In this document: positions 1 through 64,000 of the stretch, piece by piece | How the letters are laid out: every line of letters begins with the position of its first letter | Numbering within the stretch: position 1 is the stretch's first letter | Source: Pelagomonas calceolata | Taxonomy: Eukaryota | Length of the DNA: 64,000 nucleotides | Assembly (NCBI GenBank): GCA_918797485.1 | Contig: CAKKNE010000002.1 | Coordinates: 6,014,001 to 6,078,000 of the forward strand | Direction: 5' to 3' | The notes under the pieces: model-generated | The model's database searches: none | What the model was told of the DNA's origin: nothing | What the model saw: the letters and a program-made list of their open reading frames with translations, nothing else | Translations under genes and position numbers: made by a program

Positions 1-101
1 AGGCCAAGGGCAAGAAGCGCATGAAGGCCATGGGCAAGGTCACGGTGCCGCAGGAGGCGTTCATGGCCGTGCTGAACCTGAGGGACTCGGGGGGCGACTA
101 A
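1..101 (+). CDS. lepA: 3' end of translation factor LepA/EF4 (GUF1 family), partial
   Basis: Frame from nt 3 reads [32 protein letters not shown], matching the LepA C-terminal signature KGKKRMKxxGxVxVPQEAF; stop TAA at 99-101. Confidence 0.85.
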
Positions 102-118
102 AATATTAGAAAGGTACT

Positions 119-1645
119 TTAGAAGTGCACGGACTTTTTCGTCCCCGTGTCGATCGTCTCTGGTGGGAAGTGGCTCTGCTGCGTGAGCGTGCCCGGCGCG
201 GGCAGCTGGACCTCGTCCAACAAGCCCTGGGACGAGTTCGTGGCCAGCGCCCACTTCGCTCGTAAGGTGGAGGCCGCCTTCTTCGCGCGCTTGACCTGCG
301 TCTCCGCGTGCTGCCGCGTCCAGTCGAGCTTCGCCCTTAACTCAAGATAGCGCCGGTCCATGAGCTTCAGTTGGTCTTCCAGAATTTTAGAGCCTTCCTT
401 GAGCTCCAGCACGAACTTCTCTCTTGCATTATTCCGGCGCGCGAGCGTCCTCGATCTTAGTTTCGCCGTGTCCAGGTCCTTCTCGGCCCGGCGCAACTGG
501 TCCGTGACCTGCGCCTTCGCGCCCACCTCGTGCTTCAGGTGGACCATCAACTTCTCGACGTGGTCCGAGAGCGCCGCGACCTTCTTGCCCGTCAGCTTCG
601 CCTCGGCCTCGGCCTTCTGGCGCTGGTCCTTCTCGGCCTTGCCCCTTGCCAACAGCTCCGTCGCCTTGTGCTTCAGCGCGCGGACGTCGTCGCCCGCGGC
701 GAGCGCGCCGCGCAGTTCGGCGCGGAGCGACGTCTTCTCGTCCTCCGAGTGGCGCAACTTCCCGCGCAGCTTCGCGATCTCCCCCTCGAGGCGCTTGATG
801 GCCGCCGCGACGGCCTCGTTGCCCTCGGGCGTCGGTTCCGACGACGCCGGCGGCGCCTCGGACGGCTCCTCGGAGGCGACGCTCCGCTTCGAGATGATGG
901 TCTTCGACTGGCGCCCCTCGAGCTCCATGCTCCGTTCGCGCAGCTCGACCAATTGGAGCGTCGTGACGTTCTTGTACGCGTCGGTCGTCTTCTCGCCCCG
1001 GGAGATGCGGCCGACCAGATACTTTTTGGTCGACTCGGCGTCCGCCACTAACGTATCCCGCTCGGCCGTCACCTTGGTCAGCGTCTCGGCCAGCAACCGG
1101 TTCTTCTCGCCCTCGCCCACGATCTTCGTCGACAGGTCGTAGATCTCGTCCTGGAGCTGCGTCGTGCTGAACTCGTGGCGGGCGACGCGCGCCGCCCTCC
1201 GGTCGGCTTCTTTTCGTTGCAAGGCGTCGAGCTGCTCGCGCAGCTGCTCGTTCTCGTCCTGGAAGGCCTCGAGCTGCCTCCGCAACTGCCGGTTCAGGCG
1301 CGACGCCTCGGGGTCGAAGCCGCCGTCCCTCGTCCCGGGCGGCGACTGCCGCGACATCGGCCGGCCGTAGGCGTCCGTCGGCGCCTCGCCGCCTCGATCT
1401 CGTCCGACGGCGGCGCCGGGCCGCCCGCTGCCCATGCTGCCGTCGTCGGCGGCCCCGGGGCGCCCGGACCCCATGCTGCCGTCTTCGGCGCGCGGGTCCG
1501 GCATGGCGGGCTCGGCGCCCTCGAACTCGTCGCCGTAGTCCTCCTCGTCGCCCTCGCTCTCGTCGTCGTCGCCGTCGGCCTCGCCCGCGAAGACGCCGTC
1601 GTACTTGGCGGCGAAGTCCTCCTCGTACTCCTCCTCCTGGGACAT
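119..1645 (-). CDS. Coiled-coil protein of unknown function with acidic N-terminus
   Basis: 508-aa ORF with GC3-rich codon use, heptad-like E/K/R/L segments and an internal duplicated DGSMGSGRPGAA. Confidence 0.75.
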   Translation of the reverse strand: MSQEEEYEEDFAAKYDGVFAGEADGDDDESEGDEEDYGDEFEGAEPAMPDPRAEDGSMGSGRPGAADDGSMGSGRPGAAVGRDRGGEAPTDAYGRPMSRQSPPGTRDGGFDPEASRLNRQLRRQLEAFQDENEQLREQLDALQRKEADRRAARVARHEFSTTQLQDEIYDLSTKIVGEGEKNRLLAETLTKVTAERDTLVADAESTKKYLVGRISRGEKTTDAYKNVTTLQLVELRERSMELEGRQSKTIISKRSVASEEPSEAPPASSEPTPEGNEAVAAAIKRLEGEIAKLRGKLRHSEDEKTSLRAELRGALAAGDDVRALKHKATELLARGKAEKDQRQKAEAEAKLTGKKVAALSDHVEKLMVHLKHEVGAKAQVTDQLRRAEKDLDTAKLRSRTLARRNNAREKFVLELKEGSKILEDQLKLMDRRYLELRAKLDWTRQHAETQVKRAKKAASTLRAKWALATNSSQGLLDEVQLPAPGTLTQQSHFPPETIDTGTKKSVHF

Positions 1646-2049
1646 GGTTGCTTCGAACGCAGGGGCTGCCCGTCCGCGGTCGATGCGCGCGGCGGGCTGG
1701 CGGTCCTCGCTAGCCAGTGCGTTCCTGGCCGGGCAGCGCTCTAGCAGCTTTTACGGCCCGCGGGAGACGCCGATGGCAAGAGGAGGCAGCGCTACTTTTC
1801 TAGTATCTCTAGTGGCGCGTATGTTGGAACCTCGCGCGGACGTGGATAGAGGGGTACGGTCATCGATACCATGGGTCCTCCGAGCTTTACACTTTTCTAG
1901 CGAAGCCATCGAGCTGCCCCATGGCACGATGGCAATGGAACAGGGCCAGTAGCAACAAAAGGCAGCCCGAACGCGTGCAAAGACAGTGAGACAAGGGATC
2001 GCGGCAGCCCGAACGCGTGCACAAAGGCTGCCCGCGACCGCTGCGAGCC

Positions 2050-4254
2050 ATGAGGCGCCGGCTCAGCAATTGGCTGCCGCTGCTGCTGCTCGCAGCAGCC
2101 CGCGCCGACGACGACGACGAAGCCTGCAGCGGCACCTACACGCTCAGTGGACAGGGCATCCGCCTCAAAACCGCGCCGCTCGGCGCGGCGTCGCCCTACG
2201 CGCTCGCGTCGCAACCGGACGGCGAGTGCGCGCGGCCGGGCGACGCGTTGGTACGAGTGGGCGCCGCAAACGTCTTCGACGGCACGCTGCAGGACGCCGT
2301 CGAAGCGTGGGGCGCCGGTACACTGACTGATGAGGTCGCGTTTCCTCTCGCGGACGCCGGTACTGTACGAGGCTACGCGCTCGTGCGCTTCGTGGGCGCC
2401 GAGCAGGAGCTCGCGTTCCGACGCGGGGCCGGAGGCGTTGTGGAGGAGGACGACGCGGCTGATGATGACCTTGAAGCGGAGGCGGCCGCGTTACGCGCCG
2501 AAGCGCAGCAACGAGCGTTGGCGGCGGAGGCCGAGCGCGCCAAGGCTCGAGCCGAGGAGGACGCCGCCGAGAAGGCGGCCGTCGAGGCACATGCCGCCAA
2601 GGTCGCCGCCCTGCGGGCGGCCGAGCGCCAGGCTAGAGATGAAAAGCAAGCCGAGGCGCGGCGCAAAGAGTTGGAGAGAATAGAGGCCGAGGAGGCGGAA
2701 CGCGCCCGAAAGGCGGAGGAGGAGCGCAAGGAGCGGGACGAGGCGCGCCTCGAGCAGCAACGACGACGAGAGGCGGAAATCCAACAGCTCGAGAAGCAGA
2801 AGAAGGCCCGGGAGAAGGAGGAGCGGCGCCTGAAGCGCCTCGCGGAGGCCGAGGCCGAGGCCGCCAAGGTCTGGGAGAACCGCCTCGTGAAGTACGAGAC
2901 CTGGGCCCGGACCGCCTGGGACGCCCAGAAGCGCGACGCCGCGGCGCGCTTCGAGTTCCTGCCGCTCGAGTTCGCCGAGGCCAAGGGCCCGCTCGGCATG
3001 ACGTTCGGCGCCGGGAAGAGCGTGGACGCGACGCTCGTCACGCACGTCGACGCCGGGAAGCGCGCCGCCCGCGCGGGCGTCCTGCGGGGCGACGAGGTCG
3101 TGGAGCTGCGGTGGCTCCAGCGCGACGACGACGGCGCGCAGAAGGAGGTCGTCGTGAACACGACGGTCGTGCGGCCGGAGCGGGTCACGGCGCACGTCAT
3201 GGAGGCGATCAAGAAGCGCTGGTGGCCCCTGACCTTCGTCGTCTTCCGCGCGCACGAAGTTGGTAGTGTGGAGGCCGAGGCGCCGCTCTTCGTGAGCGTC
3301 GCGGCGCCCGTCGTGCTGCGCGGCGACCAGGGCGCGGTCACGGTCGCCCCGTGGGCGGCGACGCCGGTGCGAGAGGACGTGGACCTCGTGCTGGCCGACC
3401 CGTTGGACGGGTGCGCGGGGTCGCTGCTGGCGGAGCCGGCGCCCGTCGAGGACGGCCGCGTGAAGCTCGGCGCGCCGCCGCCCTCCGACCGGAAGCGGTT
3501 CGCGCTCGCGAAGCGCGGCGGCTGCTCCTTCGTGGACAAGGCCCGGGCCCTGCAGGCCCACGTCGACGGCGTCCTGATTTACAACACCGAGGCTGACCCG
3601 GTGAAGATGCCGGCCGGCGGCGTGCCGACGGACGACATCAGCGTGGTGGTCGCGATGGTCGGTGCCGACCAGGGCCAGCGCCTCGAGCGCGCGCTGCGCT
3701 GGCCCGACCGCGACGCGGTCGCGCTGGCCCTCGCGACCACCATGCCGTCGTCGGACGCGCCGCACCACCCCGACCGCGACTTTGACGACGAGGACGCGCC
3801 GCCGGTCAACGGCAACGTGACCTTCCAGTGCGGCCGCGACGTCGTCGAAGCCAGGTTCCGGTCCGCGGCGTTCGGGCCCCTCCTCGCGCCGCACGCGCCG
3901 CTGGGCGTGGGCTTCGCCGTCCCGCCCCCATTGTGCGCGCTGTCCGGCGTCGAGCGGCGCCTCGCGGGCCTCGCGGCCGTCGCGCAGCGCGGCGGCGGCT
4001 GCGGCTTCCAGGAGAAGGCGCGCGTCGCCGAGAAGCTCCAGGCCGCGGCGCTCGTCGTCGTCAACTCCGAGGACTCCCTCACGACGATGACGCTGCCGGA
4101 ACCCGACGCGCGCGCCTCCGTCGCGGCGCTCATGGTCGGCGCCTCCGCCGGGGCCGCGCTCGAGGCCATGGCCGCGGGCGCGTGCGGCCGCGCCGCGGGC
4201 GTCCTCGCGCGGCTCGCCTACGACGCGCCCGAGCTCGGAGACGAAGACGGGTAG
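2050..4254 (+). CDS. Secreted protein with coiled coil, PDZ-like and two PA (protease-associated) domains
   Basis: Signal peptide WLPLLLLAAARA; PDZ-like GPLGMTF...AARAGVLRGDEVVEL; PA motifs ALAKRGGCSFVDKARALQ and AVAQRGGGCGFQEKARVAEK. Confidence 0.75.
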   Translation: MRRRLSNWLPLLLLAAARADDDDEACSGTYTLSGQGIRLKTAPLGAASPYALASQPDGECARPGDALVRVGAANVFDGTLQDAVEAWGAGTLTDEVAFPLADAGTVRGYALVRFVGAEQELAFRRGAGGVVEEDDAADDDLEAEAAALRAEAQQRALAAEAERAKARAEEDAAEKAAVEAHAAKVAALRAAERQARDEKQAEARRKELERIEAEEAERARKAEEERKERDEARLEQQRRREAEIQQLEKQKKAREKEERRLKRLAEAEAEAAKVWENRLVKYETWARTAWDAQKRDAAARFEFLPLEFAEAKGPLGMTFGAGKSVDATLVTHVDAGKRAARAGVLRGDEVVELRWLQRDDDGAQKEVVVNTTVVRPERVTAHVMEAIKKRWWPLTFVVFRAHEVGSVEAEAPLFVSVAAPVVLRGDQGAVTVAPWAATPVREDVDLVLADPLDGCAGSLLAEPAPVEDGRVKLGAPPPSDRKRFALAKRGGCSFVDKARALQAHVDGVLIYNTEADPVKMPAGGVPTDDISVVVAMVGADQGQRLERALRWPDRDAVALALATTMPSSDAPHHPDRDFDDEDAPPVNGNVTFQCGRDVVEARFRSAAFGPLLAPHAPLGVGFAVPPPLCALSGVERRLAGLAAVAQRGGGCGFQEKARVAEKLQAAALVVVNSEDSLTTMTLPEPDARASVAALMVGASAGAALEAMAAGACGRAAGVLARLAYDAPELGDEDG

Positions 4255-4672
4255 CTGTTAACTACGTGGTATTGTGTGGATGTGTACTTCCCCCCATTGT
4301 TTTATTGTTACGGTACTAGGCCCCCCCCCCGGGAACGATTCCTGAAGCCTCCTCCCCCGGACCAGACATCGTCGATGTTACGGTGCTAGGACTAGTGGGC
4401 GGAGTCCCTGGGGGGGAGACACCGCGCGTCGCCGATTCATCGGCGGCGGGCGCGGGCCGCTTCTTTCATAACAGCGTACCCTCCCCCAGACAGCTAGTGT
4501 ATCAACGCACTAGTTTTTCCCAGCAGACTGCGCAGGGCGCTTTAAGACGGCCCGCTGCAACAAAAAATTACGAAAATTTGCGGACAGTATCCTATCAACT
4601 CAATTGAGGACCGCTGTGGTTGGGCGCGCTGTGCAGCGCGGAAGCCTGAGGCCACAGCAGGCCGCGGCGCCG

Positions 4673-7600
4673 ATGGCGCAGGCCATAGACATCGACGTCG
4701 ACGACGCGAATCGCCTCCCGACGCACTGGCTCCACGCCGCCTACGCCGGCGCCGACGCGCCCGCGCTGATCGCCGCGCGCAAGGCCGAGGTCGCGGGCCT
4801 CTTCCTGGGCGACGCCACGGAGCGGGGCGTGCGGGACGCGTGCGCGCGCGGCGACCAGGCCTACGTCGCGCGGGCCTGCGGCACGCTCAAGTCGCTCGGC
4901 GACCTGCGCGTGCCCATCTCGGCGCGGGAGCGGTGCGACTGGGCGCGCGCGTGCGTCGACGGCGCGAACGTGGCGGACGCGCCCGTGGCGTCGTCGGAGC
5001 GCCTGTACGACATGGCCGGGCGGCTGCTGACGGCGCCGACGACGGGCGCCGAGGTCGAGCTGCGCGCGATACCGAACCTGCCGAGCTTCGCCGACACCCT
5101 GCGGCGGACGCTCGCCGCGCTCGACGCGGCGCCAGACGTGGCGAACCGCGAGCGGCTCTCGGCGAGGAGAAGGGCTTTAGCCACGCTCGCGTGCAACCAG
5201 CGGCGCCTGAGCACGTGGGGCGACGCGGAGGTGTCGGAGATCTGCGCCGAGCTGGAGGCGACGATATCCCAACTCGGCCCCAAGGCCCAGGATTCGCTCG
5301 CCGCGTTGCTGGCGCTGAAGATCGCCGCGCCGACGCCGAACGAACGGAGCCCGCTGCCGCCCGGTGCCGCGGAGCGGTGGTGCCGGCGCTGGGAGGAGTG
5401 GTCCCGCGACGGCGGAAGCGTCGAGGCCGACGCCGTCTGGCTCACGCTGCTCTGCCGCGCGCGCAAGGACCCCGCGCAAGCGGCGGTCCTGCGGCGGCCG
5501 CCGGTCGCGACGCGCATCATCGCGGAGTTGATCCGGGCGGCGCAGGCCGGCGTGGGCGCGGCCCGCGGCGCGACGCCGCGCTACGCGCGGGCGGCGGCGG
5601 GGCGCTACCGGTGGCTCGCCTACGCGGGCTGCGACGCGCCCGCGGAGCGGTGCCTGCGCAAGCTCGCGAAGCTGGCGCTGTACCTCGTGTCGACGGAGGA
5701 CGTCGGCCTCGAGCCCCTGGCGCGCGTCTGCGCGACGCTGCGGCCGCTCTACCACCCGTCGAACAGCGGCGCGTGGACGTCTCGACTCGCTTTGTTGCTG
5801 AGCGAGCTGAGCCGCGAGTGTGCCAAGGGCGCGGCGCGACGGCGGGCGGCGCTCAAGCTCCCGGCGGGGTCGCGGGGCGTCAACGGCTGCGTGTTCGAGG
5901 GCTCGTTGCCGTCCCGCGAGACGACGGTCAAGTTGGCCCAGTTACTGGCGCCGCTGGCGCGCGCGGCGTTGTACGCGCGACACGAGTCCATGGTCTTGTC
6001 GGCCATCGGCACGCTCCAGAACCTGAGCGAGGCGGCGCCCGAGGTCGTCGCCGACGCGATCGTGCCCGCGTTAGGCGCGGCGTTGGAGGAGGGGTCCGTC
6101 CTCTGGGCGCACCAGGCGCCCGCGGCGCTGCGGTGCCTGGCGGCGTTGGTACGGCCCCTGTTCTTGCGAAGGCGTTTTCTGGAGGACGTCGAGCTGCACG
6201 TGGCGGACTCGGAGCGGTTCTGCCGCGAGGCCTTCTTCGACGGGCGGCCGAAGCCGGGTTGTCGTAATGACGGGAGCATCGTATTGATGGACCCGGCGGA
6301 CGCAATCAATGCGCCCCTCGCCGGCCTGCTTCCGAACTTATTGCAAGCGGCCTTGGACGCCGTCGACCCGAACGACGACGCGAAGACGCGCTGCGCCTTT
6401 TTATTCGTGGACTGCGTGTTGCGGTGGCTCCCGCTGCGGGATGATGATGATACGCCCTTCGAGAACGCCGCGCTGGACGACGTCGCGCTGCGGTTGGGCC
6501 GGGACTGGGCGCCGCGGTTTTTGGATAGGGTCTTCGCGGTCGTGGACGCGCGCGACGAGAAGGCGCACGTGCCGAACCAGGGCGCGGGCCGGCGCCACAA
6601 CGCCGTGCTCAACCAGCGCGAGGATGCGTCGGCCGGTTTATTAAGGACCGTCGCGCGGCGGCTGCTCGCGAGGATGGCGCCTCGCTTACGCGCGGCATCC
6701 CAAAAACGCATCGGCGCCTACGCGCTGAACGCCGAGAGCGTCGCGGCGAAGGACGCCGCGGGGCTCTGCGCGGCGGCCGTCGACTGCGACCCGGCCTGCA
6801 CCACGGCGGCAACAACAAGACTCGTGGAGACGCTGTTCCAGCGATGCCTGGAAGCGCTCAAGGACGGGGACCGCATGCGCGCGGCGCTGGCCGTGCGCTG
6901 CGTCGGCGGCGCGTGCCGGCGGCTGGCGCCGACGCAGGTCGCGCGGCGGCTGGCCGATATTGAGACGATGCTGGACATGAGCCTCGCGCACGGCGACAAG
7001 GTCGTCCGACGGTGCGGCCGGAAGTTGCTCCGAGACGCGCTGCGGGGCCTCGTCGAGACGCGGTGCGCCACGGCGGGCGTCCGCGACTGGCCCGCGAGCG
7101 GGTTCGGCGACGTCGAGGACGCGGCCGTCGCGTGGCGCGGGCCGCCGGCGGGCGACGACCTGGAGCGGACGGCCGCGGCCGTCGCCGGCCTCATCCGGCG
7201 GCGCGCGCAGGAGCCGCTCCAGAAGCTGATTAAGGAGGGCGGCAACCGGCGCGCGTGGCTCGACGGACTGAGACAGTTCGCGCGCGGCGCGCGCGGCGCG
7301 TCGGCGGCGCTGACGGACGGCACGGAGCCGCTCGAGGTGCTTGGGGACGCCGCGTCGCCGCTGAGCATGCGGGCGCGGGGCGTCGACGCCGTGACGGCCG
7401 CGCTGGGCGCCGGGAACCGCATCGTTTTAACCGAACTCCTGACGGCGGCCATGGCGACCATCTCCAGGGACGACAAGCTCGCCCGGGACGCCAAGGTGCT
7501 GCGGGCGGCGGCGAAGGCGGCGCGCGTCTTATTGTGTCTGCGGCGAAGCGCGCACATGGGCCGGAGCGCCCAGGTGCTGGCGAGCGTGCGGGCCTGGCGG

Positions 7601-10419
7601 CGCCACGGCACGACGGACATCATGGCCGACTACGAGCTGAGCCTCGTCGTCGGCGACGACGAGCGCATGCGGCGGCTGTACGCGCGGCGTGGCGCGGACG
7701 ACGCGGCCGAGCGGGCCGCGGCGCACCACCTCGCCTGGTGCCTGCGGAGCGCGCGCAACGACGCGGCCGTCCTCAAGGAGGGCGGCCGCGCCGCGGAGGC
7801 CCACGACCAATTAATAGGAGCCGTCGTCCGGTTGACGGCGCACGACTACACGGACGTGCGGTCGGCGTGCAGCGAGGCCATCGAGTGGTGCTGGTTCTAC
7901 TACGCCTGGGCGCTCAAGCCGCGACTCGCGCCGGCGCTGCGGGAGATCTCGGGCGAGCCGGGCGCGCTCTTCGCGTACAAGTACGAGGGCCCGCGGCCCG
8001 CGGCCAAGCGGTCGTCCGAGCTCTTCGCCGCCGTGGCCTTCGCCGGGAGCCGGCGCGCGCTGCGCCACGTCGCCGGCGACCCGGGCCTCGGCGAGCTCGT
8101 GTGCCGCGCCGTCTGCCGCAAGGAGCGGGGCGACCTGGACCAGATCGACGACGACCAGAAGGACGACGTCGCGGCGCGCTTCGACGGGCTGTGGCTGTGG
8201 TACGCGCTGCGGTACTCGATCCGGCCGTCGAACGCGGAGGCGCTCGTGGCCCTCGCGCGGCGCGGCGCGCAGGACGCGACGCTGCACTGGCGCCACCGCC
8301 TGGTCGCGGACGTGGTCCTGGGCCACGCGCTGGCGGCGCGTGATCAGGACGACGGCGACGACGAGACCTGGCAGTACGTGGCCCAGGGCGCGACCGACCC
8401 CCAGGACGCGCCGACGCAGCGGGCGCGCCTGGCCGTCGCGCTGCGCTTCTCCGACCGCGCCGCGCGGGGCGGCGCGAACAAGGCGCCGCTGGCTCTCGTA
8501 ACGCGCGTCTTCGCGGCCGACGGCACGGCGCTCGACCCGCTGCACGGGCTGCTGGACGCGTTGTGCCGGGAGCACCGGCGGGAGCGCGCGCGGGACCAGG
8601 AGAACGGGGCCAGCGCGCGCGACTCGCCCGTCGTCGAAGCTTTATTGAAGCAGGCGCGCCACTCCGAGGGCTCGCGGCTCTTCCCCAAGGCCACGGCGCC
8701 CTACGCGTCGCGCGGCTTCCGGTCGCGCCACGCGCGCTTCGTCAAGCGCCTGTGTTTGGCGGCGGCCGAGGCCCTGGGCGGCGACCCCGCGGCGGCCGTG
8801 GCGACGGCGTCGACGCAGCTCTTCGACCGCGCGGCGCCGCCCGACCGGGGCGCGGCGGCGGCCGCGGCTGCGGAGGTCCTTTTTGCGGCGTCCTTCCGTA
8901 CACCCTCCCGGTCATCGTCCCCGCACAGGCCTGGGGCGGCGCGCTGCGAGCGGCGTTACGAGCGGACGCCGACGCGACGGACCCGTTCGTCGAGCCGCTG
9001 CGGCGCGCGCTGCGCCTCCTGTCGCCGGACCACGCGACGGCCTGGGCCGACGCGCTGCGCTACGCCATCGCCGGGAAGCGCGCGGGGGCCTTTGCCCGCT
9101 CGCGGCTCTGCCAGGCGGTCCAGGGCGAATGGCGGCGGCGCCTCGACTTCGGCGCGCCGCCGCCGCCGGCCCTGCCGTCGTCGGCGCCGCCGCCGGCGCC
9201 GGCCGCGGCGCCGAACGGGAGCTCGTCCGGCAGTTCCTGGGCCCTCGCGGCCAAGTGGCTCGTCGTGGCGCCGGCCGTGCTCGCGGAGTTGGGGGACAGC
9301 CGCGACGACGCGGCCCGGCGCGCGGCCGTCGCCGTCGCCGACGGGCTGCGCGCGCCGCTGCTGGACGCGGCGGGGCACAACTTCCAGGCCGTGCGCGACC
9401 GCATTGGCCAGAGCCTGGCCGCGTGTTACGCCGTGGGGCGCCGCGTCCTTTTTTGCTTCTTCTTTTTACGCCCCGTGCGGCACGTCCCGCCTCCGCGCCG
9501 TCGGCGCGACGCTGTTCGACTCACACAGGTCCGGGAGGCGCCCGAGGACGTCCAGCGCCTCGCGGCGATGCTCGACGACGCCGACGAGGACGCGAAGCGG
9601 AGGAAACGGGAGACGGCCTACGGCTTGCTGCGGCACGCGTCGCGCGCGGGCAAGGTGTCCATCGTCGCGCCGCTGGTCGACGCGGCCATCGACGGCTGCG
9701 CCGACGCGAAGCAGGACCACCAGGCCCTGGCGGCTCAGAGCGTCGGGACGCTCATGGCCTCGCCCGCGCTGCGCTTGGACGCGGCGAGTACGTTAGGCGA
9801 CCGCCTGATGCGGGGCGCGTCGCACGCCAAGTGGCGGTCGCGCCGCGCGGCCGCCGCCGCGCTAGGCGCCTACGCCGCCGCGCGGGCCTGTCTGGGCGAC
9901 GCGGCCGAGTGCACCAAGGTCGCCCAGGCGCTGAGTGCCTTGCTCGGCGACGACACGTCGGAGGTGCGCGACGCCGCGACCGGCTCGTTCAGCGTCATGG
10001 CGGTCATTGCCGCGCCTGCGCAAAGGGACGCGTTCTGCCAGGCGCAGCTCGACCGGGCGAAGGCGGCGCTGCCCATACGGCGCCCGCCGAAGCGCAAGAA
10101 GACCGCGGTCGTCGACGTCTCGGGCGCGCAGCGGCTCGGCGCCGTCACGGCGCTCGGGGCGTGCGTCCTGGCCTATCCGTACGACGTGCCGGCGCACGTC
10201 CCCGCGTCGCTCGTGGCGCTGGCCCGCCACTCCCACACAACCTCGTCGTCGAACGGCGGCGCGCGGCACGCGGCGGCCGTGCGCGAGGCCGTCCGGGCGA
10301 CGTTCGCCGAGTTCAAGCGGACGCACGCGGAGACGTGGGACTTCGTGCGGCCGCTCTTCTCGTCGGAGGAGCTCGACGCGCTCGCGGACATTCTGTCGGC
10401 GGGGGACTATCTTGTGTAG
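4673..10419 (+). CDS. PSME4: Proteasome activator PA200/Blm10 (PSME4) homolog; predicted introns 8876-8928 and ~9433-9528
   Basis: Motifs YHPSNSGAW, AVDPNDDAKT and C-terminal AYPYDVP...EFKRTH...DYLV. A GT..CAG intron at 8876-8928 joins the two long ORFs in frame (AAAAE|AWGG). The donor of the second intron is uncertain. Confidence 0.8.
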
Positions 10420-10785
10420 TACTAATACATTCGGTCGGTTCTTGATTGCTCGTCTTGGTCCATTGTTGCGGCTCGCCGTCCCGCGGGGCGCCATCCGGGC
10501 GCGAAATCGCGTTGTGACTTCGGCTACCCTCCTGACTAATACTGCACGACGCCTCCACGCCTCAAAGAAGGCGGGCGACCAGTGACCCGGTCGGCGCGTG
10601 CTCGACTAGGCAGCCAGCAGGGATCCGAACGCATGCGTTGTCGTCGTGAAGCTGCGCCCAAACCGCGCAAGCGCTCATCACGGAACGTTCAAGAGGCCCA
10701 CGAAAACCAGTGCTCAAGTTTTACAGCGAAGAGAGCGCGTGAAAAGCGCTAAAAAACAAGCGCAGCTAGCAAAACCGTAGCAAAC

Positions 10786-11019
10786 ATGCCGTCGACGGCA
10801 TTAGGCAGAGGCCTCTTAGGCTTATTTAACTCCACGTTCACGGCACCGGCCGCGGTACAGCCGAAAATCAGTTCGGACAGCAGCGTCGCGAGCGACGCGT
10901 CGACGTCGTCGACGCGGTCGTTCTCGGAGCACATGGCGTACGCGTATCAGAACGGCGCCGATCCCGCTTTCAAGGATCTGGTTCGCTCCATATCCAACCT
11001 GTCCGACGACGGGTACTAG
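10786..11019 (+). CDS. Small hypothetical protein (77 aa)
   Basis: ATG in an A-rich context and a plausible Ser-rich sequence; no recognisable domain. Confidence 0.35.
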   Translation: MPSTALGRGLLGLFNSTFTAPAAVQPKISSDSSVASDASTSSTRSFSEHMAYAYQNGADPAFKDLVRSISNLSDDGY

Positions 11020-11184
11020 AGTCCTTTGTTTGTTAATCCCTCGTCGGCCGCGGAGACGCCGCGCCGAGCGCAAGTCGCATCCCTTCCCGAAGAATTAAGT
11101 TTACCCGTTCGTGTATGAAAAAAAGGTCAGTACGACGGCGAGGGCTGCGCGCGCGCGGTCGCACCCTCAAAACGGGTTTGGCTC

Positions 11185-11303
11185 AGGCTAGTTACGTCGT
11201 AGGGTCCCCCGTACCCCTCCCGCTCCCCCCGGGCCCACGTTTGAGGCTGAGGCTAGTTACGTCGCAGGGTTCCCCGTACCCCTCCCGCTCCCCCCGGGCC
11301 CAC
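11185..11303. repeat. Direct repeat, 2 x ~54 bp
   Basis: aggctagttacgtcgYagggtYcccc...ctcccgctcccccgggcccac at 11185-11238 and 11250-11303; a related fragment lies near 14881-14920. Confidence 0.85.
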
Positions 11304-11862
11304 CCGTCCGGCTGGACTAGGACGCAAGGGCTGAGTCACAGGGACTCGCACGCCCCCCCTTCTTTTGGGACGACCCCCGTCAGGATGTGGAATGGCCGCT
11401 GGCTCCTCTTTTACGACGAGCCGGAAATCAAGTGGTGAGAGAGATGCCCTCGCACACCAGGCCGAGCAATCCTGGAACGGGGAGCGAGAGCTCCAACCCG
11501 CCCAGACGGCCCTTGACAATAACTTGCCGGAACGGAACTAATAGGTTCAATGGATGCCACGGCGATACCGTAAGCCTACGAAAGCTCGGCCGGCGCGGCC
11601 AAGGTTACGGGGGGCGGCATGCCGCCGCCCCCAACGCCTCCTAGGTCGAGACCGACTCCGCGTTTGAGTCTAGTATGTATATCATCTAGGCTGCGTCGAG
11701 ATTTTTGCACAAAAACGCTAAGTGCTGGCTGGCAACGGCTGAGTCTCCTCTTCATATACGTTTTCAGCTCCTCGCCTGTGCCTGGCTGGCTGCCACGTTT
11801 TTTTGTGGAGCAGAAACTGAGCTCCTGGAGCAGGCTGCCGCACAGCCAGCTAGCAAAAATCG

Positions 11863-12816
11863 ATGGCACAACTCGACGACGGCGGTAAAAGCCCCAAGGC
11901 GGCGGACAGGAATGACGAAGACACCGCGCGGGCCGTTCTATTCCTCGGGTTCAACTTCCTATCGACGGTCGCCCTCATAAATATCAACAAATACGTCTTC
12001 ACCAAGGCGCATTTTGGCTTTCCCGCGGCGCTGTCGAACGTGCACTACGTAACCTCTTGGGGCTGCCTCGCGCTGCTGAAGCGGCTAATTCCTGCGCTGG
12101 TACCAACGCTGGATGTCGGCCGCCCGCTCCACACCGACCGGGACTTCCTGGCCATGTGTTTGCTCATCGGCTCCGTGACGCCGCTGAATAATATGAGCCT
12201 GCAGCTCAATCCCATCGCCTGGTACCAGACCGCTAAGTTGGCCGTGACGCCCGTCGTCGTCGCAATCGAGTACGGCCTCGACGGCGTCGTGCCGTCGGCC
12301 GCGCGCGCTGCGTGCCTGGCGCTGGTATGCCTCTTCGTCGTGAAAATGCGAGAACCGGCCGCGGGCGGCGCTCCCCAGAGCGCCGCGGGTTTGATATGCG
12401 TCGCGATCTGGGTGCCTCTGGCCGCCGCGTACAAAGTGCAGTTCGGCCGGCTCCGTCGAAAGCTGGGCAAGTGCTCGACGCTGGCGCTCATGCACGCTCT
12501 TTTCCCGTACGCGCTGCTCGTACAAACAATCTTGAGTCCCCTCGTGGACCCGCCGGGACTGTTCGAGTACTCGTGGACGGCGACGTCAGTCTTTGCCGTG
12601 GCCGCTTCAGGACTGGGCGCTTTCCTGGTGAACTACTCGGGCTTCCTCGTCGTAGGACACCTCGGCGCAATCTCTCACGTGCTCCTCGGCCAGGCGAAGA
12701 GCGCCATGACGCTCCTAGTCGCCGCACTCCTCTTCGGCACGAGCTACACGGCGCGAGAGCTCGTCTGCGCGTCCGGCGCGATGGCGTCGATCGTCGCGTA
12801 CGCGTATCTCAAGTAA
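11863..12816 (+). CDS. Triose-phosphate/nucleotide-sugar transporter family (SLC35E-like)
   Basis: INKYVF..FGFP, NNMSLQLNPIAWYQTAKLAVTP, FLVNYSGFLVVG, SHVLLGQAK; multiple hydrophobic segments. Confidence 0.85.
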   Translation: MAQLDDGGKSPKAADRNDEDTARAVLFLGFNFLSTVALININKYVFTKAHFGFPAALSNVHYVTSWGCLALLKRLIPALVPTLDVGRPLHTDRDFLAMCLLIGSVTPLNNMSLQLNPIAWYQTAKLAVTPVVVAIEYGLDGVVPSAARAACLALVCLFVVKMREPAAGGAPQSAAGLICVAIWVPLAAAYKVQFGRLRRKLGKCSTLALMHALFPYALLVQTILSPLVDPPGLFEYSWTATSVFAVAASGLGAFLVNYSGFLVVGHLGAISHVLLGQAKSAMTLLVAALLFGTSYTARELVCASGAMASIVAYAYLK

Positions 12817-13451
12817 TCAGTTGTTGTGCATGAATCCTCCCCGGCTCTTGCACGGCGCCGCGTTTCGGCACTAGCCGCTCTGCTTCCGTCGGCCGTCCCA
12901 GAGAGGTCCAAATGCATTGCCATTCTCTCAGCACACTGGGTTTCACTGCAAAATTGCCGGCACGCGCCATCTTCCACACGCGAACCTGCTCTGTGGTGCA
13001 CCAGGGTGACGGAGGGCCCCCGCGCAGGCACGAGGCCCAGGAGCACTCCGCGCACGAGGAGCACATCTGGTGGGTCGACATGTTCTTCTTCCTCGGCTTT
13101 TTATTAAGCTTCCTCATGGACAAGCTCCTCGACACGGACTGAACAAGTCCTACACGTCCTTCTCCTTCCCTTCCCCTGCCGCGACCCCGCCCTCTCGCGA
13201 GGGGCAGCAAGTACGAACTAACATGTTTGTTCGCTGGCAAGTGCACGCCGCGTAGCACATCCTGTCCGCGGTAACGATATCCCGTCACGGTCGACGGGAT
13301 AGAAGTCGGGATAAGTCGGGATATGTTGCAGTATAACATACCCCGTCGACGGGATGTTAACGGGCAAGTAACGCAACACAGATTAAACACAGCTAGTACG
13401 GGGGAATCCGCGCGTCGGGCAGCATGTCCTCGCCGTGACCCGTACCGTTAA

Positions 13452-13655
13452 CGGTACGGGTCACACAGGGGCTAATTAATCCCCCGTACCCTTCCCATTT
13501 ATAAATAAGTGGAATGTGTCCGCACGGCCGAGAGAATCATTTTGCACGTGTTTTTAGCGCCAAACGGGCCCAGGAAGGGGTTCAATCGGCGTTCTTGTTG
13601 TTGCTCCTAGTGCCGCCCTAGTGCCGCTCCACTAGCCCCTGTGTGACCCGTACCG
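13452..13655. mobile_element. MITE-like element, 204 bp, with 23-bp perfect TIRs flanked by TTAA
   Basis: cggtacgggtcacacaggggcta (13452-13474) is the exact reverse complement of 13633-13655; TTAA at 13448-13451 and 13656-13659. Confidence 0.75.
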
Positions 13656-14644
13656 TTAACAGCCGCCGCCGAGCAGCGCGGCCGTCAACACTACGGTCGC
13701 GAGGCCCGCGAGGCCGACGAATGCCAGGACGGGCCCGATGTCGTCCTCGTTGTCGTCGAGGTCGAGCGCTGCCGACCCCGGAATGATACGCCAGGGCAGG
13801 GCGTCGTCGACGGCGTCGGCCCAGTCGATGGCGTCGCGGCCCGGCGGCCGTCGGCACACCTGTGTGGAAATCAAAATTTGGGCGCCCCACACCATCGACG
13901 CGATATTTTCTCCGTAGCTGCGTCTGCTCGATGGCGTGAAGTTAACCTAACTCACTGGTTGATTTCCACACAGCTCTCGACCTCGAGAAATAAACGCAAG
14001 TCCTGGGCGCACCGTCGGTTCCGGAGCTGCCCTCTCCTACAAAGATCCGCAAAATAAATCTCATCTGACACTGCCGTCAGCGCGCCGTCGTCGTCGAATG
14101 TGAGAATCGCGCGGCCCTCGATCAGGGCTAGCGGCACGCGGAGGCGCCCCGTCGCCGCCGCGTCCTGGAAGAGCTTGACGACACCTTTCCAGGAGAACGT
14201 CGAGACTTGACCGTACCGGTCGGCGTAGGGCGTCGGCGCTGCTTCTACCCCAGGCCAAGCACTAGCTACCGACAAAAGCCAGGCGGCCGACGGCGGCGTC
14301 CACGAGGCGTTGTATTTCACGATCACCTCGCGTGCTGCAACGCTCGCCGCGGCGCTCGCCGCGGCTTGGAAATCGGGCAGCTCGTCCGCGGCGGCGCGCG
14401 ACCAGTTCTCGGCGACGCGTGTCAATGCGTCGGCGCCGTTGACGCAGACGCCGCAGGCGCTCCGCAGTGTGACGTCCTCCGCCCAGGTGTCGCGCGGGCA
14501 GAACACTGCGGTTGCTGCGGCACCTTTTGGTGGTGTGAACGCGTCGACGACTTCGCGCGGGCTGGCGCGCAGTGCGCAGCGCTGGCGGTTGATCGATGGC
14601 GCGTGCAGGGCGGACGCGTACGCTACGAGGAGTGCTTTGTTCAT
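13656..14644 (-). CDS. Hypothetical, probably plastid-targeted protein; exons 14644-13982 and 13859-13656
   Basis: N-terminus MNKALLVAYASALHAP resembles a bipartite signal; removing intron 13860-13981 joins LRLFLE|VCRRPPG in frame; C-terminal hydrophobic helix. Confidence 0.7.
13860..13981 (-). mobile_element. Introner-type intron (TIR element 13860-13973 plus an 8-nt GT-starting flank)
   Basis: TIRs CTGTGTGGAAATCAA / TTGATTTCCACACAG; the TIR-terminal AG is the acceptor. Confidence 0.8.
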
Positions 14645-15164
14645 GGCCACTGCGGGCGCAGGCGTCGATTGCTGCACACTAGCTCTCACAGGAATGCCCT
14701 GTCTGCCCAGTTACGACTGCAGCTGTAGTGTCGCAGCGGTTACGGGCAGTAATAGCGTTGCAGAGGAAGCGAAAGCGCAACTCAGCAGCGTCGCCCATAG
14801 GCCACCGCTGCGGCCACGGCTCGCGCCTAGCCTAGCCTCAGGTTCGGGTTCGGGTTTTACACGGCGCGCGACCCCCTAGTCGCTCCCGCTCCTCCGGGAC
14901 CCATCCGTCGGGCTAGGACAGAGTAAGTCAGGTTAACCGACGGGTTTTTGCGCAGTTTGCTAGTGTCTTACATGCCGGTAGGTAGTTTTTTTGGCAGACT
15001 GCCTTGATTACGCACATTCATAGATTGGCAACAAGTGGGCATCATTTAAACGCTGTCCGGTCTGCGGAGCACTGCCCGACGCGTTGGCAAGCGCGAGTCT
15101 GACAGTGCGAGCAACACCTGGACAAGTGGGCGCTCCCGCCGGCTGGTCCGCGGCGCTCGTAGAG

Positions 15165-16512
15165 ATGTGGGTGTGCACCGCCTGCACGCTTGAGAACGAG
15201 AACGACGCATATTTGTCCTGCGCAGTCTGTGGGACAACAAGAGCGCCAGAAAACGAGGCCGCGGAGGACTCACGCGATGCAGCGGACTCACTCGAGGCCG
15301 CGGAGGACTCACGCGATGCAGCGGACTCACTCGATGCTGCGGAGGACTCACGCAAGCGCCAGCGCGAAGAAACCGCACCAGCACCGCGGCGGCCGACGTT
15401 CGACCTCGCCCAGCTCGGCAAACGGCCGCGGGCAGCGCCGACGGTGCCGGCGCCGCCACCAACGGCGTCACCGAGAGCACCGTCGCGCCCGAGCTTCGAC
15501 CTCGGCCGCCTGCGGTCATTGCCGGCGCGGCCGTGCACCGTGAGAGACGGCGACGCGCCCCCGCGCTCGGTTGCCGACGCGGAGGTACCAAGCGTCGCTC
15601 CCGCACACATCGTGCGGCGCGTGCTGCCGCCGGCGTTGGCCGACGCGTTGCTGAGGAAGCTTCTGGCCGATGGCGACTGGCACCGCGGCACGTGGACGGT
15701 CGGCGGTAAGACGTCGGTCAACGCACGTCGAACCCGCTCGTTCCGCATCAGAATGACGGGCGGCGGCGAGTTCGAGGCCCTGGGTGGCGGGGCCGACGCC
15801 CAGGCGCGCGAGGAGAACGGCTCGTCGCGGGCGCGAGGCTACGCCGCGTGCCCGGAATTATTGGAAGCAGCCCGCTTTGTGACTGCTGCGGCCCGCGAGG
15901 TGGCCCCGCGGAGCTGGAAGGACAACTGGGAGCCGACCGTAGCATTCGGCAATAGATATGACGGCGGCCAGGAGCATGTGGGCTATCACTCGGATTTTCT
16001 GATGACCATGGGCCCAAGGCCGATTATCGCCGGCCTCTCGCTCGGCGCTACGCGTGAATTTCGGCTCCGGCGCGAGGCGACTGATTACGCGCCATCACGC
16101 GTCGTGTGCATGCCTGCGGAGCACAACTCGCTCATCGTCATGAGCCGCGACTGCCAGGAGGAGTGGTCCGCGCCCGGTGTCCTTCGAAGAGCCTGCACTC
16201 GCGAGCTTTCACCGACGATTCCCGCGCAGGAAGCATTCCGTCGCGAAGACGTCGTCTGTTCCGTTTCACGCCGTCGCTGGCGAGACGCGGTTCAGCTTAA
16301 CGTTCCGTCGCAACCGCCCCGAGTTCTCTCAGTCGGCGACTCGCAATTGCAATTGCGGCAAGCCGGCGGCATTGAAGTGCGCCAAGGGCCGCTATTACTA
16401 CACGTGCTGCATGGCCGGCGGCGACGCGTCGCAGAAGTGTAGCTACTACGCGAGGTCGGCCGTCGCCCAGCAGGAGGCGGACCGGCTGCGCGCCATCGAC
16501 GAGAGCGGGTGA
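15165..16512 (+). CDS. AlkB-family 2OG-Fe(II) dioxygenase with N-terminal RanBP2-type and C-terminal GRF-like zinc fingers; intron 16166-16229
   Basis: WVCTACTLEN..CAVCG; NRY..GQEHVGYHSD; IAGLSLGATREF; splicing gives WKHSV...RFSLTFR; CNCGKPA..GRYYYTC..C. Confidence 0.85.
15255..15353 (+). repeat. Coding tandem repeat, 39-bp unit x ~2.5 (EAAEDSRDAADSL)
   Basis: gaggccgcggaggactcacgcgatgcagcggactcactc is repeated. Confidence 0.9.
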
Positions 16513-16623
16513 TTTGTGTAAGTGACTGTGTACAAACGAGCAAGACGGCTATCCCGCGGCGGCCCCCGATGCGCCACCGTCGCGGATCTGGGATTCCGGC
16601 GTCCGACCTGCTCCCCCTCACCG

Positions 16624-16739
16624 TCGTCGCCTCCGAGCTAACACTGGGGCGACGGCGTACGAGGGCGGGGGGGGGGGGCGGGCGTTCACGCGACCCCGCG
16701 GCGGCCGGGTGGCTAGGCGGCCTAGCTCTAAGCAAAGCA
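16624..16739. repeat. Dispersed ~118-bp repeat, copy 1
   Basis: Closely similar to 56953-57071 (tcgtcgcctccgagctaacact...ggctaggcggcctagctctaagcaaagca). Confidence 0.85.
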
Positions 16740-16776
16740 AAGCAAAGCAAGACAAAGACAACAAACAACAGCAAAA

Positions 16777-18189
16777 TTAAACAAAAGCCCGCAGCTCCGT
16801 GGACCGCACGACGCTCTCAAAGTCCGCGTCCGAGAGGTCCTCGTCGTCGAGGGAGTCGTCCTCGGCCGACTTCGCGCGCGCGTAGCCGCCCTTCCCGACG
16901 GGTTTGTTGCCGCCGCGGCAGCGCCGCACGACCAGGTAGAGGACCAGCCCGAGCACGCCGCCCGACAGGACGGGCGGCGCGAAGCGGTACGCGAGGCCCC
17001 ACCAGGCCGCGTCAGAAGGAGCCGACGCGGCAAAGGGCGCGGTCGTGACGGCCGTCGGGTCGGGCGTCGGCGCGTAGGTCGGCCGCCGCGACGGTGCGGA
17101 CGACGGCGCGTAGGTCACGGGCGCCGCCGTGGGCTTGGGCGGGAAGGTCGCCGGCCACGGAAGGCACGCCGCGCGCTCGCACCGCGGCACGTCGCCCGAC
17201 GGCAGCTCGACCACGGTCGCCACCTCGCGGTCGCTCGAGACGCAGTGGACCGTCGCGCCGTCGAGGACGACGAGCGAGCAGGCGGCGTCGTCGCGCGCGA
17301 CGAGATTTGCCGCTGCTGCCCCGCGCTTGAACGGCGCGCTGCCGCTGACGACGGCCACGAAGTCACTGTCGGCGTCCGGCCGCGCCCAGAGCGCGCCGCG
17401 GCCGGCGTCGTACGCCGCGAGCGAGCCGCTCGCGGCGCGGACGTCGTCGCCGTTATCCCCATCGAGCGCCGCGCCGTGGTCGGGGCCCCGCCACGCGACC
17501 GCGTCGAAGAAGAGCCGCCCCGGCGCGTCGACGGCCGTCGACGCGACGGGCACGCCGCTTCCTATGACTTTGGGGTCCGCCACGAGGAGCCGGCCGTGCG
17601 CGCCGACGTAGAGCTCGCCGCGGCCGGCGTCGAACGCGAGGGTCCGCGCGCGCGGCTTGTCCACGGCGTCGAAGGCGACCGCGTCCCGGGCGTCGACGAC
17701 GCGGCCGTTCGCGTCGAGGTCGCAGGACCGCGCGCGCCCGTCGGCCCAGAGCGCGTAGGCCACGAGCGTGCCCGCCTTGCGCCCGCGCACGGCGCCGCCC
17801 CGCGCGTCGACGGCCAGCGAGACCGGCGCGCCCCAGTCCCGGTGCCAGCCGCAGTTTAGAGAAGAGACGTCGAGCGTGCTCGTGCGGAGCGCCGCGAGCC
17901 CGCCGCGCTGCCCGACCAAAATTAATTGATCGTCCCTTATCACGGCGAGGCTCCGCGGCTCGTCGAGCCCGGCGGCCCAGACGGAGCCCGCGCCCGCAGT
18001 ACCCTGGCCCCAGACGGCCGCGAGCGCTTTGCTCTCGAGGTCCAGCACGAGCACCTGGTCCCGCTTCGCGTCCGCGACGACGCACCAGGGCGCGGAAGCG
18101 GCGCAGGCCAGCGCGTCGTAGGCGTGGTGGCCTGCTCTCGTTGCTGGGGGTGTCAAGGCCAGCAGTAGCGCTTTTGGGAGCAGCCCCAT
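16777..18189 (-). CDS. Type I membrane protein: signal peptide, beta-propeller-like ectodomain, Pro/Thr stalk, one TM
   Basis: MGLLPKALLLAL; NHL-like GLDEPRSLAV; PTAAP/PTYAPT repeats; TM VLSGGVLGLVLYLVV followed by RR. Confidence 0.7.
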   Translation of the reverse strand: MGLLPKALLLALTPPATRAGHHAYDALACAASAPWCVVADAKRDQVLVLDLESKALAAVWGQGTAGAGSVWAAGLDEPRSLAVIRDDQLILVGQRGGLAALRTSTLDVSSLNCGWHRDWGAPVSLAVDARGGAVRGRKAGTLVAYALWADGRARSCDLDANGRVVDARDAVAFDAVDKPRARTLAFDAGRGELYVGAHGRLLVADPKVIGSGVPVASTAVDAPGRLFFDAVAWRGPDHGAALDGDNGDDVRAASGSLAAYDAGRGALWARPDADSDFVAVVSGSAPFKRGAAAANLVARDDAACSLVVLDGATVHCVSSDREVATVVELPSGDVPRCERAACLPWPATFPPKPTAAPVTYAPSSAPSRRPTYAPTPDPTAVTTAPFAASAPSDAAWWGLAYRFAPPVLSGGVLGLVLYLVVRRCRGGNKPVGKGGYARAKSAEDDSLDDEDLSDADFESVVRSTELRAFV

Positions 18190-18511
18190 GGCTTGGTTGC
18201 GATATGGGGGCAGCTTGTGCTGCGCTCCCCACTCGCCTTCGTCGAGAGCAGCTTATATAGATTGCGTGTGTGTGCTCGTTCCTGACTCCTGAGCGCTTCG
18301 GGGGGAACTCTGGCGCGCAAGACGCCCGTTCGCAACATACATAGCTAGCGTCCGGTAAAACACTAGGAAGAGCTCGAGTCTCGACGTCGCGTGTGCAAGC
18401 TGTGGCTTATACGTGGCGCTGACTCGTAGCGATCGTAGTTTTAACCAGCCTTGCTGTGCGAGCATCCGTGGCGAGTCTCGCTGCGTGCCGCCGGCGGCGT
18501 GTGGAGATCTC

Positions 18512-20273
18512 ATGTCTGAAACCCCCTCCGGCCGCTCGTCTCCGACGAGCACCGGGCGGTCGTCCCCGACGAATGACGCGAGCGACGACCCCGCGGCTGC
18601 GATATCGAGGATAGCGAGCCTCTTCCAGTCCTTGAACCGTCTGCGCGACGCCGGCTACGGCACCTCGGTAATCGCGGCAAAAGTCGCGGAGTGTCGCGCG
18701 GCGGTCGTGAGTTTGCCGCCGGACCTCCAGGCGAAGGTCGTGGCGCTCGTCAACGCTATTGATGACGAGCTCGAGGGCGACGGCGCCGCGCCAGTAGACG
18801 ACGTCAATGAAATCCCCTTCGGACTACTGGACCTGCCGCCGCCCGTACTGGCGCTGTGCTGCGTCTTCGCCGGCGACAGCGGGTCGCTCGTGCCGCGGCT
18901 GGCCCGCACGTGCAAGGCCGGCGGCGAGGTGAAGCCCGAAATCATGCAGTCACGCTCAGCAGCGCGCAAATCAAATTTTGGTGCTCCTCGCTGATGATGA
19001 CCTGCACGCCGTCGTTGCGTCGATAGTCGCGTCGATGGCGTCGCGTCGATGGCGCGCCATCGACGCGACACCTGCTCAACGGCGTCGCGGTTGCCGGGTC
19101 GCAGCCGACTCACTGGTCGATTTTGCGCACAGGTCGCTCTACGCCGTCGGGACACGGGTGGTGCTCCACGGCCTGCAGGCGGACACGCTCAATCTGAGGC
19201 GAGGCACGGTGGTCCAGTGCGCGACGGCGGAAGACCGCGTGGGCGTGCGCTTGGACGGAGAAGTGAAGCCTAAGAGCGTGCGGCGCGTCAACGTAAGATT
19301 GGAACGGGGCCCGCACGAGAGCGGCGAGCCCGACGAGCTGCACGAGGGCTTCTGGTGCGACGGGTGCGGCCACTTCCGGGGCAACGACTCGCCGCCGTCG
19401 AAGTCGCTGCGGGGCACGCGGTACCGGTGCACGCGCTGCGCGGCCATCCCCGGCTTCGACCTGTGCTCGCGGTGCTTCGGGGCCGGCTTCGCGCACGCCT
19501 GCAGCGCGACGCCGTCGTTAAGCCACGAGAACAAGACGGACTGCGGGCCCAAGGAGTTCCACGCCGACGGCTTCAAGGCCCTCAAGGACTCGCAGGCGAC
19601 GTCCTTCGCCAAGTGGGTCGAGGGCGCCGCGGCGGAGGGTGAGCTGGAGGAGCGGGAATTGGTACGACAGGCCATGAACTTCGGCGACGAGCGGGGCCCG
19701 CGGAGCGCAGCGGTTGTCAACACGATCTACCGCGCGCAGTTCCCCCAGGGGGGCACCGCGGGCCTGAAGAAGCTGCGCGGCGCGCTCATGCGCGAAGAGA
19801 TCGACGCACAGATCCAGGCCGCGATGGCGAACGCGGGCATGGGGCCCCAGCCGGCGGGCGCGGTGCCGCCGGTGGGGCCCTTCGGCGGCCAGGGGCCGGT
19901 GCAGTTCGGGGGCATCCGCGTCGAGGGCCCCGGCGGCGTGCAGGCCGCGATGCCCGGGTTGCCCGGGTTGCAGGCCGCCGCCGCCCAGTTCGGCGCGCAG
20001 GTCGCGGCGGGTGGCGGCGGGCTGCCCTTCAACATCGCCGACGTCATGGGCGCGCAGTTCGGGAACTTCGGCTTTCCGCTGCCTACGCCGGGCGCGGCGG
20101 CTGCGCCGGCCGCCGGCGACGACGAGGCGTCGGAGACGCCGACTGTCCTCGAGGATACGCCTTCGGAGCTCGCAGACGAGTCGGAGGCGGCCGTCGAGCC
20201 GAGCGGCGCGCCGGAGCCGCACCTGACCGAAGCGCCGCTCGAGGTCGCCTTCGACGCGGGCCCGGGACCCTAG
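18512..20273 (+). CDS. ZZ-type zinc-finger protein; intron 18949-19132
   Basis: HEGFWCDGC...RYRCTRC..FDLCSRCF; splicing joins IMQ|SLYAVGTRV (phase 2). Confidence 0.75.
18949..19132 (+). mobile_element. Degenerate introner-type intron
   Basis: cagcgcgcaaatcaaa ... ccgactcactggtcgattttgcgcacag, with the internal cgccatcgacgcga motif shared with the family. Confidence 0.65.
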
Positions 20274-20307
20274 TTCCCTTCTGTAACGAATGTAATACCA
20301 CTGGCAA

Positions 20308-21393
20308 TTAAACAACAAGCATCTCGGCGGCGGCCTCCTCGGCGAGCGCGAGGCAGGCCGTCAGGCCGGGCGACTCGACGCCGAGGAGGTGTAGCACCCT
20401 TCCCCGGCGCACGACCTGGAAGTCCGCCGTCTCGCGGGACAGCTTCGGCCGCACGCCGGCGTAGTCCGGGGCCAGCGCGCCGTCGGCGAGCGCCGGATAG
20501 TAGGTCCGCACGGCCGCGTAGAACGGCTCCGCGCGCGCGGGGTCCACCTCGTAGAGGCCCGGCGCGTCGGGGGACGTCCCTTCCGGCAGCCACTCGACGT
20601 CGGGACCGAAGCGGCACCGCCCGCTCAAATCGAGCGTCGCATGAACACCGAGGCCGCCCGGTTCCGGTAGCGGGTACACCAGCCGCGAGAACGGCGCGTC
20701 GCCTTTCAGCGAGAAGTAGGAGCCGCGGGCGAGCAGCGAGGGCGCGTCGAGGCCCGTCTCCTGAGCAATACGTGGCGCAAAAAGCCCCGCACAATTGGCC
20801 ACGGCCCTCGCCTCGACGTCTATCCTTTCGTCGTCGACTTTTACGCGCAGCACGCCCGCCGCCGCGTCGACGCCCTCGACGCGGTGGCCCGTCGCCACCA
20901 CGGCGCCGAGTTCGACGCAGTCGTCGCGCAGAGCGTCGCAGAACGCCGCCGAGTCCACGACGCCCGTCGACGGCGAGAGCAGCGCCGCCGACGCGCGCAC
21001 GTTCGGCTCGAGTGCCGCGACCTCAGGCGCGTCCAGCCGCCGCAGGTCCAGCACGAAGGCGGCCGTCGCCTGCCGCGCTATGAGATCCAAGCCGGCTTCG
21101 TTACCCGCTTGAGCGACGACGAGCTTCCCCAACCTCGCGTGCGGGACCTGCCTCTCGGCACAGTACGCGTAGAGCAGCTCGCGGCCCCGCACGCACGCGC
21201 GCCGCTTCCGCGGCAGGCCGTCTCCGTAGTATAGGCCCGCGTGAATCACCTCCGAGTTCCGGCTCGTGATGCCCTCGCCCCACCGGCTCGCTTGTTCCAG
21301 GCATGCGACTTGCGCGCCGCGCTTGGCTAGTTCTCTGGTGAGTGCGAGGCCGATGCAGCCGGCTCCTATGACGACGGCGTCGAACCGCTGCAT
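20308..21393 (-). CDS. L2HGDH: L-2-hydroxyglutarate dehydrogenase (FAD-dependent, LhgO family)
   Basis: VIGAGCIG; TSRNSEVIHAGLYY; GLGVHATLDL; FGPDVEW; YAGVRPKL; ESPGLT. Confidence 0.9.
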   Translation of the reverse strand: MQRFDAVVIGAGCIGLALTRELAKRGAQVACLEQASRWGEGITSRNSEVIHAGLYYGDGLPRKRRACVRGRELLYAYCAERQVPHARLGKLVVAQAGNEAGLDLIARQATAAFVLDLRRLDAPEVAALEPNVRASAALLSPSTGVVDSAAFCDALRDDCVELGAVVATGHRVEGVDAAAGVLRVKVDDERIDVEARAVANCAGLFAPRIAQETGLDAPSLLARGSYFSLKGDAPFSRLVYPLPEPGGLGVHATLDLSGRCRFGPDVEWLPEGTSPDAPGLYEVDPARAEPFYAAVRTYYPALADGALAPDYAGVRPKLSRETADFQVVRRGRVLHLLGVESPGLTACLALAEEAAAEMLVV

Positions 21394-21654
21394 GGCTCAC
21401 GCGCACGCCTGCATGGCGGTAGCTCTGCAGCTCTCAGACTCGAGGGCTGAAGACTATGCCACCCAGAAGCGCGTTTTTATCAGCCGAGCGGGCTGCTAGC
21501 GTGCGGTAAGACACTAGCAAGTGCTCCGAGTCGGCTGCCTAGTTCTTACGAGAGCCGCCCTAGGCTGGACACCAAAAACACTTCCCGATATGACTCATGG
21601 ACTGCCTGATGCCTTCCGGCGACCGCTAACACGAATGTGTCCAATTTAGGAGAG

Positions 21655-22911
21655 ATGCACTGGTGTGCAGCAGCCGCAGTGCTCGCATGCGCGGCCGCAT
21701 TCGCACCAGCGCGGACGCCAAAAATCTCGGCCGTCGTGTGCCGAGAACTTGCCGCGTCGAAGGAGCAAGGCGCCGATGACGACGACTGGCGCCGCCTTGC
21801 GAATTCGAAGGACGCCGCGGCCGACGTCTTCCTGAGCTGGGCGGCCGAGGATCCTGGTCTAGGCGCTTGTTTGCGAACATTGAACCTGCGGCGCGGGCGT
21901 TTCGGCGGCGACGTGCCGCCCACGCTCTGGCCCGTTCAGCTGCGCCGCAAGCTCGCGCGCGGGCTCGGTCGCAGAGGTCGCGCGCGGAGCGCGCGCCGGG
22001 CGGCCTGGGCCGGTGCGAACGCGACGTCGCTCGAATTGTCGTGGCGGGATCTGCGGGCAGCCTACGCGGAACGCGAGGCCGTCGTCCGCAACGTGAACGG
22101 CGCCGCCGAAGACTTAGCTGGAAGTTGGGTGTACCACCTCGGCCTCTTGCAGGCCTACGCACAGAACCACGACAGCGCGCGGCCGCCCGCGTCGTACGTC
22201 GCCCCGTGCGGCGCCAGGCTCGGACGGTGGCTCGCGGACCAGCGGTCCCTCGACAAGAGCGGCCGGCTCGCGCCGGCGCGGCGCCAGCAGCTCGAGCTGA
22301 TCGGCGGCGACGTGAGTCCCCTCGCGGCGCACTCGGAGCGGCGCTGGCGCCGCGCGTGCCTGAGCCTCTGGCGCTTCCGGCGGCGCGAGGGCCACGCGCG
22401 AGTGAAGCGGGCCCACGTCGACGAGGACGGCTTCCGGCTCGGCGGCTGGCTCGTGGAGCAGCGCAAGAAGTACGACAAGGGAACGCTGCCGCCGAAGCGG
22501 GCGCGGGCCCTGGAGACGCTCGGCGTGTCCTTCGAGCGGCCGCGCGACGCGGCGTGGCGGCGGCACTTCGAAGCCCTAGAAAAGCGCGCGGACGCGACGG
22601 GCCTGGCCGACGCGCCGGCGCGCCTCGTCACCGAGGACGGGCTCAAGCTCGGCCAGTGGGTCGCGAAGCAGCGAAAGCTGAGGCGCGAAGGCGTGCTCGA
22701 TCCGGACCGCGAGCGGCGGTTGTCCTCGATCCGCTTCGTCTGGGCGCCGCGCGACGCGGTGTCGCGGGACGCCGCCTATGCGGTGGCGTTGGCGGCGTTT
22801 GTTGCCCGCGAAGGGCACGACCGCGTGCCGAAGCGGCACCGCGAGCTCGGGCTCGGCTTGGGGGAGTGGATGTATCGCCGGCGGCGGCAAGCCGTCGCGG
22901 CGGGGGAATAA
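21655..22911 (+). CDS. Helicase-associated (HA) repeat protein, likely plastid-targeted
   Basis: Repeated LGxWxxxQR...L...R...LxxxG units; signal peptide ending in CAA-AFAP, like the stramenopile ASAFAP motif. Confidence 0.8.
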   Translation: MHWCAAAAVLACAAAFAPARTPKISAVVCRELAASKEQGADDDDWRRLANSKDAAADVFLSWAAEDPGLGACLRTLNLRRGRFGGDVPPTLWPVQLRRKLARGLGRRGRARSARRAAWAGANATSLELSWRDLRAAYAEREAVVRNVNGAAEDLAGSWVYHLGLLQAYAQNHDSARPPASYVAPCGARLGRWLADQRSLDKSGRLAPARRQQLELIGGDVSPLAAHSERRWRRACLSLWRFRRREGHARVKRAHVDEDGFRLGGWLVEQRKKYDKGTLPPKRARALETLGVSFERPRDAAWRRHFEALEKRADATGLADAPARLVTEDGLKLGQWVAKQRKLRREGVLDPDRERRLSSIRFVWAPRDAVSRDAAYAVALAAFVAREGHDRVPKRHRELGLGLGEWMYRRRRQAVAAGE

Positions 22912-22945
22912 AAGTGCCTGTGTTGAGCCCTTACACACGCCCAAA

Positions 22946-23893
22946 CTAGCGGACCTTCCGCTCGCGCGCGCGCGCGTCCGCCGCCGCGACGGCGCCCGCG
23001 CACGCGGCCGCCTGGAGGTACATCGACGGCGCGGCGCACGCGTGCATGAGGTCGATGCCGCAGCGCACGCCGCCCAGCAGCATGGACGGCGGCATGCTGA
23101 GCAGCGCGACGAACATGAAGAGGCCGCTCGTCTTGCCGTCCGCGGCCCGGCCCCGCTTCCCCGCGTCCGGCGACCGCGCGCCGTGCGCGTTCAGCAGCGT
23201 GAAGACGACGTTCGTGCCCACGCCGAAGAAGAGCATGAGCGTCCCGAGCGACTCGCAGCGCCAGTCCGGGAACGACGCCACGAGGTCCGTCGCGTCCCTA
23301 TATTTCGGGTCGAAGATCGCCTCGAAGGGCGTCGCGGCGTAGCCCCTTCCATCAAAAGTGAGGGTCAGCGGCACCGTCGCCTCCTTCACCCTATTCAGCG
23401 CGAGCGCCGAGGCCATCCAGGGCAGGTTGCTCATTCTTCGCACGAAGAACGCCGGCAACGTCAGCTCCAGCGTCTTGGGGAGGGGCAGGTAGTCCGACAG
23501 GTCCACCCGAAAGTAGGCGCACGGCAGATAGAGTAGCGGCGCCACCAAAAACCCGGCCACGCCGAGCACCGCGTGCCGCGCATCCTCGAGCTGGTCCAGG
23601 CAGCACACCATGCCATACAACGGCGGCGCGAAGCACCCGCACAGCATGTAGTAGGCCCAGAATTTGTCCGGCACGGCATAATTCGGTTCGACCAGATGCA
23701 TCAAACACCCGAACCCTTGAAAGCCGATCATGCAGAGGTAGTAGGCGAGCGTGAGACCTTGCAGGGCCCGCGCCCGGTCCCCCGTGACGCGGCCCCGGCG
23801 CACGAACCGGTACACGAAGCACCAGTGCATCGCGCAGAGCAGCGCGTCGCCGAGCGCGTTCGTGTAGCGCGCGTTTTCCGAGATGGCCAGCAT
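22946..23893 (-). CDS. Multi-pass membrane protein, unknown function
   Basis: Several hydrophobic helices and coding-like GC3 bias; start may lie upstream at 23962. Confidence 0.65.
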   Translation of the reverse strand: MLAISENARYTNALGDALLCAMHWCFVYRFVRRGRVTGDRARALQGLTLAYYLCMIGFQGFGCLMHLVEPNYAVPDKFWAYYMLCGCFAPPLYGMVCCLDQLEDARHAVLGVAGFLVAPLLYLPCAYFRVDLSDYLPLPKTLELTLPAFFVRRMSNLPWMASALALNRVKEATVPLTLTFDGRGYAATPFEAIFDPKYRDATDLVASFPDWRCESLGTLMLFFGVGTNVVFTLLNAHGARSPDAGKRGRAADGKTSGLFMFVALLSMPPSMLLGGVRCGIDLMHACAAPSMYLQAAACAGAVAAADARARERKVR

Positions 23894-24433
23894 TTTATGG
23901 CGTGCGCTGCGGCTCTGTGGCTGCGCGAGGCGCCACGGTATCGCGCACGCGTCGTCCGTCAAGTGTGTGCCACCACAGCAGGGAGAGCACTGCCAAAGTT
24001 GCAGCTCTGCCGTGCAACCGCAGGGTTTCTGCGGGGCTCAAGCGCTTTGGCGCGTTGAGAGCTATTGTGGAAACGCGCGCGAAGCGTTCTGCTGCCGCGT
24101 CGCGGACGCGCGTAGCAACAAAGCTGGTCTCTCAAGTTGTGGCAAGCCGAGGATCCGCGAGTCCCCAGGCACGAAGAAGGGTCGAGGCAGAGCTCGAGAA
24201 GTGCCCTCAAGATTGCTCCCGTTCCTCGCACCGGCTTTTGGCCGTAGGCATCTCCAAATTGCGAGAGGTCTAAAGCCGGCGAGGCGGCTGTACGCATCGT
24301 ACAAGCGCAGCGGTGCACAGGAGGCGAGGACTGGTCCGCGACAGTGCCCATTTCCACGCGTGTGCAACGAGACGCAGCGTTTTCCCGCAACTAATAGAGC
24401 TAGCAGCACCAACACACATAGTGGTGCGGCAGG

Positions 24434-26686
24434 ATGGTCGCGGACACCGTCCACACCACACCATTAACGATCAAGAGCCAGGCCGCCCGGCGCGGCCCGG
24501 CGCCGCTCGACCTGCTGGTCGCGCCCGGCGCGCCCGAGCACAAGACGCAGAAGATCGAGGTCGCCGCGGCGCTCGCGAATATAAAACTGCGGATCACGGC
24601 CGCCAAGGACGAAGCTGAGTTGACGAAGCTCTGCCCCCACGCCGCGACCGTCGTGCTGATGACGCGCAACGGCCCGGTCACGCGGAGTGACGCCGTCCTG
24701 AAATATGTGTCCGGCCTCAACCCGGCGACGGAGCTCTGCGGCGCGGACGGCTTCGGGCGGGGGCGCGTCGACCAGTGGCTGGAGTTCGGGACCCACGAGT
24801 TGGAAGTCGCCGTGGTCGCCGCGACGACGCACGCGAAGAATAAAGAGGTTGTGAACCGGGCGACGAAGGACGTTCAGCAAGCGTGCCGGACGCTCGACGC
24901 GGCTCTGCAAAAAACGACGTACCTCGCGGGCGACCGCGTGTCGGCGGCAGACTGCGCCGTGGTCTGCGTGCTCCGCGCGGCGCTCAAGAATCAGTTGATT
25001 GCGACGAGCAAACTGGGCCCCTCGTTGCTACGATGGTACCTCACGTGCCTCCACGCGCCGGCCTTTTCCAGTATTTTGGGCGCCGACGCTAAGAATGATG
25101 CGCTCAAGGCGCTGCCCGCCGGCAAGGCGCCCACTTCAAAAAAAACCGCGGCGGCCAAGGCCAAGGCATCACCAACGGCGAAGGCCGTCGCCGACCCGCG
25201 GACGCTCTTCACGCCGACCTTCGCGCGGAGCCGCGAGCGGCTCAAGGAGCTGCTGGGCCGCGGCGCGGCCGCCGTCGGCGCGACGGTCGTCGTCGCCGGC
25301 TGGGTGAGGACGTTACGCGAAGCCATGAAGGGCGCGACGTTATTTGTGGAGCTCAACGACGGGTCGTGCCTCGCCTCGATCCAGGTGGTCTGCGGGAGCG
25401 ACTCGACCGAGGGCTTCGCCGCGGCCAAGGCCTGCGGCGGCGCCGGCGCTTCATTAAGAGTCGAGGGCGCGGTCGTCGAGTCCCCGGGCAAGGGTCAAAC
25501 GATAGAGATCCTGGCCAAGGCCATCACGGTCCTGGGCTGCACGCGCGGCGGCCCGGGCCGGACCGTCGGCGCGCAGACCTACCCGCTCGCGAAGAAGTAC
25601 CACACGCTGGAGCACCTGCGGACGCACGCGCACCTGCGGCCGCGGTCGCGCGTCGGGAGCGCCGTGGTCCGCCTGCGCAACGCGCTCGCGTTCGCGACGC
25701 ACGAGTTTTTTCAACAAAGGGGGTTTTTGTACGTGCACACTCCATTAATAACGGCGGCGGACTGCGAGGGCGCGGGCGAGCAGTTCACGGTGACGACGTT
25801 GCTGCCGCCGGAGCACGACAAGGCGCCGAAATTACCTACCGTCGACGGTCGGGTCGACTACTCGAAGGACTTTTTCGGGCGGCAGGCGTCTCTAACTGTA
25901 TCAGGACAGCTGAATGTGGAGACGCACGCCGTGTCGCTCGCCGACTGCTACACGTTCGGGCCGACGTTCCGGGCCGAGAACTCGAATACCTCGAGGCATC
26001 TGGCGGAGTTCTGGATGATCGAGCCCGAGGTGTCGTTCGCGACGCTAGCGGATGATATCGCCTTGGCGGAGGACTACCTGAAGTACTGCGTCGCGGCGGC
26101 GCTGTGCCGATGTGCCGATGATCTGGAATTTTTCGAAGGAAGTAAAAACGAAGGCCTAAGGGACCGCCTGAAGGCCATCGTCGAGACGCCCTTCAAACGG
26201 TTGGAGTACACGGAGGCCATCTCCGTCTTGCAGAAGGAGATGAAGGCCGGCCGGGCGAAGTTCGAGAACACGGACGTGACGTGGGGTATTGATCTCGACA
26301 GCGAGCACGAGCGGTATTTGACGGAGAAGGTGTACAAGGGCCCGGTGGTCTTGATCAACTACCCGAAGGACATCAAGGCCTTCTACATGAAACTGAATGC
26401 CGACGGCAAAACCGTGGCTGCCATGGACATCCTGGTCCCGCGCATCGGCGAAATTATTGGCGGCTCCCAGCGCGAGGACTCGCTGGAAGTGCTCGAGGAG
26501 CGGGCGAAGTCGGTCGGATTGAACCCCGAGGACATCAAGTGGTACGGCGAGCTGCGGCAGTACGGCTCCGTGCCGCACGCGGGCTTTGGACTGGGCTTCG
26601 AGCGGTTGGTGATGCTCTGCTCGGGCGTCGAGAACATCCGCGACGTGATCCCCTTCCCGAGGACGCCGGGGAACTGTCGCTTTTAA
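24434..26686 (+). CDS. asnS: Asparagine--tRNA ligase with N-terminal GST-like domain
   Basis: GWVRT, ELNDGS, LTVSGQL, YTFGPTFRAENS..RHLAEFWMIEPE, EIIGGSQRE, PHAGFGLGFERL; N-terminal VDQWLEF...TYLAGDRVSAAD. Confidence 0.95.
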   Translation: MVADTVHTTPLTIKSQAARRGPAPLDLLVAPGAPEHKTQKIEVAAALANIKLRITAAKDEAELTKLCPHAATVVLMTRNGPVTRSDAVLKYVSGLNPATELCGADGFGRGRVDQWLEFGTHELEVAVVAATTHAKNKEVVNRATKDVQQACRTLDAALQKTTYLAGDRVSAADCAVVCVLRAALKNQLIATSKLGPSLLRWYLTCLHAPAFSSILGADAKNDALKALPAGKAPTSKKTAAAKAKASPTAKAVADPRTLFTPTFARSRERLKELLGRGAAAVGATVVVAGWVRTLREAMKGATLFVELNDGSCLASIQVVCGSDSTEGFAAAKACGGAGASLRVEGAVVESPGKGQTIEILAKAITVLGCTRGGPGRTVGAQTYPLAKKYHTLEHLRTHAHLRPRSRVGSAVVRLRNALAFATHEFFQQRGFLYVHTPLITAADCEGAGEQFTVTTLLPPEHDKAPKLPTVDGRVDYSKDFFGRQASLTVSGQLNVETHAVSLADCYTFGPTFRAENSNTSRHLAEFWMIEPEVSFATLADDIALAEDYLKYCVAAALCRCADDLEFFEGSKNEGLRDRLKAIVETPFKRLEYTEAISVLQKEMKAGRAKFENTDVTWGIDLDSEHERYLTEKVYKGPVVLINYPKDIKAFYMKLNADGKTVAAMDILVPRIGEIIGGSQREDSLEVLEERAKSVGLNPEDIKWYGELRQYGSVPHAGFGLGFERLVMLCSGVENIRDVIPFPRTPGNCRF

Positions 26687-26713
26687 TTGAGTAAGTGCGA
26701 GTTACATAGACCC

Positions 26714-28834
26714 CTAGAAGCCGCGTTTCGCGCGGAAAGCTTGGATGGCCTCCTCGCGTTCGGCGGCGACGTCGCGGCCGTGGCGCGCCTTGTGGACGCG
26801 GAGCAGGGACTTGTAGAACTGCTCGAGGTCTCCGACGTTGCACGAGTTGCCGACGAGGCGCCACATCGCGTCCTCCTCAAGGTCGCAGCCCTCGAACCAG
26901 TCGACCGGGAAGCCCATCAACAGCAAAGCCTCTTCGATCGCGAGCTCTTCCTCATCGCCCGTGGCGCGGCACCGCTTGACCGCGCCCGGCGGCCGCGCGG
27001 ACGCCTTGAGGCAGTCGATCTTCGATACGAGCGCGAAGTACTTTCCCTCGCCGTACAATTTGTCGAGCAACTCCTGGAACGTATCAAAGCATCGCGGCTT
27101 CTCCTGGACGGGCCGCATCGTCGATCGGATGGAGCGCGGGCGGCTGTTCGGGCCCGTACCGTCCGTGGTTCGGACGTGCGGCACGCGGAACAGCTTGTTG
27201 TATTTTTCGGTATCGTCTTCGTCCATGATCACGTTCTCCACCAAGTAATTCAAGTCCTCGTTTTCCTTCTCGGCATAAGACAGCATCGCCGCGGCGGAAA
27301 AGTACTGCTTCGCCCCCTTGGCATTAAAGCCCCCGCGGTTGGCGTTGACCAGGGAGAAATGAACGCAGGAGCACGTCGCCGAGGCCACGTCATACTTTTT
27401 ACCGGCCAGGTCCTCCGCTATCGCAAAGTCGACGTTGCCAGCGACTGCCAGGTTCCTCGACGGCGGGCGCTCGACGGCGGGCGGCGCGCTGATCGGTTGT
27501 CCCGTCTCGATGGCGATACCCTGCTTCTTGCAGAAGTTTTCTAACACCATGCGAGCCTCCGGGTCAATCTCCCAGTTCGTAACGGAGTTAATTTTAATGC
27601 CGACATTGTAAATGGCCACCACGCACGCGCCCATGCCCCCACAGAGCAGCAGGACGTCGATGCCGCGATCAGAATGGATCCTTTCCAACCGCTCGTCAAT
27701 AATCTTGAGGCGCTCGGAGGTCCACCGTTTTGGACACGCCGCGTGCGCCACACTCAGAAGCCTCTTCTCGTCCTTCAAATCGTCGCGCGAGGCATCGCTC
27801 GCGGCTGCGACAATCCCCTCGAACCGATTGTGCAAATCGGGACAAAGCAGGCTCTGGCGGCTATTGTCGTCCCACTGGTCCCGGAGCGAGCGTCTCTGCT
27901 TCGACCGCTTCGGCAGCGTCACTAGGCTGTCTTCCGCGGGGCGCTTCGCTAGCTGCCGCTCCGGCGATGTTGGCGCGGCCTCGTCGTCCGACGTGTCGGG
28001 CGGTGGTGTGAAGGCGTCATCGTCGCCGTCGTCGCGCGACGGAGATGGCGACGGCGAGACCGTCGGCTGCAGCTGCACCGGAGTGAGGTCCCCACCTTTG
28101 ACTTTGCACTTTTCACGCAGTGCGGCCCCATCGCCCTCGTCGATAATAATATCAAAAATGTTGGATATCTCGCCCTGGCACACAACCGCTTTGGGGTACT
28201 CCCCGTCTCTGGTTTTCCAGAAAACGACATCGCCATCCGCCAGTTCCCTAGACATTGAAATACGGCCCTTGTGCGAGATCACATAAGGAACGGATACCTC
28301 CCGCTCACAAATAGGCTTCATGAGGTCCTCGTAGGCCTCGTTCACTTTTCGTGTAGCCTCGTCAGTGCCGCCCTTGTCCCGATGTACGGACAACAGGAGC
28401 TCGTTGCGCGCCTCTTTCAGCTCTTTTTCCTTACTTCTTCGTAGTTCGATGTGGGGCCGCACGCCCAGGACCAAATAGGGAGTTGGCGCTGCCAGCACGC
28501 GCGCCACTTCGGCGTTCGTCTTCCGCGGGCGCGCGGGCGCCGCGCGTGCGGTCGCTGGGCGCCGCGGCGCCGGGGCACCCTCGCGGCCATCGCTGCGGCC
28601 GCCGCCGAGGCCGTCGCCGCGCGGCTTAAAGTTGGGGGGCGCCACTTCCATGACCTTCAGCAAATCGATGTGCGTCGTAAAGGTGCCGCCGCGCTCGTTT
28701 TTGATGAAGGCTTGCCCAATGCTCTCGTGCAGCTGCTGCACCACCCATAGTTGCTCGTTCGGGTGACCAATGCGCACAACCTTGGCACCTGGCTGCACCG
28801 CCGCGGCATCATCATTGCGGGGCCTCATCTCCAT
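26714..28834 (-). CDS. C5-cytosine DNA methyltransferase-like protein with an N-terminal J-like domain
   Basis: Ordered motifs LLCGGMG..WEID (I/II), ATCSCVHFS (IV), LVENV (VI), SRPR (VIII), EALLLMGFP (IX), LVGNS (X); upstream PYLVLGV...VHRDKGG..VNEAYEDL. Start uncertain (ORF open to 28990). Confidence 0.75.
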   Translation of the reverse strand: MEMRPRNDDAAAVQPGAKVVRIGHPNEQLWVVQQLHESIGQAFIKNERGGTFTTHIDLLKVMEVAPPNFKPRGDGLGGGRSDGREGAPAPRRPATARAAPARPRKTNAEVARVLAAPTPYLVLGVRPHIELRRSKEKELKEARNELLLSVHRDKGGTDEATRKVNEAYEDLMKPICEREVSVPYVISHKGRISMSRELADGDVVFWKTRDGEYPKAVVCQGEISNIFDIIIDEGDGAALREKCKVKGGDLTPVQLQPTVSPSPSPSRDDGDDDAFTPPPDTSDDEAAPTSPERQLAKRPAEDSLVTLPKRSKQRRSLRDQWDDNSRQSLLCPDLHNRFEGIVAAASDASRDDLKDEKRLLSVAHAACPKRWTSERLKIIDERLERIHSDRGIDVLLLCGGMGACVVAIYNVGIKINSVTNWEIDPEARMVLENFCKKQGIAIETGQPISAPPAVERPPSRNLAVAGNVDFAIAEDLAGKKYDVASATCSCVHFSLVNANRGGFNAKGAKQYFSAAAMLSYAEKENEDLNYLVENVIMDEDDTEKYNKLFRVPHVRTTDGTGPNSRPRSIRSTMRPVQEKPRCFDTFQELLDKLYGEGKYFALVSKIDCLKASARPPGAVKRCRATGDEEELAIEEALLLMGFPVDWFEGCDLEEDAMWRLVGNSCNVGDLEQFYKSLLRVHKARHGRDVAAEREEAIQAFRAKRGF

Positions 28835-29055
28835 GGTGCGACAGTTGTATCGGCAGCCCGGCGGCTTGCTTGTTTTGCAGCGCCGCGAGAGCCAGAGCGT
28901 TCGGCTTGCCAGTTCCGGCTCGTCCGCGAGCCTGGGGGAAGAGACCTCGGCCGCGCCACGGTACTTGTCCGCACGTCCTAGATGTACCAAAACGGAGCGG
29001 GGCCCAAGCTGGGGCGCGGCGTGGCCGCGGACGTGCCGACGACGGCGCGGAGTTG

Positions 29056-30348
29056 CTACAAATACTTAGTCGTCCGCGTCGCGAGCATGCTCGCCAGCAG
29101 CGGCCGCGAGATGGCCCCGGCCGTCTCGGGCCGCCGCGTGTCCCGAAGCGACGTCGACGCGGTCGGCGCCTTCCCCGTCGCGGGCCGCCGTCCGAGTGGC
29201 GGCTGCGGCTTCTTCATGATGGGACTCCGCCGCCGCGGCCCGGGCCGCCGCGCGGCCTCCAACAGATCAGGCGGCGGCGGGAACGTCAGCTCGCGCAGCT
29301 GCGCCACGACCTTCAGCTGGAGGCGGATCTCGTCGCCCACCTTCGGGCGCCTTGATCCGGGCGACGCCGCCGCGGACTGTGCGCGCGTGACAGACGACGC
29401 CGCCTTCGCCGTCCTCCCGACGGTCCGCGGCCGCGTCGTCGCCTTCAGCGCGTCGTCGAGCCGCGCCCTCAGCCCCCTATCAAAGGCGTCCAACAACGAG
29501 CGCAGCTCGGCCTGTTCCTGGAAGTCCTGGTTGTAGTCGGACCGGGCTTTGACCAGTTTCCGCTTCGCTCCCCTTATTTCGGCTTGGAGCGTCAATACTT
29601 CGGGAGATGGCACGGCCTCCTCTTCCGCGGCGGGCGCGGGCGCTTCGGCCGCCTCGAAGGTGTCCGCGTTCAGCTCGCGCAGGCGCTGCTGCAATTGGTC
29701 GCGTTTCTGTTTTTCGGCGACCAACTCCGCGATGAGCTCCTTGCGCGCCCTGCACGCCTTCGCGGCGCGCTCGCGCGCGACCTTATTTATGGAAGCCAGC
29801 TTCTCGGCCTGCTTCTTGTAGAGGTCGAGCGTGTCCCGCGACCAGGCCAGGTCCCGTTCGCCCTCCTCGCTCCGGTCGATCCAGCCGAGGCACCGCTCGT
29901 TCCGCGCCTTGCGCATCGCCTCGACCTCCTTGTAGGCGTGCTTGATGCGCGTCGCGAAGGACCGCTGCAGCGACTCCTCCTGGCCCTCGCACAACTCGTC
30001 GCAGCGCGCCTTCGACTCGACGACGGACTCCTGGACCTCGCCGTGCAGCTCGCCGAGCGTCGCGAGCCACCTCGGCACCTTCTCGGAACTTTCGCGCACG
30101 ATGGCCGCCGAGTCGTGCTCGCCCTTGCGCGCCCGTTCGGCGGCGCTCAACCGCGCGTCGCGCTTGTTTTGCTCGATGCGCAGCAGCGTCTCGGTCTCCT
30201 TGACCTCTCTTGCCAAGGCCTCGAGGCGCGCGTCGTAGGTCAGCGCTCTCCGCTTCAGGCCGCGGAGCTTGACGCGGTCGACGGGCGGCCGCTGCGACGC
30301 GAGCAGCGAGTCGGAGCTGCCCCGGCTGGCGCGACTGATGCGGCTCAT
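29056..30348 (-). CDS. Coiled-coil protein of unknown function
   Basis: 430-aa ORF with E/K/R/L heptads. Confidence 0.7.
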   Translation of the reverse strand: MSRISRASRGSSDSLLASQRPPVDRVKLRGLKRRALTYDARLEALAREVKETETLLRIEQNKRDARLSAAERARKGEHDSAAIVRESSEKVPRWLATLGELHGEVQESVVESKARCDELCEGQEESLQRSFATRIKHAYKEVEAMRKARNERCLGWIDRSEEGERDLAWSRDTLDLYKKQAEKLASINKVARERAAKACRARKELIAELVAEKQKRDQLQQRLRELNADTFEAAEAPAPAAEEEAVPSPEVLTLQAEIRGAKRKLVKARSDYNQDFQEQAELRSLLDAFDRGLRARLDDALKATTRPRTVGRTAKAASSVTRAQSAAASPGSRRPKVGDEIRLQLKVVAQLRELTFPPPPDLLEAARRPGPRRRSPIMKKPQPPLGRRPATGKAPTASTSLRDTRRPETAGAISRPLLASMLATRTTKYL

Positions 30349-30780
30349 CGTCTGTTCCTCGACGAGGCTGCCTTGCGTCTCCGCGCGCGGCGGTGGCGTC
30401 CCTGGGAGGCAGCTCTGCAGAGGTTGCTTGATGAGGGCTTCTTAGCTGCCCCAGCTGTCTTTTCTGTCGACGCGTGGCTCGACGAGTTCCTGCCTTCGCG
30501 CGTGCGGTCCTCCTCCCGCAAAAAGCGGCGGCTCCCGGAGCGCGTCCAGGCGGCGTTGTTGGAGATGAGCGCGGCGCTTCGCGGCGGCCGACGAAAGTCC
30601 GGACACTGGACGGAGTGATCGGACGATGTCCGGACGGATCAGACGCGGCCGCGGCACTCCCCTTAACGTGCGGGTCTGGCTCAGTGGCTCGGTCCATGCA
30701 CACAAAAAGCGGCCCCGGCTGGCAGTGGGAACCCGGTCCAAGCCCGTGGGAGGCGTCGACGCGACGCCATCGACGCAGCG

Positions 30781-31845
30781 ATGGCCGACGCGGCTGCCCC
30801 GCCCGAGACGAAGGCGGAGGAGAGCAAGGCCGATGGGGCCAAGGCAGCAGAGCCTGAGGCAAAAGAGGCGCCGCCGCCCGAGGGCGCCGTCGAGGATAAG
30901 CCCGCCGCGGACGCACCGGCGCCCGCGCCCGGCGAGGAGCCGGATGAGCTCGACGCGCGGACGGAGCGCAAGCTCCACCGCGCGGCCAAGGCCGTCTTCG
31001 GGAAGGGGCGGAAGATCAGGAAGAAGGTCAAGGTCGTGAAGAGCGTGCACTGGCGGGACAAGCGCCCCGTGAGCGTGGGGAACTGGGCCGTGCCCGAGCA
31101 CCTGTGGAAGGTGCAGGATATTGATGAATGGGACCGCGACGACCTCCAGGCGTACTTCGAGAAGTTCGTGCTGACGGACGGCACGATCACCGACGAGGAC
31201 CGGGATAAATTAAGGAACAAGATCAAGTTCCTCGCGAAGGCGTCGACGTCCGACTTCCACCGGCCGATGCGCGACTGCTGCGTCGAGCGGCGCGTGAACG
31301 AGGCCGCCGCGGACCTGGCCTGCCACCGGACGCAAAAGCTGGAAGACAAGTGCATCGTCAAGCGGTCGGAAGACCAGACCTTCTTCATCCCGCAGCTCAA
31401 CATCGAGGTGGCCATGAAGAAGCTCGCGATGATGGGCGACGGCAAGACGGAGCGCGAGAAGCTCCAGGCCGTCGAGGCGCGGCGCCGGGCCATGGGCTCG
31501 CGCGGCTCGCAGGGGGGCGCCGAGGAGGCCAAGGACGACGGCCTCATGTCGCCCATCTCCGAGGGCGGCCGGAGCGACGGCTCCGACCCGCAGTCGCCGA
31601 TCTCCGACGTGTCCGAGGGCGAGGAGGGCTCGCGGCCGGGGTCGCGCGCGCCCTCGCTCCGGTCCGAGGGGTCGCGGCCGGCGTCGCGCGCGCCGTCCGA
31701 GGGCTCGCGGCCGCGGTCGCGGGCGGAGTCGATCACGGACGAAATCCGCCAGGAGATCGCCAACAGCATCGACGACGAGTCCGTCGCGCCGGAGACGCCC
31801 GTCGGGAAGAGCAACATGGACAAGTTCGACGAGTACTTGAAGTAA
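30781..31845 (+). CDS. Hypothetical protein
   Basis: 354-aa ORF with strong GC3 bias and SEGSRP repeats. Confidence 0.7.
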   Translation: MADAAAPPETKAEESKADGAKAAEPEAKEAPPPEGAVEDKPAADAPAPAPGEEPDELDARTERKLHRAAKAVFGKGRKIRKKVKVVKSVHWRDKRPVSVGNWAVPEHLWKVQDIDEWDRDDLQAYFEKFVLTDGTITDEDRDKLRNKIKFLAKASTSDFHRPMRDCCVERRVNEAAADLACHRTQKLEDKCIVKRSEDQTFFIPQLNIEVAMKKLAMMGDGKTEREKLQAVEARRRAMGSRGSQGGAEEAKDDGLMSPISEGGRSDGSDPQSPISDVSEGEEGSRPGSRAPSLRSEGSRPASRAPSEGSRPRSRAESITDEIRQEIANSIDDESVAPETPVGKSNMDKFDEYLK

Positions 31846-31856
31846 TTATGTGTTTG

Positions 31857-31907
31857 TTAGACTTTGGCCTCGGCGATCGCCTTCACGATGTCGCTGATCT
31901 CCGGCTT
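31857..31907 (-). repeat. Duplicate of the last 51 nt of the TPI coding sequence
   Basis: Matches 32346-32396 at 49 of 51 positions, including the stop codon. Confidence 0.85.
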
Positions 31908-32345
31908 TTCTCGGACGTGTCCCGAGGCGTCCGGGCGGCGCCGCGGCGAGCTCCGACGAGTGAGGGGTTGAGCCAAGGGACGCGGCCTCACACATCGAGA
32001 TGTCGATGTGTGAGGCCGCGGTCCGGGCCGCGATTCCGCCATAGGACTACCGGCGGTCCTCTGGCGCGCTCTGGGGCGTCCGGGCGGTGCCCCGGACAGC
32101 TCCGACGAGCGATGTGTCCGGAGGACTGGAATTCTAGACTTTCCGAATTTTGCGGGTTTTTCCAGCGCAATTTTAAGTTTGGTTAGAGCGCGCGCGTGCC
32201 GTTCGCTGGGGAGCTAAGTCCGAGCTTAGTCCAGAGACTACACGTACAAAGTCGAGGCTGTCGAGCGGCAGCTGCGCGCGGAGGACCCCATACGTACGCC
32301 ATCGACGCGCCGTAGTAGTATTACTAAGTTGACGACCGAGCTTTA

Positions 32346-34566
32346 TTATACTTTGGCCTCGGCGATCGCCTTCACGATGTCACTGATCTCCGGCTTGAGC
32401 GACGCGCCGCCCACCAAGAAGCCGTCGATGTCCGGGAACGAAGAGAGTTCCGGCGCGTTGCCCGCATTTGCGCTTCCTCCGTATTGGATGCGGATCGCGT
32501 CGGCCGTGGCGCGGTCGACGTTCGCGGCGATCCAGTCGCGGATGCCCTTGTCTGCGCGGGATTGAGACGTGGTGGCACGCCATCGACGCGTAAAAAGTGA
32601 AGGACGCGGATCACGCACGCGTCTCCTGCGCCTGCTCGGGCGTCGCGGCCACACCCGTGCCGATGGCCCAGACCTGCGACGCGGAAGTTCATCGCGGTGT
32701 CATTGATTGGGACACTGATTTCAAGAGACTGGCTCGTAGGCGATGACGACGCGCGACTTGTCCTCCAAGGCCTTCAGGATCGGCACGATCTGTGTGGAAA
32801 TCAAATTTCAGGCGCCACGCCATTGACGCGACATGGTCCCCATAACTTCATCTGCTCGATGGCGTGGAGCTTCCACGCCATCGATGCGACGTCGTCCCTG
32901 TAACTGCTGCAGCTATGGCGTGGAGGTTCTCCGTAATAATTCGGACCTAACTGACCGGTTGATTTCCACACAGGCGACAACGTCCGTGAGCTGATCGGCG
33001 CATTCGCTGAGGACCTGTGCATAAATCAAAAGTTCACGGCGCGTTCGCGCTGAATCGTCGCGTCGACCTCCACGCCATCGACGCGACGCCTGCTCGATGG
33101 CGTGGCGATACTGGTTCCTCACCGCTCGACGGAGCCAACACGCCCGCGTCATCGCCGAGAAATGACTTAGTGAAGAATTATCGGGTGGACCCGACTCACT
33201 GGTTGATTTGTGCACAGCAAAGGACCGCTTGAATCCCCTTCTGTCGAATCGACAGCGGCTCGCCGATGCAGAAGACGCAATTTAGCCCCTGGTCCAAAAT
33301 ATACTGGAGCTTCGTCGCCATGAGCTGGTTGGACTCGGCCGGCGTGGGCAGGCCGAATTCTCCGCGCCGTTCGCTGTGGCCGATGAGCACCCACCCGAGG
33401 CCCAGGTCTTGGATTTGATCAACCGACATCTCTCCGGTGTAGGCGCCGCAGCCCTTGAAGTTACAGTTTTGCGGAGCTACATGGACACCAGGCGTGAAGT
33501 TGTCCTTGACGAGAGCAACATGTAAATTCGACGGACACACATAAACATCACATTTTTCGAGGTACGGCGCGACGCCGTCGAAGTTCCGGCAGAGCTCGTC
33601 GAGCGACGACGCGGTGGCGGGGTTGCACTTCCAGTTGCCGCCGACGATCGGTCGTCGTTTGCCGCCCGCGTGCGACACAGATGGCGCCGGTGCCGCGGCT
33701 GAAGTGGTCTCCTTGCCGACGACGACTGATACCTGCGCGGATCAAAGTCAACGCCATCGACGCGACCACTGGCTGATTTTCGCACAGACTGTGACCGCTT
33801 TGACCGCGGACGCCACGTCGTAGCGGCCGGTCCAGCCGCGGGGCAAGGCGACCGTGTCGCCGGCGACGCAGCGCACGGCCGAGCCGTCCGCGTTCGTCAC
33901 GAACATCTCGCCGCTCAGCACGTAGATCGACTCCGTCGTCGCCTTGTCGCGGACCTCCACGGGGCCCGGCTGGCGCGTCCAGACCCGCACGGCCGTGTCG
34001 CCTGCCTTGTAGATGTCGCCGTCGGACATTTGCGACGGCGTCGCGATGACGGGGGACGTGGACCTGCCGTCGTCTGCATGCGTGTGCACGGCCCAGACCT
34101 TGTGGAGGTCCTTCTGCACGTCCCATCGGCCCGACCAGCCGCGCGGCAGCACTACGACGTCGCCGGCCGCAAAGCGATGCCGCGTGCCGTCTTCTTCATC
34201 CACGGAGCCTTCGCCTTCAAGCATGATAAACCACTCCGTTGATGTGCGCGGCGCCGGGCTGAGCCAGCCGCCTTCGCTACATGACCACGACCCCACGGCC
34301 ACGTCTCCCAATTTGACGAGGGGCCGCGTCGCGTCAACGGGCGCGCCAACATCGGTGTTCGCGCGTGGGCCCTTGACCGTGAGCTTATCTCTCGCGAAGT
34401 AGCTCGGCGGGGCGTGCGTCAGCCAGTTGTGGCCGCCGATGACGGCGCGGCGGTGGTCGTCCACAGCAGCGATTGCTGGCGCGGACGGCGGTGCAGCGAC
34501 TGGCTTCTTCCAGAGTTGCAGTGCATTGGTTGTGACGAGCAACGCTGCGGCTGCGAGTGTGTGCAT
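32346..34566 (-). CDS. TPI: Fusion: signal peptide + two cupin (DUF861/EutQ-like) domains + triosephosphate isomerase; exons 34566-33796, 33732-33226, 33014-32982, 32789-32730, 32673-32619, 32551-32346
   Basis: TPI motifs [39 protein letters not shown] are restored by five GT-AG introns. Cupin motifs [15 protein letters not shown] and [15 protein letters not shown]. The TPI part has no ATG of its own after the acceptor. Confidence 0.8.
32790..32981 (-). mobile_element. Introner-type intron in TPI
   Basis: TIRs ctgtgtggaaatcaa / ttgatttccacacag at 32790-32973, with the GT donor 8 nt outside the TIR. Confidence 0.8.
33015..33225 (-). mobile_element. Introner-type intron in TPI (same subfamily as 38929 and 58041)
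   Basis: TIR element 33015-33217; flanks ctgaggac / caaaggac (6/8 TSD); internal sequence aligns by eye with 38937-39139 in reverse orientation. Confidence 0.85.
33733..33795 (-). mobile_element. Short, internally deleted introner-type intron joining the cupin and TPI exons
   Basis: ctgcgcggatcaaa ... ctgattttcgcacag; flanks actgatac / actgtgac (6/8 TSD). Confidence 0.7.
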
Positions 34567-35771
34567 TGCAGTTGCAGCCTGCAGAGAGCGCTGCTGTCTA
34601 CAGCGTTGACGGTGTTGCTTGCTGGAAAATCAAAGCGATTGGCAGCGTCTATAACTAGGACGCTTATCACGCAAGTCCACGTCACGGTGGACGAATGCGC
34701 CCGTAAGTCGCCGCACAAGCGGTGATGAAAAGGGACGCTTAGTTTTGGTGCGGGGTGCGGGACCGCACTCGTCCAACAAACGCGTCGAGGGCTGCATTCC
34801 GGCCTTTGGCATCTCCCCCCAACGGCTTAGACGCGTACGACACGACCCCGTCCGACTGGAAGCGTGCTGGCTCGAACTGGTGACGGGTCCTGACAAAACA
34901 GAGCGGGTTCTTCGGACGGGTACTACGTGGTCACGGCCGTGTCCGTTTGGCGAGTGTTAGACCCCCTTCCCCCCCTCGCGCCGCTCGTCGGTTTAGGAAA
35001 CTCGCCGTAGTCGGCGCAGACCGGGCGGCGGTTGCTCCTGGCCCCCACATTGTAGACGAGGTCGGCGCCTTGACATCCTGAACCATGAGTGGCCGTCGTC
35101 GAGGCGGCGGGGGTGGGTCTCGCGCGTCGTCGACGCGAACCGTGCCGGAGGAGCTGCGTAGGGGTCGTGGCCGTTCCGAAAGTCCTGGAGCCGCCTCGGC
35201 ACGCCGTCGACCATGCCGCCGTCGCCGCGTCGGTGGTGGACCGGCGCCTACGCGGGTAGGTCGGCGGCGGCGTCCGTCCGAGGTCGCAACAGCCAACGCG
35301 GGGCGCGCCGTCCGCGGCGCGTCTTGGTCCTCACGCGACGGAGCGGTCCTTTCGCAGCGGGAGACGTCGGCAGCGCCGGCGGGGGCCCACGACGCGCGCC
35401 GTGCGTGCTCGCTCAGCGTGATGGGCAGCCTGCGCGGCCGCTCGCGGGTGTCGAAGGCAGTGGACACTATGGGAGCCAATTTCCGCTCACCGGCAGCCGC
35501 CTCCAGCCCGATCAGGGCCCGGACGTGTCACCTGAGACACGCCGGACCCACGCGCTGGACCGTCGGGCACGCAGGTGCGGTAGGGCACCGCGTTTCATCC
35601 GCTTTGCCCTGCTGCCCCTCTCCCAAAATCTGTGCAGGAGAGCTGCTGCGGTGCAATTGGGCAACTCGAAGTCCGCAGGCACCCCCTAGGCCACCCCGTT
35701 GTCGTGGGGGGCCGCTAGGCCGGCTAGGCGACCCGCCAAAATGGGGCCCAGCAGCAGGGCCGCCAGCAGCC

Positions 35772-37844
35772 ATGAGTAACTGGCAACGAGGGCACTGCCG
35801 AGCGCTGTGCGCAGCCATGATTCCTTCACCGATGACAGGAAACCAGCCGCAGTGCCCACATGACCAGTGCGTCGACGCCTGCGGGCAAGACTGCGGCGCG
35901 GAGACGCACCGGCGACGCAAAAGAGGGCGGAGGTTTGGCACTGATGGAAGAGCCTTCTCGCCGCGCGCCGGACCCCACGAGGCGCAGCAGCGGCCGCGCG
36001 ACGCTCTCGCAGCACTCTCCGCCGCCGTCGCGGACAACGAGCCGCGGCCGCGTACAAACGGCCCGCGCGAGCCCGTCGGCATCGAAAACCCCGGGGCGCC
36101 TGCACTGGTCGAGGCCGCCGTGCCGCCGCCGCCGCCGCCACAGCCCGCGGTCGCCGCGCCGCCCGCTGCGCGCGTGTTATCGGCGCCGACGGGCGGCGGC
36201 GCCGTCGAGGCCGCCCTGTCCGCTTTGCAGTTCAGCCCGCGCACGTTCGAGCGGCGTCTCAAAGCCGCGAGTTTTCGCGGCAACCCCGACGATGGGACTC
36301 AGTGCGCGATAGACCCGCTCTCCTGCCAGTTCGCGACGTCGCCGCACTACACGCCCACGGGTGCTGCGTTCGAGGAGGCGGTGAAGACCCAGCTGCGCAT
36401 GGACATCGTGTGCAACGTCCACGCTATTGCCGACGAAGTCTATGCCTGTGTGCGGAGTGGCCGCCACGCGGACCTAGGGCTACTCCGTCGTTTCGTCGAG
36501 TCGACTGTACTGTCTGGCCCCGGACCGGCGGCTTTGGCGGCGCACGCGCCGCACCCTCTCGGCCCTGCCACTGCCTACGAAGCCTCGGTTGAAGCGCACG
36601 ACTTCGCGCCGAAGCTGGCGGCTCTGGCGCTCCTCGAGACGAACTTCGACATCTACTACGCAGCCACGGACCCTGGCGACGCCCCGGCGTCGGTCGTAGC
36701 TCCAGCGGAGGTAGTGGTGGATGACGTGGACTGGTCCGAGCGGCGTCGGCTTCTCGAGGCCGCGCTTTTGAGGAAACGGGAGCGTGCCGACCAATCTCGA
36801 AACACCTGGGCACAAAAGCGTGATGAAGGGACGGCTTCGCGGGGCGGACTGAGCGACAGGTGCGGCGCATCGGGCGCGGTCCTTTTTCGGGAGTTCTGCC
36901 CGATGGGCTGTGCTCCGACGGGTTTTCAGAGGGTGGCGTGCGGCGCGAGCCTCTGCGACGCGTCGGGCAAGTTGGTGCAACGCCCTTTCTGCAAGGAGGG
37001 CTGCCCGGCGACGGACACTCATGTGGCGTGTGGCAGTGCCCTCTGCGACGTGTCGGGGGTGCGACGCGATTACTGCACGATGGGCTGCCCGGCGACGGAC
37101 ACTCATGTGGCGTGCGGTCATGGCCTCTGCAACGCGTCGGGCTCGCGGGTCCAACGGCACTGGTGTACGGCGCGCTGCCCGGCGACTGGCTCTCGGGTGG
37201 CGTGCGGTGGTGGCCTCTGCCCCGGCGAGGACGGCCAGTACCGGCGGAGGCACTGGTGCCGCTGTGACGACGTTCGGTGCGGCGGCGGCTTCTGTGAGAG
37301 GTCGCACAAGCGGCGCGGGGAGTGCATGTGCGGCGACCTCCGCTGCGGATTTAATAAGCCTCGGCACCTTATTGGGCGGATGATCAACAAGGCCTTCGCC
37401 CCGAACCTGACGAACGACCAGATCGACGTGGGCCTCGGGTACACCGCGAAGCAGCTGCGGGAGGCGTTGCTCAAGACGTCGCCGTGGGACGAGGCGACGA
37501 CGATCGACAAGTGGAACCGAGGCGAGCTGCAGGTCGACCACATCTTCCCCCTCGCGCGGTTCCGTGATCGGGGCGCGTTCGTCGACGCGAACGGCATGCC
37601 GACGCCGCTTGCGTTCGAGGCTAACGCGCTCTGGAACCTCCAGCTGCTGGAGGCGGCCGTCAACAACGAAAAGTCGGACTCGTACACCGCGACGTGCGCG
37701 GCCGGCCTGGCGCAGCGGAAGGCCTGCTTCGTGGCCGCGCGCGGCGGCACGGCGTCGTTCGACTTCGCGCGCTACCTCGAGCTCCTCGTCGCGGACGTCC
37801 GCGCCGGCAACCACTCCATCGGCGCCCCGGCCAAAGAGCCCTAG
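35772..37844 (+). CDS. Cys-rich repeat protein with C-terminal HNH-type endonuclease domain
   Basis: Repeated C..GCPAT..xVACGxxLC units; LQVDHIFPL...NALWNLQLLEAAVNNEKS; intronless; start uncertain. Confidence 0.7.
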   Translation: MSNWQRGHCRALCAAMIPSPMTGNQPQCPHDQCVDACGQDCGAETHRRRKRGRRFGTDGRAFSPRAGPHEAQQRPRDALAALSAAVADNEPRPRTNGPREPVGIENPGAPALVEAAVPPPPPPQPAVAAPPAARVLSAPTGGGAVEAALSALQFSPRTFERRLKAASFRGNPDDGTQCAIDPLSCQFATSPHYTPTGAAFEEAVKTQLRMDIVCNVHAIADEVYACVRSGRHADLGLLRRFVESTVLSGPGPAALAAHAPHPLGPATAYEASVEAHDFAPKLAALALLETNFDIYYAATDPGDAPASVVAPAEVVVDDVDWSERRRLLEAALLRKRERADQSRNTWAQKRDEGTASRGGLSDRCGASGAVLFREFCPMGCAPTGFQRVACGASLCDASGKLVQRPFCKEGCPATDTHVACGSALCDVSGVRRDYCTMGCPATDTHVACGHGLCNASGSRVQRHWCTARCPATGSRVACGGGLCPGEDGQYRRRHWCRCDDVRCGGGFCERSHKRRGECMCGDLRCGFNKPRHLIGRMINKAFAPNLTNDQIDVGLGYTAKQLREALLKTSPWDEATTIDKWNRGELQVDHIFPLARFRDRGAFVDANGMPTPLAFEANALWNLQLLEAAVNNEKSDSYTATCAAGLAQRKACFVAARGGTASFDFARYLELLVADVRAGNHSIGAPAKEP

Positions 37845-38364
37845 ATTTTGTAAGCACAGTATGTTTGTCACTTGAGTACTCGCACGTCGCCTACCCCGCG
37901 AGTCGCGAGTCCGTCCGGTCGAGGCGCGGCGTACCCGCGGACTATCGGCGCGTGCGGGATGCATCGGCAGGACGCGCCCGATGAAGGAGTCGAACTGTAG
38001 AGCACGCGTAATAACACTAACGTGACGCTGTCCCCGCCGATCCAGGCGCTTCGCGGCGCGTCCCACGTGCCATGCCCCACACAGGGCTTTGACTCACAGA
38101 CGGCTTTACGCGCCTCAAACGCAGCTCATACGCACGCAGTTGCAGCGAGACGTTGCGGCACATCTGCATTCTTGCTAATCTACACATTCGTAAGCGAAAA
38201 CGGCGCGTTCAAACGTCCTACGGGCGCGTTTTTTGGCGTGCAAATCCATACTGCGGGCTGTCTGCGCTGCAAAAAGCATACGCGACGTGATAAGTTCACT
38301 GCAAAAGGTCGTAGTAATCTTCTCCAACAAATTGTATTAATCTTCTCCAACAAGCTGCACAATA

Positions 38365-39259
38365 ATGAAAGTCTGTATCATCTACGGCAGTGAGTCCGGC
38401 AACTCGGAGCGCGCCGTCAAAGCTATCGCGAAGACGTGGCAGGGGTCGAATTTCGAGATCGGCGAGATCATGGAGGGCGCGACGGCCGCGGTCCGAGGGT
38501 TCGCGGCGCTCGCGGAGCAGTACGACTTCCTGGTCGTCGCGACGTCGTCGAACGGCGAGGGCGACCCGCCGTTCAACTTTCATCCGTTTTTGAAAGCCTT
38601 ATACGCGGCCGACGACGCGGGCGAGAAGCCGCTGACGGGCTGCGGCTTCGCGGTGTTGGGCTTCGGCTGCTCGCACTTCGACACGTTCCAGAATTGCCCT
38701 CGTTTGACGGACAAGCTACTGGCAGACTTGGGAGCGATCCGCGCCGTTTCCCGCGAGGAGTGCGACGACTCGGACGAGGATCATACCAAACAAGCCAAGG
38801 CCAAATGGGGCGACGCTGTCCTCAAGGTCCTGCAATCCGGCAAAATTCCGAGCGCGCACGTCGGCGACTGGGCCGACGCCTGCACGCAGAACGGCGCGAC
38901 GATTCTCGACAAGCACGACGACATGCTCGTCGCGGCCTGCGTGGAAATCAACCAGTGCGTCGGGTGCACCCGACAATTCTTCACTAAGTCATTTCTTGGC
39001 GACGATGCGGCCGTGCTGGCTCGGTCGAGCGGTGAGGAACCGGCATCACCACGCCATCGAGCAGGCGTCGCGTCGATGGCGTGGAGGCCGACGCGACGAG
39101 TCAGCACGAACGCGTCGTAAAACTTTGATTTACACACAGGTCGCGGCGGCCCAGGGGGCGCCGTCCGTGCCGTTGCTCGTCTTCGGCGCGCTGGCCGTCG
39201 CCGCGGCCGGCGTCGCCGTGAGCAAGTTCGCCGCGCTGACCGGCGAAGTCGCCGTCTGA
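38365..39259 (+). CDS. Flavodoxin-like (FMN-binding) protein with C-terminal membrane anchor; exons 38365-38928 and 39140-39259
   Basis: IIYGSESGNSE, TSSNGEGDPP, FAVLGFGCSHFDTFQ; exon 2 encodes the hydrophobic LLVFGALAVAAAGVAV. Confidence 0.85.
38929..39139 (+). mobile_element. Introner-type intron with perfect 8-bp TSD
   Basis: gtcgcggc at 38929-38936 and 39140-39147 flank the TIR element ctgcgtggaaatcaa...ttgatttacacacag. Confidence 0.9.
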
Positions 39260-39271
39260 TAGAAGACCCTT

Positions 39272-39415
39272 CTGTTCCTCTCCCCAAGTAACACGTACAC
39301 GTACACACACTACTTAGCCTGGTCGGTCCTCGAGGACTTCGACGTCCTGTTCCTCCCCAAGTAACACGTCACACACACACACTACTTAGCCTGGTCCTCG
39401 AGGACCTCGACGTCC
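39272..39415. repeat. Tandem duplication (~70-75 bp) covering the 3' end of the TPR gene
   Basis: ctgttcctc..cccaagtaacacgt..cacacactacttagcctggtc..ctcgaggacYtcgacgtcc occurs twice. Confidence 0.85.
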
Positions 39416-39900
39416 GCGAGGATCCGCCGCGCGACCGTTCCCGTTCGCGAGTCGCTCTCGTCGCCGAGGCGAAGCGCTGCGCGGGCGTGCTCGCGCGCGC
39501 CGGCGGCATCGCTCTGGCGGATGCGAATGATCGCGAGATTGCACCGCGTCGTCGCCAAGTCTCGCAGCGCGATGGACGCCTCGAGTTCGGCCGCCGCCTC
39601 CGCGAGGTCGCCGCGTTTCAGCAGAAGCGCGCCCACGTTGCCTCGTACTTCGGCGTACGCCGCGGGTGGGACTTTGTGCTCCTCGGCCGCGTCGATGAAG
39701 GCCTTGTACTCGTCCAAGGCACCGTCGAGGTCGCCCGCTCTTTGTAATACGAGTGCCCGCTCGAATTGTGATTTCAGCGAGACAGTCTGCGAGCCCACAA
39801 CCTCGAAGTTGTCGTCGGTTGCGCGTCGCCGCACAGTCCTGCTTGGTCTATGAGGGAGGAGCAGTGCTGTGGCACCAATAACGAGCGCGCAAACGTGCAT
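39382..39900 (-). CDS. TPR-repeat protein with N-terminal signal/transit peptide
   Basis: GDLDGALDEYK, NVGALLLKRGDLAEAAAELEASI, CNLAII TPR-like helices. Confidence 0.75.
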   Translation of the reverse strand: MHVCALVIGATALLLPHRPSRTVRRRATDDNFEVVGSQTVSLKSQFERALVLQRAGDLDGALDEYKAFIDAAEEHKVPPAAYAEVRGNVGALLLKRGDLAEAAAELEASIALRDLATTRCNLAIIRIRQSDAAGAREHARAALRLGDESDSRTGTVARRILADVEVLEDQAK

Positions 39901-40109
39901 GGCAACTCTCCGAGGCATCGCTATGCTGCCGAAGTGATCGCTGCGGTCAAACGTGAGACTAGTTGGGCTGCCTTTGTTTCTAAAGTTGCGCTCTCTCCAG
40001 CCAGAGAGACTGCTTTTATCAGCTGCTACGCTGCCGCTGTGGTCGCATGGGTCAACGCTTGGTCTCAGTAGTCCGCCGTGGTCTTATACTAACAGGTGCG
40101 ACGCGCAGC

Positions 40110-41045
40110 ATGGCTGAATTGGCGGCGTGCGAGCCATTTTATGCGGCACCCAGCGGGGGGACGACTGCCGCGTCCTACGCACACCAAGCGCACGCACCGT
40201 CCGGCTTCCACGAGTACACATTAGTAGGAAAGAGAGACGCCGGCCGCGACTCGAAACTGCTCACGTTCGCGCTGCCGGACACAATGCCGACGCTCGGCGC
40301 GAGCGTCATCTCGGGAGTAAAAGTTAAGCAGGAGGTCGCGGGCGAGGAGCTCGACAAGAGCTATTCGCCGACGTCGCCGGCCGAACGAACCGAGACCTTC
40401 GATCTTTTGGTGAAGGCCTACGCCCCGCGCAAGGGCGGCGGCCTCGGCGCGTGGCTCTGCGCGCTGGAGCCGGGCCAGAACGCCTCGATGAAGGTCAAGG
40501 GCGCCAAAAAAATCGTGGACGGCGCGCCGCTCGCGAGGAATCGCTTCAGGCGGATCGGGATGCTGGCGGGCGGGACGGGCGTGGCACCCTTCATGCACCT
40601 CGTCGCCACCCTGCTCGCGGATCCGGAGGACGCGACGCTGCTGGACCTCGTCGTGTCGCACCGGGAGCCGCAGGACGCGCTCTTGGACGCGGAGCTCGCC
40701 GCGCTGGCGGCCGCGAGCGCTGGCCGCCTGCGCGTGCACCACACGTTCTCGCGCGTCACGGAACCCGCGGCGCCGCCGCCGGCCGCGCGCTCGACCGGTG
40801 GAACGGTCTTCGCGTCGACGGGCGCCGGCCGCATCGACGACGCGCTCGCCCGGGCGATGCTGCCGTCGCCGTCGGAGGACGACGTATTCATTCTCGTCTG
40901 CGGCACGGACGGCTTTGTGGGCGACATGGCGGGCCCGATCGAGCGCGTCTACGACGCCGCCGGCAAGAAGTCCAAGGTCCAGGGGCCCACGTTGGGCGTG
41001 CTCGGGCGGCTCGGCTTCCGGCCGGAGCAGGTGTTTAAGCTCTAA
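40110..41045 (+). CDS. NADH-cytochrome b5 reductase family oxidoreductase
   Basis: KSYSPTS, FDLLVKAY, GMLAGGTGVAPF, ILVCG, LGF..EQVFKL. Confidence 0.9.
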   Translation: MAELAACEPFYAAPSGGTTAASYAHQAHAPSGFHEYTLVGKRDAGRDSKLLTFALPDTMPTLGASVISGVKVKQEVAGEELDKSYSPTSPAERTETFDLLVKAYAPRKGGGLGAWLCALEPGQNASMKVKGAKKIVDGAPLARNRFRRIGMLAGGTGVAPFMHLVATLLADPEDATLLDLVVSHREPQDALLDAELAALAAASAGRLRVHHTFSRVTEPAAPPPAARSTGGTVFASTGAGRIDDALARAMLPSPSEDDVFILVCGTDGFVGDMAGPIERVYDAAGKKSKVQGPTLGVLGRLGFRPEQVFKL

Positions 41046-41550
41046 GTTTAGGTGTATTTCTACTGGCTATTTCCATAGCATGAGGCCAAACGCGGCGCCC
41101 GCGGCTCGACGACGACGCGGCTTTGGCCACTGATTGGCATAAATTGCTCTCAGAGCCCTCCGGTCGGCCCGAGCGTGCTTTTCGTGCGGGTCGCTCTTCA
41201 GAGCTTCCGTGGGCTAGCGGCCTGTAAAGACACTAGGGATGCCTAGCAAGCAGCAGCTTCAGCTCCTCGCCGTATTGTTGCCGCGCGAGTCCCATAGACC
41301 CGCAGCACTTGCCGCGCGTGCCTGACAGGACCCGCGCAGCACTTCTGCACCGTCCGAGAGCAACGCCGCGTCAGCGCTAGCTCAAAAGGCCTCCTCGCCG
41401 ATCGCCGAGGCAGCGCTTGAGTTCCGCGCCGCGCGCCACCCGGAGAGACCGCCGCGGGCAGGGAAGCGCCGCGCGCCACACCCGCAGCCAGCGCCGCGGG
41501 ACACGGGAAGGGAAGGGACAGCAACCAAAGGTAGCGAGGCCGGCCGTTGC

Positions 41551-43081
41551 ATGTCGAGCTTCCCGTTCGGCAAAAAGAAAGCTTCTATCAATTGGGCGGA
41601 TGAGGACGACTCCAGCGACGACGAGAAGGGAGACGACTCGACCGGGCCGGACGAGCCCGACGTGCCCAGCTCGGACTCCGAGGACGAGGCCGACGCCGCC
41701 GCCGCCGCCGAGGAGTCGGAGGAGGAGCAGGACGCCTCCGACGACGACGAGGCCGAGAGCTCGGAGGAGGACGAGCCCGCGCCCGCCCCCGAGGTAGCGC
41801 CGACCGAGGAGAAGCCCAAGCCGCCGCCGCCGAAGCAGCTCACGAAGAAGGAGCGCAAGGCCCTCAAGGCGAAGGAGCTCGACGACCTCGACGCGCTGCT
41901 CGCCGCCGAGGGCCTCGCGCCGCAGGAGGCGCCCGCGCCCGCGCCCGCCGCGCCGCCCGCGCCGGCGCCGCCGGCCGCCGACGACGGCGACGCCAAGAAG
42001 AAGAAGAAAAAGAAGGGGCGCCGGCCGTCGGCCAAGGCGGACGAGCCCGCGGCGCCGCCGCCGCCCGCCGCGCCCGCCGCGCCGGCCGACGTCAAGGCGC
42101 TCCTCGCCAAAAAGGCCGCCGCCAGCAAAGGATCGAAGTCCGGTGCGCGCGCGGCGTCCCACGCAATTTCCTCAACTCCGTGGCGCAATGGATAGCGTAT
42201 CAGACTTCGAATCTGGGGGTTGCGGGTTCGAGTCCCGTCGGAGTTGTTGTTCGCTTGATGGACTGGAAATCTGAAGGTTATGAGTTCGAATCTCATATCG
42301 GTTTCACCGCGGTACTTGGACTCTTGCAAGATAGTGTGGCCGAGTGGTTAAGGCGGTAGACTTGAAATCTACTCCCGTAAGGGTCGCAGGATTGATTCTC
42401 ACCAATCAATGCGCTTTCGAACCCTGTCACTATCGCGCACGTTGATGATGTGGCCGAGTGGTCTATTAACCTGAGATGGTTAGACCCTAGGCGCTGGTTT
42501 TAGGCACCAGTCTTCGGGCGTGGGTTCGAACCCCACCATCATCACTTGAGTTCAATTCCGCACATTTGTATCCGTGGCCGAGTTGGTCTAAGGCGTTGGA
42601 TTTAAGCCCCAATCTCTTCGGAGGCGTGGGTTCGAACCCCACCGGATGCAATTTGGACCGATTGGCGCAACGGTAGCGCGTCAGATTCCAGTCCTGAAGG
42701 TTACGTGTTCGAATCACGTATCGGTCACACAAAAGTCGCGGGCGCCGCCGCACGGAGTTTCCCGAAACTCACGCGTCCCCCGAACGCAGGCGGCGGCTCG
42801 GCCATGTCGAAGGAGTCCGTCGCGGAGGCGAAGAAGCGCGCCGACGCGTTAGCCAAGAAGAAGAAGGCCGCTGAGGTACCGCGGCCGCGTCCTTAAATCA
42901 CGGCAAGGGGGTGTAGCTCAGTGGCAGAGCGTCCGCTTTGCATGCGGAAAGCCCAGGGTTCAAACCCCTGCTCCTCCAGCCTTACGTACGCCGTCGGTAC
43001 CGGGTTCCCCGAACTCACGCGTTTCCCCCTTCGCAGAAAAAGAAGAACAAGGCCAAGGGCAAGGGCCCGCAGCAGCGCTGA
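41551..43081 (+). CDS. Acidic/Lys-rich protein of unknown function; tRNA host gene; exons 41551-42142, 42790-42875, 43037-43081
   Basis: Introns GTGCGC..ctcac..CAG (42143-42789, phase 1) and GTACCG..ctcac..CAG (42876-43036, phase 0) give a continuous ...KGSKS-GGGSAMSKESVAEAKKRADALAKKKKAAE-KKKNKAKGKGPQQR*. Confidence 0.8.
42174..42246 (+). tRNA. tRNA-Arg(TCG)
   Basis: AACTCCG/CGGAGTT acceptor stem; TCAGA-CT-TCG-AA-TCTGG; GCGGG-TTCGAGT-CCCGT. Confidence 0.95.
42256..42304 (+). pseudogene. tRNA-Trp-like 3' half with an apparently inverted anticodon loop
   Basis: TCTGA-AGGTT-ATGAG-TTCGAAT-CTCAT-ATCGGTT parallels the 3' half of the tRNA-Trp at 42656; no D arm or 5' acceptor strand. Confidence 0.6.
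42330..42435 (+). tRNA. tRNA-Ser(TGA) with 25-nt non-canonical intron 42391-42415 (position 53/54)
   Basis: GATAGTG/CACTATC acceptor, G73; GTAGA-CT-TGA-AA-TCTAC; long variable arm; T arm GCAGG|insert|TTCGAAC-CCTGT. Confidence 0.9.
42444..42544 (+). tRNA. tRNA-Leu(TAG) with 23-nt non-canonical intron 42466-42488 (D loop, ~21/22)
   Basis: GATGATG/CATCATC acceptor, A73; CTGGT-TT-TAG-GC-ACCAG; removing the insert restores GCCGAGTGGTCTAAGGC. Confidence 0.9.
42568..42650 (+). tRNA. tRNA-Leu(TAA)
   Basis: GTATCCG/CGGATGC; TTGGA-TT-TAA-GC-CCCAA; long variable arm; GTGGG-TTCGAAC-CCCAC. Confidence 0.95.
42656..42727 (+). tRNA. tRNA-Trp(CCA)
   Basis: GACCGAT/ATCGGTC; TCAGA-TT-CCA-GT-CCTGA; ACGTG-TTCGAAT-CACGT. 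Confidence 0.93.
42907..42978 (+). tRNA. tRNA-Ala(TGC)
   Basis: GGGGGTG/CTCCTCC with the G3:U70 alanine identity pair; TCCGC-TT-TGC-AT-GCGGA. Confidence 0.95.
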
Positions 43082-43353
43082 GCCTGCGGAAATGCACGAC
43101 AAGCTACCTACGGGCTTCCACGGTCTCGTTTCGCTGTCGAATATAGGAGAATTAACACAAGCAACATATGAAACAGCGTCTCCTTGTTGTTTCGCTGTCG
43201 TTGTAGAATGCTGACGCGGCGATGGCGTCCTGAAGCGGTACGCGAGTCACTCGCGCCGCGGCGATGGCGTGATGGGCCACGCCGTCGACGCGACTCGTCT
43301 ACGAGAGTCCATAGGCCAACGACGCCCCGTAGAGAGAATTAATACAAGAAACA

Positions 43354-44178
43354 TTATCGGTCCGCGAGCGCGGCGTCGATACGCCTCCGCTCCTTCGCAG
43401 ACAGGGGCGCCCAGCCGCCCGCGACGAGCCCGTCGAGCGTCACGCCGGCGAAGTGCGTCCGGTGCAGCGAGACGACCTCCAAACCGCGCGCGGCGCACAT
43501 CTTGCGGATCTGCCGGTTCCGGCCTTCCGTGAGCGTGAACTCGAGGAGCCGCGGCGCCTTCGCGTTCGGCGCGCGCACCTCGCAAGGCTTGGTCCTGGCG
43601 ACGAGGGGCTTGGCCTTGCGGTCGCGCTGCGCCACGGTCTCGATCGTCACGCCCTCGCGCAGCGCCCGGAGGTCGTCCGCCGTCGGCGCGCGGTCCACTT
43701 CCACCACGTAGCGCTTCTCCTTCTTCTGCGACGGCCGCAACAGCGCCTCGCACGCGCGCCCGTCGCTCGTCAACAGGAGGAGCCCCGTCGACGGCTTGTC
43801 CAGGCGGCCGACCGTGAAGACGCGCTGGTCGAGGTCGTCGAAGCCGCCCCGGGCGATGACGTTCGACGCGTCGTTGCGGTCGGACGTGCAGGTCACGCCC
43901 GCCGGCTTCCAGTACTTGAGGTACAAGAACGCGTCGCTCGACTTCAGGTCCGCCTTCGCCGCCTCGCGCGCCTCCCAGACCTGGGTCTCGCCGTCCAGGC
44001 GGACCTCGCTGCCGCGCTCCACGGGCGTCCGGCCGTCCGCGACCACGCCGTCGACCGTGACGCGGCCGTCGGCGATGGCCGCGTCGGCCTTGCGCCGCGA
44101 CAGGCCGGGCAGCAGCTTGTTGAGGCGCACGGCCAGCCCCGACGCCTTCGCCGCGAGGAGCAGCACGAAGAGTCGCAT
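43354..44178 (-). CDS. RsuA/RluF-family pseudouridine synthase with S4 domain, signal-peptide-bearing (likely plastid)
   Basis: MRLFVLLLAAKASGL; SRRKADAAIADGRVTVDG; KPAGVTCT; VGRLDKPSTGLLLLT; LTEGRNRQIRKM. Confidence 0.9.
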   Translation of the reverse strand: MRLFVLLLAAKASGLAVRLNKLLPGLSRRKADAAIADGRVTVDGVVADGRTPVERGSEVRLDGETQVWEAREAAKADLKSSDAFLYLKYWKPAGVTCTSDRNDASNVIARGGFDDLDQRVFTVGRLDKPSTGLLLLTSDGRACEALLRPSQKKEKRYVVEVDRAPTADDLRALREGVTIETVAQRDRKAKPLVARTKPCEVRAPNAKAPRLLEFTLTEGRNRQIRKMCAARGLEVVSLHRTHFAGVTLDGLVAGGWAPLSAKERRRIDAALADR

Positions 44179-44180
44179 CG

Positions 44181-44402
44181 TCAGACCACCGCGCGGATGG
44201 CGCCGAGCACCGCCCACGCGCCGCCGAAGCAGGTCAGCCAGAGGCGCTGCGCCGGCGTCGTTTTGGCCGCGTGCAGGCAGTAGGCCGCGACGCCGACGCA
44301 GGTCGTCGTGCCGATCACGCGGCACTCGAAGCAGTCGTCCGTGGGGTCGCGGCTCTTGTCCCGGTCGCCGCGCCCGAAGAGGGAGAAAAAGAGCGGCGCC
44401 AG
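44181..44402 (-). CDS. Small membrane protein resembling DUF4536/DMAC1 (73 aa), no ATG; putative CTG start
   Basis: LAPLFFSLFGRGDRDKSRDPTDDCFECRVIGTTTCVGVAAYCLHAAKTTPAQRLWLTCFGGAWAVLGAIRAVV*: CxxCR..G motif plus two hydrophobic helices; absent from the ORF track. Confidence 0.6.
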   Translation of the reverse strand: MAPLFFSLFGRGDRDKSRDPTDDCFECRVIGTTTCVGVAAYCLHAAKTTPAQRLWLTCFGGAWAVLGAIRAVV

Positions 44403-44790
44403 GGTCGCTGTGGTCTGCTGCTAATGCCTAAAAGCGCTGCTGTTGCTCTCCGATGTGCCTAGGCCTTTAGAGATGGAGCAAGCTGGTCTGGACGCAAGCG
44501 CTGCGATTGCTGCGATTGCTGCGATGGTGCTGGCTTTTTTCAGTTGCTTGAATGAGTTGCACTGCGGCTTTTTGCTGCACTGCGGCCAAATTGCTAGCTC
44601 TAGAGTGTGTTACAGGTCGCTAGCATCGAGGGGTGCCGGCTCAAAAGCTGGAGCGTACGCACAGCCAGATGGCGAATTCTAGCGTCGTTCGTACCGATTC
44701 GGACCGCTGACTTAGCAGTTCGAGCGCGCTTGGCCAGTGGGCGGTGAAGAATGAAATAAGCTCACATCATCCATCAGCAGTCGAATTCGG

Positions 44791-45949
44791 ATGCCGCGCT
44801 GCTCCGTCTGCGACGACGGCGCCGCGCTCCTCTGCGGCGCCTGCGTAGACGCCGAGCTCGCGGCGTCGCGGGCCCGCCTCGCGCAGGCCAGGCGCGCCGA
44901 GGCCGACTGGAGGGCCCAGGCCGAGGCGGCGCCGGCGCGACCGCCGGAGGTCGACGCGGACGCGGTCGCCGCGGGCCTCGCGAAGACGCTGCTGGCCGTC
45001 GCGCGGCGGGTCCACGCGGACCGGGCGCAATTACGTACGGCGCGCGCCGCGAACGACGCGACGCGGCGGCGCGTCGAGGCGGCGCGGCGGCGCCTTGCGA
45101 AGAGACGCGCCGAGCTCGACGCGTTGCGAAGCGCGATCCAGGCGCCGTCGGCGAGGGCGTCGCTCCGCGCGACGCCGCGCTGGGCGACGGTCGCCGCTTT
45201 ATTTGAAGCGTTTCCCATCGTCGAGATCTCGCCGCGGCCCAAGCGGCGGTCCCTGCGGGGCGTCGCGACGATCTGCGGCCTGCCGCTCCCGAGCGACGCG
45301 CGCGCGTGCCGGGAGCAGCTGCCGCCCGAGGTCTGGCGCTGCGCGCTCGCGGCCGTGGCGCGCGTCGTCGCCACGGCCGCGGACGAGCTGGGCGTGGCGC
45401 TGCCGCACCCGCTGGGCGTCGGTGGGTCGGCGCTCGCGCGCGTCGCCGACGGCGACGCCGCCGCGGCGGCGCGCTACGCGCTGACGCCGGCCGCGCCGGA
45501 CTTCGAGACGGCGCTGGACTTGTTGCGGAACGACGTCACGCGGCTCTGCGTCGAGGGCGGCGTTCGTGCGCCGCGTGGAATTGTTTCCAGAGACGACGGC
45601 GCTTGAAATTCGATTTTCGCACGCGTGGAATTGTTTGAGAGATATATATATGCGGGCTTGAAATTCTATCTTCGCACAGGTCGCGCCGGGCGACCTCGGC
45701 CCGGCGGAGTGCATGCTGCCGAACCTGCTGGCGCTGCGGGCCGTCGCGCGGCGGCGCGCCGCCGGAGCGCCCCCGGCGGCGCGCCCGCACGCCTCATCGC
45801 CGCAGTCGGACGACGCCGCCGTGCCCGAGGAGCCGTCGTCGCCCCGCGAGCGGGCCGCGTCCTCGGCCGAGGAGGACTGGCACATGGTCGGCGACGACCC
45901 GTTCGCGACGCTCGCCGAGGCCGACCGCCAGTACTCCTCCCCTGTTTGA
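44791..45949 (+). CDS. ATG14/UVRAG(Vps38)-like autophagy PI3K subunit; intron 45562-45679
   Basis: N-terminal CxxC..CxxC, coiled coil, ICGLPLP, LPHPL, FETALDLLRNDVTRLC, MLPNLL; C-terminal acidic EEDWHMV (LIR-like). Confidence 0.7.
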
Positions 45950-45987
45950 AGAAAGACATAAGTTTGTTACATTGTACTAGCCGTATA

Positions 45988-47073
45988 CTAGCCGCGGACC
46001 TCGCGCAGCGGGTGGCTCGTGTCGTCGACGTCGCGGACGGGCGCCGTCTCCACGCGACAGAGGCCCCGCTGCTTTGATTTGACCTGCGTCGTCAGCCGGT
46101 CGATGCGCGTCCGCTGCGCCTCCGAGAAGAGGTGCCGCCGCTCGGCGCAGGCCAGGACCGCCGCCTCGACCGGCGTCTTCGCCCAGGGCTTGGACTCGTA
46201 GGCCGCCCAGCCGCTCTTGAGGCAGTGCACGATCGCGTCCCTTCTTTGGACCGCGGCGTCGCTCTCGTCCAAACCCAGCGCCTCGACGGCCTTGTGCACG
46301 CGCTTCATCGCCGCGCAGAAGTCGTAGGTGTCGTCCGTCTCCCGTAAGGTGCGCGCCGTCCGTAACGACAGGCGCCACGTCGCGACCTGGACGCGGTCGT
46401 CGACGCCAAAACTACTTCGGTCCGCCTTCCCTAAAGCTTCCACGGCGTCGCCCAGCGGCCCCACCAAACCGTCGGAGACGGCGCCCGACGCCGCGAAGGA
46501 CCGCAGCGCGTCGACGTACAAGGGCGCCGTCTCCTCGGTCACGCCGCCGTCGACCCCCGCGAGCGTCGCGAGCATGGCCAGGGCCTTGGACGCCTTCGCG
46601 GCGTTCGTCCGCGCGCTGCTCTTCAGGATGGCGCACACTCGTTTCACGGTCGCCGCCGCGTCCACGGTCTGCTCGGTCTTCTTGAACGACACGGACTTCT
46701 TCTTCTTCTTTGGTTTTGTTGGTACGGTGTCCTTGTAGTAGCCCAATCCGTGGTCGCCTTTCTTGAACACGTAGCCCGGCCGCGAGCCGTCATATGCGTC
46801 GGCGGGGGCAAAGGGCGCGTCCGTGGGCGGCTCGCTCGGCGCGGGCCGCGCCTTCTTCGCCGGCGGCGCCTCGGCTGCGACGATGTCGTCGTCGTCGTCG
46901 AACTCGAGGAGGAGTCCCGTGGCCTTCGCGGGCGGCGGCGTCGGCGGGCGCTTCTTGTTCAGGCCCGGCGGCGGCGTCGGCGGCCGCTTCGCTTTGAGGC
47001 CGGGCGGCGGCGTCGGCGGGCGTGCTGCCGGTGCAGAAGCGATGTTGTCGTCGTCGTCGAAGTCGAACTCCAT
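45988..47073 (-). CDS. Hypothetical protein with PGYVFK..GLGYYxD motif
   Basis: 361-aa ORF with KRPPTPPP repeats. Confidence 0.7.
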   Translation of the reverse strand: MEFDFDDDDNIASAPAARPPTPPPGLKAKRPPTPPPGLNKKRPPTPPPAKATGLLLEFDDDDDIVAAEAPPAKKARPAPSEPPTDAPFAPADAYDGSRPGYVFKKGDHGLGYYKDTVPTKPKKKKKSVSFKKTEQTVDAAATVKRVCAILKSSARTNAAKASKALAMLATLAGVDGGVTEETAPLYVDALRSFAASGAVSDGLVGPLGDAVEALGKADRSSFGVDDRVQVATWRLSLRTARTLRETDDTYDFCAAMKRVHKAVEALGLDESDAAVQRRDAIVHCLKSGWAAYESKPWAKTPVEAAVLACAERRHLFSEAQRTRIDRLTTQVKSKQRGLCRVETAPVRDVDDTSHPLREVRG

Positions 47074-47458
47074 CTGTTTGTACGTCTCGCGCTACGCCGC
47101 CTTCGCTGTGATGCTGCACACTTGTGAGCAGTGGGTTGTGGTGGGTGGCGTGGCGTCGCACACTAGCGGCTGTGTTGCGTCCGCTTCTGGGCAGCGAGAG
47201 GAGTATTTTGAGGCGGTACTACCGTTGCGATGACAGCAGTAATGTGTTTTTATGCCGTCGAGCCCTCTCGGCTTGCTAGTGTCTCTTACACCGCTAGCTG
47301 GCCAACTTTTTGACGGCCTCAACAACCACCGAAGTGGTGTCAAATTGGTAAGACACTCGCGTTTCGCAGTGCCTTGCATTGTCTCTCGCTCGTGCAGCGC
47401 GAAGGTTGGTCTACCGCTCGTCCGTCTGGCTTTTTTCAGGAGGCCCCCTTGGAGCAGC

Positions 47459-48373
47459 ATGTCCATCTGCGGCGAAATGGACGCGTCCCCAGCCACGACT
47501 CTGGTTGATCTGCCGAAAGAGGTGCTCGGCGTCGTCGGCGGGTTCGCTGACCCGGTAGGAGTCTTCGGGTGCTTAGCGAAAGCGACGCGGGACGCCTGCG
47601 ACTTGGCCTGCCAGACTCTCGCGCGGGCGCGGTATCCGGCGTGGGCGCTACCGAACCGACTGCCTTTGATGTCCGAATCCGCGGAAAGCTACCCGTCGTG
47701 GCGCGCGCTCATCGCCGATGACAATGCTCGGGCGGGCATGTGGTGTTTGGACGTCGGCACCGGCTCTAGCATTGCGGGTGCGAACGCCAGATATTACGAT
47801 ACGTACATCTCGCGAGTGGCGCGCGATCCGGCTAATTCAGGACAGCTCGTGGTCATCATGGAAGAACGTGGGGAAAACGATCTTGGCAGCGTGCACACAA
47901 GTTCTTGGGGTCCACGTTTTAATATCTTAGTGAACGATTGGGTGTCCACGCATTACGGCTTAGAGCCTGGAGTTTGTAAAAGAATCCGATCGGTGCACGA
48001 GTACATACTCCGTACGGACGGCCACGCGGTCTGCCGGCTGTATTTTCCATCGGTGGCGGGTGCGCATCGCGGAATTGGCTACTCCGCAGGGGGGCTCGCG
48101 ACTGGGTGGGACAAAGGACATTCGATAGGTTTCGAGTACTCCTGGCCTACAGGAGGGACCACTTTGATACCCTATGGCCCCTCCCCGTGCTTCCTGCAAA
48201 GGGGTGAATTCAAGACCTGGGAGGCCGCCTTCCGAGGCCCGGGACTCCCGCCGGGCGCTTGGAGGCGCTCCTTCGTGCCACGCCCGCTGCCGTACGCCGA
48301 CGTGGCGATCGAGTTGTGGGATTTGCCCCCGTCGATCCTTGCCCGCCACCGAAGAGGCAAGTGGGGCGTGTAG
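47459..48373 (+). CDS. Hypothetical protein with F-box-like N-terminus
   Basis: TLVDLPKEVLGVVGGF; lower GC than its neighbours. Confidence 0.55.
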   Translation: MSICGEMDASPATTLVDLPKEVLGVVGGFADPVGVFGCLAKATRDACDLACQTLARARYPAWALPNRLPLMSESAESYPSWRALIADDNARAGMWCLDVGTGSSIAGANARYYDTYISRVARDPANSGQLVVIMEERGENDLGSVHTSSWGPRFNILVNDWVSTHYGLEPGVCKRIRSVHEYILRTDGHAVCRLYFPSVAGAHRGIGYSAGGLATGWDKGHSIGFEYSWPTGGTTLIPYGPSPCFLQRGEFKTWEAAFRGPGLPPGAWRRSFVPRPLPYADVAIELWDLPPSILARHRRGKWGV

Positions 48374-48425
48374 ACTATAAAAACGAACGGGGCGACAGAA
48401 CTTTAAAAACCGGTGCCCGGGCGCG

Positions 48426-48704
48426 TCACGCCCCGCCCGGCTCCGGCGCCTGCTGCATGAGCGTGATCGTGTCGCCCTTGAGCAGTATGCGGTTGAGCTT
48501 CTTCCGCTTCTTCGTCTTGACGTCGAGCTCCTCGGCGTCGTCCAGGACCACGTTCATGTACTCGTCGAAGCCGATGATGCGGCCCTCGATCTTCGTGCCC
48601 GTGTTCTCGTAGAGCCAGACCTGGATCCGCGTCCGCGACTGCAGGAACCGGAAGATCAGGTTGATCGGCTGCGTCATCACCTTCTTGACGGAGCGCGTCG
48701 CCAT
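48426..48704 (-). CDS. SNRPE: Small nuclear ribonucleoprotein Sm E
   Basis: [54 protein letters not shown]. Confidence 0.97.
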
Positions 48705-49528
48705 GGTCGCGGGCCTGCGCGGGAATTCGATCGCGGGCGCGCGGGCGAGACACCCGCGTCGAGACGCGCGGCGCGCCCCTCAGTCTCTGCGACGGCCGGC
48801 CGCGGCGGCGAGCGCGGAGCTCTCTCGGGGCATCGCGACACTAGACGTGCCGCCGCCGCGAGCGCGGACGCGACGGCGCGGCATCGCCGGCCGCGGCCCC
48901 GGGGCCGCGACCTCCGCCGCGCCGCGGCGCGGGCCGCGGCCGCCCGTCGCCGCCGGCGGCGCGGGGCGGACGGCCGCCAGTTCGCCTCTTTGGTTGGTCG
49001 GGGGAGCGAACGGCAAGGCGTGACCCCGCGAAGGTTGGTGTGAACCACGGATAAGGGTTAGGGTTCGGGTCCCATTGGTCCGAGGACCGCCGGGTGGCCC
49101 TTCGCCCCGCGCGCCTCATGTGCGGTGGTAGCATCATCGGGGACAACGCTTGAAGGCGGTGTGAGCGACGCGGCGCCGCACGGCTGTCGTTTATATTATC
49201 AGCAAAGCGGCGCGCGGCGCGTGGGGCCCTAGATCTAGGCGGCGGTACCCGCGACGCTCCGCTCGGCAGCAAAGTGGTGCAGGGCGTTAACTGGCAAATG
49301 GTCAACCCAGGAAAGCGCTCACACCGAGCACTGCGGCTCCAAAGCCGGGGAGGCGATGGCCCTGCTAGTGTCTTACCGCCGCTAGCAAGTGCCGCTCAGC
49401 GCCGGTGGCTTTTAGGCCTTTTCGCGCGCCCTGGCCTCGCCGACGGGCGCGGGACAGGCGCTGGGACAGCCTGAGAACCGGAGGAGGACCGGGCAGGACC
49501 GGGGGGCAGCACAGACCAGCCCAGAGAG

Positions 49529-51028
49529 ATGGACCAGATCGAGGAGCGCGCGCCCCCCAAGCCACAGACCAGCCGCTGGAAGGAGATCACGGCGCGCAAC
49601 ACGGCCCAATATAAAGCGAGGCGGGCTCCGCTCCACAAGCGCGCGTTCAAGGGCCTGCAGCCCGACCCGCGGCGCACGTCCGGCGTCGACGCGCGGTACT
49701 CGCGCACCGCGGCGCACGGCGGCCGGCGCGCGCACGGCGGTACGAGGCGCAATCTCCTGCGGTGGGGCTCGGCGCTGCTGCGGGGCATCGCCGACGACGA
49801 CGCGGAACAGGTTCTCGACGCGCTCGCCATGCCGTCCGCGAACGTCCACTGCCGAGTGACGGGCGGCGCCTTCGGCGCGCCCTTCGACTACGCGGGAGAC
49901 GCGCTCGTGAGCGTCCAGCGCATCCAGCGCGAGGTCGACAAGTCGCAGAAGCTCGCGCACGACCTCGCGGACAAGCTGCCGCGCTACTACTCGGCGCAGG
50001 AGTGGGCGAACATCGAGGCGAGTCTCAGGGAGATCTCGACGTACTTCCCGCCCACGTCTGCGATCTTCGAGGTGTGCCGCGTCGGCGACTCCGCCTTACA
50101 TTTAGCGGTGCGGCACGGCGCGTTCGGCGCGGCGAAGATCCTGCTGAGCCGCGGCTGCGACCCCATCGCGGAGAACGACGAGGGCCACACCGTCGCCTAT
50201 TTGTTGGGGGAGCGGTTCAAGGTCTTCGAGGAGATGTTGCGACAGGCGGACTCGCACGCGGACGCCGCGGCGCGGCGCGACGCGCGGCGCAAGGTCGACA
50301 ACGCCCGCGACGACATCCGGGCCGTCGCGAACGCGGTCATCGACCGCCTCGAGGAGCGCGACGAGGCCGTCATGGCGCCGCTGGCGTTCAAGAAGTGGCA
50401 GCTCCAGATCGAGGGCGAGGATTTGGATCGCAAGGACCAGGCGACGCTGGACCAGCGCGCCAAGCTGCAGCAGGAGCTCGAGGTCGCCCACGACATCGCT
50501 CACAAAACGAAGGCGGACGCGCGGTCGCGCCGCGCGTCCAAGGCCACGTCGGCGCGAGCTCTGTTCCGGAGCCGCGACGAGCGCAAGGCGACGCTGCGCC
50601 AGCGCGCCACCTCCAGCGCCGGCGCGCCGGCGCGGCACTACGAGACGGCGTACTCGTCCGCGCGCGACTTCGAGCCGGGCGAGCGCCGGAGCCGCGGCTC
50701 CGTCTCCTTCTCCGTCGGCCACTACTACCAGAACGCGCCGTCGGCCTTCGAGCGCGGCGAGGCGCGGCGCCGCGCGGGCCCGCCGTCGCTGTCCGACGTC
50801 TCCGAGGGCTTCTTCGACGACATCGACGTGAACGACTGGCTCATGGACCTCGACCACGCGGCGGTGCTGGTCCAGGCGAACTGGCGCGCGATCGCCTGCC
50901 GCCAGGCGCTGCTGCGCGCCGTGCGCCACGCGTCCGCGGCGGCGATCCAGACGCGGTACCGCGAGCACCGCCGGGCGATGCGGCTCTGGGACGCGGCGCT
51001 CGGGCGGCGGAAGCGGGGCTACTACTAA
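49529..51028 (+). CDS. Ankyrin-repeat and IQ-motif protein
   Basis: GDSALHLAVRHG..LLSRGCD..NDEGHT; AAVLVQANWR and AAAIQTRYR. Confidence 0.8.
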   Translation: MDQIEERAPPKPQTSRWKEITARNTAQYKARRAPLHKRAFKGLQPDPRRTSGVDARYSRTAAHGGRRAHGGTRRNLLRWGSALLRGIADDDAEQVLDALAMPSANVHCRVTGGAFGAPFDYAGDALVSVQRIQREVDKSQKLAHDLADKLPRYYSAQEWANIEASLREISTYFPPTSAIFEVCRVGDSALHLAVRHGAFGAAKILLSRGCDPIAENDEGHTVAYLLGERFKVFEEMLRQADSHADAAARRDARRKVDNARDDIRAVANAVIDRLEERDEAVMAPLAFKKWQLQIEGEDLDRKDQATLDQRAKLQQELEVAHDIAHKTKADARSRRASKATSARALFRSRDERKATLRQRATSSAGAPARHYETAYSSARDFEPGERRSRGSVSFSVGHYYQNAPSAFERGEARRRAGPPSLSDVSEGFFDDIDVNDWLMDLDHAAVLVQANWRAIACRQALLRAVRHASAAAIQTRYREHRRAMRLWDAALGRRKRGYY

Positions 51029-51070
51029 TGAGGTTGTTGTATTTTCTTGTGAGACCCGCGCTAAGACGAG

Positions 51071-51425
51071 CTAGCGGCCTGTAAGACACTAGCACTAGAT
51101 ACCCTTCCTCCGACAGGCGCCGTTGTTGGCGACGACGCCGTAGGCCCAACAACACGCGGCCGCGATCCATAGATTTATAATGTGTTGGTTTTTAGTCGTC
51201 TCCGCGGAGGGGGGGGGAGGGGGGAGCCGCGCCTGGTAAGGGCGCGAGCGTCACGAAGACGGGGGAGATGCGTCCGTGCCGTCACGCGTAATCGAGGTTG
51301 ATTTCGCTCTCACCGCGGCGAATAAGCCGTCTAGAGAGCAATGACCAAAGGCCCGACGGCGCTTATTTTGATGCTGCTAAGCCGACGCATCTACGCTTTC
51401 TAACTAGTGTCTTACAGGCCGCTAG
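51071..51425. mobile_element. Segment bounded by a 22-bp perfect inverted repeat (possible MITE)
   Basis: ctagcggcctgtaagacactag (51071-51092) and ctagtgtcttacaggccgctag (51404-51425). Confidence 0.5.
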
Positions 51426-52078
51426 GGTCAGAGCTCGGGACTCGTCGAAGACAACATTACGAATTACAAGGGGCGCGAGAGCTATCGCCGCGGTCGCGAT
51501 GGGTTACAGTTTATGCGACGCCCGAGAGACGTCGAAATAACCATAAACCTGAGCGCGGCCTGCTCGACGCGCCGCGCATCTGTTAAAGTGCGCATTCCGT
51601 TCACCCGGAACTCCCGCGATCGCTTGAGGGACGGAGTGGCCGGCATTGGTTTTGACTCACTCACCTCGGCGCCGAACCCCACACACTCGACAGATCAATG
51701 TGGAAAGCCACGTCCACATCAGACGCGCGCCACCACCTGAGTCCATGGTGTTCGCCCCGGGCTGCCCCATTGCCTTGAATCGTTACTGGAGAGGTCCCTC
51801 GTCGAGAGAAGACTAGTACGCTGCCGTGCTGCCGTGCGGGCGCGCAGCGCGATCTGCAGGCTGCTGCGTCTTTGGGCCTACTTGCGCATCGGCGTGTCGG
51901 CCTGATCGGCAGCCCGCGGTCCTACGCGACGTGTTTCGGCCCACTTGACAGCCACGGACCGTCGCGGGGTTAGTTTACCGCGCCGGGGCTGCTTGAGGTG
52001 AAAGAGGAGCTTCTGGAGTCCAGGGCTTGGACCAGCGACGGGGATTTTTTTTGGCGGCCCGTGACGCCCAGAAGACCG

Positions 52079-52843
52079 ATGGGGGCGGGCGCCAGCGCCC
52101 AGCCGCTGGTACCGCCACCGACGGAGCCGAAAGAAACAGCGGACAAGAACGACGACTCCCTGACGTCGGTCCACGACGCGCGCCTCGCGGCGCTGCTGCG
52201 CGGCGCCGGGACCCCCAAGCTCACGTACTCCGACTCCGCCTTCGAGGCGCTGTTGGCCCGAAACCTGCCGTCCCCGTTGGAATGGCCGCCGGCCTCGGAG
52301 ACGCGGCGGCGGCGCAAGACGCTGGACCGCCTCCAGGAGCTCTTCGGGAAGGCGAGCCTCTCGTCGCGGCAGGCGGCGCAGACCGTGGCCCAGCTCATGC
52401 CCGACGACGACGAGCGGGACGCCGTCGCCGAGTTCCTGATGGCGCGCGTCGACGCGAGCGCGCGGCCGGCCTACGTTACTGCTTTGTCGAGGTGCGAGCC
52501 GCCGCTCGCCGCCGATCTCCTCGAGCGCCTCGGGGACCGCGCGACGCGTGACGCGCAGGACGCCGCCATCGAGGCCGTCAGCAGAGGGCCGGCGCCGCAG
52601 CAACAGGCGACGCGCCCTGTCGCCACGACGCCGACGAAAAAGAGCGCGCCGCCGCCGCGGCATCCCAACAAGCCGTCTGCGTTTGCATGGCTCTTCCGTG
52701 ACCCGGCGCCACCGCGACCCGGGCTGAAGTGGGTCTACGGGAAGGGTTGGATTCCTGACAATCTTGGAAAACACGGCGCGCCCCCGTCGCCCCTGGAGCA
52801 TATCATCGACGCGGACGTCGCCGACCGACGGTCGCAGGGGTAG
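52079..52843 (+). CDS. Hypothetical protein (MG N-terminus, possible myristoylation)
   Basis: ORF starting MGAGASAQP with coding-like GC3 bias. Confidence 0.6.
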   Translation: MGAGASAQPLVPPPTEPKETADKNDDSLTSVHDARLAALLRGAGTPKLTYSDSAFEALLARNLPSPLEWPPASETRRRRKTLDRLQELFGKASLSSRQAAQTVAQLMPDDDERDAVAEFLMARVDASARPAYVTALSRCEPPLAADLLERLGDRATRDAQDAAIEAVSRGPAPQQQATRPVATTPTKKSAPPPRHPNKPSAFAWLFRDPAPPRPGLKWVYGKGWIPDNLGKHGAPPSPLEHIIDADVADRRSQG

Positions 52844-52993
52844 TCCCCACTCCCAAAAAAAAACAGCCAACGCCCACCCGGTACATGTCCGGTCTCGACC
52901 ACGACATGCCCCCACACCTCCCTTGTCCTGTATACGCATGTGCACCGACGCCACCCGCGCGTCCCTGAGATAAGTTGACACAACAACGACAAG

Positions 52994-54979
52994 TTAGGAC
53001 GCACACGCCTCCAAAAAGCGCGCAGCGGCTACATCGTCCAGCCCGCGGACGCCGTTCGCCTCGAGCATGCCGTGCAGCTGCCGCCGGACGGTCTCGTCGG
53101 CCACGGTCACGGCGACCTCGAGCGAGTCGTGGCGCGCCGTGTCCACGAGGCCGCGGAACGCCTCGTGTAACGTCGTTCTGCGCGGCCGGTCCAGCGCGCT
53201 GAGCGCCTCGAGCCCGGCGAGCGCCGCGGCCGCGGCGTCGTCGACGCCGGCGAACGCCCGGCGCGCCGCCGCGACGCGCGCCGCCAGCAGCTTCTGGGGC
53301 CGCCGCTTCAGCGCGTCCTCGACCACGGACTTCGCGAGCGGCGCCCGCAGCGCCCGCAGCGCCGCGCGCGGCAGCGCGTCCCGCGCCTCGGCGAGGAAGC
53401 CCGCGAGCCACGCGTCGCCGAGCGCGTCGCTCCTGCGCGACGCCCGCCGGAACGCCGCCGCCGCGAGGTCCGCGACGCGCTTGAGATAATTCTCGGCCCG
53501 CCTCGTCAGCGCCGCCGCCGCGTCGGCGCCGAGCGCCGCGGGGTCGAGCTTCAGGTCCTCGGCGAGCTGCGCGCGCGCCGCGACGCCCTTCGTGCGCTTC
53601 GCGACGCGCAGCGCCGCCTGGAGCACGACGCCGCCGCCGATCAGGGACCGCTCGCCCTCCTCCTCCTGGACCCTCTCGAGGACGCGCTCGCAGCCCCGCG
53701 CCTCCGCCGCGGCGTACACCAAAGCGCAGGCGCCGCCCGCCGCCCGCCACGCCGTCGGCGCGGCCTCGCCCCGCCGCCGGCTCCAGCCCACCATCTCGAT
53801 GTCGCGGACCTCGTCCCACCGCGGCGCCGCCCAGGCGAGCACCTCGCGGACGACGGCGCCCCGCGCCGCGCTCCACAGCTCCTTGCGCGCGACGGGGTCC
53901 AGCCGCGCGTAGCGCGCCTCGAGCCGGTTCAGGACGCCGACGACCTCGGCTTGCACGAGCGACGGGCCGCGCGCCGCGTCGTCCAACACGGCGAGGGCGT
54001 CGGCGCCGGCCTCGCCGGCGTCGCACCGTTGCAAGACGCGGCGGCACGCCTCGGCCGCGCCGTCCGTGTCGGCGGCGCGCCACGCGTCCCGCCGCGCCCG
54101 CGTCGCGGCGAGGACGGCGAGCGCCGAATGAGACGACGCGACCTCCTCGTCGAGCGCCGCGCACGCGTCGGCGAGGACCGCGACGTGGACGACGGGCAGC
54201 GCCTCGAGCAGCTTCGCGCGCGCGCAGGCGCCCACCGCCTCGCCCAGCTTCGCCGCGACGCGCGCCGGCGCGCCCTTGAGCGGCGCCTGCGCCGCGCGCC
54301 ACACCCGCAGCAGCCACGCGCAGGCCCATTCCGGCTTGTCGCGGCGCCTCGGGCCGTCGTCGTCGTCGGCGTCGTCGTTCTCTTGCAAGAAAAACGCGGC
54401 GAAGCGGCCCTCGATCGGCGCCGCCAGCACGCGCGCCGCGCGGCAGGCGTCGCCGCGTCCGTGCAACTCGTCGAGGCGCTCGAGGCGGCGGCACGCCGTC
54501 GCGAGGCGCCGCACGCACTTCCGGTCGAGGGGCGCCCGCTCGGCGTCGCCGGCCGCGACGCCGCGCGGCCAGCCGACGCCGGCCATGGCGCGCTCGAGCT
54601 CCGCGGCCCAGAGCCGCTCGCACGCCGCGAGGGCCCGCGCCGCCGCGGCCGCGACGGGGCCGGCCTCGTTCTGGACCGCGGCGAGCGCCTCGACGTCGCC
54701 CGCCGCGTTCGCGCGCGCGACGCAGGTCCACGCCGCGAGCAGGGCCTGCTGCTCGCGCAGCGTCGCGCGCTTCTCGCGGAGGTCGCGCCGCGCGTCGGCC
54801 GCCGGGTCCGATTCGAGCGGCGTGGCCGCGACCGCGGCCCGCATCGCGCGCGCCGCGGCCGCGCACGCGTCGGCGTCTCTGGCTGCTGCGGCGGCGAGCT
54901 GCTGCTCCAGTGCTTGCTTCTTTTGTTTGAGCGTTGCGAGCTTGTCTCGCTCGGCGGCTAGCTCGACGGCTGCTGCCAT
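52994..54979 (-). CDS. RINT1/Tip20-like helical tethering protein
   Basis: IEGRFAAFF...RRDKPEW resembles the RFxYHF...DKPEW signature; coiled-coil N-terminus. Confidence 0.6.
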   Translation of the reverse strand: MAAAVELAAERDKLATLKQKKQALEQQLAAAAARDADACAAAARAMRAAVAATPLESDPAADARRDLREKRATLREQQALLAAWTCVARANAAGDVEALAAVQNEAGPVAAAAARALAACERLWAAELERAMAGVGWPRGVAAGDAERAPLDRKCVRRLATACRRLERLDELHGRGDACRAARVLAAPIEGRFAAFFLQENDDADDDDGPRRRDKPEWACAWLLRVWRAAQAPLKGAPARVAAKLGEAVGACARAKLLEALPVVHVAVLADACAALDEEVASSHSALAVLAATRARRDAWRAADTDGAAEACRRVLQRCDAGEAGADALAVLDDAARGPSLVQAEVVGVLNRLEARYARLDPVARKELWSAARGAVVREVLAWAAPRWDEVRDIEMVGWSRRRGEAAPTAWRAAGGACALVYAAAEARGCERVLERVQEEEGERSLIGGGVVLQAALRVAKRTKGVAARAQLAEDLKLDPAALGADAAAALTRRAENYLKRVADLAAAAFRRASRRSDALGDAWLAGFLAEARDALPRAALRALRAPLAKSVVEDALKRRPQKLLAARVAAARRAFAGVDDAAAAALAGLEALSALDRPRRTTLHEAFRGLVDTARHDSLEVAVTVADETVRRQLHGMLEANGVRGLDDVAAARFLEACAS

Positions 54980-55042
54980 TTTGTTGGGTGAGCGTGCGCT
55001 AGTTTTCCGTCTAGGCACTACCAATGCCGCGGAGCCAAAAAC

Positions 55043-55093
55043 GCTAGCGGTCTGTAAGACACTAGGAATGCTAGTGTCTTACATACCGCTAGC
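55043..55093. promoter_or_regulatory. Inverted pair of the recurrent GCTAGTGTCTTACA(GG)CCGCTAGC motif
   Basis: gctagcggtctgtaagacactag-gaatg-ctagtgtcttacataccgctagc; single copies occur in many other intergenic regions. Confidence 0.55.
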
Positions 55094-55792
55094 AACGCTT
55101 TTGCCGCAATTCACGTCTTGCCTCGCTGAGAGCTTAGCGCGCGTATACGGCGCCAGCAAACGCCTCCAGCGCGTCGACGCAGCGCGCTGAAGCTTCGACG
55201 CGCGTACAGGACCGGTGCGAACTCGCAGCACACTGCAACAAGACAACGTCGCCAGCCGCTACCAAGCTGCGCGCTGCGGCGCCGCGTCTAGAGGCAGCTA
55301 CAACGTACAACACTACAACGTACGACACTTCTCGCTGAAAGCGCAACCGCAGCATCGGGCGCGCCTCCAGCGCCAGGCGCAAATACGCCAGACGCGAATA
55401 CGCAAATACTTCAAAAAAAGAGCACGGCGTTGCGCGCGGGTGCGACGTTCACAGTAGGTTGCGCCCGCCCCGCCGCCCCCATCACACGACGAATTCACCC
55501 TAGATCAAGTGGGGGACAAGAGTTCGGGGAGTGCTCGAGATCATGCGTGGGCCGTTCGTGTCGAGTCGCTCCGGCGATTCCGCGACCGCTCGCCCCAAAT
55601 TCCACCTCCTTCAAGGGTTCGGCCGTCGGCCGCCACCCTTGCTGGGAGATAACCTTGGGGCTAACACTTCTTCGCACAGGCATGCCGAGGTAAAGTTAGC
55701 CTAACTAGGGTATCTCAGCGATCTTTCTGCCAACGGACGCCAAGGCACCCCAGGGCCTCCGCACGGACCTCTACAAAAAACCGAGGTAGCGG

Positions 55793-56907
55793 ATGTATCG
55801 ACCTTGGCTGGTGCTCGGCGTGGCGGCCGCGCTGCGGCTCCCCGCCGCGCCGTACATAAGTCAGGACTGCAACGCGGGCCGGCGGGCGCCGCGCGCGCCC
55901 GAGCGGCCGCCGCCGAGCCGGCGCGACTGGAACGACTTCATTCGCTTGGTGCAACACGCGCACGGCCAGATCGCCGAGCCGGCGCGGACCGGCGTCCTTC
56001 ATTGCTCTCGTGGCCTAATGGACAAGGCGTCGCCCTCCTAAGGCGAAGATTGCGGGTTCGAGTCCCGTCGTGAGTAGCGTCGACCGGTCCGCGCCCGACG
56101 CAGGTGACGAGTCAGCTGGCCACGGGCGACATCAAGGCGCTCTGCGCGGCGCGCGCGGCCGCGGCGACGGACCAGATCCGGGACGTGGCGGCGACGGGGT
56201 CGCGGCGGTGCCTCGTCGAGCTGGGCGCGCGCGAGGGCCGCGTCGCGACGGTGCTCGCCGACCTGGGCTTCGAGAAGACCTACCTCGTCGACCGCGACCA
56301 CCCGACGTCCGACGAGGCGCGGGCGACGCGGGGCGAGCGCGTCACGGCGGATTTAAGGCACTTTGATGTGGCGGCGCTCACGGACGCGTCCTGCGTCGTC
56401 GCCAAGCACGTGTGCGGCGTCGCGATGGACTACTCCGTGCGCATGGTCGCGCGCGCGCGGCCCGAGGTCTTTGCGTTCGCGCCGTGCTGTTATTTTTCCT
56501 GCGAATACGACGCGTACCCGGGTCGCGAGCTGCTCGCGGAGCTGGGAGTCTGCAGGGACGCGCGCGACTTCGACATGCTCAAGAAGCTCACGCAGTGGGG
56601 GCCGAACCAGTTCTCGCCGTCCACCGAGGCCGCGGGCCGGTGGGCTATGGACTTGATTGATGCGGGGCGCGTCGACTTTCTGCGGCGGAGCGGCCTCGAC
56701 GCGGCGGCGCTGCCCTACGCCGACGCGCGGCTCGCGCTCGACGGGGCGCTCGAGTGCACGCTGCTGGTCGGCTGGCGGCCCCCGGACGCGGACGCGGATG
56801 CGGCGGCGGCGTCGCCCTGGGATACGTACCAAGACGAAAACGGCACGCCGTACTACCACAACCGCGAGACGGGGGAGACGGCGTGGACGCTGCCCGGCGA
56901 GTCCTGA
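55793..56907 (+). CDS. Trm13-like SAM-dependent methyltransferase with C-terminal WW domain; exons 55793-55981 and 56104-56907; tRNA host gene
   Basis: LVELGAREG, LVDR, ADLRHF, AKHVCGVAMD, APCC; WW domain PWDTYQDENGTPYYHNRETGETAWTLP; a GC-AG intron at 55982-56103 joins EP|VTSQL in frame. Confidence 0.7.
56004..56076 (+). tRNA. tRNA-Arg(CCT)
   Basis: GCTCTCG/CGTGAGT; GCCT-AATGGACA-AGGC; TCGCC-CT-CCT-AA-GGCGA; GCGGG-TTCGAGT-CCCGT. Confidence 0.93.
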
Positions 56908-56952
56908 CTGTTATGTGTAAGATTTTTTGTAGACACGCCGCCGTCGCCAAGT

Positions 56953-57071
56953 TCGTCGCCTCCGAGCTAACACTCGGGGCGACGGCGTACGGGGGCGGGG
57001 GCGGGGCGGGCGTTCGGTCACGCAGCCCCCGCGGCGGGTCGCGGCTAGGCGGCCTAGCTCTAAGCAAAGCA
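56953..57071. repeat. Dispersed ~118-bp repeat, copy 2
   Basis: See 16624-16739. Confidence 0.85.
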
Positions 57072-57080
57072 GACACAAAC

Positions 57081-58634
57081 TTAAGAATACGGATCGTCCA
57101 GGGACTTTGGCGGCCTCGGCCGCGTCTCGGCCGCCGCAAACCCAAATGCGATCAACGCCGCGAAGGCGATGAGCGTCGCGCCGCCGAGGCCCTTGTTTTC
57201 GGCGAAGAGCGTAAAGTAGGTGATCGTCGAGGCGAAGCCGGAGTGCACGTAGATCGACGCCAACGCGGCCGCGGCGCAGGGCGTCCCCCGGAAGAACTCC
57301 ACGTATATGTGTTTCGTCGAGTTTTCAAAGACCGCGCGATTCACGCCCTGCAGCGCGAACAGCAGCACGAGCTGCCGCCACGCCATGAGGTCGGACGTCG
57401 AGTGCGCGCAGAGGCACACGCCGAGCACGGCGTACGACGAGAAGGCCACGGCGACCGGCGCCCGCGGCCCGCCCTTCCTCGCGGCGCCGGCGAGCACGAT
57501 CGCGGCGAGGCCGGCGGTCACGGTCGTCACCGTCGAGCACACCGCGACGGCCGCCGCGCCGCGCTTCTCGTCGACGAGGCCGTCGACCCAGTCCGTGAAC
57601 AGCGCGCTCGAGAAGCCGAAGCCTAGCGGGAGGGGCGCGAGGAGCCAGAGCCGCGGGTCGGCGACGTGCGCCAGCGCCACGGCGCGCAGGCTCTTCCCCA
57701 CGTCCGACGACGGCTTGCCCCGCGCGCCGCGCGCCAGCCCGAGCTCGAGCGGGTCGTGGACGAAGAACGCCGTCGCGCAGGCGCCCACGCCCACCAAGCC
57801 CGCCGTCGCGCCCTCGAGCGTCGCGCCGAGGCCGAGCGCGACCGCCGTCGCCACCTTGACGCAGGCCTCCATCGCCACGTAAATGACCGCAAAGAGCGTG
57901 GCAAAGTCCGCCGACGCCTCCTTCGCCGGGATCTGCTGCACGTCCGCGTGGGCCGCCGAGGCCTGCGCGTAGTGCTGCGTCTGGCCGACCCAGAGCGTCG
58001 CGCCGCCGACGCCCGCCCCGACCGACGCGAGCAGGACGACCTGTGTGGTAATCAACCAGTGCGTCGGGTACACCCGACAATTCTTCACTAAGTCATTTCT
58101 CGGCGATGACGCAGCCGTCCTGGCTCGGTCGAGTGGTGAGGAATTCACACCGCCACGCCGTCGAGCAGGCGTCGCGTCGATGGCGTGGAGGACGACGCGA
58201 TGATTCAGCACGAACGCGCCGTAAATTTTGATTTCCACACAGATGACGACTGCGTCTGCCACGGCGCCGCCGCCCAGGATCTCGTAGGAGAGGTAGCTCG
58301 CCGCGAGGAGCACGTAGCCGCAGAATCCGGTGAGCAGCGCATAGAGCACGCCGACGCGACGCACGACGTCCGTCGCTACGAAGAGGGCCGCGGTCGTGTA
58401 GGCCGCGAAGAACGCGCCGAGACTCGCGCTCGACAGGTCCTTGCCCTGCAGCGACGACGCGTAGACCATCGACGTGACCGCGCAGCCGTGCAGCACGCCG
58501 AACGTCACGCAAAACATGATCCAGGTCCGGCGCGTCGTGGCGTACGCGGGCAGCGCGCCGTCGTCGTCGGGCAGCAGGTACTGGTGCTCGCCATCCGGGT
58601 AGAACGACTGCTGGAAGGGGCCCGGTTCCATCAT
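57081..58634 (-). CDS. UNC-93-like MFS membrane protein; intron 58041-58250
   Basis: GAGVGGATLWVGQ, LWLLAPL..GFGF, LQGVNRAVFE; many hydrophobic helices. Confidence 0.75.
   Translation of the reverse strand: MMEPGPFQQSFYPDGEHQYLLPDDDGALPAYATTRRTWIMFCVTFGVLHGCAVTSMVYASSLQGKDLSSASLGAFFAAYTTAALFVATDVVRRVGVLYALLTGFCGYVLLAASYLSYEILGGGAVADAVVICVEIKIYGAFVLNHRVVLHAIDATPARRRGGVNSSPLDRARTAASSPRNDLVKNCRVYPTHWLITTQVVLLASVGAGVGGATLWVGQTQHYAQASAAHADVQQIPAKEASADFATLFAVIYVAMEACVKVATAVALGLGATLEGATAGLVGVGACATAFFVHDPLELGLARGARGKPSSDVGKSLRAVALAHVADPRLWLLAPLPLGFGFSSALFTDWVDGLVDEKRGAAAVAVCSTVTTVTAGLAAIVLAGAARKGGPRAPVAVAFSSYAVLGVCLCAHSTSDLMAWRQLVLLFALQGVNRAVFENSTKHIYVEFFRGTPCAAAALASIYVHSGFASTITYFTLFAENKGLGGATLIAFAALIAFGFAAAETRPRPPKSLDDPYS
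58041..58250 (-). mobile_element. Introner-type intron (210 nt, frame-preserving)
   Basis: TIR element 58041-58242; flanks aggacgac / atgacgac (7/8 TSD); highly similar to 38937-39139. Confidence 0.9.
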
Positions 58635-58997
58635 GATTGTGTCCGCAGAGCTCAAGGGCAGCGTTTTTAGGTCAACACATCGTGCTCACGGTGCAATAGT
58701 GTGGCCCACGCCCTCCTCCCGCAGCTTACGCGCCCCGCACGCCCGATTTTTTGCAGGGCATCCGGCTAGCGCCATAGAGCTACTAGCGCTGCATGCTAAA
58801 TATCAGTCTTGCTGCAGCAAAAAAACAGACAAAAGCACGCCAGTAATCTTTGTGGGACACATTTCAGCGGCGCAACCATCCGTGCTTCTATTTTACCTGC
58901 AAGCACCAGGGCGCAGGCCCGCAGAGCTCGCAGTCGTGACCTCTTCGAACTTCTGCAGACCTCAAACCCATTCGTGCCGCCGCCCCGCAACAGCATC

Positions 58998-60608
58998 ATG
59001 CAGCTCGTAGAACCGCTCCTCTTCGTCGCCTACTACTGGGTCTGCCTCTTTTGCACGGAGGAGAGGCTCTGGGCGATCTTTGCGAAGCGGCCGCTCCACA
59101 CGCTGCGGACCTCGTGGTTCGGTTCCAAGCATTTCGTGGTCGCGTACGCCGTGGCGATCCTGCTCTTCGGCGTGGCGCTGCCGCGGAGCTGCGAAGCTAT
59201 GCGTCGTGCCTGTTTTGCCGACATGCAGTGCGCGCGGCGGCTGACGCGCGACGCCTACGGCTGGTACGACGCCGACGACAGCCAGTGGCGCGCGTACCGG
59301 GGGAGCTTCGTCACGCTGCTGCTCGCGGCGGCGGTCACGACGGCGCTCACGCGGCGGATAAAGGCCGAGAAGCCGACGGCGCGCCTCGCGTGCGGCCTCG
59401 CGTTCGTGGCCGTCGCGCACGGCGGCGGCGCCGGCTGCGTCGTCGGCGTCTGCGGGCTGTTCCACGCCGCGTCGTTCCTGCCCCCCGCGCTCGCGGTGCC
59501 GGCCGCCTGGGCGCTGGCGCTCGCGTGCCTGCTGGCCAAGGACCCCGCGCTGCCCTACCGCCGGGCCCTGCCGGCGCCGTGCTGGCCCGTGCTCGGCGCC
59601 GGCATGTACGCCTGGCCCGACGCGCTGCCTTTATTGGTTCTGCGGCTCGTCTCGCACGTCGCCGACGCGGCGCGCGCGCGCAAGCAGGGGACTACTACGA
59701 GACCGGCCGGCTACGACCTGCAGGGTTGCCTCGCGCACGCGCTTTACGCCCCTTTGTACGTCGCGGGGCCCGTCGTCGCCTTCGACGCCTTTCGCAATTC
59801 CAAATCAAAGCCCATATCCGGCGGCGACGTCTCCTACGCGCTGCGCACGCTCATCGTGGGCGGCTTCCTCGAATTGGTGTTGAGACGGTGCCCGGCCTTC
59901 GCCCTGGGCGCGTCGGGCGCGTTCCGGCGGTTGGAAGCCGTCGACATGGCGGCCTTCGCGTTCGTGACGATCAACGTGCTCTGGCTCAAGTTCTGCTTCA
60001 TGTGGCGCGTCGCGCGGAGCTGGGCGCGCTTCGACGGCGTGGACCCGCCCGAGAACATGGGCCGCTTCGTGTGCGACAACTTTGCGGCCGCGGGGTTCTG
60101 GCGGGGCTGGCACGGGTCCTTTAACCGGTGGCTCGTCGCGTATGTGTACCGGCCCCTGCTCGGGGCGAAGGCGTCTTCCGTAAGACGGCTCGCAGCGACG
60201 GGCGTCGTGTTCGCGTTCGTCGCGCTGTGGCACGACGCGCGGCCCAAGCTGTTCGTCTGGGGCCTCGTCAATTTTGTTCTGGTGGGCCTCGAGCGGGTCG
60301 TGGGTGTGGAAGCTCGCGCGAGGCGCGTCGTGGAGCGCGCGGGGCCGCCGGCGTGGGACACCGCGTGCGTCTGCGCGCTCGGCGCGGGCAACATCGTCCT
60401 GTTGATCGGCGGGAACGTCGTGGGCTACGCCGTCGGCGTCGGCGGCGCGACGACCCTGTTTTCGGGCGTCTTCGGGCCCGGGGCGGTGGGCGCCGCGGCC
60501 CTCGCGGCGTGGGTCGTCCTCGGGGCCGGCACGTTCGCGGCGCTCGCCGTGCGGCGCGTCGAGTTTTTTTCGTCGCGTGGTGATAATTATAATGTGAAAT
60601 CCTACTAG
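58998..60608 (+). CDS. MBOAT acyltransferase, GUP1/HHAT family
   Basis: YAPLYVAGP, WLKF, PPENM, FWRGWHGSFNRWL..YVY.PL, FVALWHD. Confidence 0.9.
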   Translation: MQLVEPLLFVAYYWVCLFCTEERLWAIFAKRPLHTLRTSWFGSKHFVVAYAVAILLFGVALPRSCEAMRRACFADMQCARRLTRDAYGWYDADDSQWRAYRGSFVTLLLAAAVTTALTRRIKAEKPTARLACGLAFVAVAHGGGAGCVVGVCGLFHAASFLPPALAVPAAWALALACLLAKDPALPYRRALPAPCWPVLGAGMYAWPDALPLLVLRLVSHVADAARARKQGTTTRPAGYDLQGCLAHALYAPLYVAGPVVAFDAFRNSKSKPISGGDVSYALRTLIVGGFLELVLRRCPAFALGASGAFRRLEAVDMAAFAFVTINVLWLKFCFMWRVARSWARFDGVDPPENMGRFVCDNFAAAGFWRGWHGSFNRWLVAYVYRPLLGAKASSVRRLAATGVVFAFVALWHDARPKLFVWGLVNFVLVGLERVVGVEARARRVVERAGPPAWDTACVCALGAGNIVLLIGGNVVGYAVGVGGATTLFSGVFGPGAVGAAALAAWVVLGAGTFAALAVRRVEFFSSRGDNYNVKSY

Positions 60609-60625
60609 TAGTACACACAACTGAG

Positions 60626-63235
60626 TTAAGAATGACACATCTGGGTGTCGCCACCGGTGCTGCCTAGGCCCGCCGCACACTCCTCCGCCACGCGGCGGCA
60701 CTCCTCGGCGTACGACGCTTGATGAGCGAAGGACCAGTCGTGGTCCCAGAAGCCCGCGAGGCGAAAGCCCCCCGGTCCGAAGCGCCGGGCCTGTCGCGCG
60801 TCGAGGACGACGACGTCGGGCAGCGCGTTGCTGAACGGCTGCCGCGCCATCGGCGGGATTGTGGGCGTCGCAAGGAGCTCGATTGTCGTGTCGAGGGCCT
60901 CGTCGCTCGTCGCCGCGAGGAGCAATGCCAACCGGCCGTCGCGCAGCGGCAAGAGCGACGCGACGCCGAGGTCCCCTGAGAAATAGCAGTCGCCCACAGA
61001 CATGCCGTCCTGACGCAAGCCAAGCGGTGCGGCCGTCTCGTTGAGCGCGCGTTGCGCGGCATCTGAATCACCTCCGACGAGAACGAGGTTCTCGCCTTTG
61101 TCCCGTGCCGCGTCCCAGGAGAATTCTTCGCCAGAAATAGGCGCGCGCGCGTGCCCCGTGAGGTGGAACTGATTTGCCAGGTACGTGGCTAGCCCGAGCG
61201 CCCCCGGCTCATATACAACGCGAAACGCGGACTCGACGACCTGCCGCATCGGACCGGAGCTCCCGGGCCCACGTCCAGTAGCCTCGCACGGGACCCACGC
61301 CGCGTCGGAAGAACGGCAGATCCTCGTCGTCGTATCGGCGATGGCGTCGCCGTCAACAGTATCAAAATGACCAGCCTCGACCGCGAGGCGTCGGACGTTC
61401 TGCGTCCTCAAGCTTCTGTCGGCAATGAGAGCTACTCGCGACGTTCGGAAGGGCACGACCTGCTGCTCGACGCGGAAGCCACACGACCCGAGGACGGCAT
61501 CGACGTTTGTCGTGACGTGTTCATAGCCGATCGGACAGTCGTCCTGGGACGAAAACGCCTCCGCAAAGAACTTTCGTAGCCTCTCGTCATTGACCGTGCC
61601 GCCGTCGTTCGCCACCGCCGTGTCCCACCACCAGTGGCCCTTCGACGGGACCTCCTCGTACTCCGACGAACATCCCTCCAGAAGACGCGCGATGCGGCCC
61701 ACGTGATACGGTGGCACTGCCTCGTCGACCGCCCCAACCCGCAGCAGACTCCTCATGCAGCACAGATTCGACGCGACGGCGTCCACAGCGGAGCCGGCCA
61801 GCGTCGCGTCCAGGACGCCGCGGAGCGCCGGCTCGATCAAGTGGGCCCCCTGGTCGTGGAGGTAGCGCGTGTTCGAGTCGCCGTAGACCTCCTTCCGCGG
61901 CCAGCCCGCGTTGATGGCGACGCCTTTGGCTCCTGAGCCGAGCGCCGCTGCGAGCAAACCGGCGCCGTGGCCACCCATCGAGTGCCCGGCGACGACGATT
62001 TGCGGCAGCCCCGCGCCCCGCCACGCCGTCAGCGCGTCGAGGGCCTTGAGCGCGTGCCGCAGGCCGACGCCCTCCCAGTTGTGGGCACCGTGGCGCGATG
62101 GCGCTAACAAAAACGCACAAGCTCCGGGAACGCCAAACGTGTAGTCAACGTCGTCGCTCGATCCGCGCGGCTTGAATTTGTAGCTGTCCGCCGACGACCT
62201 CGCGGAGACGCCCGTTCCGTGAAGAGCAACCAGGACGCGGAACGGAGCATCTGGGCCGCAAGACGCCGGCGGCCTCACGACCGCGGCGGTCTGCACCGAG
62301 CCATCGCCGTCGAGGAATGCCATCAGCGCGCTCGACGTGGGGGCCCGGCACTCGATCGACACGTCCGCGGTGGCGATGCGTTCGCCGTCCGCTTCGACGG
62401 TGATCGGAACGGATATTTGCTCGCCGGCGGCGGCGCATTTTCTATCGCTGCGCTGCGACAGGCTCGCGCGGAGAGCCGTCACCGTCGCCGGCGGTATTGA
62501 TGTGTCGTCGTCGAGGGCTGTGATGGCAAACGTGCCGTCGGAGGCCAGCGTTACGCGTCGCATCCAGGCCGGCCGCCAGACCTCGACAGAGAGCAGGCCG
62601 CCAAACGGCGAGGCGTCGCCGACCACCCAGTCCGGCACGGCAAGAGAGCGCGCATACGCTTTGGAGCTCCTCCAGACGGAACACCTGACCGAGCCGACGT
62701 GTTTCGCTCGTAGACGCATCCTGATCTCGTGGACTCCCGCATCGAGCTCGTGAGTCGATGCGAGGCTCGGGATATATCTCCCGTAGATGTCGCCGGCCGC
62801 TAACGCGCCGTCGACTCTATACGCGGCGACCCCTTCGCATCGACAGCGGATGGCTCCTGGCGCTCTCGTCTCGAAGCGCGCGACGACCAGCGCTTGCCAC
62901 TCCAGGATCTCTTGTCCGCCTGCTCGATAGAGTGCGTTCCAATCGATGGCGTCAAATGATACGCGCGCGGAGCCGTCGGTGCCTTTCCGCACCGTCTGCC
63001 ACTCGTTGATTACTCCTCCGTTCGCGAGTTCCGAGGGCAGAGGGTGTGATAGGTGCGGTGCTGCTGCGGCGAGCGCGGTCGCGTTGTCGAATGGAGAGCC
63101 CTCGACCTCATCTTTACCACATACAAAAGGCCCAAGTATATCATAGCTGCCCAGAAATATCTGTTTGTTGTGCAGGACGATTGGCGGCACCGAGGAGGCA
63201 CTGCAGAATTGCAGCAATAGTGCTGCTATGAGCAT
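60626..63235 (-). CDS. Secreted alpha/beta-hydrolase (peptidase S9/esterase-like)
   Basis: Signal MLIAALLLQFCSAS; ALHGTGV; GHSMGG nucleophile elbow; GAVDEAVP; GHWW. Confidence 0.8.
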   Translation of the reverse strand: MLIAALLLQFCSASSVPPIVLHNKQIFLGSYDILGPFVCGKDEVEGSPFDNATALAAAAPHLSHPLPSELANGGVINEWQTVRKGTDGSARVSFDAIDWNALYRAGGQEILEWQALVVARFETRAPGAIRCRCEGVAAYRVDGALAAGDIYGRYIPSLASTHELDAGVHEIRMRLRAKHVGSVRCSVWRSSKAYARSLAVPDWVVGDASPFGGLLSVEVWRPAWMRRVTLASDGTFAITALDDDTSIPPATVTALRASLSQRSDRKCAAAGEQISVPITVEADGERIATADVSIECRAPTSSALMAFLDGDGSVQTAAVVRPPASCGPDAPFRVLVALHGTGVSARSSADSYKFKPRGSSDDVDYTFGVPGACAFLLAPSRHGAHNWEGVGLRHALKALDALTAWRGAGLPQIVVAGHSMGGHGAGLLAAALGSGAKGVAINAGWPRKEVYGDSNTRYLHDQGAHLIEPALRGVLDATLAGSAVDAVASNLCCMRSLLRVGAVDEAVPPYHVGRIARLLEGCSSEYEEVPSKGHWWWDTAVANDGGTVNDERLRKFFAEAFSSQDDCPIGYEHVTTNVDAVLGSCGFRVEQQVVPFRTSRVALIADRSLRTQNVRRLAVEAGHFDTVDGDAIADTTTRICRSSDAAWVPCEATGRGPGSSGPMRQVVESAFRVVYEPGALGLATYLANQFHLTGHARAPISGEEFSWDAARDKGENLVLVGGDSDAAQRALNETAAPLGLRQDGMSVGDCYFSGDLGVASLLPLRDGRLALLLAATSDEALDTTIELLATPTIPPMARQPFSNALPDVVVLDARQARRFGPGGFRLAGFWDHDWSFAHQASYAEECRRVAEECAAGLGSTGGDTQMCHS

Positions 63236-63509
63236 AGTTCCTCGATAGCGCTCGCGTGCGCGGCGGTGCGCATAGATGTGCCCTTTTCCAAGCTCTGGAC
63301 GCGATGCGGTGCCCTAGACTGGCGCACGCTGTGCGAGCTCGTAGCTCTCCGGAGCTCCGGTAGAGCTGAGTTGCCTCGCTAGTGTCTTACAGCCGCTAGC
63401 CGTCCATCCTGTCGGTGGTTCGAGGACTAGGCGCCGCCGCATGGCGCCTCCCAAGAAAGAAGACCCAAGATCCCCCTCCCCGCCAGATAAGTCTGGCATG
63501 AAATAAAAC

Positions 63510-64000
63510 TTAAACGGCCGAGCGGGACGACGTCGACGACACGCTCTTCCCCCACGGCTCCACCATGCCCGCCGGCGCGGGACAGCCGCCGGTCATGGGC
63601 GAGATCGTGAAGCTGAGGGAGCCGATCTTCGACCCCTCGGGGCCGTCGGCGCGCCGCGACGCGGCGCGGTAGCTGCCAGCGAGGAAGACGCCTGCCAGGC
63701 CCATCAGGCCGCAGACGACGTAGACGAGCCCGTCCCAGCCGATCGCCGTATACGCGTAGCCCGACGCCAGCGACCCCGCGCCCGCGACGCCGAAGATGAC
63801 GAGGTCGTTGATGCCCTGGACCCGCAGCGCGTCCTTCTTTTCGTAGCAAGCTGTCAGTAAGACCGTACCGCTCGTAAAACATATGTTCCACGCGATGCCG
63901 TTGAACACCATGCCCAAGATGAAATTCCACAACTGCTGAGAAATTGCGAGGATAACCGCACAGATGGCGAAGATGACGAAGCCTAGGCCCGACGCCGCGT
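63510..64000 (-). CDS. 3' part of an MFS transporter, partial
   Basis: GIAWNICFTSGTVLLTACY..RVQGINDL..GSLASG..IGW; runs off the window. Confidence 0.75.
   Translation of the reverse strand, partial: AASGLGFVIFAICAVILAISQQLWNFILGMVFNGIAWNICFTSGTVLLTACYEKKDALRVQGINDLVIFGVAGAGSLASGYAYTAIGWDGLVYVVCGLMGLAGVFLAGSYRAASRRADGPEGSKIGSLSFTISPMTGGCPAPAGMVEPWGKSVSSTSSRSAV

Follow-up and report, generated by a model that had tools for sequence, protein, structure and literature searches.

tRNA arrays within predicted introns of a Pelagomonas calceolata gene, a candidate tRNA host

Nuclear tRNAs are held to be products of RNA polymerase III (Pol III), with the tRNA-Sec of trypanosomes as the exception, and small RNAs hosted in introns and drawn from RNA polymerase II (Pol II) transcripts are familiar from snoRNA host genes. 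A locus in Pelagomonas calceolata, in which ordinary tRNAs sit one behind the other within the introns of a protein-coding gene, raises the question of whether the two meet, i.e., whether tRNAs can be cut from the transcript of a host gene. The window analysed here is a stretch of 64,000 nt (positions 6,014,001 to 6,078,000 of contig CAKKNE010000002.1) with a GC content of 61–77%, and all coordinates refer to its forward (+) strand.

The host gene is predicted to consist of three exons on the + strand. Exon 1 (41551–42142) encodes an acidic, Pro/Ala/Lys-rich protein, exon 2 (42790–42875) follows intron 1 (42143–42789, 647 nt), and the coding part of exon 3 with its stop codon (43037–43081) follows intron 2 (42876–43036, 161 nt); both introns are predicted to be spliceosomal and have GT-AG borders. 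Removal of the two introns leaves an open frame of 240 aa, and without splicing the frame stops at 214 aa. The protein itself offers little orientation, as a profile search found no Pfam family, protein searches with exon 1 returned chimeric or low-complexity matches only, the Atlas matches are eukaryote clusters without a name and of low recognition value, and no relatives were found in prokaryotic or viral contigs. Its occurrence in marine samples, the high GC content, the eukaryotic homologs, and intron palindromes of a kind found in pelagophytes suggest an alga of the Pelagomonas type.

The splice model can be compared with related loci from metagenome contigs, a scan of which gave 439 pattern matches that fall into nine loci (L001–L009). 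In L005, exons 1, 2, and 3 are joined at both predicted points (spliced protein identity 73%, 166/228; exon 2 nucleotide match 88%), in agreement with the continuous frame that the earlier note claimed. In L006, which is 96% alike to L005, exons 1 and 2 are likewise joined and are followed by an intron related to intron 2, with a donor 15 nt further downstream and carrying tRNA-Ala(TGC) and tRNA-Arg(TCG) 10 nt apart. The independent assemblies L001–L004 repeat exon 1, the donor at the same intron start, tRNA-Arg, and the start of tRNA-Ser, and L004 contains another intron that carries tRNAs and shares its 5′ end with intron 1. The contig ends of L005 and L006 resemble transcript ends, from which a transcript origin is inferred, and L005 may instead be an intronless allele. 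L004–L007 bear signs of assembly mixing; L004 may be chimeric, and L007, which is chimeric and unrelated past residue 112, was excluded from all counts.

Seven tRNAs were identified in the window with Rfam, all of them on the + strand and in the sense orientation within three predicted introns of two genes. Intron 1 contains tRNA-Arg(TCG) (42174–42246), with A and B boxes intact, tRNA-Ser(TGA) (42330–42435), tRNA-Leu(TAG) (42444–42544), tRNA-Leu(TAA) (42568–42650), which has no tRNA intron in the window, and tRNA-Trp(CCA) (42656–42727), with an A31.C39 mismatch; it also holds an orphan tRNA half. Intron 2 contains tRNA-Ala(TGC) (42907–42978), which is intronic in L006 as well. The earlier note had placed five sense-strand tRNAs in the first intron and tRNA-Ala in the next, with spacers as short as 5–8 nt, and the profile search agrees on every count; the full set of spacers in intron 1, from Arg through Ser, Leu(TAG), and Leu(TAA) to Trp, is 83, 8, 23, and 5 nt. 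The six array tRNAs score 45.7–66.4 bits, where the gathering score is 29; at that threshold Rfam reports tRNAs only, i.e., the cargo is not box C/D or H/ACA RNA. Both introns are built to a similar measure: the first tRNA begins 31 nt past the donor, and the last tRNA ends 62 nt (intron 1) or 58 nt (intron 2) ahead of the acceptor. The seventh tRNA, Arg(CCT) (56004–56076; Rfam and ARAGORN), lies within a predicted intron of a TRM13 tRNA methyltransferase gene (55793–56907, + strand; PF05206, E 1e-16), where it separates two coding blocks and uninterrupted homologs span the gap. This third tRNA-bearing intron, the introns inside tRNAs, and the orphan Trp half go beyond what the earlier note had described.

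Only four of the six array tRNAs (Arg, Leu(TAA), Trp, and Ala) are detected by ARAGORN, which misses Ser(TGA) and Leu(TAG) because both carry inserts: a 25-nt insert at position 53/54 that splits the B box of Ser (42391–42415) and a 23-nt insert at 21/22 in the D-loop of Leu(TAG) (42466–42488). Both genes are called once the inserts are taken out, and relaxed settings yield noise. Inserts occur at positions 53/54, 21/22, and 20b/21, i.e., positions other than 37/38. All five that were compared (those of Ser and Leu(TAG), that of the L004 Ser, and those in the D-loops of the two L004 Leu(TAA) copies) have a 4-bp central helix between 3-nt bulges and an intron helix h′ of 5–6 bp, and the outer helix h amounts to merely 0–1 bp, giving the HBh′ form, which has also been described in Cyanidioschyzon merolae (PMC3728597). 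This fold arose by chance in 0, 0, 8, 5, and 3 of 20000 shuffles of the respective inserts, and the Ser intron hairpin of L004 contains a compensatory pair. The inserts of Ser(TGA) and Leu(TAG) are therefore probably ectopic tRNA introns of the archaeal HBh′ type, a prediction made from their sequence and fold.

Between tRNA-Arg and tRNA-Ser, positions 42260–42304 (+ strand) hold an 8-nt leader, one bulged base, and an orphan Trp-type 3′ half (42269–42304, positions 38–73) in which the T-arm is kept. When this half is joined to the 5′ half of tRNA-Trp (42656–42691), ARAGORN calls Trp(CCA) in both the window and L004, and the joined halves have a full anticodon stem in place of the A31.C39 mismatch of the local Trp. 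A duplex of 14 bp can form between the orphan leader and the anticodon arm of Trp (16 bp in L004; 0/2000 shuffles); 6 of the pairs are due simply to the orphan being a 3′ half. In L004, the orphan T-stem differs by one compensatory change, and the Trp 5′ half of that locus is not followed by a 3′ half. Circular permutation of tRNA-Trp is a tentative proposal on these grounds and on balance an unlikely one, since several observations count against it: the junction shows no BHB-like motif, being a 14–16 bp duplex with one bulged base and no 3-nt bulges; the window Trp is whole and separated from the orphan half by 351 nt, compared to intervening sequences of 1–74 nt in known permuted tRNA genes (PMC3978253); and L004 is possibly chimeric. 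The orphan may alternatively have been left by a tandem duplication and retained since. A fold of the whole intron was disregarded, as both Trp acceptor stems fail to form in it. Ser(GGA) was rejected as an identity for the orphan half on account of a C at position 37 in four of five sequences and a short variable arm.

The best explanation for this arrangement, and by a modest measure a probable one, is that the array tRNAs are cut from the Pol II transcript of their host, which would make the gene a candidate tRNA host in the style of the snoRNA hosts. Pol II would transcribe through the tRNA-bearing introns, RNase P and tRNase Z would cut at each cloverleaf, whether before or after the intron is excised from the pre-mRNA, the inserts at 53/54 and 21/22 would be taken out by the tRNA splicing endonuclease, and CCA would then be added to the tRNA ends. 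Internal promoters and terminators would be dispensable under such a scheme, which would permit 5-nt spacers, introns in B boxes, and moves between introns. Release from a host transcript would jointly explain the exclusive sense orientation, the lack of terminators, the 5-nt spacers, the split B box, and introns made up of little other than tRNAs. The demand placed on the host may be limited as well. Five of the six array tRNAs read A-ending codons, which are rare across the 2577 codons of five frames in the window: TCA accounts for 4/152 Ser codons, CGA for 19/308 Arg, CTA for 1/247 and TTA for 14/247 Leu, and GCA for 10/453 Ala. For tRNAs that read rare codons, a limited level of Pol II transcription would be enough.

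The strongest competitor, which falls short of an even chance but is a serious possibility, is that the arrays are Pol III units nested in the host. Transcription would start before the first tRNA of an intron, through the internal boxes or through an upstream element and TFIIIB, produce a polycistronic precursor, and stop at a T3 run or a non-canonical signal; the host would provide open chromatin and the intron would spare the mRNA. The promoter boxes are compatible with this reading, as A and B boxes are intact in six of seven tRNA genes, including the first tRNA of each of the three introns. The exception is Ser(TGA), whose split B box favours the host transcript. The terminators are less so. 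None of the seven tRNAs has a T4 run within 50 nt behind it, and the next T4 behind the last tRNA lies 1534 nt away for Trp, 1283 nt for Ala, and ~417 nt for Arg(CCT). The earlier note had found no T4 or longer run after any of the array tRNAs, which stands within 50 nt and needs correction beyond it, since the sole sense-strand T4 of the array lies inside the anticodon arm of Leu(TAG), 63 nt behind Ser. T4 is present in only 8.5% of random 50-nt draws from the window, so that its absence is informative only where a Pol III terminator is expected. T3 runs 31 nt behind Trp and 44 nt behind Ala could serve nested units, but Arg(CCT) is without even a T3 for 275 nt. Precedents exist for termination of this kind and for host-dependent Pol III units: Chlamydomonas has polycistronic tRNAs that lack poly(T), T4 is present in only 40% of moss tRNA genes (PMC3531208), and the intronic tRNAs of C. 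elegans are presented as Pol III units that depend on the host promoter for licensing (PMC4999229). Conversely, nested Pol III units do not predict the strict sense orientation (7/7, with antisense read depth at most 2-fold) nor introns that contain little but tRNA and splice signals.

The shared motifs of the tRNA-bearing introns also follow the splice sites. GCGTC occurs 11–12 nt past the donor in introns 1 and 2, in the TRM13 intron (GC donor), and in L004 and L006; as its position is fixed to the donor (+11/+12) and not to the tRNA, it was set aside as a Pol III promoter element, which counts against nested units that start from a shared upstream motif. Introns 1 and 2 also resemble each other over their last 40 nt, and the resemblance goes beyond the branch site and acceptor (1/5000 shuffles). 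The similarity of the two intron ends claimed in the earlier note was thus extended past the motif it had pointed to, but the motif itself is not particular to these introns, as CTCAC...CGCAG is also found at places without tRNAs, including L008. The tRNA-bearing introns look related to each other, and the shared motifs may be a general feature of the introns of this lineage.

Read data bear on the second host. The TRM13 intron is predicted by homologue comparison to measure 122 or 110 nt, with a donor at 55982 (GC) or 55994 (GT) and the acceptor at 56103 (+ strand); P0008 prefers the GC donor (188 vs 179), and P0010, P0011, and P0012 prefer GT. In three stranded poly(A) runs from one sample, of which ~6% each was used, both sides of this intron have a depth of 0–2, at which no junction read occurs. 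Arg(CCT) itself reaches 195-, 80-, and 97-fold in the direction of the TRM13 mRNA, with an antisense depth of at most 2 in the three runs, but the majority of these reads stem from other tRNA loci. The TRM13 mRNA reaches just ~30–45-fold, which would make it a weak source for a tRNA and fits nested Pol III units.

The reads from the other loci carry information of their own. Among the six distinct 3′ flanks listed, CTCAC or CTCAT lies within 30 nt behind the tRNA in four, the CTCAT variant having been added after the data were seen; CTCAC alone is found in three of six, against a chance expectation of 2.7% per flank. Two of these six flanks continue to CGCAG and none contains T4, and of the three 5′ flanks listed two have a donor-like GT and two GGCGTC, with some flank consensus values at just 0.63–0.81. 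A tRNA–tRNA joint with a 21-nt spacer is covered by 42, 25, and 23 reads in the three runs and also occurs in a contig of X1. Long poly(A)-selected RNAs of this organism thus contain tRNAs of other loci in the sense orientation and close to splice signals, and the intronic tRNA habit looks genome-wide. Because every intron occurs in pre-mRNA, however, poly(A) reads across a tRNA prove transcription through it and not the origin of the mature tRNA. The claim of the earlier note that intron-hosted, sense-strand, terminator-less, and tightly packed tRNAs characterize this DNA is nonetheless upheld, and the pattern recurs in all seven tRNAs of the window, in L001–L004 and L006, and in the reads from other loci. 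Its further proposal, that RNase P/Z may cut the tRNAs from the Pol II transcript, is in part supported, as the likeliest reading.

The gene content of P. calceolata can be read both ways. The rows listed from its annotation include at least five Pol III subunits, Brf1, Bdp1, La, PRORP, and RNase Z, together with two endonuclease subunits and Sen54 (PMC9481584). The presence of Pol III, TFIIIB, and La among these entries favours nested Pol III units. No TFIIIC match occurs among the 14,639 rows listed for 16,667 genes, and SNAPc is also missing by name (PMC9481584). With fewer rows than genes, the missing TFIIIC offers weak support for Pol II. In C. merolae, disrupted tRNAs are made without TFIIIC from upstream TATA-like elements (PMC3728597), a precedent by which the loss of TFIIIC would not require Pol II. 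The genome paper reports 0.45 introns per gene with GT and GC donors, and the word 'tRNA' appears nowhere in its main text (PMC9481584). A still broader proposition is that in this lineage most or all nuclear tRNA genes lie in purpose-built spliceosomal introns and are made by Pol II, that TFIIIC was lost, that archaeal-type tRNA introns were gained once internal promoters had become dispensable, and that Trp is assembled from halves bracketing three tRNAs; taken together, this is speculative and rather doubtful.

Far less probable is that the tRNAs are inert, either as pseudogenes or as a cluster of organellar or viral derivation that landed in an intron. Tight clusters of mixed tRNAs are typical of organelles and large viruses, which counts for such an origin, as do the decayed appearance of the orphan half and of Trp with its A31.C39 mismatch, and the absence of Leu(TAG) from L004. 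The pattern of sequence change speaks against decay. Across the window and L001–L004 (five sequences), Arg has no variable site in 73 nt, compared to 5 in the preceding 31 nt at the intron start, and Ser has two in its first 61 nt, compared to 5 in the 25 nt of its insert. Compensatory pairs are present in both the Ser intron and the T-stem of the orphan half, and L006 has almost the same Ala and Arg despite coding DNA that is only ~72% alike. Neither does the array have any apparent sign of viral or prokaryotic origin: Trp has no exact match in viral or prokaryotic contigs, the best phage matches listed reach 79% and are to Arg only, and CCA is not encoded in the array tRNAs.

Hardly credible at all is that no intron exists, either because the gene stops with exon 1 and is followed by intergenic tRNAs or because of a misassembly: the unspliced frame would permit the former, but exon 1 is joined to exon 2 in L005 and L006, the corresponding C-terminus is encoded in one unbroken frame by L008 and L009, and the order exon 1–Arg–Ser is the same in the independent assemblies L001–L004.

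The relatives also indicate how old the pairing of host and tRNAs may be. The expectation that they share the arrangement held for L001–L004 and L006, where tRNAs lie in an intron, and failed for L008 and L009, whose frames are unbroken and have neither introns nor tRNAs (spliced protein identity 57%, 123/215, for L008, and 57–58% for the two loci). The link between this host and its tRNAs is thus not ancient. L004 has two Leu(TAA) copies with D-loop introns.

Several known systems resemble parts of this arrangement. Like the snoRNA hosts and the RNase P RNA of Drosophila, which is intronic and host-dependent (PMC4287351), the locus has a stable sense RNA in an intron without a Pol III terminator, and hosts vary between lineages; it differs in that the cargo consists of ordinary tRNAs, up to five per intron, and in that host dependence is putative. 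The tRNA-Sec of Trypanosoma brucei is made by Pol II, and the paper that reports this proposes intron-encoded tRNAs as further candidates (PMC2943599). It is similarly embedded in a Pol II unit, a status for which the present tRNAs are candidates, but is a single special tRNA between the genes of a polycistron, whereas here standard tRNAs form arrays within predicted cis-spliced introns. Intronic tRNAs have been described in C. elegans, where 56% are in the sense orientation and release by splicing is mentioned as a theoretical possibility (PMC4999229), and in Arabidopsis, with 19 sense cases (PMC6152437). In both, a tRNA occupies the intron of a protein gene and the pairing is kept between relatives; those are single genes, modelled as Pol III units in C. 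elegans, whereas the arrays here are mixed, all-sense, and terminator-less.

Among the algae, the polycistronic tRNAs of Chlamydomonas share the short spacing and in many cases the absence of poly(T), according to a paper citing that work (PMC3531208), but form tRNA islands of mixed orientation according to a 2026 review (PMC13578239). C. merolae shares the D-loop and T-arm introns with HBh′ motifs, the broken B box, and possibly a permuted gene, and is set apart by a TATA-like element and a T-stretch and by intervening sequences of 7–74 nt with no other tRNA described inside (PMC3728597, PMC3978253). The 2026 review presents singleton organisation of tRNAs as nearly exclusive in the protists and fungi surveyed, and its list of non-canonical tRNA introns names red algae and a cryptophyte nucleomorph and no stramenopile nucleus (PMC13578239). 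In the literature searched, which excludes subscription papers and database annotations, no report was found of tRNA arrays in stramenopile spliceosomal introns or of ectopic tRNA introns in that group; each ingredient has been reported separately, and the combination was not found within that scope.

The arrangement is real, conserved, and unusual: a form of intron-hosted RNA in which the cargo is tRNA, some of it with inserts of archaeal type. Whichever polymerase makes the tRNAs, the HBh′ introns carry ectopic tRNA splicing into a further eukaryotic lineage, and standard tRNA finders under-count the genes of this lineage (ARAGORN missed two of six). The release of tRNA from introns is named as an open possibility in the Discussion sections of the C. 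elegans and T. brucei papers (PMC4999229, PMC2943599), and this locus, with compact introns, no terminators, one tRNA without an intact B box, and public RNA data, makes that question directly testable. Should release from the host transcript prove true, it would be an undescribed eukaryotic route to ordinary tRNAs and would couple the tRNA supply of a widespread marine eukaryote to the transcription and splicing of its mRNAs.

Both neighbours of the host gene, the 240-aa frame that carries six tRNAs in its two introns, can be assigned in the window: a cytochrome b5 reductase-like gene (40047-41045, + strand) and an RsuA-like pseudouridine synthase gene (43354-44178, - strand). The RsuA-like gene (70% identity) also adjoins the host ortholog in the metagenome contig loci L008 and L009, in an orientation that differs from the window's arrangement, and in both loci the ortholog is without coding introns and without tRNAs. 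A second tRNA host in the window is itself a gene for a tRNA-modifying enzyme, TRM13 (55793-56907), with tRNA-Arg(CCT) inside a predicted intron; prokaryote-style gene callers report its downstream exon alone (267 aa).

Among the related loci, the leader of the orphan Trp-type 3' half (window 42260-42304 for leader and half), whose pairing partner is the Trp anticodon arm (42656-42694), varies at a single base, the bulged one, which is A in the window and C in L001-L004. The Ala-bearing intron of L006 (968-1154) starts 15 nt downstream relative to the window, with a nearly identical 5' end, and Arg(TCG) is relocated into it; the shift may reflect intron sliding or else an independent insertion. 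Directly upstream of the start codon, the final 39 nt of exon 1 are repeated in L005 (191-229) and in the chimeric L007 (185-223), a repeat that may stem from sequences mixed in assembly or from an exon circularized by back-splicing.

Past the Trp 5' half, L004 (1920-2395) continues with a palindrome, an acceptor, a 73-nt exon dissimilar to exon 2 of the host gene, and a second intron. This intron has the same 5' end, followed by a hairpin-rich stretch of ~130 nt without an Rfam match, Leu(TAA), and a further Trp 5' half. In this region L004 is probably chimeric, carrying sequence of a second host gene. The two Leu(TAA) copies of L004 have differing D-loop introns (1793-1812 and 2272-2292) with an identical helix-forming end, and the window copy has no D-loop intron; thus, these introns are gained and lost among close relatives.

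What the first reader, a model, noticed from the sequence alone, without database searches (positions are those of the whole stretch)
42460..42489. Second ectopic BHB intron, in the D loop (~21/22) of tRNA-Leu(TAG)
Seen: helix GGTC(42460-63):GACC(42483-86), bulges TA^T and CT^A, inner stem TAACC:GGTTA. Removing 42466-42488 gives GCCGAGTGGTCTAAGGC, nearly the same as the D arm of the neighbouring intron-less Leu(TAA). Two adjacent tRNAs with the same cleavage geometry at different positions make coincidence unlikely. Inference: the lineage has a structure-driven, position-independent tRNA splicing endonuclease, giving introns within tRNAs within an mRNA intron.
Basis: partly seen in the sequence, partly recalled or inferred. 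Interest (0 to 1): 0.82.

Follow-up and report, generated by a model that had tools for sequence, protein, structure and literature searches.

The report
Archaeal-style tRNA introns in marine algae
A leucine tRNA gene of a small marine alga (a pelagophyte) carries a 23-base insert at an unusual place, and the insert keeps the same cutting-signal shape in 16 sequence variants, so it is very likely an intron removed by an enzyme that reads RNA shape, a trait we found reported only for archaea and red-algal lineages.

Summary
Confirmed at DNA level. Only removal of 42466-42488 (23 nt) restores a Leu-type D arm, and ARAGORN then calls tRNA-Leu(TAG). The junction is 21/22. The motif is a relaxed BHB (HBh'): there is no exon-side helix. 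Thirty marine metagenome loci hold the same gene with 16 different inserts of 19-25 nt. All 16 keep the GACC helix partner and the 3-nt bulge, and all four inner-stem pairs show compensatory changes; 1 of 120 control stretches forms such a stem. The same geometry occurs at 53/54 of the neighbouring Ser(TGA) (11 variants) and, in relatives, at 20b/21 of Leu(TAA), where filled and empty copies sit on one contig. The genome is a pelagophyte (stramenopile). The cluster lies in a predicted GT-AG intron of a protein gene. Splicing, expression and the endonuclease subunits were not shown. Such introns are known from archaea, red algae and nucleomorphs; nine literature searches found no stramenopile report. 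Earlier notes of this scan describe similar introns in archaea and giant viruses, none in this lineage. It is a new member of a known kind, in a new eukaryotic supergroup, and offers a test of the proposed shape-reading endonuclease.

The parts
42444..42465 (+). tRNA-Leu(TAG) 5' exon (positions 1-21); includes box A, the 5' strand of central helix H (42460-63) and two bases of the 5' bulge
42466..42488 (+). 23-nt intron at 21/22: third bulge base, h' stem 42467-71 with 42478-82, H partner 42483-86, two bases of the 3' bulge
42489..42544 (+). tRNA-Leu(TAG) 3' exon (position 22 to the discriminator)
42330..42435 (+). tRNA-Ser(TGA) gene interrupted in the T arm
42391..42415 (+). 25-nt HBh' intron at 53/54 of tRNA-Ser(TGA); H is 42385-88 with 42410-13
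42568..42650 (+). intron-less tRNA-Leu(TAA); paralogs in four related loci carry an HBh' intron at 20b/21
42174..42246 (+). tRNA-Arg(TCG), first gene of the cluster
42656..42727 (+). tRNA-Trp(CCA), last gene of the cluster
42269..42303 (+). orphan tRNA 3' half (position 38 onwards, Trp-like), conserved with T-stem covariation; role unexplained
42143..42789 (+). predicted GT-AG spliceosomal intron (647 nt) that holds the whole five-tRNA cluster
42876..43036 (+). predicted second GT-AG intron holding tRNA-Ala(TGC) (42907-42978); absent at this point in locus L021
41551..43081 (+). predicted host gene (exons 41551-42142, 42790-42875, 43037-43081), 240-aa low-complexity acidic and Lys-rich protein; no Pfam match for exon 1

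Best explanation
The 23-base insert sits at position 21/22 of a tRNA-Leu(UAG) gene and is likely a protein-spliced tRNA intron, cut out by a tRNA splicing endonuclease predicted to read the local helix-bulge-helix shape rather than the distance from the tRNA body. Shown by sequence: G18-G19-U20-C20a pair with GACC near the intron end, a 3-nt bulge and an intron stem follow, and cuts after the second base of each 3-nt element give a canonical tRNA. Inferred: in the precursor G18 and G19 are locked in the central helix, so the D-loop/T-loop contacts cannot form and the ruler mechanism of the yeast and human enzyme cannot apply. An archaeal-like enzyme, possibly of the two-subunit (alpha-beta)2 type, would cut both sites and a tRNA ligase would join the exons. 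The same enzyme would handle 53/54 of Ser(UGA) and 20b/21 of Leu(UAA). The intron sequence is free to drift or be exchanged between paralogs so long as the shape is kept.
For: Unique excision gives a canonical tRNA. 16 of 16 distinct inserts from 30 loci end in GACC plus 2 nt, which the search pattern did not demand. First three h' positions: 48 of 48 Watson-Crick pairs with a 3-nt bulge, against 3, 14, 14 and 21 of 48 with bulges of 1, 2, 4 and 5. All 4 h' pairs change on both sides; 18 such cells; 0 of 500 shuffles reach this; RNAalifold gives the same structure unprompted. Control: 1 of 120 viral chance matches with the same flanks and GACC has a stem of 3 or more pairs. Exon bases outside the pattern: no mismatch over 31 bases in 27 of 27 full-length copies, and one compensated acceptor-stem pair (22 versus 5 copies). 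Same geometry at 53/54 of Ser in 20 of 30 loci, 11 variants, and at 20b/21 of Leu(TAA) in 4 loci, 3 of which also hold an empty copy. Precedent: D- and T-loop introns were shown by RT-PCR to be spliced in C. merolae and Chondrus crispus.
Against: No RNA was examined, so splicing is not shown. No endonuclease gene was found or sought in this organism, since no genome is held. The exon-side helix h is missing. The window's variant is the weakest folder of the 16: the strict register is 2.8 kcal/mol above the minimum. The four H pairs never vary, so they carry no covariation signal. The pattern fixed 30 exon bases and required a 10-40 nt insert, so the loci are close relatives, not independent, and intron-less paralogs elsewhere in these genomes could not be seen in that scan.
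Confidence: 0.88

Rival explanations
1. The insert is a real intron, but a specialised second nuclease or an unconventional route (for example an IRE1-like cut at stem-loops followed by ligation) removes it, not the ordinary tRNA endonuclease.
For: No endonuclease was examined. The exon-side helix is absent at all three positions.
Against: The 4-bp helix with 3-nt elements cut after the second base is the geometry described for archaeal and C. merolae tRNA introns, including HBh'. It is kept at three tRNA positions.
Confidence: 0.05
2. The insert is kept in the mature RNA as an enlarged D-loop hairpin, giving an unusual tRNA or a non-translational tRNA-like RNA.
For: A stable hairpin (z = -3.6 for 42453-42495) would also show compensatory changes. 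No RNA data were examined.
Against: A retained hairpin would not need a bulge of exactly 3 nt (48 of 48) or exactly 2 nt after GACC. It would lock G18 and G19. Filled and empty Leu(TAA) copies differ by exactly the predicted piece.
Confidence: 0.04
3. The gene is a silent pseudogene or an assembly artefact, and an intron-less Leu(UAG) gene elsewhere does the work.
For: A review notes that short D- or T-arm insertions in eukaryotic tRNA genes are usually taken for pseudogenes (PMC4090602). The rest of the genome could not be searched.
Against: Exons are unchanged while inserts differ widely. The identical insert occurs in two metagenome contigs, L002 and L025. No intron-less copy in 30 of 30 loci. 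The intron is kept at the syntenic locus of a relative at 87% identity (L021).
Confidence: 0.03

Closest known systems
Ectopic BHB introns of Cyanidioschyzon merolae nuclear tRNA genes (Soma et al. 2013, PMC3728597; parts 1-2 of 6 read)
   Same: Nuclear tRNA genes; short introns in the D loop and T arm; hBHBh', hBH and HBh' forms; missed by standard finders.
   Different: Red alga against stramenopile. Here the genes lie in same-strand clusters inside predicted mRNA introns, mostly with no downstream T-run, whereas C. merolae genes have a TATA-like box and a T-stretch. One intron per gene seen here. Splicing was shown there, not here.
D-loop (20/21) and T-loop (58/59) introns of Chondrus crispus (PlantRNA 2.0, 10.1101/2021.12.21.473619; main text read)
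   Same: D-loop and T-region introns in nuclear tRNA genes that tRNAscan-SE called pseudogenes; spliced by RT-PCR.
   Different: Two fixed positions there; three other positions here (20b/21, 21/22, 53/54). That database annotated two heterokonts, and its main text reports no such introns for them.
Non-canonical HBh' introns of crenarchaeal tRNAs, cut by (alpha-beta)2 or epsilon2 endonucleases (passages of PMC4090602, PMC4033280)
   Same: Same motif geometry; positions such as 20/21, 22/23 and 53/54 are listed for archaea; intron gain and movement between tRNA genes.
   Different: Eukaryotic nucleus; enzyme type unknown. The three pelagophyte intron sets share shape, and no shared sequence was apparent between tRNA species.
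Non-canonical tRNA introns of the Guillardia theta nucleomorph (Kawach et al. 2005; seen only through reviews)
   Same: D- and T-arm introns in an alga with a red-derived plastid.
   Different: There they lie in the relict red-algal nucleus and are read as red-algal inheritance; here they lie in the host nucleus of a stramenopile.

Membership tests
Non-canonical BHB-type (HBh') tRNA intron | 4-bp central helix between exon and intron end | tested here: met
   GGTC with GACC in 16 of 16 variants; pairing probability 0.99-1.0
Non-canonical BHB-type (HBh') tRNA intron | 3-nt bulge at the 5' site, cut after its second base, followed by intron helix h' | tested here: met
   48 of 48 pairs at bulge size 3; compensatory changes at 4 of 4 pairs
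Non-canonical BHB-type (HBh') tRNA intron | 3' cut two bases after the central helix, restoring a canonical cloverleaf | tested here: met
   unique excision and ARAGORN call; filled and empty Leu(TAA) paralogs
Non-canonical BHB-type (HBh') tRNA intron | Position other than 37/38 | tested here: met
   between A21 and A22 (numbering is my assignment on the ARAGORN cloverleaf)
Non-canonical BHB-type (HBh') tRNA intron | Removed from the RNA in vivo | not tested
   no reads were laid on the locus; poly(A) libraries seldom hold mature tRNA (own knowledge)
Non-canonical BHB-type (HBh') tRNA intron | Cut by TSEN/EndA | not testable with these tools
   no genome held; needs biochemistry
Strict hBHBh' motif | Exon-side helix h closing the 3' bulge | tested here: not met
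   bases before GGTC do not pair with those after the 3' element beyond a possible U-G; the D stem closes further out
Canonical eukaryotic tRNA intron | Position 37/38 | tested here: not met
   anticodon loop is uninterrupted
Group I, group II or spliceosomal intron (for the 23-nt insert) | Catalytic core, or GT-AG ends and sufficient length | tested here: not met
   19-25 nt with no GT-AG ends; Rfam gives only tRNA here
tRNA cluster inside a spliceosomal intron | GT-AG ends and an open host frame after removal | tested here: met
   240-aa frame in the window; in-frame joins of one recognisable gene in L001 and L004; 2 of 6 joins (L014, L019) look chimeric
tRNA cluster inside a spliceosomal intron | Spliced host mRNA | tested here: inconclusive
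   4 homologous proteins found, none spans the junction

The most novel reading that the evidence does not exclude
Pelagophytes run an archaeal-style tRNA factory inside their mRNA introns. Multi-tRNA clusters are released from host pre-mRNA without their own terminators, a shape-only (alpha-beta)2 endonuclease removes introns at any position, these introns are being gained and swapped between paralogs within a species today, and the conserved orphan Trp-like 3' half is one piece of a split or permuted tRNA. Position-free tRNA splicing would then be a general property of eukaryotes outside Amorphea and not a red-algal relic.
Probability: 0.25. Interest if true: 0.82.

Novelty: new member of a known kind. 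Interest (0 to 1): 0.6.

Why it matters
A 2023 review proposes that eukaryotes outside animals, fungi and amoebozoans have a two-subunit endonuclease that may splice non-canonical introns, notes that eukaryotic tRNAscan settings cannot see such introns, and calls this open (PMC10485636 section 6). A 2026 review lists such introns only for red algae and a red-derived nucleomorph, uses them as a sign of red-algal ancestry, and calls their origin unresolved (PMC13578239 passages). A stramenopile host nucleus with three intron positions, many natural variants and filled/empty paralog pairs gives ready substrates for the enzyme test and weakens the red-algal-only view. It also means tRNA sets of pelagophyte genomes are probably under-annotated.

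Tried and rejected
No whole genome is held and the metagenome records are not searchable by handle, so no genome-wide tRNA or endonuclease survey was possible. No RNA reads were laid, so expression and splicing stay open; 20 of 24 listed runs hold 0.55-0.66 of the region's words, 6 on record as RNA, which I do not count as evidence of splicing. Prokaryote genomes: 1 match, not a tRNA. Homolog search with host exon 1 gave 4 proteins that do not span the junction. Low-threshold ARAGORN gave 180 mostly spurious calls and was discarded. Rfam at E up to 1 found no further disrupted tRNA in the window. Orphan 3' half as a BHB-permuted tRNA-Trp: it co-folds with the Trp 5' half, but the junction has a 1-nt bulge, not a BHB, and leaders differ between loci; not supported. 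A box C/D guide reading was dropped because the register differs between variants (by inspection). The sigma-70 scan is irrelevant to a eukaryote. Pfam on four host exons gave one weak ABC_tran hit below its cut-off.

Full report
Setting. The window is eukaryotic nuclear DNA of about 61-77% GC. Its asparaginyl-tRNA synthetase has Aureococcus anophagefferens (62%), Pelagophyceae sp. CCMP2097 (60%) and Chrysophaeum taylorii (59%) as best named relatives. An identical, unnamed protein is held on a 6.1-Mb contig. The organism is therefore a pelagophyte (stramenopile) other than Aureococcus; that it is Pelagomonas-like is my recall and comes from no call. No genome is held. ARAGORN finds five tRNAs; Rfam finds two more, at 42330-42435 and 42444-42544.

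Observation. Only removal of 42466-42488 gives a Leu-type D arm, and the product is called tRNA-Leu(TAG). The junction lies between A21 and A22 by my numbering. The central helix and inner stem fit the cut sites in 1 of 20,000 shuffles and 17 of 200,000 random window 23-mers. The motif alone occurs 117 times on the + strand, so its register with the tRNA is what counts. The exon-side helix is absent, so this is the relaxed HBh' form. For this variant ViennaRNA prefers a shifted inner register (-18.1 against -15.3 kcal/mol), while the central helix has probability 0.99 or more.

Comparative test. A metagenome scan with the two exon flanks and a free 10-40 nt gap returned 30 loci with 16 distinct inserts of 19-25 nt; two loci carry the window's insert exactly. 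All 16 end in GACC plus two bases, which the pattern did not require. Fifteen have an inner stem of 4 or more pairs and one has 3. With a 3-nt bulge, 48 of 48 first-three pairs are Watson-Crick; bulges of 1, 2, 4 and 5 give 3, 14, 14 and 21. On the alignment, 99.4% of cells pair, all four inner pairs change on both sides, and 0 of 500 shuffles reach the 18 double changes; the seven exon-anchored pairs never vary and say nothing. RNAalifold finds the same structure. Thirteen of 16 variants fold with the 3-nt bulge at minimum energy. In a control set of 120 viral chance matches with the same flanks and GACC, one has a stem of 3 or more pairs. Outside the pattern, 27 full-length copies (4 of 31 truncated and dropped) show no mismatch over 31 exon bases and one compensated acceptor pair. 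Caveats: the loci are related and were selected for exact exons and an insert; no intron-less copy lies in these 30 loci, but the genomes were not searched.

Other positions. Ser(TGA) has a 25-nt HBh' intron at 53/54 (42391-42415). My pattern found it in 20 of 30 loci, with 11 variants; all keep the central helix, 10 have 4 or more Watson-Crick inner pairs, and the eleventh begins with a U-G pair. Leu(TAA), empty in the window, has a 20-25 nt HBh' intron at 20b/21 in L005, L006, L023 and L028, and three of these contigs also hold an empty copy. That pair fixes the boundaries without RNA. L023 is syntenic and 98.6% identical over 878 flanking bases, yet has a different Leu(TAG) intron; L021, at 87% in the upstream gene, has a third. 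Intron sequences thus turn over quickly or are exchanged between paralogous clusters, although chimeric assembly across identical exons cannot be excluded.

Host intron. Joining 41551-42142, 42790-42875 and 43037-43081 at GT-AG ends gives an open 240-aa frame; reading on into the intron stops after a few codons. L021 has the same gene without the second intron at that point. In other loci the cluster interrupts other genes: L001 joins in frame into an ABC-domain sequence, and the L004 join matches a contiguous stretch in L024. Of 6 sequences with both ends found, L014 and L019 appear to join unrelated genes and may be chimeric. No protein spanning the window's junction was found. All clusters with a donor or acceptor found read in the host's sense. 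Only 2 of 21 have a run of four T between Leu(TAG) and the acceptor, which hints at release from a longer transcript. Against this, the Ser intron ends in G in 20 of 20 loci, which restores the box B core; the window has T there. The polymerase is undecided.

Mechanism. Shown: geometry, unique excision, conservation. Inferred: in the precursor G18 and G19 are held in the central helix (for Ser, the T stem is opened), so the L-shape that human TSEN reads (PMC10485636 passages) cannot form. A shape-reading endonuclease must cut after the second base of each 3-nt element, and a ligase must join the exons. CTA makes up 7 of 433 Leu codons in seven window ORFs, so a UAG tRNA is needed, though seldom. 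I put the spliced-intron reading at 0.88. The enzyme type is untested.

Known cases. Ectopic BHB introns are established in C. merolae (PMC3728597, parts 1-2 of 6), Chondrus crispus (PlantRNA 2.0 preprint, main text; supplements not seen), the G. theta nucleomorph and archaea (passages of PMC4090602, PMC4033280 and PMC8450103). The 2026 review names only red algae and that nucleomorph for non-canonical positions (passages). Passage searches of PMC3978253, PMC12168002 and PMC13728533 found no mention of stramenopiles. Nine library searches (listings only unless cited above) showed no report for pelagophytes or stramenopiles. The library lacks most subscription papers; Maruyama 2010, Kawach 2005 and Sugahara 2009 were not read. 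Earlier scan notes concern archaea and giant viruses; none concerns this genome or sequence.

Verdict. A real, conserved HBh' intron at 21/22 of tRNA-Leu(UAG), one of at least three ectopic positions in pelagophytes. The kind is known and the supergroup appears new. RNA and enzyme evidence are lacking. Interest 0.6.

Noticed in passing
window 42269-42303 and 23 of 30 loci: An orphan tRNA 3' half (Trp-like) recurs in 24 copies and 16 variants, always with a paired T stem whose sequence covaries. Its 5' end is complementary to the anticodon arm of the cluster's Trp(CCA). No BHB junction and no separate 5' half was found in the window. It may be part of a split or permuted tRNA, or a processing element.
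   Followed up: partly
window 42656-42727; loci: The Trp(CCA) genes have an A31-C39 mismatch in all 27 copies matched by my pattern; the orphan 3' half has the U39 that would pair.
   Followed up: partly
window about 42304-42322; loci: A conserved spacer motif (CCGCGG, a few bases, GGACT) precedes Ser(TGA) or Leu(TAG) in most clusters; function unknown.
   Followed up: no
L005, L006, L023, L028: Leu(TAA) paralogs with an HBh' intron at 20b/21; three contigs hold filled and empty copies side by side.
   Followed up: yes
window 55950-56103: tRNA-Arg(CCT) (56004-56076) also appears to sit in a GT-AG intron of a protein gene; locus L013 matches the downstream exons of that gene at about 81% next to a full cluster.
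   Followed up: partly
L001, L004, L008, L015, L017, L025, L028: Similar clusters occupy introns of several different host genes (ABC-F/EF-3-like, cyclophilin-like, cold-shock-like; names recalled from the translations), with near-identical donor ends. This suggests the cluster-bearing intron is copied around the genome; chimeric contigs are a caveat.
   Followed up: partly
window 42498-42501: The only run of four T in 42100-43100 lies inside the Leu(TAG) anticodon arm, where a Pol III terminator would be unwelcome.
   Followed up: no
window 24434-26686: The asparaginyl-tRNA synthetase carries an N-terminal GST-C domain, as do many relatives.
   Followed up: no

Follow-up and report, generated by a model that had tools for sequence, protein, structure and literature searches.

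Eukaryotic tRNA genes are regarded as independent transcription units of RNA polymerase III (Pol III). Within the accessible portions of the literature searched, the sole exception found is the tRNA-Sec of Trypanosoma brucei, which is produced from a Pol II read-through transcript and lies, as one special tRNA, between the genes of a polycistron (PMC2943599). In Caenorhabditis, tRNA genes are found inside the introns of genes that encode proteins; they occur in both orientations in a subset of genes, are bound by Pol III, and retain the same host across species (PMC4999229). Small RNA genes that reside in introns and change hosts are known in the form of mobile snoRNAs, which enter existing introns (PMC1687206). 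Finally, introners are recognised as similar introns at unrelated sites that are empty in relatives (PMC11282704).

The locus described here, from the pelagophyte Pelagomonas calceolata, shares features with each of these systems and is identical to none. As in Caenorhabditis, tRNA genes lie inside the introns of genes that encode proteins, but all cases observed are in the sense orientation, the tRNA fills most of its intron, and the pairing of tRNA and host shifts between close relatives. As in T. brucei, the tRNA may come from a Pol II transcript, which was demonstrated there and is proposed here, and at least seven isotypes are involved, situated in predicted spliceosomal introns. What sets it apart from mobile snoRNAs is that the intron as a whole turns up at new locations. 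In the full-text literature searched, which covers few subscription papers, neither tRNA-carrying introners nor intronic tRNAs of pelagophytes are reported, and the word 'tRNA' is absent from the accessible main texts of two pelagophyte genome papers.

The window, that is, the whole stretch of DNA analysed, comprises 64,000 nucleotides (contig CAKKNE010000002.1, positions 6,014,001 to 6,078,000) with a GC content of 67.7%; its DNA is present in sequencing runs of a single cultured organism as well as in marine metagenomes. Its tRNA-Arg(CCT) lies at 56004-56076 on the forward strand and is intact by both Rfam (RF00005, 64.4 bits) and ARAGORN (Arg(cct)). The A and B boxes are present in the Rfam alignment; the same boxes are also part of the tRNA structure. 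The preliminary description had placed this tRNA in a GC-AG intron of a Trm13-like gene and had found no oligo-T behind it. Both points are largely borne out: no oligo-T terminator occurs near the tRNA, the first T4 being 416 nt downstream, and removal of the predicted phase 0 intron (55982..56103, + strand, 122 nt) yields a frame of 330 codons from the ATG at 55793. Left unspliced, the frame from the same ATG runs for 82 codons before it ends within the tRNA.

This intron has nine possible in-frame donors. Among the three nearest, 55982 is the sole one that gives a gap-free fit to four sister proteins (P0004, P0055, P0056 and P0059); 55973 and 55994 were rejected on account of the extra gaps that they introduce. 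The contigs of P0055, P0056 and P0059 are 15-21 kb long, and these sisters are therefore probably genomic and devoid of this intron. In four other full alleles the donor is GC twice and GT twice (L012, L015), both exons are open in all four, and indels lie within the intron. Since one alone of the three donors fits the sisters devoid of this intron without gaps and other alleles carry GT at the same position, the intron is well supported. Its GC donor is ordinary for this genome, in which about 14% of introns are predicted to be GC-AG (bioRxiv 10.1101/2024.10.30.620910). The intron is closed by an inverted repeat on the + strand, whose 5' arm begins at the donor (55982..55992) and whose 3' arm (56084..56094) stops 9 nt before the acceptor.

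RNA evidence comes from three polyA runs of one sample, of which 6-12% each was read. Sense transcription is seen from 55300 onward, upstream of the tRNA, and the same transcript contains a second GC-AG intron in its 5'UTR (55359..55679, + strand). Splicing of the latter is visible in 12, 16 and 11 reads of the three runs, as a joint 55357->55679 that gives these ends after a one-base shift. Together, the upstream sense reads and the spliced 5'UTR intron place the transcript start upstream of the tRNA, as the earlier interpretation had presupposed. Spliced reads across 55981/56104 are absent from the three runs because depth falls to zero just upstream, at 55910-55970. Reads over the tRNA itself are nearly all sense and extend about 60 nt upstream; most stem from other copies, since position 56068 is different in 49 of 58, 23 of 26 and 10 of 10. 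Molecules with two tRNAs are represented by 14, 8 and 4 reads, and reads from the organism of the window contain at least flanks of the host D type (see below) and an array of two tRNAs. Whichever polymerase acts, unspliced polyA reads are to be expected over a tRNA that lies in an intron.

The 5'UTR intron also harbours a structured RNA (55415..55670, + strand) with a two-hairpin H/ACA layout and a fold z of -3.57. It is a candidate H/ACA snoRNA of the snR30/U17 type, with a weak Rfam match to Afu_309 that falls below the cut-off (E 0.0039). A homologue occurs in the 5' intron of an unrelated gene (host E, locus L013) that also hosts tRNA-Arg. Apart from one chance-level match, Rfam reported no further RNA families in the window at E 0.5.

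The host gene consists of coding exon 1 (55793..55981, + strand, 63 codons), which matches the N-termini of three contiguous homologues (P0006, P0007 and P0008), and coding exon 2 (56104..56907, + strand), which contains a TRM13 methyltransferase domain and a WW domain. The resemblance to the Trm13 family (tRNA:m4X methyltransferase) noted earlier holds: the Pfam profile PF05206 matches at 66 bits (cut-off 26, E 4e-18), and the first Atlas match of the protein is TRM13. It differs from the family in its WW domain, which is the sole match in a PDB search, in its hydrophobic N-terminus, in a glycine motif altered relative to P0010 and P0011, and in having a paralogue in the genome. Trm13 proteins characteristically have N-terminal zinc fingers; in the host, none was found in exon 2, and exon 1 has no Pfam match at all, at E up to 1. 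The signal-peptide-like, hydrophobic stretch at the N-terminus may, to judge from its sequence, resemble a targeting signal. A search with exon 1 for longer proteins gave three matches, none of them spliced full-length. The gene order TRM13+WW, transporter-like and MBOAT corresponds to Pca_2p32500, 32510 and 32520 (PMC9481584, supplement 4).

A Trm13-like gene that contains a tRNA invites the idea, put forward as speculation in the preliminary description, that tRNA excision sets expression of the Trm13 enzyme. Its basis is the TRM13 domain of the host, together with another tRNA intron apparently present in the same gene of one sister allele: in the sister lineage (P0084, P0178, P0179) exon 1 is bounded by a different intron, placed 11 codons upstream, and P0179 appears, at the protein level, to read on into tRNA-Ala and tRNA-Arg(TCG). 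The coupling is not supported by the distribution of the intron, which recurs in near-identical form in a K+ channel gene and in a homocysteine S-methyltransferase gene, neither related to tRNA, and which is missing at this site from the sister orthologue. The signal-peptide-like N-terminus also speaks against it, as do the targets of yeast Trm13, which are His, Pro and Gly tRNAs and are not known to include Arg. Furthermore, the KEGG Trm13 label belongs to the second TRM13 gene of P. calceolata (gene table of PMC9481584). Such a circuit is very improbable. A host gene for small RNAs (the tRNA and the snoRNA-like element) whose transcription can be relied on is a simpler account than a feedback loop. 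The Trm13-like gene is likely just one landing site of the intron. In the viral contigs searched, neither the tRNA pattern nor the Trm13-like host is present.

The other tRNAs of the window are found in an unrelated acidic/lysine-rich gene near 42 kb, which has no homologue confirmation. Two GT-AG introns, both on the + strand and predicted from the reading frame alone, carry Arg(TCG), a half tRNA, Ser(TGA), Leu(TAG), Leu(TAA) and Trp(CCA) (42143..42789) and Ala(TGC) (42876..43036); removal of both gives a frame of 240 codons. The five-tRNA cluster of the first intron sits in a different host (D) in loci L018 and L023. All seven tRNAs of the window are on the + strand in predicted introns, as had been described, but the statement that all seven are intact requires amendment: Ser and Leu(TAG) are interrupted by inserts, in the T loop and the D loop respectively, and are therefore intact only after tRNA splicing.

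These inserts are hairpins, in the T loop of Ser(TGA) (42330-42435) and the D loop of Leu(TAG) (42444-42544), and their sequence differs in L023. They are likely non-canonical tRNA introns; with 25 nt removed, Ser(TGA) is called as Ser by ARAGORN. The tRNA 3' half at 42259-42304 lies 351 nt upstream of tRNA-Trp (42656-42727), a layout that is the same in L018 and L023. A stretch of 14 bp pairs its leader to the anticodon arm of Trp; between alleles, its T stem shows paired changes, and a join to the Trp 5' half yields a call of tRNA-Trp. The two together form a candidate circularly permuted or trans-spliced tRNA.

Scanning metagenome contigs with a 40-base query, for the Arg(CCT) isotype alone, gave 23 loci. 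These loci mix strains, so that hosts A to C (below) need not share one genome. Both intron flanks are visible in 20 of the 23 (one side is cut in L001, L002 and L014). Three of these 20 (L004, L007 and L011) join flanks of different sites, are probably misassembled, and were used for single flanks only. The tRNA intron is found in the Trm13-like gene (host A; four clean loci, phase 0), in a K+ channel gene (host B, Ion_trans; nine loci, phase 2), in a homocysteine S-methyltransferase gene (host C, S-methyl_trans; three loci, phase 0), in a cold-shock (CSD)/CCCH/RS gene (host D; L004, L010, L018 and L023), and in a 90-codon frame that has no homologue confirmation (host E; L013). In hosts A, B and C the first 11 intron bases are common, with one or two that vary, followed by the same tRNA and a matching arm before the acceptor. 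Their exons are unrelated; the likeness extends to the intron's first base and does not go past the exon edge.

In each of these genes, contiguous relatives are known. Host A aligns without gaps to the four sister proteins named above. The host B site is contiguous in all three full-length homologues; of the 66 matches in total, 57 read on into the intron, two are of other kinds and four lack the motif. For host C, eight of nine tested homologues are contiguous at the site, which the ninth does not cover, and other donors add gaps. Host D provides the comparison at the level of DNA: L018 and L010 carry a two-tRNA intron that is absent from L023, the identity of the exons being 93% over 384 nt. 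At another site, an intron is present in L004 and L011 and missing from L010, L018 and L023. Removal of three tRNA introns from L018 yields a frame of 261 codons. Since near-identical inserts interrupt unrelated genes in which relatives are contiguous, the tRNA introns likely move between genes.

Window and metagenome together contain ten intron sites in six host genes, all in sense orientation. The preliminary description had suggested a genome-wide rule that tRNAs are intronic and in sense. None of the 23 further loci is antisense or intergenic, and the rule gains support from six hosts, at the scale of the window and an Arg(CCT) scan. Six sense hosts would have a chance of 1/64 if strands were random, and introns make up about 5% of the genome by published figures.

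By similarity at unrelated sites and by emptiness in relatives, the tRNA introns appear to work like introners: near-identical introns occur at the unrelated loci of hosts A, B and C, and empty sites are found by proteins for A to C and by DNA alleles for D. The intron around tRNA-Arg(CCT) is likely recently copied and introner-like. Introner elements of pelagophytes and Micromonas were reportedly treated by Huff et al. in 2016. For P. calceolata, 956 putative introners with GT or GC donors have been reported (PMC9481584). Like introner elements (PMC9481584, PMC11282704), the tRNA introns are near-identical, have GT or GC donors and inverted repeats, and are matched by empty sites; they differ in containing a whole tRNA gene, in having arms not both of which are terminal and no clear target-site duplication, and in the few copies seen. 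At A to C, target-site duplication was not found beyond 2-4 nt, and 6-nt offset repeats are confined to two introns of host D. The 11-bp inverted repeat begins at the donor and ends 6-10 nt before the acceptor, with G-U pairs tolerated. Its 11-mer alone is not rare. Of the cells of the closing stem, 93.7% are paired, with one compensatory pair (36 and 9 of 500 shuffles, the 36 being those that reach the paired share of the stem); the whole-intron fold has a z of -1.73. Stem covariation lends weak support to selection at the RNA level.

The dominant introner family, of about 200 bp and with terminal inverted repeats, is also represented in the window (33012-33209, 38933-39142 and 58037-58242; 88-89% alike, in both orientations); self-comparison of the window revealed no sequence likeness between this family and the tRNA introns. 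The motif GCGTCC lies about 11 nt after the donor in the tRNA introns and in candidate tRNA-less introns at 306, 8876, 9433 and 32618(-). It was rejected as a mark of tRNA introns on account of this wider occurrence, and is possibly a lineage-wide extended donor signal.

Other repeats were seen in passing. An inverted-repeat motif recurs between divergent genes (55043-55093, 51071-51425, 11180-11303 and 41210-41250) and is possibly a MITE or a promoter element; the inverted-repeat listing of the window is dominated by GC-rich chance pairs. A high-copy intergenic repeat (56953-57071 and 16624-16739) is transcribed from both strands and very deep in the DNA run, and a MITE-like element at 13447-13660 has perfect 28-bp terminal inverted repeats.

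On balance, we lean towards the reading that a recently copied introner-like intron carries tRNA-Arg(CCT) and that the tRNA is likely freed from the Pol II transcript of its host. The spliceosome would splice at 55982/56103, and RNase P or PRORP together with tRNase Z would free the tRNA from the intron, whose ends the 11-bp stem would hold together; tRNA output would then depend on host promoters. The introns themselves would arise by copying, that is, by gain rather than by loss in relatives, for which reverse splicing, ectopic recombination and a decayed transposon can be named as routes. Support comes from the intact tRNA, the matching intron ends in three hosts and the homologues that are contiguous at each of the three sites. 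Presence and absence of tRNA introns between host D alleles, the sense orientation wherever it can be judged, and regional transcription of the host lend further support.

The main competing explanation accepts that the introns are real and copied and takes each tRNA to be an ordinary Pol III unit, with the sense bias arising from splicing limits or from the mode of copying, and with a TFIIIC too divergent to be annotated. We regard this as possible but on the whole unlikely. The internal A and B boxes are intact, and Pol III subunits (RPC1/4/5/6), TFIIIB (Brf1, Bdp1), Maf1 and SNAP43 are listed in the P. calceolata gene table (PMC9481584); the same table also lists PRORP, POP1, RNase Z, tRNA endonuclease and DBR1. 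Intronic tRNAs of C. elegans are bound by Pol III, but there both orientations are found and here sense alone (PMC4999229). As regards terminators, T4 follows within 25 nt in 8 of 28 locus copies, and poly(T) is often missing from tRNA genes of Chlamydomonas and Physcomitrella (PMC3531208); against this, no near terminator follows any of the seven window tRNAs, and in the five-tRNA cluster T4 occurs solely inside one tRNA insert. TFIIIC may also weigh against an ordinary Pol III unit, as 13 name terms retrieved no gene for it among the 14,639 accessible gene-table rows (of 16,667 genes). These rows cover about 88% of genes, chromosome 6 being for the most part missing and represented by 91 genes, and two of six control names (RPC3 and SNAP50) are also absent. 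TFIIIC subunits are often hard to detect in protists. The accessible text of PMC3945056 contains no stramenopile data on TFIIIC. In favour of synthesis from the host transcript stand the sense-only layout, the paucity of terminators, the polycistronic clusters and the sense polyA reads that reach upstream of the tRNAs. Taken together, synthesis of the tRNA from the host transcript seems to have a slightly better than even chance.

The proposed dependence on host promoters would account for the sense-only, terminator-poor layout, and such dependence would itself follow if TFIIIC had been lost. In its furthest form, this reading holds that P. calceolata has lost TFIIIC and that its whole tRNA set, single and polycistronic, resides in mobile spliceosomal introns, is made by Pol II and spreads by intron gain; we consider this doubtful, if conceivable.

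Two further explanations dispense with recent copying or with splicing. The introns could be old and immobile, lost in some relatives, with their contents homogenised by gene conversion between tRNA copies. The absence of target-site duplication at A to C, the apparent exchange of 3' intron portions between hosts B and C, and the occurrence of GCGTCC in tRNA-less candidate introns are compatible with such a history. It is nevertheless improbable, given that the likeness runs from the first intron base to the exon edge in three genes, that every contiguous homologue examined, distant ones included, lacks an intron at these sites, and that alleles 93% alike differ in intron presence. Alternatively, the insert could remain unspliced, either as a tRNA cassette that broke the gene or with exon 2 translated alone; the missing junction read, at low depth near the site, would agree with this. 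The interchange of GC and GT at the donor among alleles, the conservation of exon 1 with homologues, and the alleles in which both exons stay open while indels fall inside the intron make it a very remote prospect.

Mobility of an intron family combined with release of the tRNA from the host transcript would, if true, be an undescribed eukaryotic way to spread and make tRNAs. The supply of tRNA would be tied to mRNA transcription and splicing, and recently gained introns would have a selectable cargo. In an ocean alga that is abundant and in culture, the gain of introns could be followed directly as presence/absence variation. Even if each tRNA is transcribed by Pol III, an intron family that shuttles intact tRNA genes between unrelated genes is unreported in the literature searched. 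Should TFIIIC indeed have been lost, an essential gene set would live in jumping introns.
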